Positions 1 through 64,000 are shown, counted from the first letter of the stretch. The stretch is DNA of 64,000 nucleotides from Promethearchaeota archaeon (GCA_019057795.1 JAHLWS010000049.1:32001-96000); one strand, 5' to 3'. Translations and numbers: made by a program. Notes: a model not told the origin generated them from the letters alone.

Positions 1-48
1 TTTTAAATAGATAGATATTAGTTATCTACCAATCGTTGTAGGTTTATT

Positions 49-276
49 ATGCCGCTCAGATTTAACACTTGTCCATTTTGCCATGAAAAAATTGTATTCA
101 CTATCGAGTTAAAAGACATCGATTCGTCTCAATATCCCGCTCCAGTGTATATCCTTCATAAAATCAAATCTTGTGGTAAAACAGCTACTTTTTATTTTGA
201 TAGCCTTTTAAGAGTTTCGTATAAAGAACTGGAAAAAAAACCTGGGGCCATTAAAACGTTAGAAACAATCAAGTAA
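49..276 (+). CDS. small hypothetical protein, possible Zn-binding
   Basis: 75-aa ORF with CPFC and a later H-x4-C. Confidence 0.6.
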   Translation: MPLRFNTCPFCHEKIVFTIELKDIDSSQYPAPVYILHKIKSCGKTATFYFDSLLRVSYKELEKKPGAIKTLETIK

Positions 277-410
277 GATTTCTCTTAAGAATTTTATGTA
301 AATCTTATATGTAACGATTAATTTAATAGAAATACTGCCTTTTATTTTTGTAGCGAGTTTAGAAGATTTATTAAATTATTACTAACCAAAGTAGAATAGT
401 TTAAGCTGAT

Positions 411-1982
411 ATGACTAACGATTTAGAAGAGGTTTCAGGAATAGGGAAAGCAACAGCAGACAGGATGAGAGCGTCTGGCATTGATACAGTTGAAAAATTA
501 GCTTCCACGACTCTAGACAAATTAACTAAGTTAAAAATCAAGGGAGTAGGTAAATCCACAGCTTTAAAGTATATTAAGAACGCTCAAAAATTGATTAATG
601 AAAAACCAAGTGATACTGAACCTCAATTAAAGAAAGAAGACACTCCACCCAAGCCAGAAAAACATCAAAAACATGAACCAACTAAAAAACAAAAGCCAGC
701 AAAAGGTAGGAATCTTAAAGAATTAATAAAAAAACAAGCAGAGTGTAATATTGGGCTAGTGGGCCATGTAGACCACGGTAAAACCACACTAGTTAAGACC
801 TTAACGGGCGATTGGACGGATAGACATTCTGAGGAAATAGAGAGAGGCATTTCGATAAAATTAGGATATTCAAATGCGACTATTCTATACTGCCCTGAAT
901 GCGATGAATATCTTACGTATCATATGGCAGAAGCAGCTAGAAAAAAAGGTCAACCAAGATTTGTTTGCCCCAACTGTAAAAAAAATTTAGAGTTTAGAAG
1001 AAATATTTCCTTCGTCGATGCTCCTGGCCATGAAATCTTAATGGGTACTATGTTAAGTGGAGCTTTTTTAATGAATGGCGCGTGTTTACTAATTGCCGCT
1101 GATGAAGTTTGTCCCCAACCACAAACGAGAGAACATTTAGCTGCATTGAATATTGCGGGAATCGAGAACATTATTATCATCCAAAATAAAATTGATGCTG
1201 TGTCAAAAGAGCAAGCGTACGAAAATTATAAGCAAATAAAAACATTTGTAAAAGATTCCATTGCTGAAAACGCTCCAATTATACCTGTTTCCGCAGTTTT
1301 TAATGTTAACATCAATCTGATAGTTCGAGCGTTCGAAGAAATAATACCTTCTCCTAAAATTCGTGAAGATGAAGAATTTCAATTCTTAGTTGCTAGATCT
1401 TTTGACATAAATCGCCCAGGCACAGAAATCAGTAAACTACGTGGTGGAGTTATAGGGGGATCCGTATTAAAAGGTAAAATTAAGGTTGGTGAAGAAATCG
1501 AAATTAGGCCGGGTCTTCGAGTTAAGAACGAATTTATACCAATTAGAACTGAAATAGTAAGTATTAGCCAAGGAAATAATCTATTAGAAGAAGCTAATCT
1601 CGGTGGTTTAATTGGATTAGGGACTAAATTAGACCCCGCCTTGACAAGGGGAGACTCTCTGATAGGGAATTTGGTTGGTAAAACTAACACATTACCCGAA
1701 ATTGTTTCACAAGTAGAGTTAAAAGTCAAGCTTTTAGAAAGAGTAATTGGTTCTGAAATGCAAATAAGGGTTCAACAACTTAAACATAACGAAAAGCTCT
1801 TAATAGTTGTTGGTACTGAAAAAACAGCAGGAACTGTTACAAAAATTTTAAAAAACTCTTATATTCTCAATTTAAATCCACCTATTTGCCCTCCTGAGAA
1901 TTCTATATTTGCGATTTCTAGAATTATTAATAGACGGTATCGATTAATAGGATATGGTAGACATTTTAATCAAAATCAGTGA
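411..1982 (+). CDS. eif2g: translation initiation factor 2 gamma subunit with N-terminal helix-hairpin-helix extension
   Basis: GHVDHGKTT, RGISIKLGY, DAPGHE, QNKID, CPEC/CPNC Zn knuckle, RSFDINRPG; N-terminal VSGIG/IKGVG HhH motifs. Confidence 0.95.
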   Translation: MTNDLEEVSGIGKATADRMRASGIDTVEKLASTTLDKLTKLKIKGVGKSTALKYIKNAQKLINEKPSDTEPQLKKEDTPPKPEKHQKHEPTKKQKPAKGRNLKELIKKQAECNIGLVGHVDHGKTTLVKTLTGDWTDRHSEEIERGISIKLGYSNATILYCPECDEYLTYHMAEAARKKGQPRFVCPNCKKNLEFRRNISFVDAPGHEILMGTMLSGAFLMNGACLLIAADEVCPQPQTREHLAALNIAGIENIIIIQNKIDAVSKEQAYENYKQIKTFVKDSIAENAPIIPVSAVFNVNINLIVRAFEEIIPSPKIREDEEFQFLVARSFDINRPGTEISKLRGGVIGGSVLKGKIKVGEEIEIRPGLRVKNEFIPIRTEIVSISQGNNLLEEANLGGLIGLGTKLDPALTRGDSLIGNLVGKTNTLPEIVSQVELKVKLLERVIGSEMQIRVQQLKHNEKLLIVVGTEKTAGTVTKILKNSYILNLNPPICPPENSIFAISRIINRRYRLIGYGRHFNQNQ

Positions 1983-2132
1983 AAACAATCATCTTTATAT
2001 TATTTATGGAGAATAAGAAAGAATATCGTTTTTAATCTCTTTAAATTCGTAGAAAACCTCATCCATTATTCGCTTGTCTAAAAAGCGTATGAAATTTTCA
2101 ATATCATCAATGAAAATTACAATCAATTTGTT

Positions 2133-3851
2133 TTAAGATCGTCTCTTATTATTAAAATAGGTGATTAAACCAATAAGTATCAAAGCACCGTTTATACATC
2201 CAAATATAAGAATCCAAAGTGGGAAAAATGGTACATTTGTACTTACGTAATTAACTTCGCTAAATGTATTTATTAAATCGATCATTATAATTACATTGTC
2301 TTGATAAATTTTAATTGTGTAGTTTCCATTAGGAACATTCTCAATTAAAATCTCTCCATTTTCATTCGAATATGCAGGTGCCATAGGTAGAATTAAATCA
2401 TTTGAGATATAAGTTCCAAATACTTTTCCAAAATAAAGTAATTCTATTCTATAACCAATTAAAGGCATGCGTATGTTATCGGTAATAACAATTTTGAGAT
2501 CGCTCGTAGCATCATATTTTAACGAAAACGGGTTTGTTTCACCAAGAATGAGATAAGGGAGCTCTAATCTCAATCCCTTCCTTTTTACGGCATTCTCAGT
2601 AAATATTAAGCTATTCTCTATTGTTTCTTGAGTAATGGACACTATGACGTCGTAGTAATTAACAGGTCTCTCAAATAAAGAACTATTGCTGATAACTTGA
2701 TCTGCAGAAATGGTGCTTTCAATTAACGTAACATTTTTTAAATAAATATGTTTTGGTCCAGATATTAAAGAAGGAAAGTATATTCTTTCCCTTACATTTC
2801 TACCTTCGCTTAATCTATCAATAGCCCAGCTGTAATCAACGGAATTTTCAAATTTAAAGGTGAAATTCGTTTTAAATGTTAAATAAAATATTTTAGAATC
2901 AGCTGAGATTGTAACATTTATTAAATTATCTTGTTCTAAAAAGTCATTTTCTACTTGATCGTTGATTTTTAATTGTTGATCGTAAAATAGGTTCTTATCA
3001 AGCGGATTGACGATTAAATCTACAACGAGATTGTCTGCTGGTATAGAAGAGATATTTATAATATCCGAACTCTTTAATCCAATTAGCGTAAAACTATAAT
3101 AAAATGAAGGGCTAAAAGTCTGTTGCTGTTGCGTTAATGTTAAGATACTTTTTGGGTCTTGAGCTAATTCCCATCCAAAAGTGGTCAATTTATATTCAAA
3201 AATGAAATACATAGAAAAATTGTGAAAATCATCTGGGTCCTGGAAGTAGTTTTGATAATCGAAGATTAAATTATCATCAGAATCAAGGGAGTATTCGTCT
3301 TCGCTTAATTCTTCAATGATCGAAAAAGATTCATTTTGTACAAATACTTGTTTGAGAACGCGTGGAACCAATCTTGGACTGTAAATTAAATACCCTTCTG
3401 ATTCCACCATAGAACTATTATATTGGACGCTAATCGACTCATTTATCAATACCGTTATTTCATCTGATTCTGGTAAAGACTTATCAAGATTATTGAACTG
3501 TGCTATTTCATTAGTTTGCATATATTGCGTTCCTAAATAGGTAATATTTAACGCTCCAGAATTTAGATCATCGACGAGGTTAGGATATCTATCTGATCGA
3601 TTAAAAATACCTTCTTCATTAAAAGTAAGTTTAGTTATTGTAATGTTCCCAAGGCCCTGCTCTGGAGCATCAAGAATTGGGGTATAATCGTCTTTAGAGA
3701 AGACTTGTATCTTAGGATCGATGTTTATGTTAAAATCTTCACGATCCAAAGAGTTGTAATTAAAGAGATCGGCCATAAAGATTAATGGAATTAGAGAACT
3801 TAAGACTACAAAAAGGACTATGAGAAATTTCCTGTAATTGGTGTTCATCAT
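2133..3851 (-). CDS. membrane-anchored secreted/surface protein
   Basis: N-terminal hydrophobic segment, many N-x-S/T sequons, beta-rich 'SNENGEILIENVPNGNYTIKI' module, C-terminal TM helix followed by basic tail. Confidence 0.75.
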   Translation of the reverse strand: MMNTNYRKFLIVLFVVLSSLIPLIFMADLFNYNSLDREDFNINIDPKIQVFSKDDYTPILDAPEQGLGNITITKLTFNEEGIFNRSDRYPNLVDDLNSGALNITYLGTQYMQTNEIAQFNNLDKSLPESDEITVLINESISVQYNSSMVESEGYLIYSPRLVPRVLKQVFVQNESFSIIEELSEDEYSLDSDDNLIFDYQNYFQDPDDFHNFSMYFIFEYKLTTFGWELAQDPKSILTLTQQQQTFSPSFYYSFTLIGLKSSDIINISSIPADNLVVDLIVNPLDKNLFYDQQLKINDQVENDFLEQDNLINVTISADSKIFYLTFKTNFTFKFENSVDYSWAIDRLSEGRNVRERIYFPSLISGPKHIYLKNVTLIESTISADQVISNSSLFERPVNYYDVIVSITQETIENSLIFTENAVKRKGLRLELPYLILGETNPFSLKYDATSDLKIVITDNIRMPLIGYRIELLYFGKVFGTYISNDLILPMAPAYSNENGEILIENVPNGNYTIKIYQDNVIIMIDLINTFSEVNYVSTNVPFFPLWILIFGCINGALILIGLITYFNNKRRS

Positions 3852-4101
3852 TATTACTTCGAAAAATAATTATACAACAAAAAATTAAATAAAATTAATT
3901 AATTTTTCTTAAATTTTTAATTTTTGCTTCAATTTCCATGTATGTCTGGATATGATCCAAATATATTTATAGAATTTATTTTTACTTATTTATAACATCG
4001 TTTAAACGTATGATAATACGCCCAAATGGACTATGTTATTTTTTTCCATTCCATATTAGTTTAAGTAATTTTTGAATAATATATATTAAAAAATGATATA
4101 A

Positions 4102-5487
4102 ATGGTTCAAAAACCAGATCGAAAAAATTTTTTGGAAAAGCTTAATACTGCTGTAGATTTTTTTGAGGATAATTCTCGTAATCTTTACAACAATGTCATT
4201 GCGATTTCCCATAATGACGCAGATGGCATTAGTAGCTTACAAATTATTCAAAATCTGCTTCATAAAATGAACTTTAATTACGATTACTTTATTTATAACC
4301 GATCTGTGTCATGGGCAAATTATCTGAGTGGAATTTTGCCTAAAGCTCAAAATAATAAGACGGCATTAATCTTTACAGATGTTGGCTCCAATTTAACAGA
4401 ACTCATCCCGATCATCAAGAAAAGAAAAGAAGATTTTTACATCCTCGACCACCATGAAGTAGATGGCGATATAGATTTTGATATGCTTCCAGAAAATTTA
4501 TTTTTTGTTAATCCTACGATTTTTGGGTTTGACGGACTTGATCATATATCCGGAGCTACTTTAGCTTATATGTTTGCAAAAAAGATTGATTTTGCTACAA
4601 TAAAACAAGGCTGGTTAGCGGTTATTGGAATAGCAGGCGATTCATTAAAGTCGATGGAAAAGCTTCAATCGTTCAATAAGGAGATCTATCAAGAGTTGGT
4701 TGATGAAGAAGTTATTTATGATGAAGAAGGATTAATTCTGTTCGGAAGCATGCACGATTCCATAAAAAACGGTTTAAAATTTAGTATTTTACCTTTTTTA
4801 AATGGATTTGGCGGTGAGAATGATCAAAAGATTAAATCTTTTCTAAACAAATTGCTAATAAATCCAAATAAAAAAGTTGTTGATTTAGATAAAACTGAAA
4901 TCCAAAAAATCATAGATAATACTAATTTAAATATCGGACGCTTTGCTTTATTGCCTCAAAAACAAGGTTTATTGAAATTTGCTTTTGAACACGCTCTACT
5001 ACTAAATATTTTGTCCTTTAAAAACATAAGCGCGGCACTTTCAATTATACAGCAAAGAACAATAACACGTTATGCTAAAGAAATCTATTTTGAATATGTT
5101 AGTTGCTTAGTTAAAAATATGAAAATACTATCAGATGATTTGCCTCGCTATGAAACGGAAAAAGCAATTTTTATAGATGCTGGAAATAGTCCAATCCCTC
5201 CAAGTAATTGGTCCGATACGGCAAGTTTTACTTCTGTAAACGGGCTGTTAAAGCCAAATAAAATGTTGTTTTTAGGGGGTTTTGAAAAAAAGTCTCAAAT
5301 GGTAAAACTAAGCATTAGATGTTCCAGGAAATATTTAGAAAACAATGAAATGGGCGTAAATAAAGTAATTAGTGTAATTAAAGAGAATCTTGGAGGAACT
5401 GGTGGAGGTCATAAATTAGCGGGTGGAATAAGATTATCAATGCCCTCATTTAAATTATTAAAAGAAAGAGTAGATGAGTTTATTTAG
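4102..5487 (+). CDS. DHH-family phosphoesterase (RecJ/GAN/Cdc45-like)
   Basis: HNDADG, FTDVG, LDHH, IAGD, and DHHA1 GGGHKLAGG motifs. Confidence 0.88.
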   Translation: MVQKPDRKNFLEKLNTAVDFFEDNSRNLYNNVIAISHNDADGISSLQIIQNLLHKMNFNYDYFIYNRSVSWANYLSGILPKAQNNKTALIFTDVGSNLTELIPIIKKRKEDFYILDHHEVDGDIDFDMLPENLFFVNPTIFGFDGLDHISGATLAYMFAKKIDFATIKQGWLAVIGIAGDSLKSMEKLQSFNKEIYQELVDEEVIYDEEGLILFGSMHDSIKNGLKFSILPFLNGFGGENDQKIKSFLNKLLINPNKKVVDLDKTEIQKIIDNTNLNIGRFALLPQKQGLLKFAFEHALLLNILSFKNISAALSIIQQRTITRYAKEIYFEYVSCLVKNMKILSDDLPRYETEKAIFIDAGNSPIPPSNWSDTASFTSVNGLLKPNKMLFLGGFEKKSQMVKLSIRCSRKYLENNEMGVNKVISVIKENLGGTGGGHKLAGGIRLSMPSFKLLKERVDEFI

Positions 5488-5573
5488 TGTGATTAAAAAA
5501 TAATAACATAAAATTTTTCAAAAAAATGTAAAAAGATTTTCTTTGATTAGAGCAAAACTAATGAATTTGTACC

Positions 5574-5879
5574 ATGGATTTTCTTGAATTAAAACCAAAT
5601 AATGTGTATTTATTGAGGATAAGGGTAAAAACAAATTCTAAAAAGCGAGAAATTTTACGATGTTCTGAAACTGACTCTAACTTAACAATATTACTTCGTT
5701 CGAAACCCGTTCAAAACAAAGCTAATAGAGAACTGTTAAATTTAATAAAAAAGAAACTAAAAGTATCTTCAGATCAGGTTCAGATAATCGCAGGTTTAAA
5801 GAAAGTAGATAAAATATTACAAGTTAGCTTTTCTGAAAATATCGTAGAATCAGATATAATAAAGAGAATTTTCAATTAA
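5574..5879 (+). CDS. DUF167/UPF0235 (YggU-like) protein
   Basis: IRVKTNS...PVQNKANRELL...VQIIAG..K pattern. Confidence 0.8.
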   Translation: MDFLELKPNNVYLLRIRVKTNSKKREILRCSETDSNLTILLRSKPVQNKANRELLNLIKKKLKVSSDQVQIIAGLKKVDKILQVSFSENIVESDIIKRIFN

Positions 5880-5917
5880 ATAGGGAAATTCAACTTTAAT
5901 ATGTTATTGAAGTTATT

Positions 5918-6280
5918 TCAGCTTCCAATCTTTATCATCTTACCACATTTTAAGCATGTGATAAAATGTGTCATGCCCTCATCCGCACTCCTAGTCTGTC
6001 GAGTTTCTAAATGAGCTTTATCATAGCCACATCTTCGACATTTAAAATTTTTAATGGAGCTTCTTAAATTTTCTTCTTTCCACTTCATAAATTCGGTTAG
6101 ATTTGATACTTCCTCTCTAATAGAATGTTCTATTTTAGTTTTTATTCTATATGAATTAGCTTTTTCCTCAGTAAAAGGTTTCGTTGCACCACACTTACAC
6201 TTAAATACTTTTTTACCGTTTACCGTTGAAGGGAGCATCATACTTCCTCCACATTCATCGCAAAATTCCAATATTATCAA
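5918..6280 (-). CDS. tfs: transcription factor S (TFS/RpoM family)
   Basis: N-terminal FCDECG Zn ribbon; C-terminal CRRCG...QTRSADEGMTHFITCLKCG with intact acidic tip. Confidence 0.92.
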   Translation of the reverse strand: MIILEFCDECGGSMMLPSTVNGKKVFKCKCGATKPFTEEKANSYRIKTKIEHSIREEVSNLTEFMKWKEENLRSSIKNFKCRRCGYDKAHLETRQTRSADEGMTHFITCLKCGKMIKIGS

Positions 6281-6334
6281 TCCTATTAGCTTACTTTTTT
6301 AATAAGATATTATTGTTTTTTTTTCTAACTTAAC

Positions 6335-7297
6335 TTAAAATTTTAAACCAAATATTAAAACACAAAAAATTACACCCGTTAAAAGATCTGCGGTTGTACC
6401 AGGGTTTAGTTTTCCGTTTTGTTTATGCAATTCTTTATCAAATTTAACTATCAAATTTAATCCTTTTTTAGTAGTGATACCTCCATCTTTTATAATCTCT
6501 GAAGCTATTTTTGAAACATTCAACGCAGCTTCCTTACCCGCTTTCCTAATAATTAAGGTATCTAAATGCATGCTCAGTAGTTTTAAATATGTATTGACAA
6601 TTGTGCTATTTATGTCTTTACATTTCTCATAAGTATCAAAAAAATATGGTAAGCCTTCTTTTAATATAATATTGAAGCCACTAGCATACTCATTGCTTAT
6701 TAAATCATATTCTTTTGATAGTTCGAATATTTTTTTAAGATTTATATTATCTTTAATAATATCCTTATATGAATTTTCATCGTTAATATCATACTTTTCT
6801 ATGTTACCTAGTCCACCGGGATTACAAATTTTTATAGCGTCGTATAAATTCACCGTATCTTTAACTGTAGCATCTTCGATAACCTTTTTAATAAAAAATT
6901 CGAAATTTTCGATCTTTTTCATATTTAATTTTAAACAAATTGTAGCCGCGGATGCTAGTGGAGCTAAGATAAGAATGTGTCCTAGTAAGACGTTACCTCC
7001 AGACTGCCACTTCATCATTTGATTAGCTGATTCCTTAAAAAAAAGACCTAATTCAATAGAACTAAAATTTTCTTTTTCACTTTCTACAGAGTTATATACT
7101 GTTTCACAAAATCCTTTAAAATTTGGTTGGATTGCTGCAATACCCGCTAAAAAGTGTTCAAATCTTGTATTTGGAAAATTTTTTGTTCTATGGACATTTC
7201 CCGGTTTAGGCCACCCAGATAACTCCAACAAGCTCGAAAGATTTATACACCTTACTAAATCATTAACTGATTGGGTAACGATTGCTTTTATAGGCAC
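6335..7297 (-). CDS. citG: triphosphoribosyl-dephospho-CoA synthase (CitG family)
   Basis: PKPGNVHR, DTLIIRKAG, LNPGTTADL motifs. Confidence 0.88.
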   Translation of the reverse strand: MPIKAIVTQSVNDLVRCINLSSLLELSGWPKPGNVHRTKNFPNTRFEHFLAGIAAIQPNFKGFCETVYNSVESEKENFSSIELGLFFKESANQMMKWQSGGNVLLGHILILAPLASAATICLKLNMKKIENFEFFIKKVIEDATVKDTVNLYDAIKICNPGGLGNIEKYDINDENSYKDIIKDNINLKKIFELSKEYDLISNEYASGFNIILKEGLPYFFDTYEKCKDINSTIVNTYLKLLSMHLDTLIIRKAGKEAALNVSKIASEIIKDGGITTKKGLNLIVKFDKELHKQNGKLNPGTTADLLTGVIFCVLIFGLKF

Positions 7298-7344
7298 ATT
7301 TAAGATATTAATTTTAAAAATTAAAATAGTTTTTTAAATGTAAA

Positions 7345-7656
7345 TTAATAATAAGTTAATTCTAGAACCTTTTTTTCTTTTATCATATAGCCTTGTTTCT
7401 TTGAAGTGTTATATGAGATTGGTCGATATTTTTCATTTAGATTTTTACGATACAGAAATTTTTTTATTCTTAATTTAACTGCTCTCTTTGACAATTTGAG
7501 GGGCATTACTATTTCTAATTCGTTTCCATTTCGAGAGAGTTCAATTTGCGGCAACTGTTCTTCGAGGAACCTTAACAGATCCTCAACGTATTCTTCTTTT
7601 AAAAAACTTAAGTCTTTTATATTTATATAAATTTCTTTAGTATCAACTTCACTCAT
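7345..7656 (-). CDS. rpl22e: ribosomal protein eL22 (L22e)-like
   Basis: LSKRAVKLRIKKFLYRKNLNEKYRPIS resembles the eukaryotic [26 protein letters not shown] segment; 103 aa. Confidence 0.72.
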   Translation of the reverse strand: MSEVDTKEIYINIKDLSFLKEEYVEDLLRFLEEQLPQIELSRNGNELEIVMPLKLSKRAVKLRIKKFLYRKNLNEKYRPISYNTSKKQGYMIKEKKVLELTYY

Positions 7657-7737
7657 ATTCTAATCACTCAATATTATAATTTTTGATATTATAAATTTTT
7701 TTTTATTTTTACAAAAAATTTTTATAAAAAGATTTAA

Positions 7738-9039
7738 ATGAACTTTTTCTACATAATAATCATGGTAGATTATGTAGATTTAAGTTATGAACCTAACGAA
7801 AATGATCTCGTTGTTATGTATTTCGTTGAAAAAGCTGTTGATTGTGAAAGTCTGGAAAAAGCGTGCGAGGAAATCGCTAAAGAAAGTTCAATCGGCACGT
7901 GGACAGATATTTTGACGATGTCTGCAGATATTGCTGAACGCCTTGAACCATCTGCTTTTTATATCGATCCACAAAATCAAATTATTAAAATTGCTTATTC
8001 TGAAGAATTATTTGAAGCCGATAACATGTCTCAAATTCTTAGCGCTATTGCCGGTAATATTTTTGGTATGAAGGTGATTAATAATTTAAGGCTTATAGAT
8101 ATCACATTTCCTAAATATATAGTCAGTAAATATAAAGGACCTAAATTCGGGATTAAAGGTATTAGAAAATTAACGGGAGTGGAAAAAAGACCTTTGTTAG
8201 GAACAATCGTAAAACCTAAAGTAGGTTTAAACGAGATCGAACACGCAAAAGTTTGTGAAGAGGCATGGATGGGCGGTTTGGACATAGTAAAGGACGATGA
8301 GAATTTAACTAGTATGGTCTTCAATAAATTCGATAAAAGAGTTGAGGAATCTTTAAAAGCTCGAGATAGAGCTCAAGCTGAAACGGGTGAAAAAAAGATT
8401 TATATGCCCAATATCACAGCAAAATTAAGTACAATGGAAGAGAGAGCAAATATAGTAATAAATAACGGTGGAGAATATGTAATGGTTGACATATTTACCG
8501 TAGGATTCTCAGCTTTACAAGAACTTCGAGATTATCTAGATGATAAAAATGTCGTAATTCACGCTCATAGAGCTATGCATGCTGCCTTTACACGCAATAA
8601 GAAACACGGAATAACGATGTTGGCTTTAGCCAAAATAATGCGGCTAATCGGAATGGATCAGCTCCATACTGGGACTATCGTTGGAAAAATGGAGGGTGGC
8701 AAAAAGGAAGTTTTAGAGATAAATCAAGTAATTTCAGAGCCAAATATTACAGGAAACAATACAACAATTCTGGATCAAGAATGGGGTGATATCAAACCTA
8801 CTCTACCCGTTGCTTCAGGAGGTCTAAGCCCATTACACATTCCTGATTTAATAAAATTTTTAGGTAATGATATCGTGTATCAATTCGGAGGAGGATGTCA
8901 CGGACATCCAGACGGAACTAGAGCAGGCGCCAGAGCGATAAGACAAGCAGTTGATGCTACTTTGAGTGGAATTCAATTGGAGGAATACGCAAAAACGAAA
9001 GAAGAATTAGAAAAAGCAATCAAAAAATGGAGAAAATAA
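7738..9039 (+). CDS. rbcL: ribulose-1,5-bisphosphate carboxylase, archaeal form III
   Basis: ESSIGTW, GTIVKPKVGL, DIVKDDE, HAHRAMH, GKMEG, ASGG, GGGCHGHP; true start probably ATG at 7762. Confidence 0.93.
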   Translation: MNFFYIIIMVDYVDLSYEPNENDLVVMYFVEKAVDCESLEKACEEIAKESSIGTWTDILTMSADIAERLEPSAFYIDPQNQIIKIAYSEELFEADNMSQILSAIAGNIFGMKVINNLRLIDITFPKYIVSKYKGPKFGIKGIRKLTGVEKRPLLGTIVKPKVGLNEIEHAKVCEEAWMGGLDIVKDDENLTSMVFNKFDKRVEESLKARDRAQAETGEKKIYMPNITAKLSTMEERANIVINNGGEYVMVDIFTVGFSALQELRDYLDDKNVVIHAHRAMHAAFTRNKKHGITMLALAKIMRLIGMDQLHTGTIVGKMEGGKKEVLEINQVISEPNITGNNTTILDQEWGDIKPTLPVASGGLSPLHIPDLIKFLGNDIVYQFGGGCHGHPDGTRAGARAIRQAVDATLSGIQLEEYAKTKEELEKAIKKWRK

Positions 9040-9063
9040 TTAAAATTTAACTTTTTTTAAGTT

Positions 9064-10008
9064 TTATAGCATATCAGGATATAATTTTGCAAAGTAATTA
9101 TGGACATGGCTACTTGCGAAGATCCCTGCTTCAGTTATAAGCCCATCTATATATCTTCTACTTACGGTCTCAAAAGCAGGATTTAGGATGGTTAAACCCT
9201 CTGGAGCATCCTCCCATACTTCTTTCGGGTCTCTCATTTCGATTTTTTCCAAAATACCAAATGAAGTCTGAGGATTATATTTTAAAAGAGGGGATGCAAC
9301 ATAAAAAGGTACGTGTTCTTCGTGTGCCACTAATGCTAACAATCGAGATCCAATTTTATTAATAATCGTTCCCTCTGAAGTAATAGAATCTGCTCCAATA
9401 ATTATTAAATCAACTTCATAATGATTAACAACCCAACGCATAGCACTATCAACTACGTGAATAACTTCAATTCCAGCATCAAGTAATTTTCTGACTGTTT
9501 TTCTTCCTTGCAATCTAGGTTGAGTTTCCGTTGCTACAACTTTGAAATGATCTTTCCCCTGTCTTTTTGCTTCTAATAGGATAGCATTTACAATACTTGA
9601 ATGGCAATGAGTCATTATAATAAAGTTATCGTCCGTACTTACATCAGGAATTCTCCTTGCGCCTATTTCAGCTATTTTCTGTTTTGACTTTTGCATCAAT
9701 AATTTATATTCATCCTTACAACTGGCAATTAATTCTAAAATTTCTTTTTTCTCTAACGAATCTATTTTTTTTTTTAATCGATTTGTAATATAATTAAGTC
9801 CATTTCTCAAGGCAGGCTCAGTCGCCCTCGTTTGGAATAAGATGGCTTTAGCTTCTAGTAATTTATTAAATAAATCTTCTGAAGTAATAGTTTCACCAAT
9901 TCTTTGCGCGTAATCGCTTAAAAATTGTATTGCACTAATTGCTACATTTGAAGCACCCTGAATTTCTAAGGATTTAATCCTTTCAGCGTCCTTTAATAAT
10001 TGTTGTAT
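9064..10008 (-). CDS. ribose-1,5-bisphosphate isomerase (eIF2B-like family)
   Basis: THCHS, ETQPRLQG, GADSIT, NKIGS, NPAFE; frame stays open upstream of the track start (9810) with conserved IKSLEIQGA and TRATEPALRN; start inferred at ATA 10008. Confidence 0.88.
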   Translation of the reverse strand: MQQLLKDAERIKSLEIQGASNVAISAIQFLSDYAQRIGETITSEDLFNKLLEAKAILFQTRATEPALRNGLNYITNRLKKKIDSLEKKEILELIASCKDEYKLLMQKSKQKIAEIGARRIPDVSTDDNFIIMTHCHSSIVNAILLEAKRQGKDHFKVVATETQPRLQGRKTVRKLLDAGIEVIHVVDSAMRWVVNHYEVDLIIIGADSITSEGTIINKIGSRLLALVAHEEHVPFYVASPLLKYNPQTSFGILEKIEMRDPKEVWEDAPEGLTILNPAFETVSRRYIDGLITEAGIFASSHVHNYFAKLYPDML

Positions 10009-10069
10009 ATTTATTCACCAATTTTTTTAATGTTAATATATAGGATATTCATATTTTTATTTTATTATC

Positions 10070-10261
10070 TTACTTTTGTTGATCCTCATTATCTGAATTC
10101 TGGGTCAACTCTAAATCCTTTGGATTTATCTCTATATAGAGAGCTCCAATATAATCACACGAGGTACATTCAAATATGTTTGGTGCTAGCCAACCAGCAA
10201 CATTAACAGCGGTTTTCAAAGTAGGTTTTTTACATTTAGGACAAAATTTAATGCGTACCAT
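10070..10261 (-). CDS. small Zn-ribbon protein
   Basis: FCPKC...GWLAP..FECTSCDYIG. Confidence 0.7.
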   Translation of the reverse strand: MVRIKFCPKCKKPTLKTAVNVAGWLAPNIFECTSCDYIGALYIEINPKDLELTQNSDNEDQQK

Positions 10262-10448
10262 TTTGCTTTTAATTCATTTTGCTGTAATTAGAAATGAATA
10301 ATTCTTTTATTTTTTGATCTATATTCAATAATCACAAATAACATTTAGCCTCTATCATTATAAATACATAGATGTTCCTAAAAAATTGTTTATATATTTT
10401 CTGTGATTTTACAATTTAACTTAAACAATCAGCGCTTAACTTACTAAA

Positions 10449-12281
10449 ATGAATGATTTAGAGATAAAACGAAAAAGTATGCCAAATGAACCTGGAGTTT
10501 ACTTTTTTATCAACAAAAAGGGTTCCATTATTTATGTGGGCAAAGCTCTAAATCTTAGAAAGAGGGTGAATCAATATTTCCAAAAAACAAACTACAGTGA
10601 TCCCTTTTACGAAGAAAAAATTAAGGAGTTAGTTAAAAACATTCATTCTATTGACTTCATCGTTACCGAAAACGAAAAAGAAGCTAAAATTTTAGAAAAC
10701 ATACAAATTAAGAAATATCAACCTCGTTTTAACGTAATAATGCGCGATTCTAAGACCTATCCATGGGTTGGGATATTTTTTTCGGAAACATACCCTAGAA
10801 TCCGACTTATAAGAGGACCAGAAAAGTATTCTCAAGAAAATTTGTTTTTAGGGCCTTATACAGATAAAAAGGAAATTAGTAGAATTTTAAGAGATTTGCG
10901 AAAAATTTTCCCCTATTGTTCTTGTAAAAATAAAGTTAAAAAGAAAAAAAACCCTTGTTTGTATTACCAATTGAAGCTATGCCCGGGACCATGTATTGAA
11001 GCAATAACTAAAGACGAATATTTAGAAAATATAAAACAAATAGAACTGTTTTTAAAAGGTCAAACTGAAGAGTTAAAGGGTCAGATTGAAGATAAGATGA
11101 AAAATGCGGCACAATCGCAAGATTTTGAAAGTGCTGCTTTTTGGAGAGATAAACTAAACGCAATAGATAATTCTACAATAACTCAAAGTGTTTTATTAGA
11201 AAACAAGGAAGATAAAGATATAATCGGCTATTTTAATGACGAGGGACAAAAATACATAGCGATGGTTATGATCCATATACGTGAAGGAAAGATATCGAAT
11301 AAAAGTTCTTTTATGTTAAAGATAAAAGAGAAATTAATTCATAAGGATGAGATTTTCCCTTCAATAATGGAACAGTTTTACCAAAATGTGACACACAATT
11401 TACCCGATGTTATTGTTGTTCCAGAGTTTTACGATGGAGTAGGTGTATTTAAAGAGATCCTTAAAGATTTCCGTGCTAACTTAAATATTCGAACACCTAT
11501 GGAAGAGGAATATGGCTTGGTTCGAATTGCGAATAAAAACGCTAAAGTTATTGTTGAACAAGAAATTCAAATGGAGAAACTTAAAAATAAAGAGGAAGAT
11601 CAAATTAAAAAAGCGTTGGAAGAAGCTAAAGAGATTTTTAATTTACCCAAAGCGCCTAGAATAATTGAAGGGTTCGATATTTCTAATATTGAAGGGACAG
11701 ATGCAACTGGATCTATGGTTTATTTTCTTGAAGGGCACCCTTATAATAAGAATTATCGCCACTTTAAGATTCATACAAAATCTACTCCGGACGATGTCGC
11801 TATGATGAAAGAGGTAATTAAACGGAGATACACAATGATTTTAGAGCGTAATTTAGAGTTACCAGACTTAATCCTCGTTGATGGAGGAAAGGGCCAATTG
11901 AACGCAGGACTTTCAGTTTTAAAGGATTTAGGTATTGAGGGCATTCCAATTATTGGTTTAGCAAAAAAATTTGAGGAAATTTATGTTCCCAACAAAAAGG
12001 ACCCTATTATTTTGCCAAAAAATTCACAACTTCTTAAAATTTTTCAAAGGGTCAGAGATGAGGCTCATCGGTTTGCAGTACGGCTTCATAAAAAACAACG
12101 AATAAAAAGGGTAAAAAGATCTATTTTGGATGACATAAAAGGTATAGGCCCAGCAACTAGAAATAAACTACTCACAAAATTTGGCAGTGTGAATAGTATT
12201 AAAGAAGCTTCTCTTGAAGAAATAGCTCAAGTTGTTGGAAAAAAGTTGGCTGATACAATATTAAAGAAGTTGAATAGTTGA
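10449..12281 (+). CDS. uvrC: excinuclease ABC subunit C
   Basis: PGVY/IYVGKA GIY-YIG domain, FDISN, LILVDGGKGQ, RDEAHRFA, C-terminal HhH. Confidence 0.97.
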   Translation: MNDLEIKRKSMPNEPGVYFFINKKGSIIYVGKALNLRKRVNQYFQKTNYSDPFYEEKIKELVKNIHSIDFIVTENEKEAKILENIQIKKYQPRFNVIMRDSKTYPWVGIFFSETYPRIRLIRGPEKYSQENLFLGPYTDKKEISRILRDLRKIFPYCSCKNKVKKKKNPCLYYQLKLCPGPCIEAITKDEYLENIKQIELFLKGQTEELKGQIEDKMKNAAQSQDFESAAFWRDKLNAIDNSTITQSVLLENKEDKDIIGYFNDEGQKYIAMVMIHIREGKISNKSSFMLKIKEKLIHKDEIFPSIMEQFYQNVTHNLPDVIVVPEFYDGVGVFKEILKDFRANLNIRTPMEEEYGLVRIANKNAKVIVEQEIQMEKLKNKEEDQIKKALEEAKEIFNLPKAPRIIEGFDISNIEGTDATGSMVYFLEGHPYNKNYRHFKIHTKSTPDDVAMMKEVIKRRYTMILERNLELPDLILVDGGKGQLNAGLSVLKDLGIEGIPIIGLAKKFEEIYVPNKKDPIILPKNSQLLKIFQRVRDEAHRFAVRLHKKQRIKRVKRSILDDIKGIGPATRNKLLTKFGSVNSIKEASLEEIAQVVGKKLADTILKKLNS

Positions 12282-12288
12282 AAAAACT

Positions 12289-13731
12289 TCATTTTAAATC
12301 TGAAATTACTAGCTTGATAAGTTCAGCTGTGGTTTCGCAATATATTCGGGCTAACGAATCACTTTTAGCTTCGCTAATAACCCTGACTAAAGTTTCTGTA
12401 TTTGAAGGATGAATAAGGACGAACCATTCCTTTTCTTTACCAAATCTAAGGTCGTAATCTATTTGGCTAACTATTTCCCCCTCATCCACCAATTCTTTCT
12501 TAATTCTATCAATTATTAGTTTTACATCCTTGGGAGCTAATTTTATACTTTTTCTATATGAAAAGAATTTCGGTAGTTTAGAGACGAGCTTTGATATTTT
12601 TTCTCCTGAATCTACTAGTATCTCAACAATTTTAGCAGCAGCAAAAATTCCATCTCTAGTGTTATTAAAACTTGGGAACATTATACCCCCACACGACCCT
12701 TCGCCGCCAAAAATTAAACTGTTTTTCGAAGTTTTGTTTCGCTCTTCTATTAAATTGTACATTTTTTCAACTAAAAAGATCTCTCCTATTGGCGTTTTTA
12801 TTACTCGCGCGCCGTATTTTTCAGCAATTACATCAAACATTGAAGAAGACGCTAAATTTGTTATAAAAATGACTTCTTCTGTTTGGTCCTCGTAATTTTT
12901 TAATTGGTGTTCCATAATAAGGGCTAAGCCAATATCCTCAGGATAACACGTACCATTTTCGCCTATAATTGCCAATCTATCGGCGTCGCAATCGTGGGCA
13001 AATCCAACATCGCATTTACCTTGCCAAACCTCCATAATTAAATCTTTCAAGTTATTTTGTATAGGTTCAATCTCCCTTGGAAATTTCTTATTTTTAATTA
13101 AATCGTTGTTGATTACCTTAACTTCACACCCCATTCCTTCAAGCATTTGAGGTGTAGCATTTTTGCCCGCTCCCGCTCCCGTATCTACAACGACTCTAAG
13201 ATTGTTGTTTTTTTTAATACTTTCAATATTAAGATCTTTAAACAGAGCTTGAATATAATCAGGGATAGGATTGAATTTGGTGATGTTTTTCTTTAAATTT
13301 CGTTTAGTTATTTTATAAGTTTTCAAATCAATATCATCTAACATACGAGCAATCTGTTCTAGATCCTCGTTATGTAAATAAGTCTTTGAAGATAACAGTT
13401 TTAAACCATTCCATTCTTGAGGATTGTGAGAGCCTGTAATAATAATTCCCGCAGGAATGTTTAACTTATTTTTTGTGTGAATAATAATTGGTGTTGGACA
13501 TACTCCGACATTTACCACGCTAAATCCTGTAGAAATTAAGCCCTCGACAACACCCTTTTCAAGAGTCTCTCCACTTGGTCGCGTATCTCTACCTATTATA
13601 ATTTTTTTTTTATCGCCATTAAACCATTCGCCAAAAGCGATAGCAATCTTTTTTGATGTTTTAAAGTTCAAATCTTTACCTGTAATTCCCCGAATTCCAC
13701 TAAAAGTAAAAATTAAATTATTTATTTTCAT
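12289..13731 (-). CDS. phosphohexomutase (PMM/PGM/GlmM family)
   Basis: GRDTR, ITGSHNP, DCDADR, GEGS motifs. Confidence 0.92.
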   Translation of the reverse strand: MKINNLIFTFSGIRGITGKDLNFKTSKKIAIAFGEWFNGDKKKIIIGRDTRPSGETLEKGVVEGLISTGFSVVNVGVCPTPIIIHTKNKLNIPAGIIITGSHNPQEWNGLKLLSSKTYLHNEDLEQIARMLDDIDLKTYKITKRNLKKNITKFNPIPDYIQALFKDLNIESIKKNNNLRVVVDTGAGAGKNATPQMLEGMGCEVKVINNDLIKNKKFPREIEPIQNNLKDLIMEVWQGKCDVGFAHDCDADRLAIIGENGTCYPEDIGLALIMEHQLKNYEDQTEEVIFITNLASSSMFDVIAEKYGARVIKTPIGEIFLVEKMYNLIEERNKTSKNSLIFGGEGSCGGIMFPSFNNTRDGIFAAAKIVEILVDSGEKISKLVSKLPKFFSYRKSIKLAPKDVKLIIDRIKKELVDEGEIVSQIDYDLRFGKEKEWFVLIHPSNTETLVRVISEAKSDSLARIYCETTAELIKLVISDLK

Positions 13732-13763
13732 AATAAATCGTTTGTACGATTGTAAAGAGAAAA

Positions 13764-14777
13764 TTAGGGTATTATTGGGTTTCCTTCTAACTTATACTTC
13801 ACGAGAGTCAACGCTCCCATTACGCCGATAGCATCCAAAAATTTTGTTACTTTTATTCTTGGAGGGTGATTTATCGTAAATAATACGGGATCTGTATTGA
13901 ATTGTTCAATAACGGGAGGTAAAATTAAATCGTAATCTTTCATCATAGCTCCACCAAAGTATACCGAAGTACAATCGTAATAATTGTTTACGAGTCCAAC
14001 TCCCACTTTAATATAAAATATACACTGCTCTAAAACGCTCTTAGAAAATTTATCTCCTCCTTTTGCTGCTTGGAAAATTTCTTTCGCCGTAATCTTAGAC
14101 TCATCGTTATCAATCATGAACATCAAAATTTTTGAGCTTAACTTAGTTGATTTTATCGCATTTAATGCTATGTTTTTAACTCCCGTTCCTGAGCTGTATA
14201 CTTCCCAACATCCGAAAGCACCACAATTACATTGAAAATTACTCTGTCGATTAACAATTCCATGTCCGATTTCTGCAGCATTCCCATCCTTTCCGAGAAG
14301 TAAATGCCCGTTACAAATAACTCCACCACCAATTCCCGTCGACACAGTTATATAAACTAGATTATCTTTTTCATCGTCACTTGCTTCAAAATAATGTACC
14401 CCTAAAACCGATGCGTTGCAATCGTTAATTAAATAGATCGGTACTCCTGGAAATCTTTCTTGAATTGGTTTTTTTAGGGGTATTTCTTTAAAACCTAAGT
14501 TAGCATTATTGAAAACTTCGCCAGTTTCTGCATCTAAAGGACCGGCTGATGCTAGACCAATACCTAAAACTTGTTCTTTCTCAATATTGTTTTCAATTAA
14601 CAACTGAGTAATTAAGGAAATTACGGTATTGCTGATTGAAAACTCGTTATCTTTAGGTGTTTGGGCAACTTTAGTTATTATATTTTCTTCCTTTAAACCA
14701 AAGGTACATAGAGCGACTCGAATCCACGTGCCTCCAATATCCGCCCCAACGATAAATTCCTTTATTATTATCACCAA
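13764..14777 (-). CDS. ROK-family sugar kinase (glucokinase-like)
   Basis: DIGGT, INDCNA, STGIGGG, EIGH...CNCG..GCWE. Confidence 0.92.
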   Translation of the reverse strand: MVIIIKEFIVGADIGGTWIRVALCTFGLKEENIITKVAQTPKDNEFSISNTVISLITQLLIENNIEKEQVLGIGLASAGPLDAETGEVFNNANLGFKEIPLKKPIQERFPGVPIYLINDCNASVLGVHYFEASDDEKDNLVYITVSTGIGGGVICNGHLLLGKDGNAAEIGHGIVNRQSNFQCNCGAFGCWEVYSSGTGVKNIALNAIKSTKLSSKILMFMIDNDESKITAKEIFQAAKGGDKFSKSVLEQCIFYIKVGVGLVNNYYDCTSVYFGGAMMKDYDLILPPVIEQFNTDPVLFTINHPPRIKVTKFLDAIGVMGALTLVKYKLEGNPIIP

Positions 14778-14794
14778 TTATATTTATTCAAAAC

Positions 14795-15592
14795 TTAATA
14801 ATAATTTATCTCTATCTCTATTAAGTTATTATTAATTAATTCTTTAAAAGTTTTAACAATCTGTTTCTTTCTTCTATCGTCAATTGCATAGACGAAATAT
14901 TCTGATGGTATTCTTGCGATTGAATATAATTGTACAATATCGGGTTTAATTTTTTTTATCGCATAAGCTAATTGCTCAATATTTTCTTTATTATCGTTGG
15001 AAATAAAATCTTCTCTGTAAGAATTATAAATTAAACATTGAATTGCTAATTTCTTAGTTGGCATATCTTTTCTCAATTTAACAAGCGATTCAACAATAGT
15101 GTTAACATCTGGACTGTCTTTATGTGGTCTATTAGTGCTTATAAAGTCGTTTTCAGTAGCGGCGTCTAATTTTGCCAACACAAGATCAAAATGCTTTACT
15201 CTTTCTCGAACTTCGCTTGAATAAAGAGTACTAGAATTAGTAAAAAGAGTAATAAGAGGAGGTTCGTTGGTCCATTTCAAATCTCTTCTAACATCTAAAG
15301 TGATGGTGTAAAAATCTAATAAATTTTCATTGAGTGTGGGTTCTCCGTTATATCCGACCGTTATTGATTTTAAATGAGGGACATATTTTAATATATCTTT
15401 AAGTTCTTTTCTAAAGTTAGAAGATGGAGGGGCTTTAATTCTATACTCTGGAGAAACTACTTCTTTAGTAGGGCCTATCTCGCAATATACGCAATTGTAG
15501 GTGCATAATTTATTTTTTGGTAGAATATCTATCCCTAACGAGAGCCCTAGCCGTCTTGATCGAAATGGGCCATAAGTGTATTGACGTGGCAT
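14795..15592 (-). CDS. radical SAM Fe-S oxidoreductase
   Basis: YGPFRSRRLGLSLGI, CTYNCVYC, GEPTL. Confidence 0.9.
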   Translation of the reverse strand: MPRQYTYGPFRSRRLGLSLGIDILPKNKLCTYNCVYCEIGPTKEVVSPEYRIKAPPSSNFRKELKDILKYVPHLKSITVGYNGEPTLNENLLDFYTITLDVRRDLKWTNEPPLITLFTNSSTLYSSEVRERVKHFDLVLAKLDAATENDFISTNRPHKDSPDVNTIVESLVKLRKDMPTKKLAIQCLIYNSYREDFISNDNKENIEQLAYAIKKIKPDIVQLYSIARIPSEYFVYAIDDRRKKQIVKTFKELINNNLIEIEINYY

Positions 15593-15602
15593 GTGATTAT
15601 TT

Positions 15603-16367
15603 TTAATTAAAATAATTAATGATAAAATTCTCTATCGATTTATTGACCTCACTTGGTTTTTCTAACATAACCATGTGTCCAGCATCTATTATTACATTTA
15701 ACTCTGAATTTTTAATTTTATCGCGAAAAAATTGCGAATATTTAACCGGCGTCATCTTATCTTGTTTCCCTACGATAATTAGACATGGAACTTCAATACT
15801 ATCTGTTTTATCTATAGTATCAAAGTTATCGCAAATTTTAAAATCTTCATATGTGACATCTGCTTTAATTTTCGAAGTTTCTTGAACATATATATCTATT
15901 AATTCTCTTGGTGTTTTTCTATAGAATATCCCAGCTGGTAAAGAGTCTAAAAACTCTTGATAATTGGCTCTTAAAGAGTTTAGGATAATTGGGGCAACTC
16001 TTAACCTTCCCCCGGTGCCGCATAAAATTAAACCTGAGATTTCTTTAGTGTATGTAAAATAATATTGTTGAGTAATAGCTCCTCCCAAAGAATGTCCACA
16101 TAATATTACATTGTCATAGTTTAAAGAATTAATTAGGTGTCGAATTACATCAACATATAAATCGAGGGTTAGCTCTGAAAAATCATTTGAATTGTTGTGG
16201 GAAGGTAAATCGATAGCGATAAGATCGTAATTAACTTCAAGATCGAATTGATTTTTCCAAGTATTTGAACTTCCTCCTGAGCCGTGTATAAAAATAATTA
16301 CATTTTTACTTTCGGTTTCTTTAATCCGATAAAACATATTCTTCTCTTTATAACTCAAGAAAGGCAT
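15603..16367 (-). CDS. alpha/beta hydrolase
   Basis: IHGSGG, GHSLGG nucleophile elbow, D and AGH catalytic positions. Confidence 0.92.
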   Translation of the reverse strand: MPFLSYKEKNMFYRIKETESKNVIIFIHGSGGSSNTWKNQFDLEVNYDLIAIDLPSHNNSNDFSELTLDLYVDVIRHLINSLNYDNVILCGHSLGGAITQQYYFTYTKEISGLILCGTGGRLRVAPIILNSLRANYQEFLDSLPAGIFYRKTPRELIDIYVQETSKIKADVTYEDFKICDNFDTIDKTDSIEVPCLIIVGKQDKMTPVKYSQFFRDKIKNSELNVIIDAGHMVMLEKPSEVNKSIENFIINYFN

Positions 16368-16464
16368 TATTTTTCGTTGAAATTTTTATTTAATCTAATT
16401 AATAATATACTGAAAAGAAGAATTTAATTTAGTTTTTTCACTTAAGAAATAAAAAAAATTAAGA

Positions 16465-19005
16465 TTATTGATTGTTAATTTCAATATCTCGGCGTTGCAT
16501 TTCTAAAAGCCGTTTATATTTGCCGTTTGAAGCTAATAAACTTTCATGGTTCCCTTGTTCTATGATACCATGTTTATCAGAACCTAGAACGATTATCTGA
16601 TCTGCATTCTTTATCGTTGATAAGCGGTGTGCGATGATAATGGTGGTACGACCCTTGCGAGCTTTATTTAAAGCATCTTGGATCAAAGTCTCGGTGTATG
16701 GGTCCACAGAAGAAGTTGCCTCATCTAAAATCAAGATTTTAGGGTCGGTAATTAGAGCTCGAGCAAAAGCAATTAATTGACGTTGTCCTATAGAAATGTT
16801 AGACCCATTTTCTTTTAATTTTTTATCGTATTTCTTGTGTAAAGTCTCAACAAAATTATGTAATCCTAAGAATTTAGAAACTTCAATCATCTTATTTTCG
16901 ATTTCAGGGTTTGGATTATCAATGCCATAGAGTAAATTCTCTTTGATAGTTCCCGTAAAAAGATAGGCATCCTGAGGTACAAATCCTATTAATCCTCGTA
17001 AATCCTTTTTGTTTACTTCCCGAATATCGATCCCATCAACGAGTATTTTTCCGACATTTACATCGTAGAATCGAGAGAGAAGCTTTACTAACGTTGTTTT
17101 TCCTGCGCCAGTCTCACCCGCAATCGCTAGAGTAGCACCAGGAGGGACTTTTAAGTTAAAATCTTTTAATACGTAACCTTTAGATTGTTGGCGTTTAATT
17201 AACATCTTTTTTTCTTCTATAGCATCTTTCACTACTTTTGGAATCTTATTTGAGATCTCCGGAGGAATTGATATGCTGGCAAGGGTTTCGAGGATTGCTT
17301 GAGGAGACATCTGCATAGCGCCACTGCCCATTAGTCCTTGGCTGTCTCCTCCCATTCCACCACTAGTTGGTTGTTTAAAACCTGATTTTGAGCGAAGCAT
17401 TTTTTCTAAGCTTTTAACCATCATTTCGATCATTTTGGGAGGAATCAATTGCCCCATTGACGGTTGATCTTTTGAAGGCATGCCTTTCTTTAGATCACTA
17501 TCTTTACTTTTAAAGGATGTGTCATATTCAGGATGTTTTTCTGCTAAATCTGTATTTGGAACGGCATATTGGTATTCGTCTAAAATTTCATCAATTATCT
17601 TAGGAGCGTCCTCGGGCTTAACTCCCATTAAGCTCATGAACAATTTCTGTCGAATATTTTGAGGCATGTACATGCTGTTTTTAAGCATGAAAGAGGAATA
17701 TGGTTCCGGGAAAGTTTTCATCAGCTCTATTGCTTTTTTAATCATAGGATTCTGTAGCATTGGGTTTTGTACACCAGGTGCGGGAGATCCAGATATAATT
17801 TCGGGTGATTGTTTTTCCTTATTATTATCTAAAATGTAGCCAAAACTAACGTTAATAAACTCAATATTTCCTTTAGGTTCGGAAAATGTTTTCGCACTTA
17901 TTGGCTCAGGTATTTCTACGCTTTCTTCCAATACAGATAATATTCGATCTGAAGCTGCTAAAGCGCTCCCTATAATCTGTTGCATTTGTAATAACATCAT
18001 GAATGGGCGGAAAAATTGAGAGAGTAACGAAATAAAGGCAACAAGAACTCCAACCGAAACAGTAATACCAAAAAAATTAATTTCTCCAATTGCTATAAAG
18101 CCTCCAAGTAATAGTATAATCACTGTGAGAACCGTAACTATTAAGGAAAATAGAGGGAAAATTGTAGCCATGATTCTTCTAATCTTAACCATTATCTTAT
18201 AATTAGCTGTATTTGCTTGATCAAACTCGGAGGATGCTCTTTTCTCTTGCCCATATGCTTTTACTATCCTCGCTCCTGCAATATTCTCTTGAATCGAAGT
18301 TGTAACTTGACCAATTGTTTCTCTAGCCTTCTTAAAAACACCTATTATAATTTTTTGAATAAATATTGCCATAATAAAAAATATAGGAATTATTATCAAG
18401 CTGATTAAGGCTAAATAGACGTTGAGCAAGAACATAATTAATATAGTAATAACAATGGATACAATATTGGTTATTATCTGTACAAATTGCCCTCCTACTA
18501 GTAAGTTAAGTTGAGTAACGTCGTTAGTTGTAATTGAGATTATATCTCCTGAAGGCCGTTGATCGAAATAATTAAGAGACATGTCTTGCAATTTAAAAAA
18601 GAGATCATTTCTTACTTCGTACGTAACTTTTTGCGATATTTTTCCCATTCCATATTGAGAAATATAAGTTGTGACTGCCATGAAGACGAGTAGGCTTAAA
18701 AACACTCCACTCATGATTATTACGAAATATGGATCCCTTGCTACAATCCCATTATCTATTATAGCTGCAGTAACTAGCGGACTTATGGTTAAAATTATGC
18801 TCCCTAATAAGAGAAGTATAGTATACAGCACAAATTTCCATTTAAACGATTTTAGATATGAAAGTATCCATTTCAATAGAACTTTGCTAGGATGTTCTAA
18901 GTCTGGTTTACCTTCTCCAAACGAGGGATGCCGATGAAAACCTAAAGACGGCTGATTGATTTTTTTTTCTTCTTTTCTCTCTTTATTTTCTTCTGCATAA
19001 CTCAT
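16465..19005 (-). CDS. ABC exporter (TMD+NBD) with ~220-aa insertion in the NBD
   Basis: 6-TM domain, GETGAGKT, ISIGQRQ, ILDEATSSVD, IAHRL. Confidence 0.92.
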   Translation of the reverse strand: MSYAEENKERKEEKKINQPSLGFHRHPSFGEGKPDLEHPSKVLLKWILSYLKSFKWKFVLYTILLLLGSIILTISPLVTAAIIDNGIVARDPYFVIIMSGVFLSLLVFMAVTTYISQYGMGKISQKVTYEVRNDLFFKLQDMSLNYFDQRPSGDIISITTNDVTQLNLLVGGQFVQIITNIVSIVITILIMFLLNVYLALISLIIIPIFFIMAIFIQKIIIGVFKKARETIGQVTTSIQENIAGARIVKAYGQEKRASSEFDQANTANYKIMVKIRRIMATIFPLFSLIVTVLTVIILLLGGFIAIGEINFFGITVSVGVLVAFISLLSQFFRPFMMLLQMQQIIGSALAASDRILSVLEESVEIPEPISAKTFSEPKGNIEFINVSFGYILDNNKEKQSPEIISGSPAPGVQNPMLQNPMIKKAIELMKTFPEPYSSFMLKNSMYMPQNIRQKLFMSLMGVKPEDAPKIIDEILDEYQYAVPNTDLAEKHPEYDTSFKSKDSDLKKGMPSKDQPSMGQLIPPKMIEMMVKSLEKMLRSKSGFKQPTSGGMGGDSQGLMGSGAMQMSPQAILETLASISIPPEISNKIPKVVKDAIEEKKMLIKRQQSKGYVLKDFNLKVPPGATLAIAGETGAGKTTLVKLLSRFYDVNVGKILVDGIDIREVNKKDLRGLIGFVPQDAYLFTGTIKENLLYGIDNPNPEIENKMIEVSKFLGLHNFVETLHKKYDKKLKENGSNISIGQRQLIAFARALITDPKILILDEATSSVDPYTETLIQDALNKARKGRTTIIIAHRLSTIKNADQIIVLGSDKHGIIEQGNHESLLASNGKYKRLLEMQRRDIEINNQ

Positions 19006-20789
19006 GGAAGATCACCTTTATTACTATTATTTTCTTCAAAATCTGGTAATGACTTTTGTTTGTAATATAATGTTTCATAAATTTGTCTGTATAACACATT
19101 AGTTTTAATTAAATCATCGTGAACACCAAAACCTATTACCCTTCCTTTATCTAAAACTAATATCTTATCAGCATTACGAATAGTCGAAATTCGTTGAGTA
19201 ATAATGAAAGTTGTAGTTCCCTTAGTGATTTTTTCTAATCCTTTTTGAATTTCAAATTCGGTCTCAACATCTACTGAACTGGTAGAATCATCAAAAATTA
19301 GAATTTTTGGCTTTATAATTAACGCACGAGCAATAGAAAGACGTTGTTTTTGACCCCCTGACAGCCTTGTACCACGTTCACCTACTATAGAATCGTATTC
19401 TTTTGGTAAAGAAATGATAAAATCATGTAAATTGGCAATTTTAGCCGCTTCAATTATCTCTTCCATAGTTGCGTTTTCTTTGCCATATGAAATATTATCA
19501 GCAATACTTTTATTGAACAAAAATGTTTCTTGAGATACAATCCCAACATTTTTCCTTAAATCTTGTAGACGATACTTACGGATATCTTCTTGATCAATTT
19601 TGATTACCCCTTCACTTACTTCATAAAACCGAGGAATTAAATTGATAATTGTAGATTTTCCCGATCCTGTCGTTCCAAGTATTGCCAATTTTTTTCCAGA
19701 AGCAATATTAAATGACACATTTTTTAAAATCCTATGGTCAGAAGTGTATCCAAAAGAAACGTTTTCAAATTCTACATCGCCTTTCATATGTTCAATCGGG
19801 GTTGCGTTGGGTAAATCTTTAACTTCTGGAGTTGATTCTAAAACATCTCTCACGCGAGTTAAAGCCGCATCGGCTTGAACGTACATCAACATAATTTGTC
19901 CTAACATAACTAAAGGGAATCCAAGAGTCGCGATAAACGATTGTAAAGTAATCAAGGTAGCTAATGTCATTACCTCTTCTATTACCCAAATTCCACCAAC
20001 TAATAATGTGAATACGGTCATGAAGCCAATTATTATGAATATGCTTGGCATATAGAGTGAATTCAGTTTTACTGAACGAACGCTAGCTTTATAAAACCGC
20101 TCATTGTTTTTAGAAAATTTTTGAAGTTCTTTACCTTGAGTATTAAACATCCGTACTACTTGAGCGCCTACTATATTTTCTCTAATTGTATTAGTTAATG
20201 CCCCAAAACTATTCCTAGTCTCTAAAAATATTGGTTTTAACTTTTTAGCAAGATAATACGATAATAAAAGAGAACTTACAATGGCTATTGACAATAACCA
20301 AGATAATTCTATACTAAAAAGAATGAACCCGATAGTGACCCCTCCTAATTGGAGAATGGATCTAAGTCCTAAAGTCAACCCCATACCAAAGATTTGTTCG
20401 CTTTCTTCCACATCACTTGTAGCTCGTGCAATTAATTGACCCGTCTCAGTTTTATCAAAATAAGAAAAAGATTGTCGAGAAATGGCGTTGTTGATATCCG
20501 TGCGAAGATAATAAACTGCTCTTGAGGAAACTTCAGCGCCTCTTAATCGTGCGGCTCTTTCCAATATAAAGGCTAGAATACCAAACATAAGAATTAAGCT
20601 AAATGAAATAATTAGATCACTAGCATTAGATAGCACTGAAAGATTCGGATCTAAGCCCCCAATCATTCTTCCTATTAACATAGGGACGAGTACTAAAAAC
20701 AGAGTAGACATTAATAAATAGATTACTTCGAGAATGAAATCCTTCTTAGATTTCATCCAATATTTTAAAATCATTTTAAATGTATTCAT
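19002..20789 (-). CDS. ABC exporter (TMD+NBD), heterodimer partner
   Basis: GTTGSGKS, LSGGQKQR, degenerate FDDSTS Walker B and ITQR switch; ATGA overlap with downstream gene. Confidence 0.93.
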   Translation of the reverse strand: MNTFKMILKYWMKSKKDFILEVIYLLMSTLFLVLVPMLIGRMIGGLDPNLSVLSNASDLIISFSLILMFGILAFILERAARLRGAEVSSRAVYYLRTDINNAISRQSFSYFDKTETGQLIARATSDVEESEQIFGMGLTLGLRSILQLGGVTIGFILFSIELSWLLSIAIVSSLLLSYYLAKKLKPIFLETRNSFGALTNTIRENIVGAQVVRMFNTQGKELQKFSKNNERFYKASVRSVKLNSLYMPSIFIIIGFMTVFTLLVGGIWVIEEVMTLATLITLQSFIATLGFPLVMLGQIMLMYVQADAALTRVRDVLESTPEVKDLPNATPIEHMKGDVEFENVSFGYTSDHRILKNVSFNIASGKKLAILGTTGSGKSTIINLIPRFYEVSEGVIKIDQEDIRKYRLQDLRKNVGIVSQETFLFNKSIADNISYGKENATMEEIIEAAKIANLHDFIISLPKEYDSIVGERGTRLSGGQKQRLSIARALIIKPKILIFDDSTSSVDVETEFEIQKGLEKITKGTTTFIITQRISTIRNADKILVLDKGRVIGFGVHDDLIKTNVLYRQIYETLYYKQKSLPDFEENNSNKGDLP

Positions 20790-21373
20790 ACTACTTTTTT
20801 CTCCTCGTCTGAGTTTTTATCAATTGCTTTATTTTTTAATTCTGAGATTACTTCCTCAATTTTCTGATATTGTTTGTTTAATCGTTTAATCTTTTGCGAA
20901 AGCTTTAATTTGTGAAACTCTAATAATTTTAATTTCTCCTCTTCGGATTTTTCTTCAAGTTTTTCGAAAAAGAAGTTAAATGGCCCTTGCATCGGAAAGA
21001 AATGTCCTGATAACTTCTTATCTGAGCCTATTGTTGCCGCTATTAGTGTTTCTATTGACTCATTAATTATTTGTTGCTTTTCAACCATTAATTTTAGTGT
21101 TTCTTCTCCTTTTTTTGTTACTTCGTAAACTTTCCTAGTTCTTCCTTCTTCTTGTTGTTCTATGTATGTAATTAAGCCATTTTTAGTCATTTCCTTAAGC
21201 ACTGTATACATTGTAGATGCGGGAGGGGACCATATTCCGAGAGTTCGGTTAGTTATATCTTTGCTAATTTTATAACCGTATGAAGGGTTCTTCTCGAGAA
21301 TTAACAATATGAGCGCACTAATGAAGCCTTTTTTCATTGCTTTTTCAAAATTCTTTGTAATTTCTTCAACCAT
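20786..21373 (-). CDS. PadR-family transcriptional regulator
   Basis: SYGYKI, STMYTVL, RKVYEVTKKG; ATGA overlap with ABC gene. Confidence 0.9.
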   Translation of the reverse strand: MVEEITKNFEKAMKKGFISALILLILEKNPSYGYKISKDITNRTLGIWSPPASTMYTVLKEMTKNGLITYIEQQEEGRTRKVYEVTKKGEETLKLMVEKQQIINESIETLIAATIGSDKKLSGHFFPMQGPFNFFFEKLEEKSEEEKLKLLEFHKLKLSQKIKRLNKQYQKIEEVISELKNKAIDKNSDEEKKVV

Positions 21374-21438
21374 TCTATTAAACCTTCAAAAAAGTTGTTT
21401 ATAAAAAAATAGAAATAATATAATATCTCACTTATGGA

Positions 21439-21461
21439 TATATATCGATTATTGATATATA
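21439..21461. promoter_or_regulatory. imperfect palindrome, candidate PadR operator
   Basis: TATATATCGAT-T-ATTGATATATA (one mismatch) between divergent padR and DUF362 genes. Confidence 0.5.
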
Positions 21462-21532
21462 AATATTGCTATGAAATAATATAAATACCATAATAAACAA
21501 CATTGTTACTAAATATAATTGGTGTGTGAAGA

Positions 21533-22861
21533 ATGACAGAAGTGTTTATAGTCGATACTAAACAAGGTTTAGAATCTGCAGTTAATGAAATGTTTAATAA
21601 TTTAGAAAAGATTGAACCGATTTTGAAAAGCTCAAAGGAAGTTTATATTAAAGTAAATGGTATAGATTTTCATAAACATAGTTATACATCTCCAGAAGTC
21701 TTAAAAGCAGTTATAGAATATCTCAACAATATTGGTGCAGATGTATATGTCATGGAAAACTCTACGCAAGCAAATATGACTCGAATAGTTTTTGCAATTA
21801 ACGGTTTTAAGGATGTATGTGAGGAGACGGGTGCCAAAATCATATTTTTAGACGAAGAAGATACTAAAACTTTTGAATTTAAAGGGAAACCTTCCGTGGC
21901 AGAAAACTCTAAAGGATACATCTTAAAAACCTTTCGATTACCTAAAACGATTACTAAAATTATGAAAAATAGAGATTCTATAACATATATTAATCTTCCA
22001 AAACTTAAAACCCATTCAATGGCAGGAGTGACGCTTGGAATTAAAAATCAATGGGGTTTTCCCCAACACGCAGACCGGGGTAAAGACCATAATTATAACT
22101 TACATTCAAAATTAGTAGATGTGTATGAATACATTAAACCAGATATAACGATTATTGATGGAATTGAAGGCACGGTTCATGGGCATTACCCTCCTACAGC
22201 ATGGGAAGATCGCCTCGTTAAACAATTTGATATCTTGATTGGAGGATGGGACACGTTAGCTGTTGATGTCGTTGGTGCGAGAATTTTTGGTTTAACATTA
22301 GACGATGTTCCTCATTTAAAAATAGCCTTTAAACGAGGGTTAGGAGAAGGTGATTTGAGCAAAATAAAGGTTACAGGAAAAAATTTAGAGGAATATAAGG
22401 AAAAGTATGAGACGAACATACTGCAAGAGTTCCCCGAAGATGTAAAAATTATTAAAGGTAAGGAATTATTGTGTAGGGAAGGCTGCGAAAACAACCCGTT
22501 GACGACTATGCAAGTATTTGCTAATGATCATAGGGACAAATTTAAGGGAGGCTGGTTTATCGTCATGGGTAAAGGACACGACGAAAACATTGTGGAACAA
22601 TTGAAGAAAGAAGGTTACACTAAGGGGCTCGTAGCAGGATATTGTGCGATAGATGAGGTCGGAGATAAGCTTGTAAAGGAATTCGGGAAACGTAAAGTAT
22701 TTTTTTCTGGTGATTGCAACAATCTAGCTGAGACTGTAAAAGCGATATTAAAACTTTCAAAAATGAGTGTTTTTGATTTGGTGCCAATTTCAAATGAAGC
22801 GTTGATGGCGCTCATTGATGCTGCTAACGAGCACAGTAGTACCGCATTAGTTCCATTGTGA
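21533..22861 (+). CDS. DUF362 domain Fe-S protein
   Basis: INLPKLKTH..AGVTLGIKN, IIDGI, DTLAVD; C-terminal Cys residues. Confidence 0.85.
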   Translation: MTEVFIVDTKQGLESAVNEMFNNLEKIEPILKSSKEVYIKVNGIDFHKHSYTSPEVLKAVIEYLNNIGADVYVMENSTQANMTRIVFAINGFKDVCEETGAKIIFLDEEDTKTFEFKGKPSVAENSKGYILKTFRLPKTITKIMKNRDSITYINLPKLKTHSMAGVTLGIKNQWGFPQHADRGKDHNYNLHSKLVDVYEYIKPDITIIDGIEGTVHGHYPPTAWEDRLVKQFDILIGGWDTLAVDVVGARIFGLTLDDVPHLKIAFKRGLGEGDLSKIKVTGKNLEEYKEKYETNILQEFPEDVKIIKGKELLCREGCENNPLTTMQVFANDHRDKFKGGWFIVMGKGHDENIVEQLKKEGYTKGLVAGYCAIDEVGDKLVKEFGKRKVFFSGDCNNLAETVKAILKLSKMSVFDLVPISNEALMALIDAANEHSSTALVPL

Positions 22862-22977
22862 TAAAAGGAAATGTAAAATGAATTGATTCTTATATATCTT
22901 TATTAACTCTTATTTTTTTACTTTTTTGTAAAGAAAAACTAACTCTTTATTAATAATATGGTTCAATAAAATAATTA

Positions 22978-23730
22978 ATGGATTTAGAATCAAAATATTT
23001 TGAAATAAAACAGTTCTTATCGATATCTGATGAGAAATTTAATTTGGATCAAAAAATCGAGAATATTTTTGATTCAGACAACCTTAAAATAGAAATATTA
23101 GGTAAGATTGTCCAGTTTATCTATTATTTCTCGATGTTTAAAAATATTAAACCGTTTATGAATTCCGTTTATAATTGCATTGAATCAACTTTAGATTTAA
23201 GAACCGAATCTGTAAATGATTTTAAAGAACTACTAATAAAAACTGCATTGATGAGATTTATTCAAGATTATGTAGATTACGCACAATTAACGCAGAAAAA
23301 GCAAATATTGAGACTTTTTTCAGATTCCTTGGATAAACTTCAAATTCAGCCACTAATAATAAATTTAGGATTGTTTCTTAAACCAATGTATCAAGATCAA
23401 GATTACCTTGATAGAGCTAATAAAAACCAAGAAGTGGAAATCTCTTATTTTCTTAACGACGAAATTGAGATTAAAATAAAGGACGCAATTGACAAATGGT
23501 TAAAAACTCAAATCATAAATTTAGACAATCAAGAGAGCTTAAAAACGAACTTGAAAAACAGATACGATAATTTAGCAACCGAATTCAATATTACAAGGGG
23601 GTCAGAAGTTTATCAAAAGTTATCAAAGGAAGTTATGGAAATGCTATCATTGAAACTTACAATGATTAGTCTAATGGATTCGATGTCAGACGAATCATTT
23701 GAACCAATTCCAATAAAATCTTCTCCTTAA
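22978..23730 (+). CDS. hypothetical helical protein
   Basis: 250-aa ORF, no motif recognised. Confidence 0.7.
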   Translation: MDLESKYFEIKQFLSISDEKFNLDQKIENIFDSDNLKIEILGKIVQFIYYFSMFKNIKPFMNSVYNCIESTLDLRTESVNDFKELLIKTALMRFIQDYVDYAQLTQKKQILRLFSDSLDKLQIQPLIINLGLFLKPMYQDQDYLDRANKNQEVEISYFLNDEIEIKIKDAIDKWLKTQIINLDNQESLKTNLKNRYDNLATEFNITRGSEVYQKLSKEVMEMLSLKLTMISLMDSMSDESFEPIPIKSSP

Positions 23731-23891
23731 TCGAAAATATATTTGTTTTCCTTTTCCTATTCCTTGAGTAATTTCGAATTTTTATCATTTCAAGATTTAA
23801 AATATTGAAATCTATTAATTCTTGGATAAGTAAATTATTAAATACAAATTTTGATATTATATTTAAAAAAACCCATTAATCAATTCCTCAA

Positions 23892-25058
23892 GTGAGAAAA
23901 TTGGAAGAAAATGAAAAGCCTTTAACACCCGAAGAAATTGAAAACCAAAAGAAGATTGTTGAAGATCTATATAAAAAAGAAAGGGATGAAAGAGAAAACT
24001 ACTTAAAAAGTTTCGAGGTAGAACGGAAAGCTGCTTTTGAAGAGAGTAAAGAATTGATTTCTGCCTTGATATCCGAGAAAAGTTTCAAGAGAGAAAAACA
24101 AAGAGAACGAGATTTAGAAAGAATGGAACTAAAACCCGACATTGAACAAACTGGTGAAGCAATCGAAAAAACCGTTGGAGAAAAAGCATTTATGAGAGAA
24201 AAACAAAGAGAAGCAGATTTTAAAAGGACAGATCTAAAGCCTGACTTTAGAGGTGTTAGTGAAGTAATAAGCAAAATCATCGATGATAAAGCGTTTTTAA
24301 TTGAAAAGAAACGGGAATCTGATGTCCGACGATTAAAAATAAAACCTGATATGGAAAGCGCAAGGGACGCAATTAGTAAAAGTATTAATGAAAAAGCTTT
24401 CGTGATTGAAAAAAAGAAAGAGAGCGATTCTCGTCGTTTAGAATTACATCCTGATATAGAAAAAACAGGAGAAACAATCTCTAAATCTATAGGTGAAAAA
24501 GCATTTGTTAGAGAAAAACAAAGAGAACGAGATTTTGAAAGAATGGAGCTAAAACCAGCCTTTATGAAAACGGGAGAGGCAATAAGTAAAACCGTGGCGG
24601 AAAAAGCATTTAGAAGAGATAAACAACGCGAAACGGATCAGAGAATGTTAAATTTGCATCCCAAAATTATTGAAAAAAGCGAAGCTATTAAAGCGTCTAT
24701 TGATGAAAAAGCGTTTATGATTGAAAAAAAGAAAGAGAGCGATTCTCGTCGTTTAGAATTACATCCTGATATAGAAAAGACAGGAGAAACAATCTCTAAA
24801 TCTATAGGTGAAAAAGCATTTGTTAGAGAAAAACAAAGAGAACGAGATTTAGAAAGAATGGAGCTAAAACCAGCCTTTATGAAAACGGGAGAAGCAATAA
24901 GTAAAACCGTGGCGGAAAAAGCATTTGTTAGAGAAAAACAAAGAGAACGAGATTTAGAAAGAATGGAGATTAAACCCGATATTAAAGGTATTGGCACTTT
25001 AATCGAAGGAAAGCTTGAAAAAATCGAACAAAAGAAAAAGGATGAAAATCTTACTTAA
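23892..25058 (+). CDS. charged protein with nine tandem 35-aa repeats (nebulin-like periodicity)
   Basis: repeat consensus P-x-[IFM]-x5-[AT]I-x-K-x-[IV]-x-EKAF-x-x-EK-x-RE-x-D-x-x-R-x-x-L, exact 35-aa period. Confidence 0.85.
   Translation: MRKLEENEKPLTPEEIENQKKIVEDLYKKERDERENYLKSFEVERKAAFEESKELISALISEKSFKREKQRERDLERMELKPDIEQTGEAIEKTVGEKAFMREKQREADFKRTDLKPDFRGVSEVISKIIDDKAFLIEKKRESDVRRLKIKPDMESARDAISKSINEKAFVIEKKKESDSRRLELHPDIEKTGETISKSIGEKAFVREKQRERDFERMELKPAFMKTGEAISKTVAEKAFRRDKQRETDQRMLNLHPKIIEKSEAIKASIDEKAFMIEKKKESDSRRLELHPDIEKTGETISKSIGEKAFVREKQRERDLERMELKPAFMKTGEAISKTVAEKAFVREKQRERDLERMEIKPDIKGIGTLIEGKLEKIEQKKKDENLT
24403..24925 (+). repeat. near-identical ~208-bp duplication at 315-bp offset inside the repeat gene
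   Basis: segment starting tgattgaaaaaaagaaagagagcgattctcgtcg at 24403 recurs at 24718. Confidence 0.85.
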
Positions 25059-25089
25059 AAACTAAAATCTTCTAAAGAACTATTCGAAG

Positions 25090-25593
25090 TCATAAATGAA
25101 TATCAAATTTAAATAATGAATTTAAATTCATATTTTCTAACCTTTTTTTATATCTTAAAATTGATGGATCAATATTTCCATTAAAATGATTTATGTTATA
25201 TTCAAATTTTTTATAGAAATCCTCCATAATCTGATGTAATATTACTCTTTCTACTTGCAAATTTGTTTTCTTTGTAATCGCAATAACGGATAATCGACCT
25301 TTCCTTTCGTACAATATTCGGGTTTCTTTAAAGTTGATTTCTTGAATCTCGTCATCTATTGAATCGGGTTTGAGTTCAGCTATAAATTGGTCTAAAGCGT
25401 TTAAAAAACCACTAATTAAATCCCCATGGGATAAAAAGTTTGTCTTATTGGTATATTTATTGCTTAATAGTAAAGAACCAGTTAAATTGTCTAAAAAATA
25501 TAAAGCATAAAATCGATTTTCGTTTGAATTAAGTTTTTCTAATTTAAATCCATATGTTTTTTCTATACCTCTATTATTCCAATTGTACGACAT
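25090..25593 (-). CDS. longin/roadblock-like domain protein
   Basis: DLISGFLNALDQFIAEL...IQEINFKETRILYE...LHQIMEDFYKKF pattern typical of Asgard longin-like proteins. Confidence 0.65.
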   Translation of the reverse strand: MSYNWNNRGIEKTYGFKLEKLNSNENRFYALYFLDNLTGSLLLSNKYTNKTNFLSHGDLISGFLNALDQFIAELKPDSIDDEIQEINFKETRILYERKGRLSVIAITKKTNLQVERVILHQIMEDFYKKFEYNINHFNGNIDPSILRYKKRLENMNLNSLFKFDIHL

Positions 25594-25759
25594 ATTAATA
25601 AGACTAATGATCTCAAGAATTTTCCTATTAAAACATAAAGTCTATCTTGATTTAAAACATAAACGTTATCTCAGTGTTATGATATTTTTCGAGCTTTTAA
25701 ACGATTAACTTTTTGTTTTAAAAATATCATACAAGTCAAACATCATATTATGAAAATAA

Positions 25760-26311
25760 TTGGAAAAAAAAATAAAAATTAAAAACAAACGTAATTTATT
25801 AATAGACATATACTCTTCATATCACATTTTATTTTTGATGAAAATGGTTGTAAATAACAACGAGGGAAAGCAGAAAAACAAAATTTCTATTGGTTTAATT
25901 ATATCAAAAGATGATTTTAATTCTACTATTTTTCCCGAAGAAGTTAAAAGTGAGATTATTGACACCCCCTATTATCTTTTAATTTTTATTTCTCGCGAAG
26001 ATTCTATAAAAATTAGCTGCTTCCCTACAAAGACTAAAAATATCAAAAAAATCTTAATAAAATTAATAGAATTTTCTCCAGATCTAGTTAAAGGGATATC
26101 TACAGTGTTAGGTGAGCTTAATTTAAGTCGAGATATCTTACATACCACGGGAATATGCTATGAGCTTGAAAAGTGTTTCTATGAAACCTACCTACTTGGA
26201 GACTCACTAAATACAGGGAACATTACTACTGAGGCAATAAAGGAAAGATTTTTGGCAATTGATAAAGTTGTTAACGTTGAAATTGAAAATATTTCAATTC
26301 ATAATGAATAG
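25760..26311 (+). CDS. hypothetical protein, possible ACT-like C-terminal domain
   Basis: beta-alpha-beta-beta-alpha-beta pattern in C-terminal half; start probably ATG at 25838. Confidence 0.6.
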   Translation: MEKKIKIKNKRNLLIDIYSSYHILFLMKMVVNNNEGKQKNKISIGLIISKDDFNSTIFPEEVKSEIIDTPYYLLIFISREDSIKISCFPTKTKNIKKILIKLIEFSPDLVKGISTVLGELNLSRDILHTTGICYELEKCFYETYLLGDSLNTGNITTEAIKERFLAIDKVVNVEIENISIHNE

Positions 26312-26323
26312 AATTATTGAAAC

Positions 26324-26530
26324 ATGAACAACAAAAATTTACCCCCACCTCCAACTCTCCCACCAAATTTTACTGTTTCAGAAAAATTTTGTTTGTTACA
26401 TAAAGGTGAATTGTCAGAGGAAAATTATACTTGCCCTAAATGTAAAACTAAATACTGTTTAAAATGTGCTAAAAAAGCCAAAATTGAAGGAAAATCGTGC
26501 GTAAAGTGTAAACAATTAATATTAGTGTAA
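26324..26530 (+). CDS. small RING-like Zn finger protein with polyproline N-terminus
   Basis: LPPPPTLPP then CxxH-x10-CxxC-x4-CxxC-x10-CxxC. Confidence 0.75.
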   Translation: MNNKNLPPPPTLPPNFTVSEKFCLLHKGELSEENYTCPKCKTKYCLKCAKKAKIEGKSCVKCKQLILV

Positions 26531-26560
26531 TTTTTTTCCTTTAAAAACTCGTAATTATCG

Positions 26561-26959
26561 TTATCCAGTTCTAATTGAACTTAAACTGCGCCATGTTTTC
26601 CAAAATATTAACCATAAAATTATGAAAATAAAAATTGTAGTAGTAAATGTGTAGCCACCAATAAAGAGATCAACAAAAATCAAAAACGGAATACCCGCGC
26701 TCGCGAACCCGATTAAGTAACCGTACCCCCAATATCTATTAATTATAGCTATAATCACCCCTGGGATTATTGTCGTTATTATGATTGATAAAAACGCTAG
26801 AACTTCTATCGCCCGAGGAGCGTCCAAAATAAAGGTCATATTAAACCACGATGCGATAAAACCTATAACGGAAAATAATAATGTCCAAATCTCTAACTTT
26901 AGGTCAGGCTCTGCCTTTTCTCTCGATTTATTTATTTCGTTGTTCTCTGCTTCCATCAA
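26561..26959 (-). CDS. small multi-pass membrane protein
   Basis: about four hydrophobic segments. Confidence 0.75.
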   Translation of the reverse strand: MMEAENNEINKSREKAEPDLKLEIWTLLFSVIGFIASWFNMTFILDAPRAIEVLAFLSIIITTIIPGVIIAIINRYWGYGYLIGFASAGIPFLIFVDLFIGGYTFTTTIFIFIILWLIFWKTWRSLSSIRTG

Positions 26960-27286
26960 AATTCTCTTTGTTTTTTATTTTATGCTTAGAAAAAATTAAT
27001 CTATTTTTTTTGTTGTATGTGATAATTAAACCATATTTAAAAAATTATTAACTAATCAAATCAATGAGAATAACATTGTAATTTTTGTAAAACTAACTAA
27101 ACTGCGTATATTTTTTGGACAAAAGTTTCAAAATATCAACAATCCTTTTAAATACCACTAAAGATATTAAATATTTAAGATAAAAATATATGTGTTAAAA
27201 CATATAATAATCGTAGAAGATAAGAATTAATAAACAAAGTTTTACAAATTAAAGTTAAATAAAATAGGGAATTAGTATTAAACCAT

Positions 27287-27401
27287 GACTCCTGCCCCAC
27301 CCTGGATTTTTGTCTTTTGGTAGTGTGTTTTACACACTTATTTCGCCCTCCTCCCCCTATTTTATTTCTGACCTTATCATTAGGTCGAGGTGGCAGGAGT
27401 C
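27287..27401. ncRNA. candidate structured RNA (three-stem multibranch), family unknown
   Basis: perfect 10-bp closing stem GACTCCTGCC/GGCAGGAGTC, internal hairpins AGTGTGT-TTT-ACACACT and GACCT-N7-AGGTC; GC-rich patch in a very AT-rich intergenic region. Confidence 0.55.
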
Positions 27402-27668
27402 TCCCTTTTCTATCGATTTTATTCGATTATAACTATCTCTAAGAAGTTTTTAAAACAAACATTTATCTTAAAGAATCTTAATTTTAGACTAAGATATAAT
27501 TTGAATTAAAAGAATTGTTGGATTTTATTAATTTATTAACACTTTTTTAATAATATTGATAATACTATTGATACTACGAAAGTTCTTATAAAATTAAAAT
27601 GCGATAATGTTTTTTCTAATTAAATAAAATATTATTTAATCAAAATTTTGTTAAAAAAATAAGTTAGA

Positions 27669-29378
27669 TTGATACTTATGACAGAAGAAATTATAAGACG
27701 AACTACATCCATATGTCCAGAATGTTTACAACTTATCGCAGCGGAAATCTATGTCGATCCTGAAACTAACTGGGTCATGATGAGAAAAAATTGTGAAGAA
27801 CACGGCGACTTTAAAGATAAACTCTCAATTGACCCAATTGAATACAAATGGGCCGAAACCTTCACGGACGATATCGGGTCTACTATAAATAATTCTACTA
27901 AACCTGAATATTTAAGCTCAGGAATAAAAAAGAGTGTGAAAGGATGCCCATACGATTGTGGACTTTGCGAAAATCATCAAAGCGCTCCTAACATTTGCCT
28001 TATTGACATTACTAATCGTTGCAATTTAACATGTCCAATTTGCTTTGCAAACGCAAGCGCGACAGGGTATGTTGTAGAACCCACCTTTGATCAACTTGTT
28101 CTAATAATGGAACACTTCAGATCAATGAAACCCGTTGCGGCTGTTATGCTACAAATATCAGGTGGAGAACCCACTATGAGAGATGACCTACCAGATATAA
28201 TTCGTAAAGGGAAAGAACTTGGTTTTACTGAAGTTATGGTCACAACTAACGGCGTCAGATTTGCAAAATCTGTCGATTTCTTTCAACAATGTAAAGATGC
28301 CGGGATGGACGCCATCTACTTACAGTTTGATGCAACTGACGATCCAGAAGCCTGGAAAAAGATACGGGGAGTTAACCTATGGCCTTTAAAAAAGCGAGTA
28401 ATCGAAAATAGTCGAAAAATAGGATACTTTGGGATAATGTTAGTTCCGGTAATAGCTAAAGGCGTTAACGATCACCAAGTAGGAAATATTTTAGACTACG
28501 CAAAGGACAATAGTGATGTGATCTCTGGAGTAGTATTCCAACCTGTTTCTCTTTGTGGACGGATCAGTTTCGAGGAACTGATGGATTTGAGATATACAAC
28601 TTCAGATCTAAAGCTAGCAATTAATAAACACACAAATAATGCAATACAAAGATTTTACCCTATCGCATTTATGGCAAAAACGACTAGATTATTAGCTTGG
28701 TTCGATAATGTGCCACAGTTTAGTACGACGAGCCATAAAGACTGCGGATTCGCCACTATCATGATAATTGACGAAAAAGAGCAGTGGAAATCGCTAGACC
28801 ATTATTTTGACACGGAAGGGCTTGTAAGATGGTCAAATAAAGTTTATGACATGGTTCAAGGAAAAGAAGTTCCAAAACCTACGGGTTTCTTAAAAGGCAT
28901 AAAACTAGAAGATTTTGGCGCTGTTGCCAGCACTGTTGGAAAGTTTATTGACGATATGACCGACCTCGGATATCGGCAGATGATGAAGGCCTATTTCTTT
29001 GCAGGCTCTATTAAGTTTGTGAAGCAACCAGAGAAATTTTTAACTAGCAAAACTTATCAAGGTTTTGTACGATTGATTTTGTCTCCGAATTTAGCCTCTG
29101 CGGCGAGTTTCTTGCATTCGCGTAATCTTTTCATCTCGGCCATGCATTTCCAAGATGCATACAACTTTGACCTCGATAGAATTTGCAAATGCTTGGTACA
29201 CTATGGCGTAATTGACCCTGAAGACCATTCTAAAGTCCTAGAGATTCCTTTCTGTGCTATGAACACGCTACATAGAGAAAGAATAGAAAAGGGCAATGTA
29301 ATTTCAGATCAAGCTGCCATAAAGCCAGACATTATCCAAGCTGAAATAAAGGAATTGTTAGAAACCGTAAAAGAATAA
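27669..29378 (+). CDS. tes: radical SAM enzyme, tetraether lipid synthase (Tes/GDGT-MAS)-like
   Basis: TTSICPEC...CEEHG, GCPYDCGLC..H, TNRCNLTCPICFANA, MHFQDAYNFD, CLVHY...IPFCAMN. Confidence 0.78.
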   Translation: MILMTEEIIRRTTSICPECLQLIAAEIYVDPETNWVMMRKNCEEHGDFKDKLSIDPIEYKWAETFTDDIGSTINNSTKPEYLSSGIKKSVKGCPYDCGLCENHQSAPNICLIDITNRCNLTCPICFANASATGYVVEPTFDQLVLIMEHFRSMKPVAAVMLQISGGEPTMRDDLPDIIRKGKELGFTEVMVTTNGVRFAKSVDFFQQCKDAGMDAIYLQFDATDDPEAWKKIRGVNLWPLKKRVIENSRKIGYFGIMLVPVIAKGVNDHQVGNILDYAKDNSDVISGVVFQPVSLCGRISFEELMDLRYTTSDLKLAINKHTNNAIQRFYPIAFMAKTTRLLAWFDNVPQFSTTSHKDCGFATIMIIDEKEQWKSLDHYFDTEGLVRWSNKVYDMVQGKEVPKPTGFLKGIKLEDFGAVASTVGKFIDDMTDLGYRQMMKAYFFAGSIKFVKQPEKFLTSKTYQGFVRLILSPNLASAASFLHSRNLFISAMHFQDAYNFDLDRICKCLVHYGVIDPEDHSKVLEIPFCAMNTLHRERIEKGNVISDQAAIKPDIIQAEIKELLETVKE

Positions 29379-29520
29379 TTTTTTTTCTTTAATTTTTAGA
29401 TGTTTTTAGGCTAATTTTTAATTTTTTTTTAATCTTGTTTTATTTATTTATAATATTTAAGAAAGTTAATTTTGAAATAGCAATTCTAAATTATAATTAA
29501 ATTATTAACTATAAAATAAG

Positions 29521-31275
29521 GTGAAAAAGGCTATTATGACTATTTTATTAAATCCGAAACAACATAAAAGGTATTATCCGGACGCGAAGTCAAAAGAAAT
29601 TATGCTTAAAACCATAGAATTTTTCGAAAACAAAGGGTTAGCGAAACTCAAGGAGGATGATCATAAGCGAGTATGGTATTCTGATTTCCTTGAATTTCAA
29701 AAAAAAAATAAGATTTTTGCCCAATTATTAACCCCGTCTCAATACGGAGAAGACGAGAATTATCGATGGGATACGTGGAGAATATGTGAGTTTAATGAAA
29801 TTATTGCATTTTATGGATTGGCTTATTGGTATACTTGGCAAGTTACAATTCTAGGTCTCGGACCCATTTGGATGAGTAAAAATGAAAAAGCAAAGGAGAA
29901 AGCAGCGAAATTAATTAAGGAAGGTGCTATATTTGCGTTCGGACTATCTGAGAAAGCACATGGAGCAGATATTTACGGAACTGAAATGGCATTAACCCCT
30001 CAGGAAGATGGTTCATATAGAGCTAATGGAGAAAAGTATTATATTGGCAATGGTAACGAAGCAGCAATGGTTTCAAACTTCGGTAAACTTGCTGATAAAG
30101 ATGGCAATATCCCTCCCTATGACATGAAAAATAAGGAACAATATGTTTTCTTTGTGGCAAATTACAAACACAAAAACTATGAATTAATAAAAAATGTCTG
30201 CGACAGTCAAAATTATGTTGCAAATTTTGCACTTCATGATTATCCCATAACCGAAGAAGATATTCTTTCCAAAGGAGAAGAGGCATGGAATTCATCCCTT
30301 AACACGGTTAACGTGGGGAAATATAATTTAGGATGGGCTTCAATAGGACTTTGTACACATGCATTTTATGAAGCAATTCATCATGCAGCTAATCGAAGGC
30401 TCTATAATATGTATGTGACTGATTTTCAGCATGTTAAACAAAACTTTGTTGATGCTTATACTCGTTTAGTCGCTATGAAATTATTTGGGCTAAGAACGGC
30501 CGATTATATGAGAATAGCGTCTAATAAAGACCGTCGATATCTACTTTATGCTCCCGCTATGAAAATGAAAACAACTACTCAAGGAGAGGAAGTTATCAAT
30601 CTTTTATGGGATGTGATTGCGGCAAAAGGTTTCGAAAAAGATATGTTTTTTGAAAGTGCTGCAAGGGATATTCGTGCTTTACCGAAACTTGAAGGCACCG
30701 TTCATGTAAATATCGCCTTAATTTTAAAATTTATGATGAACTTCTTTATGAATCATAAGAAATATGAGGAAATTCCAAGACAAGATCAAGTTAAAGACGA
30801 TACATTCCTTTTTAATCAAGGTCCAACTCGTGGGTTGGGAAGGGTTCGTTTTCACGATTGGAAACCAGCGTTTGAGCAATATAATTTACCCAATGTCAAT
30901 ATATATTTGGAGCAAATTAAGATGTTTAACCTTATGGGCGTAAAGGCTATGCCTAGTGTCGAACAACAAAAAGATATGGACTTCATGCTTTCAGGGATTG
31001 GCGAAATCTTTTCTCTTATTGTATACGGCCATTTAGTCGTTGAAAACGCTAAAATATATGATATTGGTGAAGATACTGTAGACCAAATATTTGATTTTCT
31101 AGTGAGAGACTTTTCCAAATACGCATTAAATCTATATAATAAATCTAGTACTACTCCTGAACAGATGGAATGGTGTTTGAAGATGATTAAGAAACCTAAT
31201 GTCGATCCTGAGCGGTTTGGTAAAGTGTGGAAAATAGTTCACTCGTTAAAGGACGCATATGAAATGAATGAATAA
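29521..31275 (+). CDS. acyl-CoA dehydrogenase family protein
   Basis: AFGLSEKAHGAD, NGEKYYIGNGN, LPKLEGTVHVN; start may be ATG at 29536. Confidence 0.9.
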   Translation: MKKAIMTILLNPKQHKRYYPDAKSKEIMLKTIEFFENKGLAKLKEDDHKRVWYSDFLEFQKKNKIFAQLLTPSQYGEDENYRWDTWRICEFNEIIAFYGLAYWYTWQVTILGLGPIWMSKNEKAKEKAAKLIKEGAIFAFGLSEKAHGADIYGTEMALTPQEDGSYRANGEKYYIGNGNEAAMVSNFGKLADKDGNIPPYDMKNKEQYVFFVANYKHKNYELIKNVCDSQNYVANFALHDYPITEEDILSKGEEAWNSSLNTVNVGKYNLGWASIGLCTHAFYEAIHHAANRRLYNMYVTDFQHVKQNFVDAYTRLVAMKLFGLRTADYMRIASNKDRRYLLYAPAMKMKTTTQGEEVINLLWDVIAAKGFEKDMFFESAARDIRALPKLEGTVHVNIALILKFMMNFFMNHKKYEEIPRQDQVKDDTFLFNQGPTRGLGRVRFHDWKPAFEQYNLPNVNIYLEQIKMFNLMGVKAMPSVEQQKDMDFMLSGIGEIFSLIVYGHLVVENAKIYDIGEDTVDQIFDFLVRDFSKYALNLYNKSSTTPEQMEWCLKMIKKPNVDPERFGKVWKIVHSLKDAYEMNE

Positions 31276-31634
31276 TATTAAGTATTTTTCTTTACTTTTT
31301 TTTCTTTAATTTTTATATAGCTTTATTGCTAATTTTAAATTTTTTTCAAATTTTTAAGGGGATTATAAATTTTAATGAAATTCCATCCTAATTTAGATAG
31401 CAAAAGTGTTTTATTACTTAAAATAAACGACTAACATTAATTTTGCTGAAAGAGAAATAGTTCGTATTGGGGAAATAAAACTAACTTTAAAAAAAAAACC
31501 TTAAATGTTTTAAAAATTCTAAAAATATAGAGCTAGGCAACATGGAGATTTTTGGAAATAAATTAGCTTTTTAAGTTTAACATTAATATCTAAAATTATA
31601 ACACGTATAAAAATGATTTATTAATTCAGACTCT

Positions 31635-32225
31635 ATGGTAAATAATTCGGAAATAATAGGGGAATATCGAGGATTAGTTAAAAATAGAGTGCTAACCGCA
31701 TTATTGCAATCTTATTTAGATAACTTAGATTACGATGGGATGAAATCTATATTGAGAGAAGCCGAATTATTGGAACTAAAAGATATAAGAGAAGTAGATC
31801 CCGATGGTGTAATTGACTTCTTTTCTTTTAAAAAAATCATATCTGCTCAAAATTGTTTGTTGTACGATTCTACTAAATTATTATACGAAATTGGACGGAA
31901 GTTCTCGTTTTATTTGTTTCCTTTTGGAAAAGATTTCGGAGAAATAATTAACGAAATAAATCAATTAATTGTTGCTGATTGGCAAGTTAAAATTGTGGAA
32001 AGCACACCTGAATTGGTGGTCATTCGAGTTGATAAATGTATGTTTTGTTCAGAAATTGGAGTTTCTTGTGATTTATTCAAAGGTTTTATAATTCATTCGT
32101 TGGAAAAAAATTTACCTTCGGGTTTTAGCGTGGTTCCATTTGGAACCATAAAAGAGAACGTAAGCGATCCTAACCATAATTCATTTATTTTGAAATTAAA
32201 AATTGAGAAAACATTTATATCCTAA
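31635..32225 (+). CDS. V4R-like domain protein
   Basis: LLYEIGRK, RVDKCMFC...CDLFKGFI pattern. Confidence 0.65.
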   Translation: MVNNSEIIGEYRGLVKNRVLTALLQSYLDNLDYDGMKSILREAELLELKDIREVDPDGVIDFFSFKKIISAQNCLLYDSTKLLYEIGRKFSFYLFPFGKDFGEIINEINQLIVADWQVKIVESTPELVVIRVDKCMFCSEIGVSCDLFKGFIIHSLEKNLPSGFSVVPFGTIKENVSDPNHNSFILKLKIEKTFIS

Positions 32226-32305
32226 AATAACAAAAGCTTATATATAACAAAAATCAAAATAAATTTTGTTGTATTTATATCTTTATAAAAATTACAAGTC
32301 ATTAA

Positions 32306-32878
32306 TTGGTAAAATTGCCAGCAGAAGGATTATCCACAGAAACAAAGGAATATGTTTTTAAAATCACAATTCTAGGAGATTCAGCTGTTGGTAAGACGTC
32401 ACTTATTAATCAATTTGTAGAAAGCTCGTTTGAAGACGACTACAAACCTACATTAGGAGCCAATATAATCAGGAAGGATGTTACTATAGACAACGTTAAC
32501 GCAAAAGTGCGATTAATAATGTGGGATCTTGCTGGTCAAGAAAAGTATAACGTTATAAGGTCTATGTACTTCCAAGGATGTGTTGGTGCATTATTAGTTT
32601 TTGATCTTACACGACATAACACTTTTGACAACATTAAATCAAAATGGTTAAAGGATTTTAAAAACTACGTCAAAAAAGAAGGCGCATACATATTAATCGG
32701 TAACAAAGTCGATTTAAACGACCAACGAGTAGTCTCTAATGAAGAGGGTACTAACCTCGCTAAAGAGGTTAATGCTAGCGATTTTATTGAAACGAGCGCT
32801 AAATACGGCGAAAATGTAGAAAAGGCCTTTAAGAATTTAGTGCATCAAATTTTAAGAAACTATGGAGAAAAAATATAA
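32306..32878 (+). CDS. Rab-like small GTPase
   Basis: GDSAVGKT, YKPTLG, WDLAGQE, NKVD, ETSAK. Confidence 0.93.
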   Translation: MVKLPAEGLSTETKEYVFKITILGDSAVGKTSLINQFVESSFEDDYKPTLGANIIRKDVTIDNVNAKVRLIMWDLAGQEKYNVIRSMYFQGCVGALLVFDLTRHNTFDNIKSKWLKDFKNYVKKEGAYILIGNKVDLNDQRVVSNEEGTNLAKEVNASDFIETSAKYGENVEKAFKNLVHQILRNYGEKI

Positions 32879-32955
32879 TCATACGTTATACTTCAAATTT
32901 CTCTCATTTCGTCTTCTTTAATTTTATTAACACCCTTTCATTTCTATTTAAATAA

Positions 32956-34116
32956 GTGGTAAATATGAAGGAATTATCAAGAAAGGTTAATTTAGCACCA
33001 AAGTCTAAAATTCGAGAACTTTTTAATCTTGCCGCAGGGCGCTCCGATGTTATAAGTTTAGGAATTGGACAGCCAGATTTTCCAACCCCTGAACCTGCAA
33101 TAAAAGGAAATGTTAAGGCTTTAAATCAGAAAATTACTTATTATGCCCCAACCAGAGGCGTTCCAGCATTATTGCAGCAACTTGAACAGAAATTGAAATC
33201 AATGAATAACATTGTAGCAAATTGGAAGGAAAATATTATTGTTACTAACGGCGGTTCACAAGCTCTTAACCTTACTTTTGCTTCGCTGTTTAACCCTGGG
33301 GACGAGCTTATTATATCATCACCAAATTTTCTCTCATATTTCTATTTAGGCGTTTTTTTTGGCGTAAAAGTAATTGAAGTTGAAAGGAAAAACGATTTCA
33401 GTCCAGATATCGAGAAAATAAATAAATTAATCACTGATAAAACTAAAGCGATTTTGATAAATTCGCCTAACAACCCTACAGGACATTCTTTAAGCAGAAA
33501 TGAATTGCTAGGAATAGTTGAAATAGTTAAGAACAACGACTTGTTTTTAATCTCCGACGAAGTTTACGAGAACTACCTTTACGATGGGACAGAACATACG
33601 AGTCCAGCTTCCTTAAAAGGTATGTTTGAAAGGACTATTACCTTAAATGCAATGTCTAAATTGTATTCCGCCACGGGATTTAGAATGGGTTATGTGGCTG
33701 CTAATAAAGAAATAATTGATTTAATGGAAAAATATCATCAATACACCGCAGCAGGCACAAATCACGCTGCTCAATATGGTTTCTTAGAGGCTTTGAAGAT
33801 GGGAAGCGGCTTTTTTGACGAGATTTTGGAGAGTTTTAATATAAGACGTTTACTAGCTTATAACCGGCTAAAGGAAATGGGTTTTGAAGTTGTTAAACCG
33901 AAAGGAGCGTTTTATGTTATGCCAAAAATTAACCAATTTGGTCTTACGGGAGCAGAATTTTCGAAAAAAATAATGGAAGATCAAGCAGTTGCAGTAGTAC
34001 CGGGTAATGTATTTGGATCCTACTCAGAATACATGTTAAGAATGTCGTACGCTACTAAATTAGAAAGACTTGAAGAAGCTATGGATAGGGTCGAAAAATT
34101 TATTAAAACTTTATAA
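32956..34116 (+). CDS. class I/II PLP aminotransferase (aspartate aminotransferase-like)
   Basis: GQPDF, NSPNNPTG, SDEVY, SKLYSATGFRMG. Confidence 0.93.
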   Translation: MVNMKELSRKVNLAPKSKIRELFNLAAGRSDVISLGIGQPDFPTPEPAIKGNVKALNQKITYYAPTRGVPALLQQLEQKLKSMNNIVANWKENIIVTNGGSQALNLTFASLFNPGDELIISSPNFLSYFYLGVFFGVKVIEVERKNDFSPDIEKINKLITDKTKAILINSPNNPTGHSLSRNELLGIVEIVKNNDLFLISDEVYENYLYDGTEHTSPASLKGMFERTITLNAMSKLYSATGFRMGYVAANKEIIDLMEKYHQYTAAGTNHAAQYGFLEALKMGSGFFDEILESFNIRRLLAYNRLKEMGFEVVKPKGAFYVMPKINQFGLTGAEFSKKIMEDQAVAVVPGNVFGSYSEYMLRMSYATKLERLEEAMDRVEKFIKTL

Positions 34117-34364
34117 TGATTAAATTATTAAACGTTATGAGTGGAAGCATGGAAATAAAATACGACGTAAAAGTAGTGACGGACTGCGAAAGTTTAAACG
34201 TGGACATGATCAACGAGGCGGAAATATTTATGCCGTTAACGACTAAAAACGAACGTTTAAACTCGGAAATAAGAAAACGAGTTTGGAACTTAGCGTTGTT
34301 AAAACGGAAGTGTTTAAGTTTGCGATTACATAATATAGTTTGGGGAATGGAGCGAGGTAAGTAA
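34116..34364 (+). pseudogene. C-terminal fragment of a QueE-like radical SAM protein
   Basis: VKVV...IFMPL...LSLRLHNIVWGMERGK matches the QueE C-terminus; no CxxxCxxC motif. Confidence 0.6.
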
Positions 34365-34365
34365 A

Positions 34366-34812
34366 ATGGATAAAAAATTTATTACGTGGAGAATTTACGA
34401 CGTTATTATCAAAAAAATCGTAAAAGAGATTAAAAAAAGCGGAGAAGAATACGATGCTATAGGCACGCTTTCGAGAGGAGGATACGTTCCCGCGGTTCAC
34501 ATAGCCAATTTGTTAGACATTCGACATATTTACGAGATAAACGCATACACAACCGCGGAAATTAAAGAAATGAAAAATCTATTGATCGTGGACGATGTTA
34601 CGGATTCCGGTGATACTTTGAGTAGGTATCGGGATCTTAATCTCGATATAGTTTGCGTTTGTTTAAAGCCAAGCACCGTAGTAAAACCTACATATCCTGC
34701 TATGGAAATTATGGACGATGAATGGGTGGTTTTCCCATGGGAATCTAAAAATTCAATAACCATGAAAGATCGGGATAAAAACAAGGAGGTTAAAAAAAAT
34801 GATATATTGTAG
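34366..34812 (+). CDS. type I phosphoribosyltransferase (purine PRT-like)
   Basis: LSRGGYVPA, LIVDDVTDSGDTL, WVVFPWE. Confidence 0.88.
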   Translation: MDKKFITWRIYDVIIKKIVKEIKKSGEEYDAIGTLSRGGYVPAVHIANLLDIRHIYEINAYTTAEIKEMKNLLIVDDVTDSGDTLSRYRDLNLDIVCVCLKPSTVVKPTYPAMEIMDDEWVVFPWESKNSITMKDRDKNKEVKKNDIL

Positions 34813-34825
34813 AAATCATAAATTA

Positions 34826-35977
34826 TCAATCTTTTTCATTGCTGTAAGTTTGTAGGAGAGCGTTTGTTAAATACTCTGTGGCTTGAAAAACTTGTTCTAA
34901 TTCAATAAATTCGTCTATTTTATGAATATTGTTCGGATCCCCTGGGCCAAATATTACAAAAGGGATTGGATTATTAGCACTAATGAGATGAGCGGCATCA
35001 GTTGCATAGGATAAACCTAAAACCTCGCTTTTCGAGACCTCTTTTAGATTCTGAATGAATAGATGGTTTGAGTCTGTTTGAAGCGCAGATAGCTCATTTA
35101 TAATCTCTGTCTCGATAGAGAAGTTGTGTTTTTGAAGATTCTTTAAATTATCAATTAAAGAGTTATGATCTTGTTCGGGGATTATCCTATAGTCAAGCTC
35201 TAAGATAGCTTGATCCGGAACTATGTTAATAGCGGTACCTCCACTAATTTTTCCAATATTCAAAGTTGATTTTCCTAATATAACATTTGTATTTTCTTCT
35301 AAACAGTAGTATAATTGAGGAATAATTTTTAATGCTCCTTCAATTGCATTAATTCCTTCTTTGGGCGCTGATCCATGCGCAGATTTCCCAATTATTTTCA
35401 ATTTAACCCACAACAAACCTTTTTCACCGATCCCTATTTTTAAGTCTGTAGGTTCCGCTATTATTAGAAGGATTGAGTCGTCCATAACCCCTTGTTTTGA
35501 AAGAGTAATAGAACCTGCCATTCCTGCTTCTTCGTCAGCAGTTCCTACGAATACTAATGTATACTTCTCAAAAAAATCGGGAATTTTACTTAAGGTTTTC
35601 ATCACGCCTATTAAGGACGCAACGCCACCTTTCATATCAGCGGAACCGCGACCATATAATCTTCCATTTTTAATTTTAGCGGAAAAAGGAGGGTATTCCC
35701 ATTGAGCGGCGTCTCCTACAGGAACCACATCAAAGTGTCCAGATAATACAATTTTGTCTTTCCCATTTCCAATAGTAGATACAAGGTTATGGAGTTCTAC
35801 ACCGTTTTTTATACTTACAATAACTTGATTTTGAAAACCTTGTTCTTCTTTAAAAACATCAGCGATAAGGAAATTTACAATTTCTTTTGTTGTACCCGGT
35901 GGATTTTCTGAAGGGATTTGGACCAAATTTTTCAAGATAAAAATAATTTCGTCTCTTAAAAGTTTTGAAATTTTCAT
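34826..35977 (-). CDS. M20 family metallopeptidase/deacylase (ArgE/DapE-like)
   Basis: SGHFDVVP, GRGSADMKGG, DEE, AEPT, HKIDE. Confidence 0.92.
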   Translation of the reverse strand: MKISKLLRDEIIFILKNLVQIPSENPPGTTKEIVNFLIADVFKEEQGFQNQVIVSIKNGVELHNLVSTIGNGKDKIVLSGHFDVVPVGDAAQWEYPPFSAKIKNGRLYGRGSADMKGGVASLIGVMKTLSKIPDFFEKYTLVFVGTADEEAGMAGSITLSKQGVMDDSILLIIAEPTDLKIGIGEKGLLWVKLKIIGKSAHGSAPKEGINAIEGALKIIPQLYYCLEENTNVILGKSTLNIGKISGGTAINIVPDQAILELDYRIIPEQDHNSLIDNLKNLQKHNFSIETEIINELSALQTDSNHLFIQNLKEVSKSEVLGLSYATDAAHLISANNPIPFVIFGPGDPNNIHKIDEFIELEQVFQATEYLTNALLQTYSNEKD

Positions 35978-36379
35978 TTTTAGCTATTGTGATCTTATTT
36001 CTTATCATAAATTAAATATATTTTTTCTGCTAGAAACTAACATCTGCCAAAATGGAAAGCATCTGTTTGTTGTTATACGAAAGTGTGTTTGTTTTTATTT
36101 TACATTTATCGTGATTTCTTTATGATATGTATTTATAAATTACATGGTAATTCTAAATTACTGTGGTGATATACATCATTTAAACGGAATAAAAACTTTA
36201 ATACCTTAAAAACCAAAATAGAGCTAATAAGAATACCATATCGCATTGAATGGTAAATTCAGAGTCTCTTTCCAATGAAAATTCTTTTGAAATTCAAATT
36301 TTAATTTTTACTTCAATACCGTGATATTAAAGAAAGACTAACTAAAATAAAACCATTTTATTATTATATCTATTAACTA

Positions 36380-37738
36380 CTAAAATATTTCTCTATTAAT
36401 AATGGCATTTTCAAATTCGGATCTATCCATTAAATATTCAAGAAATTCTTCTATACTTGTCATTTCACTCTTCAAATCCTTTATCTTATCTTCCTTAATT
36501 GGAACGGGAAAGCCGAATTTTAAAAACAAATTATAATAATTATAAGGTGTTATTTTTTTGATATAATTTAAAAAATCATCGAAATTATTTTTCAGTTGAA
36601 TAGCATCTTCTTTTTTTATTGGTATATTTCTATAATGAATTTTATCAGTTAAATATTCATAAGATATAGGTTTCAGACCATATAAGGGAACTGGGACTAG
36701 ATAATTAATTTCATTTAATAAACCATGACTGAGAGGATTTCTATATTTGCTCTTTATTTCCCTAAATGCATCATATAACTTCTTTATTCCTTTATCATTT
36801 TGTATAGGAAAAATATATTTAAATTTGGATTCCCAAGGTTTTGATTTAAAATCTTTTAATCCTATTGTACGGGTTTGAAATAAATAAAAAATCTCTAATA
36901 TAAATTCTAATATTGAAAAGAATATCGTAATTAATGCAAATGAAAAATTTGATATTTCTTTTTCTGCTTCTTCAATAAGAACAGCGTATCTATCATGCAT
37001 AATGAATCCTTTAAGTTTACTATCATCAATTTCGTTCTTATGGTTTTCTATCAATTTTTGAGAAAAATTAAATTCATTTAATAATTCAAATAATGGATCA
37101 CCAATATCTTTAATTACATCCCGGATTGGCGTTCCTTCTTTATGTTCAATCTTCAATTTTTTTCTAAAATTTTCAATATCTTTTTTTGCTAGCAATGAAT
37201 TATAATTTTGAAGAGCTAGCTCTAATTTAGATTTAAAAAAGAGATAAATTGACTCCAATTTCCTATAAGTATTATAGATATAATAAGTTTCTATTTTAGA
37301 ATCATCTAGATATTCCTTTTTAAAGTAAGGTATTAATTTCTTTGCTGCTTTCTTAAGTTTAGAGAGAATTAATAATGAGACCTTATATAAATCTGAATCT
37401 TCATCAATCGTCTCAAAAAATATACCCGTTTTTATTTCCTTCCTTATGATATATTTTTCCTCACAATTTACCTCTAATGTCCAAGATCCAAACTTATAAT
37501 CTCTTATCTTAAAATCATAACCTTGAAATCGAAAGTATGTATGCCACCACACTTTATCAATTTTACCATAATCTTTTAGCTTCAGAATATCTATAAAAAT
37601 TAGTCTAACGATATAAACGGGGGGATCATAGTTTTTCAATAATATATTTCTAAACCCGTATAAAGGATCTATTTCTCTAGGGTTCTGAACCTTTAAATCT
37701 TTAAAAATTAGTTTAATTTTGTCTTCAACACTACTCAT
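36380..37738 (-). CDS. hypothetical protein with C-terminal HEPN-like domain
   Basis: FFSILEFILE helix and YRNPLSHG (RxxxxH). Confidence 0.7.
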   Translation of the reverse strand: MSSVEDKIKLIFKDLKVQNPREIDPLYGFRNILLKNYDPPVYIVRLIFIDILKLKDYGKIDKVWWHTYFRFQGYDFKIRDYKFGSWTLEVNCEEKYIIRKEIKTGIFFETIDEDSDLYKVSLLILSKLKKAAKKLIPYFKKEYLDDSKIETYYIYNTYRKLESIYLFFKSKLELALQNYNSLLAKKDIENFRKKLKIEHKEGTPIRDVIKDIGDPLFELLNEFNFSQKLIENHKNEIDDSKLKGFIMHDRYAVLIEEAEKEISNFSFALITIFFSILEFILEIFYLFQTRTIGLKDFKSKPWESKFKYIFPIQNDKGIKKLYDAFREIKSKYRNPLSHGLLNEINYLVPVPLYGLKPISYEYLTDKIHYRNIPIKKEDAIQLKNNFDDFLNYIKKITPYNYYNLFLKFGFPVPIKEDKIKDLKSEMTSIEEFLEYLMDRSEFENAIINREIF

Positions 37739-37739
37739 A

Positions 37740-38507
37740 TCAATCTCTTTGTTTTCGAGTTATTTCAAATTCTTCAACTATAAATTTAAATATGACATCT
37801 ATTTCTCTTAATTTCCTAATTAACTCATCAATTTTATCAAGTTCTTGAAATGTTATTTTATCTGATTTTGAATTGATCATTTGAATGAAGTTAAAGATCT
37901 CTATAAGATTTTCATTTTGAACATTTGATATTATACCTTTTGAGGCTAATTGCGATATTCGTTCTTCAATTGTAAGACCTGAACTCAGAAGACCGTCTAA
38001 TATAAATATCAGCATAGATGATTTAATTCTTTGCCATCCTTTCTCTAAAATATTAAACTTTTTAATAAAATTGAAAATTCCAACCTTATTAACCAAATTA
38101 CTTAAATCCACTTCATACAATTTTGAGATTAATGAAATTGCTTCTTCAGTATAGGATTTAACGATTTCTTTATTAACTGAAATACCAATACCTTCATGAT
38201 ATAAATTATTACGTAATTCATGATTATGTTCAATACTGCTTAATTCTTGTTCACTTACTTTATTTGGTACAACTCTTAAAATAAAACTTAAAAGCTTTGA
38301 GAAATCTCGCTTAATATTATTATAATCTTTGCGTTTAATATTTAAAACTCTTAGATTTCTTGATATGTAGGTTTTTACAGCTAATTCTAATGCATTATCA
38401 ATAGAAATCATTGCTAATCTTCTATCAAACTCAGTGTCGTTTAAAAAATGTTCTATTCCGTGTTCTAAAAGTTCATAACATCCACTTAACCAAGGATTTT
38501 GAGTCAT
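37740..38507 (-). CDS. HEPN-domain protein with degenerate second HEPN-like module
   Basis: AMISIDNALE, LRNNLYHEG (RxxxxH). Confidence 0.75.
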   Translation of the reverse strand: MTQNPWLSGCYELLEHGIEHFLNDTEFDRRLAMISIDNALELAVKTYISRNLRVLNIKRKDYNNIKRDFSKLLSFILRVVPNKVSEQELSSIEHNHELRNNLYHEGIGISVNKEIVKSYTEEAISLISKLYEVDLSNLVNKVGIFNFIKKFNILEKGWQRIKSSMLIFILDGLLSSGLTIEERISQLASKGIISNVQNENLIEIFNFIQMINSKSDKITFQELDKIDELIRKLREIDVIFKFIVEEFEITRKQRD

Positions 38508-38747
38508 AATTTATCCCTATTGAACTTCGTTGAAGATAATAATAATTAATAGGATATATATATTTTATAAAAAATTATTTTATTTTAGTTTAATAATTAA
38601 GAAATAATTAGATTTATTATTTTATAAGAAGTATATTATTTTTACTTGAAAAACTAATATTTGAGATTGAGTTATAGAGATCAATAATAATTTCATTGAA
38701 AAAATCTATTAGTATATATGATTACTTATTTTTTATTGTGATACATC

Positions 38748-38852
38748 ATGTCAAGAACTTCTATTATAAGAAAAGCAGATCTTTATGGACCAAGGGATTT
38801 ACTTAGAAATGCTAAATATTTACTAGATACTAGAGACCCTAAATTTCAATAA
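38748..38852 (+). pseudogene. truncated ORF remnant (MSRTSIIRKADLYGPRDLLRNAKYLLDTRDPKFQ*)
   Basis: GTGA SD-like element upstream; ends at a 9-bp tandem duplication TTTCAATAA. Confidence 0.35.
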
Positions 38853-39078
38853 TTTCAATAATTCTTAAATCTTTGAATTCTTTCTCTAACGTTAACGATT
38901 GAACAAAACTTATCGTAAATGATTGTTATAATTTGCGTTTCGAAATTCGTCAAATTCAAATTCTTAAAAGATTATACATATAACAAACAGATTTAAAGGT
39001 AAAAAAGCTCAATAAAGAATCCATTGCTAAAAATAGATCAAATCTCCAAAAGCGATTTGGCGATTTAAAGGTGATTAT

Positions 39079-39957
39079 GTGACATCTATAGGTAAAATAA
39101 AAAAAACAGAACGTAAAATAATAATTAAGATGTATCAATTTGCAAAAGAATTGTCAAATTCAGATAATCCACAACTTTATGAACTTGGACACTATCTAAC
39201 GGACAACATTATTTCAAAGATTTGCATGCTCGTCGCAATAGAAAATAACAAAAAAATTACAAAAAAAACACCTAAAGGGAAGGAATATTCGTTGTCCTTT
39301 CGTAAGCTATATAATAGTGTATTAAAAGAAATATACCCGAGCGTGCCTGATTATGAAGAGATAGAAAGTCTACACGAAGAAAGAAATATATATCAACACG
39401 AAGCGCGGTCAATATCTCATCATTTCAATCGTCAGTATGCTCTAGATTATTTAGAAAAAGTAAAGGAAATAATGATAGCTACAAATATCCTCGATATACA
39501 CGGTGAAACCGAAGCAACTAAATATTTTTCAGAAGATAACAAAGCCCTACCTGATAATGAGACCAAGAAAAAAAATAAAAAAATTCAGAAAAGGTGTCTA
39601 AAATCTTTAAATACTCTTTGTTCTTATTTATATGGAATTGAAGTAGGGCATTATGACAAGGACGCCCCAAAGGTAATTTCCTCGTTAAGTTTGTTAAAAA
39701 CTTATAAAGATCTAATCTTACCGTTAGGCATTACTTACTTGGATGTATCTACGAAAATAACAACAGGAATGTTCGCATTTTTGGATGGTGTTAAAATATT
39801 CGTTAACGTAGATTGCGAAAGGAGCCTGGAAATTGTTTTAGATCTTTATCAATTTAAAATTGTTACAATTCATAAGTTCCATATTGATGGCAGGGAATTT
39901 CAAGGTTTTGAAGAGGTTTCTCAGATTTTAGAATGCATACGTAAAAGAATATTATGA
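39079..39957 (+). CDS. HEPN-domain protein with C-terminal unknown domain
   Basis: YLTDNII, LHEERNIYQHE (RxxxxH); GGTGA SD upstream of GTG. Confidence 0.72.
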   Translation: MTSIGKIKKTERKIIIKMYQFAKELSNSDNPQLYELGHYLTDNIISKICMLVAIENNKKITKKTPKGKEYSLSFRKLYNSVLKEIYPSVPDYEEIESLHEERNIYQHEARSISHHFNRQYALDYLEKVKEIMIATNILDIHGETEATKYFSEDNKALPDNETKKKNKKIQKRCLKSLNTLCSYLYGIEVGHYDKDAPKVISSLSLLKTYKDLILPLGITYLDVSTKITTGMFAFLDGVKIFVNVDCERSLEIVLDLYQFKIVTIHKFHIDGREFQGFEEVSQILECIRKRIL

Positions 39958-40057
39958 GAGACGTTTAGGAATTAACCTTTTTAATCCTTCGTGTTCTACG
40001 ACTCTATAAGTTAAAAAAGAGATATAGAAACAAAATGAACGAACTACTTCTTTTTTT

Positions 40058-40384
40058 TTATTTACCCTTAGAAAAATCTCTAAAATCCCGAAATTGATTA
40101 CCGCTTTCGACGGATGTTTCACGCTCGTCTTCAGAACCCTCAGTTCCCACTTCCCTCTCGAGTAAACTCTTTACGAACTCCTCTACGGCGACTTTGTACT
40201 CGCCAACTCTGCTTTTAGGTACTTGAAAAAACAAAAAAGCCGAATCCGCCCCCAAAGTTAACTCGATCGCGAACTTACCCTCAACGAACTCCCGAACAGC
40301 CTCTCGGTACTCCAATATCTTGCTCGAAGGAACCCTAACGCTCACCCAACCCGATGCCTCGCCAAACTTACGCTTTCTACCCAA
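40058..40384 (-). CDS. small DNA-binding protein with two ribbon-helix-like repeats
   Basis: MGRKRKF...WVSVRVPSSKILEYREAVREFV and FLFFQVPKSRVGEYKVAVEEFV; markedly higher GC than neighbours. Confidence 0.6.
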   Translation of the reverse strand: MGRKRKFGEASGWVSVRVPSSKILEYREAVREFVEGKFAIELTLGADSAFLFFQVPKSRVGEYKVAVEEFVKSLLEREVGTEGSEDERETSVESGNQFRDFRDFSKGK

Positions 40385-40480
40385 GAATCCAAACCAAAAC
40401 TAGTTAAAACTTTCTTAAATTATAAGTTAGAAGAAACGATTTTAAACCGCTTGAATTTTAAAATAAAAACTTTCGAAAAT

Positions 40481-40542
40481 TTCGCGACTCGAATTTACGC
40501 GTTCCGAGACTCGAAATACCCTCCCTCCTTTTCCGAGACTCG
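40481..40542. repeat. three operator/iteron-like repeats with palindromic core CGAG-A-CTCG
   Basis: TTCGCGACTCG (40481), TTCCGAGACTCG (40502), TTCCGAGACTCG (40531). Confidence 0.7.
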
Positions 40543-40630
40543 TAAAAACCCTATGTATCTTGATATATTATACGAAAGTATTAAAAAAATTAAAAAATAT
40601 TTCTCTCAAGTGCGGCAATCTTAATGTACT

Positions 40631-40649
40631 CTTCAAATTCAATTTGAAG
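40631..40649. terminator. inverted repeat downstream of cdc48
   Basis: CTTCAAATT-C-AATTTGAAG. Confidence 0.3.
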
Positions 40650-40675
40650 TTAAAAATGTAATAAAAATTAGATAT

Positions 40676-42946
40676 TTACTTGTATAAGTCCGCTGTAGAG
40701 TCTTTGATATTTCTAGACACTGTAATTACTTTTGCCATATCTTCATACTTCTCAATAATATTAGCTGGTAAAGTAGATGCGATTTTAGAGAGCGCAAATT
40801 CAAAATGTTTGTATTCGATTTTATCTATATCTTCCTTTTTTTCTCTTATTGCTTGCATTCCCGCTTCTCTACAGACATTTTCTAAGTCAGCACCGCTATA
40901 ACCTTCAGTAATTTGGGCAATATGTTTCAATGAAACATCTTTGGCTAAGGGCATTTCGCTTGTATGAACTTCAAGTATCTTTATCCGTGATTCTAAATCA
41001 GGAACCGTTATATATAATAATCTATCAAAGCGACCAGGCCTTAATAGAGCAGAATCTACTAAATCTGGGCGATTGGTACTAGCAATTACTACAACTCCTT
41101 TTCTGTTCTCTAATCCGTCCATTTCTACAAGAATTTGATTTACAACTGAAGAAGTTACTCCCGATCCAGCTCCTTCATAAGAAATTCTAGCTGCCGTTAC
41201 TGCATCGATTTCGTCAAAATAAATGATCGAAGGAGACGCTTGACGCGCTTTTCTAAATATTTCTCTTACTGTTTTTTCACTTTCTCCAACCCATTTTGAA
41301 AAAATTTCGGGACCTTTCACAGTAATAAAATTAGATCGACTTTCATTTGCTATAGCTTTAGCCAAAAGAGTTTTTCCACATCCAGGGGGCCCAAAAAGTA
41401 AAATCCCATTTAATGGGCGAATTCCAGCTTTCTCAAAAAGTTTAGGATACTTTAAAGGCCATTCAACAGCTTCTCGCAACTCTTCTTTTATTTCTTCTAA
41501 GCCTCCAACATCTTCCCAACCAATATTCGGAATATCTATCATTATTTCTCGCATCGCTGAAGGCTCAACCATATTAATTGCCTGCATAAAATCTTTATCA
41601 GAAATCCTTAAATCCTGAATTATATCACTAGGTATAGGCTCATCTAAATTAATTTTAGGCAATATTCTTCTTAACGCAAATAACGCTGCTTCTCTACACA
41701 CTGCCATAATATCAGCTCCTACAAACCCATAAGTTATCTCCGAATATTGATTAAGGTCTATATCTTCCTCAAGTGGCATTCCCCTTGTATGAATTTGCAA
41801 TATTTCTTTTCGTCCTTTCACCGTAGGAACTCCAAATTCTATTTCACGATCAAATCTTCCTGGTCTTCGTAAGGCTTCGTCTAATGCATTAATTCTATTT
41901 GTAGCACCTACAACAATTATATGACCCCTACTTTGTATCCCATCCATCAATGAAAGCAACTGAGACACAACTCGTCTTTCTACTTCTCCGGATGTATCGC
42001 TTCTTTTAGGAGCGATAGAATCAATTTCATCAATAAATATTATAGAGGGTGCATTTTTTTCCGCATCGTCGAATAACTCCCGAAGCCTTCCCTCACTAGC
42101 TCCATAAAATTTGCTCATAATTTCTGGACCATTTATAGAAATAAAATAAGCGTTTGATTCTTGAGATACAGCTTTTGCCATTAAAGTTTTCCCCGTACCT
42201 GAAGGTCCATAGAAAAGTACGCCTTTTGGGGGCTCAATATTTAACCTATGAAAGAGTTCTGGGTGTTTTAGGGGTAATTCTACCATTTCTCGAATTCTCT
42301 GGATTTCGTCAGTTAAACCACCTACATCGTCATAAGTAACTATTCCTCCAGATATGTTTAGTAAAGCAACTCGTTTATTAACTTTAATTCTAGTATCACG
42401 AGTGATTTTTACAATTTTGTTAGCTGGTGATGTATTTTCAACGACCAGTCTTAATAGACCTAAAGTTGGTCTCCTCTTGGTTCTCATGAACATATTCATC
42501 ATCTGATTCATTGGATTATCCGGATCTGTCTTTTGATAAACAGCTCCTAAAACTTCGACTATATCTCCTGTAACAACGGGTTTATCAATTAGTTTTGCTA
42601 AAATAGATTCGGATTGTTTTTTTAAATCTATATTGGCTTTAGTTGGTGTTAACACAATCTCTTCGGCAGGATATATTTTCGCAAGTTTAATTGAAATAAA
42701 CTCACCAATCGTTGCCCCAGCATTAAGTCGTTGAAGTCCATCTAATCTTATTGTCCCCCTCCCTTTATCAGCAATGCTAGCTACGACTATACCCGTAGTT
42801 TTCTTTTTTCCCCTTATTTCAATTATGCTTCCCGTGCTTAAACCCATATTTTCAACAATTTCTTGGTCAAGATAACATAATGAACGGCCGCTACGAGATT
42901 TTTCTAGCTCTTCTATCCTTACTTTAATTTCTTTTATTGAAGACAT
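40676..42946 (-). CDS. cdc48: Cdc48/VCP-family AAA+ ATPase
   Basis: N-domain plus two AAA modules ([23 protein letters not shown]). Confidence 0.96.
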
Positions 42947-43066
42947 GATGAAAATTGATTAATTATTTATAGTATTAAAATATTACAGTTTCAAATTTAT
43001 ATAGTAAATGGTAATTTATGTTTTTTTCTATTTTTTTTTATAATTGTCGAGTAAGAATTAATAAAT

Positions 43067-43867
43067 TTAATAGGAAATTTCTAAGTTTAAGTTCTTTTCT
43101 AGAAATGTTATATATTCCTTTGAAATTTTTGAGTCTTTAAGAGATAAATTTAAAGATTTTTTAATAAATAATTTTCTTAATTTTAATATTCTATTTTTAT
43201 AGATTTGCAACTCTGGATTCTTTAATAACTCTCCAACAATAAGCCTAGTTTGTTTATCTAATACCTTGTGATACCGATCAATAATTTGAACTTCGTTTCT
43301 CCTTGTTGTATCGCTTTTTCTCGCCAATTTTAAGTTAGTATTAAAAATTATAACTAAATTCGTTATTTCTATTTTTAGATTCTCAGTTTTCGATAAATCA
43401 TAACTTTTTAGTGGTTTATCCCAATTATAATTATGAAAAGAATCAAATTTTTCATTCACATTAAATATTACTTGGTTTGGAATCGTACAACCCCTTTTTT
43501 CATTCCATTTAACACATACTTCGAAGGGTGTTGCTATATAAATAAAAAAGAAGTATTTTTTTAAATTCTCAGCGATTTCTTTTAAATCATGTCTCATGCT
43601 TGTATAATAATTTAAATCGTCGCTAATAACAATAAAATTGTTCTTTAAAGAAGATTCTATTCTCTCTAAATTAGTTTTTCTTACAAAATGTTCATTTTTG
43701 GAATTAAATTTATTTGGAAAATGAATATTCCTAATTTTGTCAGGGTCTATTATTTTAACCTTATACGAAGTTATTTGCTCTATAGTTTCTTTTAGCAAGA
43801 TTGCAAATGTAGTTTTACCCGAAGCTGGTAATCCAACTAAAACTATTAAAAAGTTTTGATCAATCAC
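43067..43867 (-). CDS. pstK: O-phosphoseryl-tRNA(Sec) kinase (PSTK/Kti12 family)
   Basis: GLPASGKTT, DKIR, DDLNYYTSMRHDL, RGxxIPNQVI, WDKP. Confidence 0.82.
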   Translation of the reverse strand: MIDQNFLIVLVGLPASGKTTFAILLKETIEQITSYKVKIIDPDKIRNIHFPNKFNSKNEHFVRKTNLERIESSLKNNFIVISDDLNYYTSMRHDLKEIAENLKKYFFFIYIATPFEVCVKWNEKRGCTIPNQVIFNVNEKFDSFHNYNWDKPLKSYDLSKTENLKIEITNLVIIFNTNLKLARKSDTTRRNEVQIIDRYHKVLDKQTRLIVGELLKNPELQIYKNRILKLRKLFIKKSLNLSLKDSKISKEYITFLEKNLNLEISY

Positions 43868-44144
43868 TTACTTCTTCAGCTTCATCAAAGGTTTTTATTA
43901 ATTCTATTTTTTGTTTCCTAGAAAAAGTTTTAATTTCTAGTTCTCTCCTCATCGCATCCTTTCTTTCCATAAAAGATTCGAAATATTTTAATTGAATTTT
44001 CTTTTTCCCTCGACAAAATTTAGCCCCAGTTCCCTTTTTATGTTCTTGTAATCTTCTGTTAAGATTATTAGTATAACCCGTATAGAATCTTTTTTTGTTA
44101 TTTTTCGCAATCGTTTCTAATATATATACGAAATAAAGAGACAT
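43860..44144 (-). CDS. small GIY-YIG nuclease (UPF0213-like)
   Basis: FVYIL...YTGYTNNLNRRLQEHKKGTGAKF...AMRRELEIK. Confidence 0.9.
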   Translation of the reverse strand: MSLYFVYILETIAKNNKKRFYTGYTNNLNRRLQEHKKGTGAKFCRGKKKIQLKYFESFMERKDAMRRELEIKTFSRKQKIELIKTFDEAEEVSD

Positions 44145-44346
44145 GTCAGATTCACTATTTATAAAATGCTTTTTTTCCTATTTATATTTTAGGCGTATAT
44201 TTAATATTTTAATGTTGTTAAAAGAAAGTGTGCAATTCAGTATATATATGTATTATATCTTCTTAATTAAAAATTAAAAATTAAATTTATTAATAAAAAC
44301 TTATATAATTTTTAAAGGAAGCTTTTGATTTTTTAGGTGTGGTGCT

Positions 44347-44982
44347 ATTCCTCTAGGTATTTGCTTGATTAAATGGGATGAGATTCTTGGTGGAAATATA
44401 TACATGAAATATCCCAATGATGTAGCAATTCCTGATAATGTCGTACAACAGATCCAAATTTCGCACAATTTCGTTGAATCGTACATTACAATTGAAGAAA
44501 AGAATTGGAATTCAATTTCATATTATAACGAAGACAAAGAAATCATTATCGTATTAGTTTTAGATAAATACGACGACAGTTCAGATTATACCGTTATTTT
44601 AGATGAGTTCAAAAAAGAGTTAGAGTTAGAGTTAAACGAAGATAGCCTCAAAGAACATATAGAAAGAATATATAATCTTTCCTTAAAAGTTTTTAGAACT
44701 AGAGACGAAGTAATAGCGAAATTAAGCAATGAAGTAGCTCATCTTAAAACTATGGAATATGATTTTAAAAAGAAATTTGAAATGATTTTAAAATCAGATC
44801 ATCTAAAAGTAAAGAGCAAAATTCAGTTTTTATTAGCAATTAACGAAGAAATGAAATATAAGGATATTAAAAAATCTATTAATACTAGTAAAAGATGGTT
44901 AGATAGTGTCCTTGACGCTCTTTCTAAAAATAAAATTATCAAGTATGATAACGAAAAAGATACCTATTATCTTATTGTTTGA
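44347..44982 (+). CDS. uDENN/longin-like N-terminal domain, coiled coil and C-terminal winged helix
   Basis: (I/M)PLGICLIKWDEILGG...KYP start; C-terminal SKRWLDSVLDALSKNKIIKYD..YYL; start inferred at ATT 44347 (track start 44365). Confidence 0.6.
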   Translation: MPLGICLIKWDEILGGNIYMKYPNDVAIPDNVVQQIQISHNFVESYITIEEKNWNSISYYNEDKEIIIVLVLDKYDDSSDYTVILDEFKKELELELNEDSLKEHIERIYNLSLKVFRTRDEVIAKLSNEVAHLKTMEYDFKKKFEMILKSDHLKVKSKIQFLLAINEEMKYKDIKKSINTSKRWLDSVLDALSKNKIIKYDNEKDTYYLIV

Positions 44983-45090
44983 ATATATCTAAACACTCTT
45001 TAATAAAAAAATACATTATTAAAAAAGTTCTTACTTTTATTATTATAAATTCAAAATTTGAATCTTTTAAAAATAATTGGATAAAAAACC

Positions 45091-46224
45091 ATGAACCTTT
45101 CAGATGAAGAACAAAATGAAGTCCTAAAAGTAATGAAATCTCAAATGTTAACACTACTGCACGGTGAATATGTTAAAAAATTTGAGGAAGAATTCGCTCG
45201 TTACATTGGCGTAAAACACGCTATTGGTGTTAATACCGGGACTGCTGCGTTACATATGTCTATAGCCGCTTTGGATATAGGGCCCGGAGATGAGGTTATT
45301 ATCCCTCCTTTTACATTTATCGCGACTGCTAGCTCAATTCTGCATAACAATGCTATTCCTATATTTGCAGATATAGATAATAAATCCTATACTATCGATC
45401 CCGAATCCGTGAAAAAATCTATTACGGATAAAACTAAGGCAATTATTCCAGTTCATTTGGCGGGTATTTCAGCCGATATGGGTGCCCTTAAAGACATTGC
45501 AAACGATTTTAATTTATATCTGATTGAAGACGCTTGTCAATCGCATGGAACAAAATATTTGGGTAAGAAAGTTGGTTCTCTTGGAGATATTAACACTTTT
45601 AGTTTTTACCCTTCAAAAAATATGACTACTGGAGAAGGCGGTATGATAACAACAAACAACGACGAGCTAGCTGAACAATGCCGTTTACTTAGACATCACG
45701 GTGAACCAGAGTGGTACGTATACAATCGTTTAGGTTATAATTATAGGATGACTGAAATACAAGCCGCAATAGGAAGAGTTCAATTAAAGAAAATCGATAA
45801 ATTTATAGAAATAAGAAATAAAAATGCTATGTATTTAACAGAAGCAGTAAACAAAATAGACGGAATTGATCCACCTTATATCCCTGATTATTGTGAACCC
45901 GCTTTTAATTATTGGATAGGGCGTATTCATCCTAAAAAACTCGGTTTGAATAAAGCTGAATTTTTAAACAAATTTCCTAAGAGTAAAGTCCTTTACCCTA
46001 AACCCTTATACGAAACTAAATTATTCAAGGAAAAAATCGCGTATCCAAAAGGATGTCCCTGGTCGTGTCCTTATTATGGCAAAGAAATAGATTATAATAA
46101 AATAGAATTACCTATAGTTGATAAAGTTACCAAAGAGATTTTTGCTTTAGATATCCACCCAAAAACGACTAAAGAGGGTCTAGATCAGAGTATTAATTCA
46201 ATGCAGAACATAATCAAGAAATAA
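45091..46224 (+). CDS. DegT/DnrJ/EryC1/StrS PLP aminotransferase
   Basis: NTGTAAL, IEDACQSHG, FSFYPSKNMTTGEGG, GYNYRM. Confidence 0.93.
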   Translation: MNLSDEEQNEVLKVMKSQMLTLLHGEYVKKFEEEFARYIGVKHAIGVNTGTAALHMSIAALDIGPGDEVIIPPFTFIATASSILHNNAIPIFADIDNKSYTIDPESVKKSITDKTKAIIPVHLAGISADMGALKDIANDFNLYLIEDACQSHGTKYLGKKVGSLGDINTFSFYPSKNMTTGEGGMITTNNDELAEQCRLLRHHGEPEWYVYNRLGYNYRMTEIQAAIGRVQLKKIDKFIEIRNKNAMYLTEAVNKIDGIDPPYIPDYCEPAFNYWIGRIHPKKLGLNKAEFLNKFPKSKVLYPKPLYETKLFKEKIAYPKGCPWSCPYYGKEIDYNKIELPIVDKVTKEIFALDIHPKTTKEGLDQSINSMQNIIKK

Positions 46225-46249
46225 ATAGTAGGGTGAGAATCTTCTTTTT

Positions 46250-46522
46250 ATGAAAAGAATTATAATCAAAGTATATGGAAGCGTTCAAGGTGTTTTCTTT
46301 CGCTACACTACACGTAAAGTGGCACGCACAATAGGTTTAACTGGATTTGTTAAAAATCTGGCTGATGGAAGCGTTTATATCGAAGCTGAAGGAAACGAAA
46401 GCGACTTAAAGAAATTACTTGAGTTCGCAAAAAAAGGTCCGAAATATGCTAAAGTTGAAAATATAAAATATGAATTTAAAGAAGCTCAAAATAAATATAA
46501 GGGTTTCGATTACTTCGTTTAA
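46250..46522 (+). CDS. acyP: acylphosphatase
   Basis: GSVQGVFFR, GFVKNLADGSV. Confidence 0.93.
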   Translation: MKRIIIKVYGSVQGVFFRYTTRKVARTIGLTGFVKNLADGSVYIEAEGNESDLKKLLEFAKKGPKYAKVENIKYEFKEAQNKYKGFDYFV

Positions 46523-46628
46523 TGAGGATTTTTCTCAAATAATTTCACATCTTTCTACTTTAATTTCCAAGGAATATATTACGTAGATATTATTAAAGAA
46601 AATAAATAATATTTCGATATTATTACTC

Positions 46629-46982
46629 ATGTCAGTATTATTAAAGAGAAATAAATTCCTTCAATTCTTTCAATCTATCAACCATAATAAAATCAAATAT
46701 CAAGGACCATTAATTTTAAGGATGTACGGTTTATTAAATGAATTAGAATTGCGTAATGAAAATAGATACATTCTATGTAATTTCATAGATCAAAATAGTG
46801 AATTATTCGATTTAAAAAGGGATATATACAAAAACAATCACGATGTATCCTTGAATCAATTATTTCTCTTTGCCTATCATAAAGCTAGGACAAATGATCT
46901 ATTAAACAACTTATATGGGGAATATTTTAACTGTATTGATGCAATATCGAAAAAAGTTGACACTCAGACTAATTTATCTTAA
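46629..46982 (+). CDS. hypothetical protein
   Basis: 117-aa ORF filling the gap between recognised genes. Confidence 0.6.
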   Translation: MSVLLKRNKFLQFFQSINHNKIKYQGPLILRMYGLLNELELRNENRYILCNFIDQNSELFDLKRDIYKNNHDVSLNQLFLFAYHKARTNDLLNNLYGEYFNCIDAISKKVDTQTNLS

Positions 46983-47110
46983 ATCCCGTTAATCGAGTTG
47001 AAATCTCATTACACCATAATTAAATACTCTTAAATATTTAGATGAAAATTATTAATAAGGATAAGTATTATTATGAAAGTAAAGAAAATCAATATTTTAT
47101 GTGAATAACT

Positions 47111-47647
47111 ATGACCACTGAACCTGAATCAAACTATATTATAAAAATTTGCTTACTCGGAGAAGCCAATGTCGGTAAAACCTCATTGGTTTATAGATTT
47201 ATCGAAAATAAATTTAAAGATAATTATAAAAGCACTCTTGGCGTAAACCTTTTAAAGAAAGATATGGAACTTAAAGGGTATGGCGATGTTTCTGCTCAGA
47301 TATGGGATCTTGGTGGTCAAGAAAGCTTTAGAAGTCTCCGGAGGTTGTATTTAGAAGGCGCAAATGGCGCTTTAGTTATATACGATTGTACTAAAAGAAA
47401 TACTTATGAAAAACTTCATGACTGGATCCAAGACTTTAAAGACGCCAGAGGAGACGAGCCTTTGATTCTAATTGGAAACAAAAACGATTTAACTGATAAA
47501 ATCAAAATTACTGAGAGCGAAGCAAGCGAATTTGCAAAGAGTTATAACATGGAATTTGTATTCACTTCTGCTAAAACAGGATCTAATGTAGAAGAAGCTT
47601 TTTTAGAAATCACAAAAAAAATTTTGGATAAAAATTTGAATAAATAG
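47111..47647 (+). CDS. Rab-like small GTPase
   Basis: GEANVGKT, WDLGGQE, NKND, TSAKTG. Confidence 0.93.
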   Translation: MTTEPESNYIIKICLLGEANVGKTSLVYRFIENKFKDNYKSTLGVNLLKKDMELKGYGDVSAQIWDLGGQESFRSLRRLYLEGANGALVIYDCTKRNTYEKLHDWIQDFKDARGDEPLILIGNKNDLTDKIKITESEASEFAKSYNMEFVFTSAKTGSNVEEAFLEITKKILDKNLNK

Positions 47648-47803
47648 AGATGTAGATTTAATCTCTACATATTTTATATCTGAATTTTTTCTCATTAATA
47701 AAGACTTTATAAACAAAAAATCATTTATAAAGAAATACCCTTTTTAGAAGAATATAATTTTTCTTAAATTAATTCAAATCATATTCATTAATATTGATGT
47801 AAG

Positions 47804-48553
47804 ATGGTAAAAGAAGTAAAAAAAGTAAAAGAAGTAAAAAAAGTAAAAGAAGTAAAAAAAGTAGAAGAAGTAGAGAAAGAAAAGGAAGAGAAGGAAGAAA
47901 AGGAAGTAAAAAAAGTAGAAGTAGAGGACGATGACGAATTCGACGATGAGGCTGATAAGGCTGAAGGTATCGATTACAAGATAGAGAATGTGGTAGCAAC
48001 TGTAGTTGTCGAGATCACAGAAAAAATCGATTTAAATATAATTGCTCGCAAACATGCTGATGTTGAATATAATCCTGAAAGATTTCCAGGATTAGTTATG
48101 AGAATTCTAAAACCGAAAGCAACTATCTTAATTTTCTCGACTGGAAAGATGGTAGTTACCGGTATGCGCAAAGCTTCGGAAGCCGATAGGGTTGTGGAGA
48201 AGGTGTTAAAGAATATAAGAAAAGCCGGAATAAAAGTATCCAATCCTGAAATTACCATTCAAAATATAGTAGCTAGTGGAGATTTGCACACTAATATAGA
48301 TTTAAATATGGCTGCAATTGTTATGGAGTTCGCTATGTACGAGCCAGAAGTCTTCCCTGGGTTAATCTATCGAATGCCAGACCCAAAAACCGTATTTTTA
48401 ATATTCAGCACTGGAAGGATTGTTTGTACAGGAGCAAAAAAAAGATCAATTGTTAGAGAAGCTGTAAAGTTGTTAAATGTACAGGTACGGGAGCTTGGTG
48501 TCGCAAAAAAGGACTTAGGCAATCCTGATTATCAAGATATAACCTTCATTTAA
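47804..48553 (+). CDS. tbp: TATA-box binding protein with charged N-terminal extension
   Basis: IENVVAT, YNPERFPGL, IFSTGK, IQNIVAS, YEPEVFPGLIYR. Confidence 0.96.
   Translation: MVKEVKKVKEVKKVKEVKKVEEVEKEKEEKEEKEVKKVEVEDDDEFDDEADKAEGIDYKIENVVATVVVEITEKIDLNIIARKHADVEYNPERFPGLVMRILKPKATILIFSTGKMVVTGMRKASEADRVVEKVLKNIRKAGIKVSNPEITIQNIVASGDLHTNIDLNMAAIVMEFAMYEPEVFPGLIYRMPDPKTVFLIFSTGRIVCTGAKKRSIVREAVKLLNVQVRELGVAKKDLGNPDYQDITFI
47807..47860 (+). repeat. 18-bp tandem repeat x3 encoding VKEVKK
   Basis: GTAAAAGAAGTAAAAAAA x3 followed by degenerate copies. Confidence 0.9.
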
Positions 48554-48789
48554 TTTATTCATTATTTATTTTTTTATTTTAAATATTATTAAGGCTAATC
48601 TTGCTTGGTTGATCTTAAATTATTTAGTTAAATTTGCAAACTACTAATTCAGCTAAATTACTCTCAAAAAAAGTTGTAACTGAAATTAAAACTAGTTCGT
48701 CAAGTTTTAACTAGATTTTTAATTTCAACTTTATTTTTATACCTATCACTAACAAACTCAAAATACTTGAAAGATGATGGATTTTAAAT

Positions 48790-49298
48790 TTAATCTTTTT
48801 GAAACACGATCATAAATTCACAGTATGTATTTCCTGATTGTAAACTGCAATTTACTTCTTGTGCGAAACAATGTATATTAGTCATTCTTTCAACCAAACC
48901 TGCTAATAAACCCGCTTCGAAGGAACAAAAACTTCCTTCTGTTTTAATTCCTTTATTGATAAGATCTTTAATTGAAGAATGCCCACTTAGTTTCAATTGA
49001 ACTAATTCCTCTGAACTTTCCGTAATCTCGACCTCTCCCAAATTATATTCGGTAATTTTTTTTTTAAGTGCTTCAGGTATGTTTTTAACGTCTTTAAGTT
49101 GTTTTACTTTTAGGATGGTTCCTAATTCATGATTCATGACTCATGTCATAAATTTTCATGCCCTAAATAGTAAAATATAGCCTCTAACTGATGACCTAGA
49201 GCCAACAAAGCCCCTACTTTCATATCTCCAATCTCTTTTCCATCTTCCAAATGTTTTCTCATTTGTATTAAAATTTTCGAAAGCAACGATCTATCCAT
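48790..49298 (-). pseudogene. V4R-domain gene frameshifted by a 29-bp insertion
   Basis: ATG at 49298 (GGAG upstream) gives MDRSLLSKIL...YLGHE; removing 49132-49160 joins it to LGTIL...CSFEAGLLAG...EVNC...GNTYCEF, 159 aa. Confidence 0.8.
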
Positions 49299-49335
49299 TT
49301 TTTAAAACTCCTTTTTTTTTAATTTTTTTTTATAT

Positions 49336-49629
49336 TTATATTTTTACGGAGGAAATAAACCCATATAATATCGCGTCAATAATATCCTCCTCTTGAATAT
49401 TTAAACTTAACCTTCTATCTGCCACAATTACCGTAGGCAAGGAGGTGATTTTATATTCGGTAGTTAATTTGTAATTTTTTTCTACATCTATTTTTTCAAT
49501 ATACAATTTCTTACCAAACATTGATATATTAATTCTCTTCAGCATTTCTTCTACTGGTTTACAAGGAGAGCAATAGGATGATGAAAAGAATAAAATCCTC
49601 GGGTAACCTTGTTGAAAATTTACTGACAT
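49336..49629 (-). CDS. thioredoxin-fold protein
   Basis: YCSPC, KIDVEKN...ITSLPT. Confidence 0.85.
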   Translation of the reverse strand: MSVNFQQGYPRILFFSSSYCSPCKPVEEMLKRINISMFGKKLYIEKIDVEKNYKLTTEYKITSLPTVIVADRRLSLNIQEEDIIDAILYGFISSVKI

Positions 49630-49669
49630 AAATTAACCTTATGAATACCAGTAGATTATTGAATAAATT

Positions 49670-50218
49670 TTATTGATCCTTATATTTTTCATAAAGGGTT
49701 TTTATAATTGCTTGAAATGCTTCATAAACTCCAGTCCCTGTTTTTGCGCTGGTTTTGTAATATCCTAGAAAACTCTTTTCATTAGTTAGCTTTTCAACCT
49801 TGCTATCATCAAATGATTCTTTGCTCACTAAATCAATCTTGTTACCGAATAATACAATTGGAATATCTCCACAATATTTTTTAATATCATCATGCCATTC
49901 TGAGATGCTAGAAAAGCTTTTTTCTTCTTCTTCCGGCGCATGAGAAAAAACTATGATTGCGGCTTTACTTCCCTTGTAAAATGTAGGCCTCATAAAGGAA
50001 AACTCGGATTGACCTGCTATATCCCAAAAGAATAATTTAACGTGGCTATTATCAATTTTCTCGTCATATTTCGAAAATTGCGCGCCTAAAGTTTTTATAT
50101 ATTCTTTTTTAAAACTGCCTTTTGTGTATTTTTTGATTAAGGATGTTTTTCCGACAGCACCTTCACCTATCACTGTTATCTTAAACACGAAATCCTTTCT
50201 TTCATCACTTTCTTTCAT
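49670..50218 (-). CDS. Rab-like small GTPase
   Basis: GEGAVGKT, WDIAGQ, NKID, TSAKTG. Confidence 0.93.
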   Translation of the reverse strand: MKESDERKDFVFKITVIGEGAVGKTSLIKKYTKGSFKKEYIKTLGAQFSKYDEKIDNSHVKLFFWDIAGQSEFSFMRPTFYKGSKAAIIVFSHAPEEEEKSFSSISEWHDDIKKYCGDIPIVLFGNKIDLVSKESFDDSKVEKLTNEKSFLGYYKTSAKTGTGVYEAFQAIIKTLYEKYKDQ

Positions 50219-50403
50219 AGAATCACATCACAATTTTTGTTTTGTATCTCTATTTATTTCTTCTTAACTACTTTAAAATATAAATTATAAATATTGTTTT
50301 TTATTTATATTGCTTTTTATTATACAATGAATTGTTATAAATCTTCCAGTTTCTTACAATATTAACCAGAAAAAATAACTTATAAAATAGTGATAGAAAA
50401 ATA

Positions 50404-50880
50404 ATGGTAATTTTCGATATTGTCAAAGAAATTGTCGTTAAGTTTACAAAGAATAATATTAAATTAGCAATTGCTGAATCGTGTACAGGAGGGTATATTT
50501 CAAACGCAATAACTAATATTTCTGGCGCTTCTAAAGTATTTGAACGTGGAATCATCTGTTATAGCAATAATTCTAAAATTGATCTTTTAAATGTTGATCC
50601 CGGTAGGATTGATAAATTTGGAGCAGTGTCAGAAATAGTAGCAAAACAATTGGCGTATAACATTAGAGTCCTTTCAAATGTTGACATAGGAATAGGGATT
50701 ACCGGTATCGCAGGACCTACTGGCGGTACAGCTGAAAAACCTGTAGGCTTAGTTTTTATTGGTTTTTCATCTGAAAAGGACACTATTGTGGAAAAGCATC
50801 AATTTAAGGCGGAAAGAATTACATTTAAAGAAAAAGTTTTAGAAAAAGTTCTTTCTTGGCTTCAAAATTTCTCCTTATGA
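50404..50880 (+). CDS. CinA C-terminal/PncC NMN deamidase
   Basis: AESCTGG, GAVS, ITGIAGP, KPVGLV. Confidence 0.92.
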   Translation: MVIFDIVKEIVVKFTKNNIKLAIAESCTGGYISNAITNISGASKVFERGIICYSNNSKIDLLNVDPGRIDKFGAVSEIVAKQLAYNIRVLSNVDIGIGITGIAGPTGGTAEKPVGLVFIGFSSEKDTIVEKHQFKAERITFKEKVLEKVLSWLQNFSL

Positions 50881-51047
50881 GACAACACTTTTTTCTCTAA
50901 TTTTCAAATTTTCATATTTTTTTATAGATTGAGTAAAAAAGAATGAGTAAGTAAAAAAAAATACTGAACTTATTTGAATGGAGTTATTAAAGAATAATAA
51001 TTAATGTCTTTGTTTTCGATAACGCCTTTATATTTTTTGAAAAAAAA

Positions 51048-52238
51048 TTAAGCACTGTTGATTAATTTGCCTTTTTCCATAATAAGTTTTTTTGTGCCAT
51101 CTTTATATTCAACTGTAATATTAGCTTGTGGAGCTGTAACAAAATCCCAGTGCATTTGAGAAACCGAGGTCCCTCCCATCATTTTATTCCCCCCAAAAGC
51201 AACATGTACGCTTCCATTTATTTTTTCATCTGTAAGAATGTACCCGATCGCCTTTGTTATTGTCGGATTGCAGCCGATCCCGAGTTCTGCAACATTGTAT
51301 GTGCGTAATTCAGCTAAATTCTTTTCCTTATCTATTTTTTCACTTTGTTTAAATGTAGCGATTAACTCATCCAAGTTCTCATCAGCAGTAACTTTATCGA
51401 TTAATAGTCTTCCATTCTTAAAAATTAGTTCGATATTTCTTATGATTTTATTACTAAACCTATCTTTAGTTAAAGGGCAAAAGATCGTTCCTTCGCCCTG
51501 TTTTTCGTGAGGTGGAAAGAAAACCTCTCCTGCAGGTAAATTCCCTCCCAAATCTCCTTTAGCAATCTGTTCGTCTGATAATAACCCATCATCGAGGACG
51601 ATTACGCGGTCTTCTATCGAAACCCAGAAGTTAGTTCCCAAATCATCAGTAACGTGAACTTTTCTCGCGTTTTTAAAGTTTTTAGATAAGTTTGAAGTGA
51701 TTTGTTGTAGATCTTTCTGAGGAACACTTATTCCACCCACGATAAATTTTTCAAGTAAATCATAACTTATATTATAAAAAGATGCTGCTTTTTGGGAAGG
51801 CCAACCAGCATAGCACCATTTTTTTCCTGGAGCAAACTCTTCTTTAGCTCCATAGAGGACATCTTTAATAGGAGCAAGAGCTTTAGCTCTAGCTAGCATT
51901 TTCTCTCTAGGTACTTCGTTTAAAATCGATGGGTCTTCGTAAGTTTCAATAACGATATAAGCGTCTATGTTTTCGATTAACTTCAAATAATGTTTGGGCG
52001 TAATTGCTAGAATTTCGCTTGAAATTTTTTTATCAAGGAAGAAAGTTTCTGTAAAACGATCGCTTGTGGACGAAATATGAGGAATTCCCCCTTTTCTATA
52101 CACATTTAACGCAATTTCCTCTAATAAATCTTGACTATAAATGCCTCCTTTGATGAAAACACATTCCCCTTTCTTTTTTATGTTAATACTATTAACAATA
52201 TTTTCTGCGCAAAGTTCTACTTTTTCTCTATCGATCAT
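51048..52238 (-). CDS. M29 family aminopeptidase
   Basis: NLPAGEVF, AELGIGCN, DEKINGSVHVAFG, HWDF; start reassigned to MIDREK at 52238. Confidence 0.88.
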   Translation of the reverse strand: MIDREKVELCAENIVNSINIKKKGECVFIKGGIYSQDLLEEIALNVYRKGGIPHISSTSDRFTETFFLDKKISSEILAITPKHYLKLIENIDAYIVIETYEDPSILNEVPREKMLARAKALAPIKDVLYGAKEEFAPGKKWCYAGWPSQKAASFYNISYDLLEKFIVGGISVPQKDLQQITSNLSKNFKNARKVHVTDDLGTNFWVSIEDRVIVLDDGLLSDEQIAKGDLGGNLPAGEVFFPPHEKQGEGTIFCPLTKDRFSNKIIRNIELIFKNGRLLIDKVTADENLDELIATFKQSEKIDKEKNLAELRTYNVAELGIGCNPTITKAIGYILTDEKINGSVHVAFGGNKMMGGTSVSQMHWDFVTAPQANITVEYKDGTKKLIMEKGKLINSA

Positions 52239-52426
52239 ATTTGAATTAATTTTACATATATTATTAATTTTCAATTTTACACTATGTCTAATAGTAAAGC
52301 ATATAATGAGAAACTGAAAAAATAAGTTTACAATGAATTTATTATTCATAATTGTTATATTTAAAATATCGGAACAACGAATTGTTAATAAGGTCAGAGA
52401 ATAATACACATAAAATAATAAAAATA

Positions 52427-52891
52427 ATGGTTATACGGGAAGCAGGCTTGTTATTTCGTGGATTTACATTGGTGAAAAAAAGTTATCACAAAACTACTTT
52501 AGGAAAAATCGATGCCGATCTAAGAAGTGGCTTGCTTACAGCACTCTTGAATTTTGCAGAGATTGCATTTGCTACAGGTGCTGTAGAATATTTTGAAGGA
52601 AATAAATTTACTTTAGCTTTTTTTAACGAAAAAATTTTAGCAGAAGATAGTATCGAGCCCGAGCTTTTAGTTTCGTATGCAATTATTGATAAACAGAAAA
52701 AAATAGATAAATATGTTTACAAAATCGTCCACCCTCTATTGATTAAAGTTGCTAATGAATTCAAAGCTCAAAACGAGGGAAAAAATTTATCAGAAATCTC
52801 TCAATTTAAGATCTTTAAGAAGAATCTTGATGAAATTTTTGGATCTAATACGAAAAATATTGATCAAAAACTAAAAGGATTATTTTATTAA
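52427..52891 (+). CDS. longin/roadblock-like domain protein
   Basis: DADLRSGLLTALLNFAE helix pattern; start reassigned to ATG 52427. Confidence 0.6.
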   Translation: MVIREAGLLFRGFTLVKKSYHKTTLGKIDADLRSGLLTALLNFAEIAFATGAVEYFEGNKFTLAFFNEKILAEDSIEPELLVSYAIIDKQKKIDKYVYKIVHPLLIKVANEFKAQNEGKNLSEISQFKIFKKNLDEIFGSNTKNIDQKLKGLFY

Positions 52892-52924
52892 AAAGTATAA
52901 TAATTCAAGTAATATTTTAAGATG

Positions 52925-53875
52925 TTAACTATTTTTCTTTGATTTTTTTAAAAACCATAATATTAATGGTAATGCAATCGTTGCATCTGAGATAACCGTT
53001 GAAAACTTCGCTTCTTGACTTACTTTTCCCCAAGATATTGCTTCTTGAAAAGTTGCTCCACTAAGACCGCCTTGTTCTGGGCGATCCATTGTTATTTGAA
53101 TTGCGTACTTCGCGGAATTAGGACAAAATTGCAATGATTGCAAAATAAAATTCTTAGGAACACCTCCACCAATAATACAAACGCCCGCTTGTTTAGCATC
53201 CCAAGCTAGATCAACCATCTTTAACATGTCTTTAAAGTGGTTAAGATTTAAATTTTGGTGATGAAATCCTAACTGTAAAGCCAAACCTGAATCCGTAAAA
53301 GCGGGACAAAATATTGGGACATTTTTTTTTGCACAGATTTTTAAAATAGAATTTTCATTATCAGGTAATTGGTCTCCAAGGAGCTTTAAAAAAGAACTAA
53401 CAGGCATATTTTCGTCAGGAATATCTAAATTTGATACGTAATCTTCAATACCTTCATAAACCTTATTCGGTAAATATACATCGTAGATTCTGTTTAAATC
53501 TTGTTTATGTAATTCATAATCATCAATCTTTACTTCCCCTTGTAAATGATGATATCCTAATGTTTCGGCAATATCATGAGTTAAAGAAGCGCCAGTAGTA
53601 ACAAGAATGTCAATAAAGCCTTCTTCAACGAAGTCGTGAATAACTCTTTGCATTCCTGCAGGAACTAAAGCCCCTGCAAGACCAAAAAATTTAATACATT
53701 TTTTATCCTCAATCATCTCCTTGTAAATTTCACAAGCTAAAGCTAAACGCTTAGCGTTAAATCCTGTATCTTTTAATGACTGAATAAGATCGACAATATC
53801 ATCATTCTCATCGATTTTGAATTGATTTACATTTTTCAACTTCTTTTTTATATTTTCATTTGGCATAATCATCAA
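52925..53875 (-). CDS. dys: deoxyhypusine synthase
   Basis: VTTGASLTHD, NRIYD, PAFTDS, GGGVPKN, GGLSGA..EAISWGK, DATI. Confidence 0.93.
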   Translation of the reverse strand: MMIMPNENIKKKLKNVNQFKIDENDDIVDLIQSLKDTGFNAKRLALACEIYKEMIEDKKCIKFFGLAGALVPAGMQRVIHDFVEEGFIDILVTTGASLTHDIAETLGYHHLQGEVKIDDYELHKQDLNRIYDVYLPNKVYEGIEDYVSNLDIPDENMPVSSFLKLLGDQLPDNENSILKICAKKNVPIFCPAFTDSGLALQLGFHHQNLNLNHFKDMLKMVDLAWDAKQAGVCIIGGGVPKNFILQSLQFCPNSAKYAIQITMDRPEQGGLSGATFQEAISWGKVSQEAKFSTVISDATIALPLILWFLKKSKKNS

Positions 53876-54779
53876 TTTTATGTTTGTTATGAATAAAAGA
53901 AATTAATTCTATTATTAACTTAGCCGCTAAATTAGCTGTCACATTATTTAACAAATCTAAATTTGGACAAACTTCAACTAAATCAAAGGCAATAACATCA
54001 AAGTTTTTAGCCAATTTTCTTAATATTTTCCATAGTTCTCGATAAGTAAAGCCTCCAGGAATAGCATACCCTGTTCCCGGTGCTATAGAAGGGTCTAACA
54101 CATCGATATCAATCGAAATATATATCTGTTTTATATGGGAATTTTCAAAAAAATCAATAATATTATCCGTAAATTTGTCAATACCGAAATCATGGAGTAG
54201 GTAAGCGTTAAAATGAACAAGATCTTCCTTTTTTGCAAAATCTAATTCAGGGATATCTATATCCCTCGTTCCAACAATAAGCATATTATATTTATTAATA
54301 AAAGTTAATTCGTATAAACGACGGGAGATTGTAGCGTGAGAGTACAACCTTTTATCCCATTCTTTATATAAATCGAGGTGAGCGTCAAAAATTAAAACGC
54401 CAAATTCATTCTTATTTTCAAAAGAATCTGCCAAAGCTTTTACAACAGGAAAGGTGCAAAAATGGTCACCGCCTATCATTATTGGAACGACATCCTTTTT
54501 TTGACGGAAAATCAAACCTATAAATTTTTTAATTTCCTCAAGACTTTTATTAACATTAGTAGGTTCAATCGATACATTTCCTATATCAACAACTTTTAAC
54601 TTAGGTATTTCAACGCCCATTTCGGTTGTTAATGCTAAATTTGATGTAATTTCTCGAATTTTTTGAGGGGCAATGGCAGAATTAGCAGCCTTAAGAGAAG
54701 TTAAGTAGTTCCAGGGGATTCCAAAAATTACGAATCTAGTATCATTATCAATAGTCTCACCAAAATCATAAAAAGCCAT
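53856..54779 (-). CDS. speB: agmatinase (ureohydrolase family)
   Basis: GGDH, FDAHLDL, SHAT, SIDIDVLDPSIAPGTG. Confidence 0.85.
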   Translation of the reverse strand: MAFYDFGETIDNDTRFVIFGIPWNYLTSLKAANSAIAPQKIREITSNLALTTEMGVEIPKLKVVDIGNVSIEPTNVNKSLEEIKKFIGLIFRQKKDVVPIMIGGDHFCTFPVVKALADSFENKNEFGVLIFDAHLDLYKEWDKRLYSHATISRRLYELTFINKYNMLIVGTRDIDIPELDFAKKEDLVHFNAYLLHDFGIDKFTDNIIDFFENSHIKQIYISIDIDVLDPSIAPGTGYAIPGGFTYRELWKILRKLAKNFDVIAFDLVEVCPNLDLLNNVTANLAAKLIIELISFIHNKHKIDDYAK

Positions 54780-54805
54780 GATCCAATCCTTCTCGTCTTA
54801 GTTTG

Positions 54806-56527
54806 TTACATTTGATTTAACGTATCTATTCCCAATATATCTAATCCAATTTTGATGACGATTTGAACACATCTAATTAATAGTAACCTCGTTTTTTCTA
54901 AATCTTTATTATCAGATAAAACTTGGCAAGAAGTATAAAAAGAATTAAACGCTTGACATAAAGTTAAAAGGTATTGTGGGATTAAATGAATGTTATAATT
55001 TCTTGTTATGGAACCTAACATCTCTGGAAAATAAATTAATTGTTTAACTAAGGAGATTTCTTTTTCGTGTTTTATTAAGTCCCATTTTACATTTAAGTCA
55101 ATTGATTCTTTTGATTTCGTAATTATCGATTCAATTCTTGCGTAACAGTATTGAATGTAAGGTCCTGTTTCACCTTCAAACGAAATGCTTTGTTTAGGAT
55201 TAAAAATAAAATCCGATTTAGGGTTAAATTTCAAAATGAAAAAGGATAGCGCCGCCATACCAATAGATTTAGCTCTTTCTTTTTTTTTCTCTTCTGTAAG
55301 CTCTGGATATCTTTTATTTATCTCTTCATAAGCCAGTAATTGAATTTTAGCAATTATTTCATCCGCATCGACTACTGTTCCTTCCCGGCTTTTCATTTTT
55401 CCTTCTGGTAAATAAATCATTCCATACGACAAGTGAAATTTATCTTCCTTAAATCCGATCATATCCAAAACAGCAAATAACTGTTTAAAATATAAATCCT
55501 GTTCATTTCCCACTACATAAATGGATTTGTCGTAATTGAAATCTTCTTTTTTTTGGAAGGCTAAGTAAATATCTTGGGTAATGTACAAAGATGTCCCATC
55601 ATTTCTCAACAAGATTTTATCTGGCAAATTAAACTTTTTTTTTAGGTTAGCTATAATCGCTCCGTTTTCAGTTTTACTGAAAATGTCTTTATCTAAGCAT
55701 TTAAGGACTATATCTTTACCCTTCCAATAAATATCCGATTCAAAATACTCTTTATCAAACGATATATTTAATTTTTTGTAAGTTTCCTTAAAACCCTTAA
55801 TTGCCCAACTATTCATTTTTTTCCATAATGCTCTGACCTCAAGATCATTTTCTTCCCATAACCTAAGCAGGTTGTAGACTTCTTCTATTAACTTATCGTC
55901 TTCTTTTTCCATTTGATTATATTTAACGTAAAATTCTCCTACGAAGTGATCGGATTTTATGTTTGGCTCTTTTTTATTCCCCCACTTTTTGTAAGCGAAC
56001 ATAGATTTGCATATGTGGATTCCTCTATCATTATTTAGATTCACCTCGAAAACAAGTTCTCCTTTATATTTCAAAAGGTTTGAGAGAGAACGGCTTATTA
56101 ACATATTACGGATGTGTCCTAAGTGAAGTGGTTTATTTGTATTTGGTGCGGGGTATTCTATTACGATTCTCAACGGATCTGATTTACCTTTGCCCAATTT
56201 TTCATAGATTCTTCCGTAATCTTCTTGAAGTTTAAAAATTCCCTGTAAAACTACCTGTGGTCTTACTTTAAAATTTAAATAAGGTCCAGTCGCTTCTATG
56301 ATTTCTAAATAATCAGCTAATTTTATTCTCTTTTTTAACTCCTTTGCTATGATGTTGGGCGCTTTTTTTTCAAATTTTGCCAGCTGAAAACAAGGAAATG
56401 CATAGGAAAAATCAAAATCTGGAGGAGGTATCTCAATTAAATTCTCAATTTCAGTTATTGAAAGATTTGTAATATATTTAGCTAAAAATTCCGCAATTGT
56501 TTTTTTATCGACGATAATCATTTTCAA
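54806..56527 (-). CDS. argS: arginyl-tRNA synthetase
   Basis: PNTNKPLHLGHIRN, GKMKSREG, FEGETGPYIQY..AR, C-terminal Met. Confidence 0.96.
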   Translation of the reverse strand: MKMIIVDKKTIAEFLAKYITNLSITEIENLIEIPPPDFDFSYAFPCFQLAKFEKKAPNIIAKELKKRIKLADYLEIIEATGPYLNFKVRPQVVLQGIFKLQEDYGRIYEKLGKGKSDPLRIVIEYPAPNTNKPLHLGHIRNMLISRSLSNLLKYKGELVFEVNLNNDRGIHICKSMFAYKKWGNKKEPNIKSDHFVGEFYVKYNQMEKEDDKLIEEVYNLLRLWEENDLEVRALWKKMNSWAIKGFKETYKKLNISFDKEYFESDIYWKGKDIVLKCLDKDIFSKTENGAIIANLKKKFNLPDKILLRNDGTSLYITQDIYLAFQKKEDFNYDKSIYVVGNEQDLYFKQLFAVLDMIGFKEDKFHLSYGMIYLPEGKMKSREGTVVDADEIIAKIQLLAYEEINKRYPELTEEKKKERAKSIGMAALSFFILKFNPKSDFIFNPKQSISFEGETGPYIQYCYARIESIITKSKESIDLNVKWDLIKHEKEISLVKQLIYFPEMLGSITRNYNIHLIPQYLLTLCQAFNSFYTSCQVLSDNKDLEKTRLLLIRCVQIVIKIGLDILGIDTLNQM

Positions 56528-56628
56528 TTACGTTAGAATCTCATATATTTTAATTATTTACTATTTATTTATTTATTATTAGCTCATAAAATTTTTGATA
56601 TTCTAATAATAGAAAAGTTGATTCATGT

Positions 56629-57834
56629 ATGTCATTTGAACAAGATGCTAAGAGAAATTTTCCTAAATGGCCGATATATGACGACAAAGAGATAAACGCC
56701 TTAAAGAATGTAATAAAATCTGGCGATTGGTGGTGTGGTGCTCCAGGTACCCACCAAGGTGAGAATGTTTGGGCGTTTCAAGTAGAATTTGCTAGATTTC
56801 AAGAAGCAAAGTATTGTGTAGCAGTATGTAATGGAACGGTAGCCATAGAAGCGGCACTAATGGGATTTAAAATTGGTTTAGGTGATGAAGTTATTGTTTC
56901 AGATTACACCTTTGTTGCATCAGCATCAGCAGTAATAGCTACAAACGCAGTTCCAGTATTCTGTGATATAGATCCAGAAACCCTTGTTATGGACGTGAAT
57001 AAAGTCGAGAGTCTCATCACTCAAAGAACTAAAGCAATTATAACCGTTCATTTAGGTGGTAATCCCGTCGAAATGGATAAATTAACGGAAATATCTTCAA
57101 AAAACAACCTATATGTTATTGAAGATTGCGCACACGCACACGGTTCTAGATTTAAAGGAAAAAGACTAGGTAACTGGGGAGACGCAGGAGCATTTAGTTT
57201 CCAAGCTTCGAAAGTTTTAACAAGTGGTGAAGGTGGGGCAATAATCTCTAATTCCAAGGAATTAGCAGATAATATTTATTCTTACACTGATTGTGGTAGG
57301 AAAAAGAACGCTTACTTCTACAAACATTTTAGTTATGGTACAAATTATAGGATGACTGAATATCAGGCAGCGGTGCTTAGAACCCAGTTAGAAAAATTTC
57401 CCTCTCAACATAAACTAAGAAACGAGAATGCTAATTACTTAATGAATAAGTTAAATGAGATTGATGGGATTAAAACTATGAAATTAACCCCTGGTACAAC
57501 AGAACTTGGGTGGTATGTTTTTCCAATAGTATTTGAACCAGAAAAATTTAGTGGTCTTAACAAGGTGGAATTTTATAAAAAGTTGAATAGAAATGGCATA
57601 CCTACTGATAATTGTTACCCACCATTACATAGCTTAGATTGTTTTAAAAAAGTAAATTTAAAAAAAGGAATTGACTATTCTAAAGCTAATTGGGGTGGAG
57701 AGAAAAGCGATGATAAAAATTTCCCCGTTGTTTCAAGTATTTATTCAAGAAGCATAGAATTTCCACAAGAAATGTTATTAGCTTCCAAAGAAAAGTTAGA
57801 TGGCGTAGTAGAATTTATAAAATCTTTAAAGTGA
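56629..57834 (+). CDS. DegT/DnrJ/EryC1/StrS PLP aminotransferase
   Basis: CNGTVA, IEDCAHAHG, FSFQASKVLTSGEGG, GTNYRM. Confidence 0.93.
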   Translation: MSFEQDAKRNFPKWPIYDDKEINALKNVIKSGDWWCGAPGTHQGENVWAFQVEFARFQEAKYCVAVCNGTVAIEAALMGFKIGLGDEVIVSDYTFVASASAVIATNAVPVFCDIDPETLVMDVNKVESLITQRTKAIITVHLGGNPVEMDKLTEISSKNNLYVIEDCAHAHGSRFKGKRLGNWGDAGAFSFQASKVLTSGEGGAIISNSKELADNIYSYTDCGRKKNAYFYKHFSYGTNYRMTEYQAAVLRTQLEKFPSQHKLRNENANYLMNKLNEIDGIKTMKLTPGTTELGWYVFPIVFEPEKFSGLNKVEFYKKLNRNGIPTDNCYPPLHSLDCFKKVNLKKGIDYSKANWGGEKSDDKNFPVVSSIYSRSIEFPQEMLLASKEKLDGVVEFIKSLK

Positions 57835-57853
57835 AGATGATAGAGTATTAAAC

Positions 57854-58897
57854 TTAACCAACTTCTTCTATTTTCCTAGACTTTGCACTTTTATACATTG
57901 TTTCGACAATTTTTAGAATTTTATAACCGTAATTGCCATCAGTCAGCGGTTTTTTATTATTTAACATGCAATCGATAAAATGCGCTATTTCTTGAGGGTA
58001 ACCAAAAGACCAAGCTTCAGCAGGAACGGGAAACGTCCAACCCTTTGTAGTTCCAGCTTTTTCTACAGCATACCCAAACCCTTTTTCGCTATAAACGCTC
58101 ATTAAATTAGAAAATGTTGGAGCAACTTTAACTTGTCCTTTAGTACCAAATAATTCAAATCTCATGTCGTAACCTCCTGGCGCGGTCCATGACTCTTCAA
58201 TTACTACTTGGGCGTCGTTTTCAAAGTATAGAACTCCTACAACGTTATCTTCGACTTCACACTTACCAAATTTACCCCGATCTGGTTGTATCGTTTTTAC
58301 TTGACAGTATACTTCTTTAACATCGCATCCAAGATACCAAACTAAACAAGCAATATCGTGTATTCCTAAATCTAATAAAGCACCGCCTCCTGAATCCTTT
58401 AACTTATAAAACCATGCAGAATGAGGTCCAGAATGTTGTTCTTTTCCACGACCCATGTAAATCTTTCCTAAAGCACCCTCCTCGACAATCTCTTTAACTT
58501 TACTAAATGAGGGGGCGTACATGTTATTTTCACAATAAAAGATTTTCCTGTTTGAAGATTTCTCGACATCTAACATCTTTTTTCCTTCATTGGTGTTTCT
58601 AGCTAAAGGTTTCTCTATAAGCGCGTGCTTTCCAGAATTTAAAATGTCAATGGCTATATCTTTATGTAAGTAGTTTGGTACACAAGCAGAAATTGCATCA
58701 CAATCGAGTTTCAATAAATTTTTGTAGTTTTTATGTGGATTACCAAGGATTCCATACCTATTCATAAGACTTTTGGCTTCATCTTCATTTATAGAAGAGA
58801 TTCCCACAATTTCTACATTTGGGAGCAATGAATAAGAATGACAATGATGTTCGGCAATAAAACCAGACCCAATGATTCCTACTTTAATTTTATCCAT
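57854..58897 (-). CDS. Gfo/Idh/MocA oxidoreductase
   Basis: GIIGSGFIA, VPNYLH, IEKPL, GGGALLDLGIH. Confidence 0.92.
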   Translation of the reverse strand: MDKIKVGIIGSGFIAEHHCHSYSLLPNVEIVGISSINEDEAKSLMNRYGILGNPHKNYKNLLKLDCDAISACVPNYLHKDIAIDILNSGKHALIEKPLARNTNEGKKMLDVEKSSNRKIFYCENNMYAPSFSKVKEIVEEGALGKIYMGRGKEQHSGPHSAWFYKLKDSGGGALLDLGIHDIACLVWYLGCDVKEVYCQVKTIQPDRGKFGKCEVEDNVVGVLYFENDAQVVIEESWTAPGGYDMRFELFGTKGQVKVAPTFSNLMSVYSEKGFGYAVEKAGTTKGWTFPVPAEAWSFGYPQEIAHFIDCMLNNKKPLTDGNYGYKILKIVETMYKSAKSRKIEEVG

Positions 58898-58967
58898 AAT
58901 TATACCATCTTGATAATTTAATCTTGATTTAATTTAACTTGTTCAAATTTAAAATTATAACTGTTTG

Positions 58968-60077
58968 TTATTCCCAAAATTCTAATGCTGAGTAGTATTT
59001 CTTAATTCCGGAAAAAGGACATGCCGCGATGCAATTTCCGCAATCTGAAGAGTTTTCGATCCAAAATTCAAAACATTTTTCCACATTTACGTAATATTTT
59101 TTAACACCTGAATTGTTTGAAATGTTTGGTGGTTCAAAACTAGGCCCTTTGTCCATTGTTATGGCATTGGTTTCACAAGCTTCAGCGCATTTATAGCAAT
59201 TTTTGCAAAATTTATCAACTTTTTTAATAAATTTTAGATTAGGTTCATCCGATATTAATGGAAGGTCTGTAAAAACTTTACAAATCCGCATTCTTGGTCC
59301 ATATTCGGGCGTAATTAATAATCCATTTCTACCTAAAGCTCCAAGCCCAGCATCGACTGCCAGTGGTATACTCAGTGCTGTATCATTACCACATTGGATT
59401 GCTCGATAACCTAAATTTCTAATAAATTCCCCGAGACACGAAATTACAAAAGCCATTTGTGAGTAAGCTATAGCAGATGCTGCGGCTGCGGGTTGAGCAG
59501 GAGAGGTAGAAACCGCGTTTTTATCCATTTCAATCCCCATGACAATAACTTTGTTTATACCTTCTGGTAAATTGATAGGGCTTTCTAATATTGAATTTTG
59601 GACATTTCCTTCTCTAATATCTTTTTTTGAGTCTGACTCGCTAGTTAATGGAGGTCGTATGAAACCTGTTTTATAAATCCATTTCTCATTAACATTAGCA
59701 ATTCCTACTAATGAAGCACCAAAAAATTTTGCAGCTTTTTTTACTTGCTGAGTAAAGTTTATAGGATTCTCTATTTTATATTTCGATTGCATCCAATTTT
59801 CTCCGTAATCTCCTCCTTCTGCTTTTTCTCGTTCCCAAGCAAAAGCAAAAGGAAACTTTTCGTATACTGTCCATCCAGCTGCAACTAACGCAAAATCAAT
59901 CCGAGAATATCCTTCCTTCTTTGAATTAATATGATGTTGTAAATTCTCATCAAACATTTTTCCGTAGGTTGTTAGTGTTTTGTCCCAAGTACGCCGGTAA
60001 AGTATATTATATTTTTCTTCAAATCTACGGTAAATGCTTTCTTTAATTTCATAAAAATTTTCTGTTCTTTTTTCCAT
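58968..60077 (-). CDS. reductive dehalogenase-like cobalamin/Fe-S protein
   Basis: VKKAAKFFGASLVGI, FIRNLGYRA, AGLGALGRNG.LITPEYGPR.R, FCKNCYKCAEAC, CGNCIAACPF. Confidence 0.82.
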   Translation of the reverse strand: MEKRTENFYEIKESIYRRFEEKYNILYRRTWDKTLTTYGKMFDENLQHHINSKKEGYSRIDFALVAAGWTVYEKFPFAFAWEREKAEGGDYGENWMQSKYKIENPINFTQQVKKAAKFFGASLVGIANVNEKWIYKTGFIRPPLTSESDSKKDIREGNVQNSILESPINLPEGINKVIVMGIEMDKNAVSTSPAQPAAAASAIAYSQMAFVISCLGEFIRNLGYRAIQCGNDTALSIPLAVDAGLGALGRNGLLITPEYGPRMRICKVFTDLPLISDEPNLKFIKKVDKFCKNCYKCAEACETNAITMDKGPSFEPPNISNNSGVKKYYVNVEKCFEFWIENSSDCGNCIAACPFSGIKKYYSALEFWE

Positions 60078-60225
60078 TTGAACCCTTTCTCTTCACTTAT
60101 TTTATGCCAAATTCTTTTTTCAATTATTCTCTCTTAAAAAGAAAATAGTCCTTTAAATATTAGTTTAAAGCAAGAAATAAAATTTTTAATATAAATTTAT
60201 AAGTTAAAGTATAATAATTTTCACT

Positions 60226-60519
60226 ATGCCTATATATATACTTGCTACTAAACTTCAAAATCCTGATTTAGTAGAAAAAAGGAAAAAACAGGGTGAAAAA
60301 TATCTAGAACTAGTTAAAGAGAAAGTTCCTAATATTAAATGGATCGCACATTACGCGATCTTAGGTCCTTATGACTTTCTTGATATTTTCGAAGCAAAAA
60401 ATGAACTAGAAGCCGCAAAGGTTTCGCTGCTTTCCCGTGCTGCTGGAGCTACTTTCGCTGAGAGTTGGACAGCCATTCCATACACAGACTTTCTTAAAAT
60501 AGTTGAGGACTTGAAATAA
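60226..60519 (+). CDS. GYD domain protein
   Basis: YAILGPYDFLDIFEA. Confidence 0.85.
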   Translation: MPIYILATKLQNPDLVEKRKKQGEKYLELVKEKVPNIKWIAHYAILGPYDFLDIFEAKNELEAAKVSLLSRAAGATFAESWTAIPYTDFLKIVEDLK

Positions 60520-60537
60520 AATAAAGAGATATAAATT

Positions 60538-60909
60538 ATGAAGCGTTTTATCGTACAACTAGGGTTTGGCATAGATCAGCACGGACACGATGATGATTGC
60601 ACTAATGCTGCTATTAAAGCTGTTAAAAATGCTATTTCAAATAACTGTCTTACGGGATTATTAGAGATTTGTGGCTTAAAAAAACCAAAAGATCTGTTAA
60701 AAATGATTGTACATGTAAAGATTGGAGCACCTTATCCCGATAATGTTAAAAAAGAAAAAGTCTTAAACGCGATTCCGTTTGGTGAAAAATCGATTGAGAT
60801 AGAGAAGGGAGGTTTGGTTGCTAAAGGAATAATGATTAAAGAACTAGGAGATACTTCTGACAAAATAATTGTTTGTAATGCAGCTGTAACTGTATCAATC
60901 ACAGCTTAA
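60538..60909 (+). CDS. Lin0512-family protein
   Basis: LGFGIDQHG.D.T.AA.KAV.NAI, IPFG, AAVTV. Confidence 0.82.
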   Translation: MKRFIVQLGFGIDQHGHDDDCTNAAIKAVKNAISNNCLTGLLEICGLKKPKDLLKMIVHVKIGAPYPDNVKKEKVLNAIPFGEKSIEIEKGGLVAKGIMIKELGDTSDKIIVCNAAVTVSITA

Positions 60910-60940
60910 AATTCATAAAATAAATAAAGTTGATACAATT

Positions 60941-61513
60941 ATGGCGAAAAGATGCGAATGGGCAGAAAATAATGCCCTAATGGAGGAATATCACGATAAA
61001 GAATGGGGTGCCCCTGAACATGATGACAAAATTCTATTTGAACTCTTAATTTTAGAAGGTATGCAAGCCGGTTTAAGTTGGAACACTGTACTTCAAAAAA
61101 GAGATAATTTTAGGAAAGCGTTTGATAATTTTGATTATATCAGAATTTCAAATTATGCAGAACTTAAAATTGAAGAATTAATGCAAAACAAGGGAATTAT
61201 CCGAAATCGATTAAAAATCCAATCAGTAATCTCAAACGCAAAATCATTCATTAAAATACAAGAAGAATTTAGTTCTTTTGATAACTATATATGGGGTTTT
61301 GTTAATAATAAGGTATTTCATAATTCTTGGAAAGCATTAGAAGAATTACCATCCAATACAGAACTTTCTGACAGAATTAGTAAAGATTTGAAGAAAAGAG
61401 GTTTCAAATTTGTAGGGTCAACTATAATTTACTCCTTTTTACAAGCAGTCGGAATTGTAAATGACCATACAATCTATTGTTTTCGGTATAGTGAATTAAA
61501 AAATAAAGCTTAG
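60941..61513 (+). CDS. tag: DNA-3-methyladenine glycosylase I
   Basis: RCEW, YHDKEWG, QAGLSW, IIRNRLKI, NDH..C. Confidence 0.95.
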   Translation: MAKRCEWAENNALMEEYHDKEWGAPEHDDKILFELLILEGMQAGLSWNTVLQKRDNFRKAFDNFDYIRISNYAELKIEELMQNKGIIRNRLKIQSVISNAKSFIKIQEEFSSFDNYIWGFVNNKVFHNSWKALEELPSNTELSDRISKDLKKRGFKFVGSTIIYSFLQAVGIVNDHTIYCFRYSELKNKA

Positions 61514-62817
61514 TTTATAATTAAATTCTCTAAACCTATTTCTTTTTCAGCATATTCTTTTAAACCATGCCATTGGGCCTCAGTCGTACCAAAATACTTA
61601 AATATCGCGATACCTAAACCAAAATCAAAACCCTTCATTTGTCTTAACATTTCATAAATATTACACTCAACGGAGTTCGTGATAGCTAGAATCGGACTAT
61701 TGAATTCGTGAATTCTCTTTTTCATATTTCTCATAAAGTACCAATAAAAAAAACCACCCACCTTGCCCCAATACCATCCGTCGTCTCGTGTTCCCATTAA
61801 ATATGGGTATTCCATTGGAGATGCCACATCCAAAATTGAAGATAATTTTGCCCAATCTTGACCTAATCTTTTTTGCGTAAACATTTTCTTAGGACCAGGA
61901 AGGCAAAACCATCCTGAAATACAATTGCTATTAACGCTTTTTATTGCGTTCTGGAGCTTTTGTGCGTATTCTGCAATTGTATCTGATTTAAACCCATACC
62001 ATTCATGACTTGTTAGTAATTTTGCTTTAGGTCCATATTTAGTTCTAAATTTTTCTAAACACCGATGGCAAGCGCATAACTCCATGAAAGCTCCATCGTA
62101 TCTAATATAATCGGCAAAGAACCCTTTTATAGGATAGCTTTTTACGACTTCTTTTGTAAGCTCTAATAAATAATTAATATGCTCGCTATTAGGACACATA
62201 AAACTTGTAGAGGGTATATAACCCTTTCCTCTTGCTCCTCTTGCCTTCCCTTGCTTCTTATCTATGTTTTCTGTTAGAAAGGGAACTTTTGATTTATATT
62301 CTTTAAATGAAACATTCTCAGGTAATTCTACTCTCATTTCTCCCTCGTCGTGTGTTGAAATATCGCCTTTTCTATATTTTATACCATGCTTTTTTCCATT
62401 TTTCCCATGAACACTAACTCGTTCAGGATGTAAATTCCCTTGGTACGCGTCGTTCATGCTTGTAAAAGAAACCATTATTTTTATATTTCTATCCTTTCCA
62501 GCATCGCAAAACTCCCCCAATATATCTCTTCCAGTGGGATTCCATCCCACATCTGTATCCCACACGCATGCTCCATCAGTATCTTTGATAACAAGCCCAA
62601 AAACATTGAAGTGACACTTATCTAATTTATTAATAACTTCAATAATATTAAGTTTTTTTTCAGCAAATTCGTAATCTAACTTCCTAAAACCTTCGACTCC
62701 TCTAACTGGCATTAATCCCATAGCATATATTCTTCTCACGCCGAATGCTGATGTTACGGTTTCAAACTTCTTAGGGTCAAACTCAATATATTCTGACCAA
62801 TCAAATTTTCTTTTCAT
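61510..62817 (-). CDS. glycoside-hydrolase-like TIM barrel protein
   Basis: MCPNS, GFFADYIRY, CACHRC..KF, GQDW, SPMEY. Confidence 0.7.
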   Translation of the reverse strand: MKRKFDWSEYIEFDPKKFETVTSAFGVRRIYAMGLMPVRGVEGFRKLDYEFAEKKLNIIEVINKLDKCHFNVFGLVIKDTDGACVWDTDVGWNPTGRDILGEFCDAGKDRNIKIMVSFTSMNDAYQGNLHPERVSVHGKNGKKHGIKYRKGDISTHDEGEMRVELPENVSFKEYKSKVPFLTENIDKKQGKARGARGKGYIPSTSFMCPNSEHINYLLELTKEVVKSYPIKGFFADYIRYDGAFMELCACHRCLEKFRTKYGPKAKLLTSHEWYGFKSDTIAEYAQKLQNAIKSVNSNCISGWFCLPGPKKMFTQKRLGQDWAKLSSILDVASPMEYPYLMGTRDDGWYWGKVGGFFYWYFMRNMKKRIHEFNSPILAITNSVECNIYEMLRQMKGFDFGLGIAIFKYFGTTEAQWHGLKEYAEKEIGLENLIIN

Positions 62818-63072
62818 GTCTTCATCTCAATACACTCAAATTTTACTTTAATAAAATTAATTTAAATTTCTTAAATTTCCAAATTAGATAGTTTTTTAAC
62901 ATTGTTCTTTTAATAAATTTTTAAGACTATTTGATCTTTTAATAACAGATACACTTAAAGATTTATATTTGTAAATACGATTATTTATTATAGAAATCGA
63001 ATTAAAATATTTGTATAAATAGACGAAATATTTAAGATTTGAATTTGTGCTTGGGAGGAATACTGAACAAAA

Positions 63073-63603
63073 ATGTACGATGCAACCTTTAAGATCATTA
63101 TTTTTGGAGATGCTGGCTGTGGTAAGACCACTCTAACTCAGAGATTTTTGACTAATTTGTTTGTTTCTGATTCAAAAATGACCATTGGAGTAGATTTTGA
63201 GGTTAAGAGCTTAGAAGTTGACAAGCAGAAAGTAAAATTACAAATATGGGATTTTGGTGGAGAGGAGAGGTTTAGGTTTTTACTTCCTACATATGTTAGA
63301 GGCGCTCGGGGAGGTCTATTCTTATTTGATATAACAAATTATTCTTCCATCGCTCACATAGACGATTGGCTTAACGTTATTAGGAAAGAAATTCGAGCCG
63401 AGGATATATTTCCCATTATTGTAGTGGGCGGTAAAGCAGATTTAACAGAGAATAGGGAAGTTACAGCAGAAGACGGAATAAAAATTGCGAAATCGAGAAA
63501 TGTCGACGGTTTTATTGAAACTAGCTCTAAGACGGGAGAAAATGTTGAAAAAACGTTTGAGGCATTAACAAGGTTAATGCTTAATAATTCCAGAAGATAC
63601 TAA
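63073..63603 (+). CDS. Rab-like small GTPase with variant G3/G4
   Basis: GDAGCGKT, TIGVDF, WDFGGEERFR, GKAD, ETSSKTG. Confidence 0.92.
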   Translation: MYDATFKIIIFGDAGCGKTTLTQRFLTNLFVSDSKMTIGVDFEVKSLEVDKQKVKLQIWDFGGEERFRFLLPTYVRGARGGLFLFDITNYSSIAHIDDWLNVIRKEIRAEDIFPIIVVGGKADLTENREVTAEDGIKIAKSRNVDGFIETSSKTGENVEKTFEALTRLMLNNSRRY

Positions 63604-63690
63604 GTTAAAATAAAACTCATTTTTAAAGAATACCTTAAATCTTTTATTAAAGTATAATTTGATTACTACTATTTATTGAGAAGAATTTGG

Positions 63691-63999
63691 TTATTTATTA
63701 TTTACAGGAACCTTTTCAAGTATTCGTGTGTTAATTCTCCTATTTAAAACCATAGTCTGATATTCCATATCCTTCTTGTATAGGTTCGCAAACCTTAGAA
63801 GTTGTTCAATCATTTCGATTTCTTTATTTTCATCTCTGAAATAATATCCTCCAAAATTTGGGATTTCTGCGTACTTTTTCTTCAAACTTTCTTGTAATTC
63901 GCTAGGTAATACATCAGTTCTATCCTTTATTGCCAAATTTAAAGCTTCTGATAGTTCAATATATCTTTCTTGTTTACTAAACTGACACAAAATGCATTT
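63691..63999 (-). CDS. C-terminal part of a hypothetical protein (runs off the window)
   Basis: frame is open to the window edge upstream of 63990. Confidence 0.6.
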   Translation of the reverse strand, partial: KCILCQFSKQERYIELSEALNLAIKDRTDVLPSELQESLKKKYAEIPNFGGYYFRDENKEIEMIEQLLRFANLYKKDMEYQTMVLNRRINTRILEKVPVNNK

Positions 64000-64000
64000 T

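Follow-up and report, generated by a model that had tools for sequence, protein, structure and literature searches.

GvpC, the outer protein of gas vesicles with its 33-residue helical repeats, and tropomyosin both present helical repeats that lie along a periodic protein lattice. In nebulin and its relatives nebulette, LASP and N-RAP, modules of about 35 residues carry an S-D-x-x-Y-K core and are grouped in super-repeats of seven. To our knowledge nebulin has no homologues outside animals, and a literature search found no paper linking Asgard archaea with nebulin-like proteins. Asgard actin regulators, as described in a 2026 study, are mainly profilins and gelsolins (PMC13716822); since this makes up the published repertoire, an Asgard side-binder has yet to be described.

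Here we analyse a repeat-protein gene in a 64,000-nucleotide stretch of DNA (hereafter the window) from a Promethearchaeota archaeon (GCA_019057795.1, JAHLWS010000049.1:32001-96000). The host is a Loki-type Asgard archaeon with a Lokiactin gene, and a reading made from the DNA alone (hereafter the sequence-only reading) had proposed that the gene encodes a nebulin-like, actin-binding repeat protein, either ancestral to or convergent with nebulin.

Gene, start codon and upstream region

The gene occupies positions 23892-25058 of the plus strand (388 codons plus TAA) and is open throughout. Two starts are possible, GTG at 23892 and TTG at 23901 (codon 4), and by this ambiguity the product may be of 385 rather than 388 residues. 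The GTG, together with a TTG or ATG three codons on, is kept in all orthologues examined, as is the frame, and codon 4 is ATG in several of them. The stretch GTGAG(G/A) ahead of codon 4 has a Shine-Dalgarno-like look.

Alignment of 14 orthologous upstream regions identifies a conserved block at 23824-23871 (plus strand), probably the gene's own promoter, which includes a TATA-like element, TTATATTTAAAAAAA, centred about 30 nt 5' of the GTG at 23892. This block of about 48 nt, GGATAAGTAAATTATTAAATACAAATTTTGATATTATATTTAAAAAAA, is near-invariant where the orthologous proteins share only about 50% identity, and is more conserved than the coding sequence of the repeat gene itself. Besides the TATA-like element it probably contains a further conserved regulatory site.

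Comparison with three orthologues gives dN/dS values of 0.13-0.38; because of these values and the conserved promoter block, the open reading frame at 23892-25058 is a real gene under purifying selection. Two minus-strand open reading frames, at 23999-24280 and 24638-24997, were rejected as shadows of the repeats, it being the plus-strand frame that is conserved and under purifying selection. Of the residues of the product 48% are charged (E/K/R), its pI is 8.9 and its net charge +6, and it contains neither cysteine nor tryptophan; across orthologues the net charge ranges from -23 to +20.

Repeat architecture

Nine cores of the form [IV]-[SGDNA]-[ED]-K-[AS]-F stand at residues 60, 95 and so on to 340, each spacing being exactly 35 residues, and the corresponding 105-nt period was picked up independently by Tandem Repeats Finder (score 361). 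The nine tandem 35-residue repeats claimed in the sequence-only reading are thus confirmed, and the core that it described is present in all nine, the first reading ISEKSF.

The array is preceded by an N-terminal head (residues 1-45, MRKLEENEKPLTPEEIE...LYKKE...; 23892-24026, plus strand) that is recognised by its invariant or near-invariant alignment columns, lies within the predicted helix of residues 13-78, and in the family carries the motif …EEKPLTPEEIE.QKK…. Module 1 (residues 46-80; 24027-24131, plus strand), placed by core spacing and by the module profile, has the core ISEKSF but no proline, and continues the N-terminal helix. Modules 2-9 (residues 81-360; 24132-24971, plus strand) are delimited by spacing, profile and structure prediction as eight exact 35-residue units opening with K/H-P, with the consensus K-P-D-[IFL]-E-K-x-x-E-A-I-x-K-S-[IV]-x-E-K-A-F-x-[IR]-E-K-Q-R-E-x-D-x-x-R-x-x-[LI]. 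The single proline that had been ascribed to every repeat therefore holds for these eight units but not for the first. A ninth K-P (residues 361-362) opens the C-terminal tail (residues 361-388, KPDIKGIG..IEGK.EKIE.KKKDE; 24972-25055, plus strand), a degenerate module without KAF that is defined by its conservation among orthologues; like the head, it is conserved in its own right, apart from the modules.

Within the array, a tract of about 210 bp at 24403-24612 (plus strand) matches a partner at 24718-24927 with three mismatches, at an offset of 315 bp or three modules, and is the source or the copy of a recent internal duplication or gene conversion.

Distribution of the family

Of 400 genomes from the phylum searched in six frames, 114 in all gave a match. 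The GTDB family to which the window belongs is represented by 134 genomes, and 109 of them have the repeat protein; within the same order, two sister families give weak matches (1 of 14 and 2 of 4 genomes). Outside these three families it is essentially absent from the phylum, as was also seen when the 400 genomes were rechecked with the family profile. The named orthologue records all derive from Promethearchaeota/Promethearchaeia metagenome-assembled genomes, apart from a few evidently mislabelled bins, and neither MK-D1 nor L. ossiferum is among the titled matches.

Searches with hmmscan returned no Pfam match at or above cut-off, and only noise from NCBIfam, bearing out the suggestion that the family is undescribed. 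The Pfam echoes Entericidin (21.7 bits against a cut-off of 23.3), CAT_RBD and UBA_SIK3 were set aside as matches of 12-22 residues between short amphipathic motifs and parts of small profiles. A profile built from 86 diverse modules matched 37 of 1.84 billion representative proteins, all of them family members or fragments, and found nothing meaningful in the PDB; a feature search of the ESM Atlas with the repeat protein likewise gave no usable match. A word-index homologue search at 1e-3 was blank, which, given the 114 genomes found by six-frame search, is an artefact of sensitivity, and an exact-sequence cluster look-up of two orthologues found none, probably because the GTG start had been read as valine. 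The family is conserved but unnamed, and is restricted essentially to one GTDB family of Lokiarchaeia.

Constancy of module length

Orthologues are of 283, 385-388, 455-458 or 493-495 residues, and so differ by exact 35-residue, whole-module steps. When the distance from each core to the next was counted in 57 distinct orthologues, 453 of 458 distances came to 35 or 70 residues; of the five exceptions, two stem from false cores in the head, two from masked runs of N and one from a secondary motif. In the flanking genes, which have diverged to a comparable extent, alignment gaps open 1.4-7.7 times per 1000 aligned residues. The 35-residue spacing pattern is far beyond chance. Identity between orthologous modules is 62%, compared with 48% between paralogous ones, amongst which a partial three-module (A-B-C) super-repeat can be recognised (module 4 resembling 7 and 9, 5 resembling 8, and 6 resembling 10). 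As orthologous modules are closer than paralogous ones, the modules are old and individually maintained, and their constant length therefore reflects constraint and not just recent homogenisation. The number of modules is less fixed, being 7, 9 or 12 among close relatives (the window copy has nine cores in 388 residues and its nearest relatives, at 88% identity, have 12 in 493), so that an exact 'ruler' length is not conserved.

Distant members (L093 of a sister family, and P0005, P0009, P0029 and P0035) retain the core A-I-x-K-x-[IV]-G-E-K-A-F under changed periods. In this small sample a period of 37 goes with no proline per unit, one of 35 with a single proline and one of 32 with two or more, and such an inverse relation, drawn from a handful of variants, would hold the physical pitch roughly constant. 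The divergent members P0001 and P0002 (loci L144-L146), which share the same gene neighbourhood, end in one or two tryptophan-bearing basic amphipathic motifs (…KWL[DE]QLK..RK…) that are absent from the window protein.

Gene neighbourhood

The repeat gene lies in the order DUF362 gene, 250-aa orphan, repeat gene, 167-aa gene (minus strand), 183-aa orphan, 68-aa zinc ribbon, 132-aa membrane protein (minus strand) and radical-SAM gene, which is retained in about 40 of 54 loci and also surrounds two members that have diverged strongly. Genera g7 and g13, which belong to the same GTDB family (loci L138-L142), cleanly lack the repeat gene: their 250-aa and 167-aa genes are separated by a gap of 80-150 nt, and the rest of the neighbourhood is intact. 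The polymorphism is one of presence or absence of a single gene at a fixed locus. Since the gene has its own promoter and converges with its downstream neighbour, the neighbourhood tells little about its function.

The convergent 167-aa neighbour (25090-25593, minus strand) has no Pfam match. Its nearest named ESM-Atlas cluster, 'Roadblock/LAMTOR2 domain-containing protein' (score 0.88), in which 22% of members carry Fuz_longin_1, can serve as a lead only; related genomes each contain several paralogous domains, some of them within proteins of 200-800 residues. Further downstream in the conserved neighbourhood, the radical-SAM protein (27669-29378, plus strand) has an N-terminal HMPTM-type zinc ribbon (PF23545).

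Predicted structure and the module surface

AlphaFold2 modelling of the full protein with a 20-row family alignment (mean pLDDT 68, pTM 0.20) predicts a long N-terminal helix spanning residues 13-78 (pLDDT 82-90), followed by a single helix for each module, interrupted at every K-P-D. For three modules modelled in isolation (residues 186-290, 105 residues; 104-row alignment), the prediction is an uninterrupted helix over residues 2-104 (pLDDT 80.7, pTM 0.30). The helical repeat unit envisaged in the sequence-only reading is thus supported by the models, at one predicted helix per module of about 35 residues. A Foldseek search of the PDB with the full model gave no matches at E<=10, as would be expected of an extended string of helices.

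Three other architectures were considered and rejected. A spectrin-like three-helix bundle, with a unit of 105-106 residues, is not supported, the three-module fragment being predicted as a single extended helix and the Foldseek search being blank. A canonical coiled coil, for which we looked for an occupancy of the a/d positions by hydrophobic residues of at least about 0.75 across several heptads without prolines, is incompatible with a best-register occupancy of 0.25-0.62 over most of the protein and with a proline each 35 residues. Class-A lipid-binding helices of the apolipoprotein or perilipin type are recognised by a high hydrophobic moment, a cationic interface and a HeliQuest-type discriminant above 0.68-1.34; the windows of highest moment (muH 0.5-0.59) have z of -2 to 0 and D below 0.68, and D exceeds 1.34 in only 3 of 371 windows.

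The module profile shows P2, I11, K18 and F20 to be invariant and A19 near-invariant, whilst E17, E23, K24, R26, E27 and R32 are strongly conserved (>3 bits), as is D29; conservation runs position by position over the whole module, its charged half included. On a helical wheel an apolar stripe is made up of I4, I11, I15 and I22 together with G8 and A19; F20 is set among the fixed charges, about 160 degrees from this stripe. With the stripe on one side and F20 on the other, the helix is under constraint on both its faces, which is what one would expect if it were held in a groove or between two surfaces.

Comparison with nebulin

The likeness to nebulin, nebulette, LASP and N-RAP is one of design. 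Both sets of proteins have modules of about 35 residues that are essentially one helix each and start at a proline, an acidic-x-x-aromatic core followed by charged residues, and a module length near the actin strand repeat; in both, too, the modules follow one another in long arrays free of gaps, a super-repeat of higher order is present and the module number varies between orthologues. In the window protein the gap-free tandem of helical modules of about 35 residues is indeed found, the helix being predicted. The core is nevertheless E-K-A-F and not S-D-x-x-Y-K, with F invariant, never replaced by Y, and S-D missing throughout the 86-unit profile. In place of the nebulin super-repeat of seven modules there is one of three, seen as a partial pattern together with the duplicate at 315-bp offset, and the net charge of the orthologues, from -23 to +20, contrasts with the uniformly basic nebulin. 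The arrays have only 7-12 modules, without the SH3 or LIM end domains, and occur in one family of Lokiarchaeia.

Profile searches gave a consistent picture. The Pfam Nebulin profile (PF00880, gathering score 20.1 bits) was absent from the hmmscan of the nine-module protein at E<=10, gave four weak matches over the whole of the host genome at the same threshold, none of them on the contig of the gene, and was not among the 25 commonest Pfam families for 104 three-module windows. The proposed relationship with nebulin is therefore not borne out, PF00880 being silent and the module profile recovering only its own family, and the suggestion that the repeats could be ancestral to nebulin is contradicted by their confinement to essentially one GTDB family and their clean absence from g7 and g13. 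What stands of the nebulin-like module is its design (a helix per roughly 35 residues, a proline at its start, an invariant aromatic residue and a charged core); its sequence does not conform.

True homology, with the lokiarchaeal repeat as ancestor or descendant of the nebulin/LASP repeat, can be argued from the equal nominal module length, the one proline per module and the acidic-x-x-aromatic-basic core (E-K-A-F-[RL] beside S-D-x-x-Y-K). Against it stand the silence of PF00880, the reverse profile search that returns only the lokiarchaeal family, the distribution over one GTDB family with weak relatives in two sister families, the super-repeat of three modules in place of seven, and the distant members with periods of 32-38 and no proline at period 37, and we consider it extremely improbable. 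Judged on sequence, the family does not appear to belong with nebulin, and the likeness would be one of convergent design rather than of descent.

Lokiactin and a periodic partner

Besides its Lokiactin gene, whose product has 381 residues and a pI of 5.2, the host genome contains three more genes of the actin family. Lokiactin identity is 95-100% throughout the GTDB family (13 sampled genera), also in g7 and g13, which have no repeat gene. Several genomes (loci L096-L137) carry a second copy at 81-84% identity, beside actin-family paralogues at about 43% and about 38%. The repeat gene is missing from g7 and g13 despite their almost unchanged Lokiactin. Absence of the gene from these genera and from nearly all other Asgard families implies that the repeat protein is not a core actin cofactor; with respect to actin it is at most an accessory, lineage-specific factor.

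The rise of the Lokiactin filament measured in situ is 27.9 Å per subunit (PMC9834061), from which the strand repeat is 55.8 Å per subunit. A helix of 35 residues spans 52.5 Å, or slightly more with the non-helical K-P-D hinge, and a proline-less one of 37 residues spans 55.5 Å (37 x 1.5 Å). This 5.5-nm match is weak evidence, the pitch of a proline-hinged helix being flexible.

In the mechanism that we propose, the product would be a cytoplasmic, non-enzymatic, rod-like protein, composed of a conserved helical head, nine to ten alpha-helical modules of about 5 nm with K-P-D as their hinge, and a tail that is short and likewise conserved. Every module would show one two-faced motif, with an apolar stripe (positions 4, 11, 15 and 22, and small residues at 8 and 19) on one face and, on the opposite face, the invariant Phe-20 among the fixed charges E17, K18, E23, K24, R26, E27, D29 and R32. 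With the pitch fixed at about 5.3-5.6 nm, modules in sequence could fill equivalent sites in sequence on a periodic partner, and both reach and avidity would be adjusted by the gain or loss of modules as entire units. The protein would thus act as a multivalent side-binder or stabiliser of that partner, for which the two-stranded Lokiactin filament would be the best geometric candidate.

It seems to us quite possible, if something short of probable, that a proline-hinged helical rod of this kind binds a periodic partner multivalently; the exact 35-residue spacing kept whilst neighbouring genes gather indels, and the predicted helix per module with no bundle, point in this direction. That the partner should specifically be actin is unlikely, the geometric fit being what speaks for it. 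Points against the proposed mechanism are the drift in charge between -23 and +20, the variable copy number and a gene context (own promoter, convergent downstream neighbour) that offers no functional link. Distinctly doubtful is the fully specified form of the proposal, an independently arisen archaeal F-actin side-binder in which each module would lie on one Lokiactin subunit, the pitch of about 5.5 nm being held by a trade-off between module length and proline content.

By analogy, GvpC and tropomyosin offer the closest precedents for a periodic partner, in that a fixed-period alpha-helical repeat matched to a lattice spacing would bind multivalently, and the conserved head and tail of the lokiarchaeal protein could permit end-to-end contacts as in those systems. 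There is no sequence relationship to either, and gas-vesicle genes were not noted. Tropomyosin, moreover, is free of prolines and forms a canonical two-stranded coiled coil; the lokiarchaeal modules, by contrast, are proline-hinged and have poor heptad occupancy.

Alternative readings

The rods might instead associate with one another, pairing or bundling through the I4/I11/I15/I22 stripe and F20, or might form a single-alpha-helix tether of adjustable length between partners bound at head and tail; this is possible, though on balance unlikely. A 35-residue period (5 x 7, that is five heptads, or three hendecads plus two residues) would carry the heptad phase across modules and hold chains in register, extended helices are predicted, the copy number varies freely, head and tail are conserved apart from the modules, and the high content of charged residues includes the i/i+4 E-K patterns typical of stable single helices. 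The likeness here is to ER/K single alpha-helices, which also combine such a composition (48% E/K/R in our case) with extended helices predicted without tertiary packing; ER/K helices are, however, of low complexity, whereas the module charges are conserved position by position, and a mere spacer would not need an invariant K-A-F and fixed charges in each module. For pairing or bundling, the hydrophobic a/d occupancy is only 0.25-0.6, a proline per 35 residues is unusual in coiled coils, and neither monomer model folds back (pTM 0.20 and 0.30). Quite improbable is an apolipoprotein-, perilipin- or LEA-like surface binder, in which proline-punctuated helices (3 x 11 residues plus K-P) would rest against a surface, be it membrane, lipid or another, or would have a protective role under stress. 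An 11-residue apolar pattern does underlie the module, positions 4-8-11, 15-19-22 and 26-30-33 corresponding to hendecad a-e-h (I-G-I, I-A-I and R-x-M), and the punctuation by proline recalls the 11/22-mers of exchangeable apolipoproteins, as the sub-threshold Pfam echoes recall small amphipathic families (Entericidin, Senescence). The third hendecad is nevertheless essentially charged, the invariant F20 sits on the polar face, and the 18-mers of highest amphipathicity (muH 0.5-0.59) carry a net charge that is negative or zero, with D below 0.68, so that, compared with apolipoproteins, the modules are acidic and under the lipid-binding thresholds; strict length and position-specific conservation of charge are also atypical of LEA or synuclein-like repeats.

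A different route to actin would be provided by tandem WH2 or beta-thymosin-like modules, each engaging one Lokiactin monomer, as in a nucleator of the Spire/Cobl/VopL type or a sequesterer. By eye, the K-P-D-[IM] start followed by an amphipathic helix loosely resembles the N-terminal helix of thymosin-beta/WH2, and a module spacing of about 35 residues is similar to that of tandem WH2 arrays. The Pfam WH2 (PF02205) and Thymosin (PF01290) profiles are, however, silent on the open reading frame at E<=10 in a search of the host genome, none of the modules contains the motif LKK[TV], and the module is predicted to be helical throughout, in contrast to the extended C-terminal half of WH2, which together render this reading very improbable.

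Implications

As it stands the family is a lineage-restricted orphan whose role is unproven. Multivalent binding of a periodic partner by a proline-hinged rod is the reading that we carry forward, and the exactly constant module length, near the Lokiactin subunit repeat, would make the protein an inexpensive, specific candidate for a factor that decorates filaments. Were decoration of Lokiactin true, this would be the first Asgard filament-decorating actin-binding protein known beyond profilin and gelsolin, and an instance of convergent evolution of the nebulin/tropomyosin design. Should the partner be other than actin, the family would still offer a clear example from nature of a helical scaffold whose length can be adjusted.
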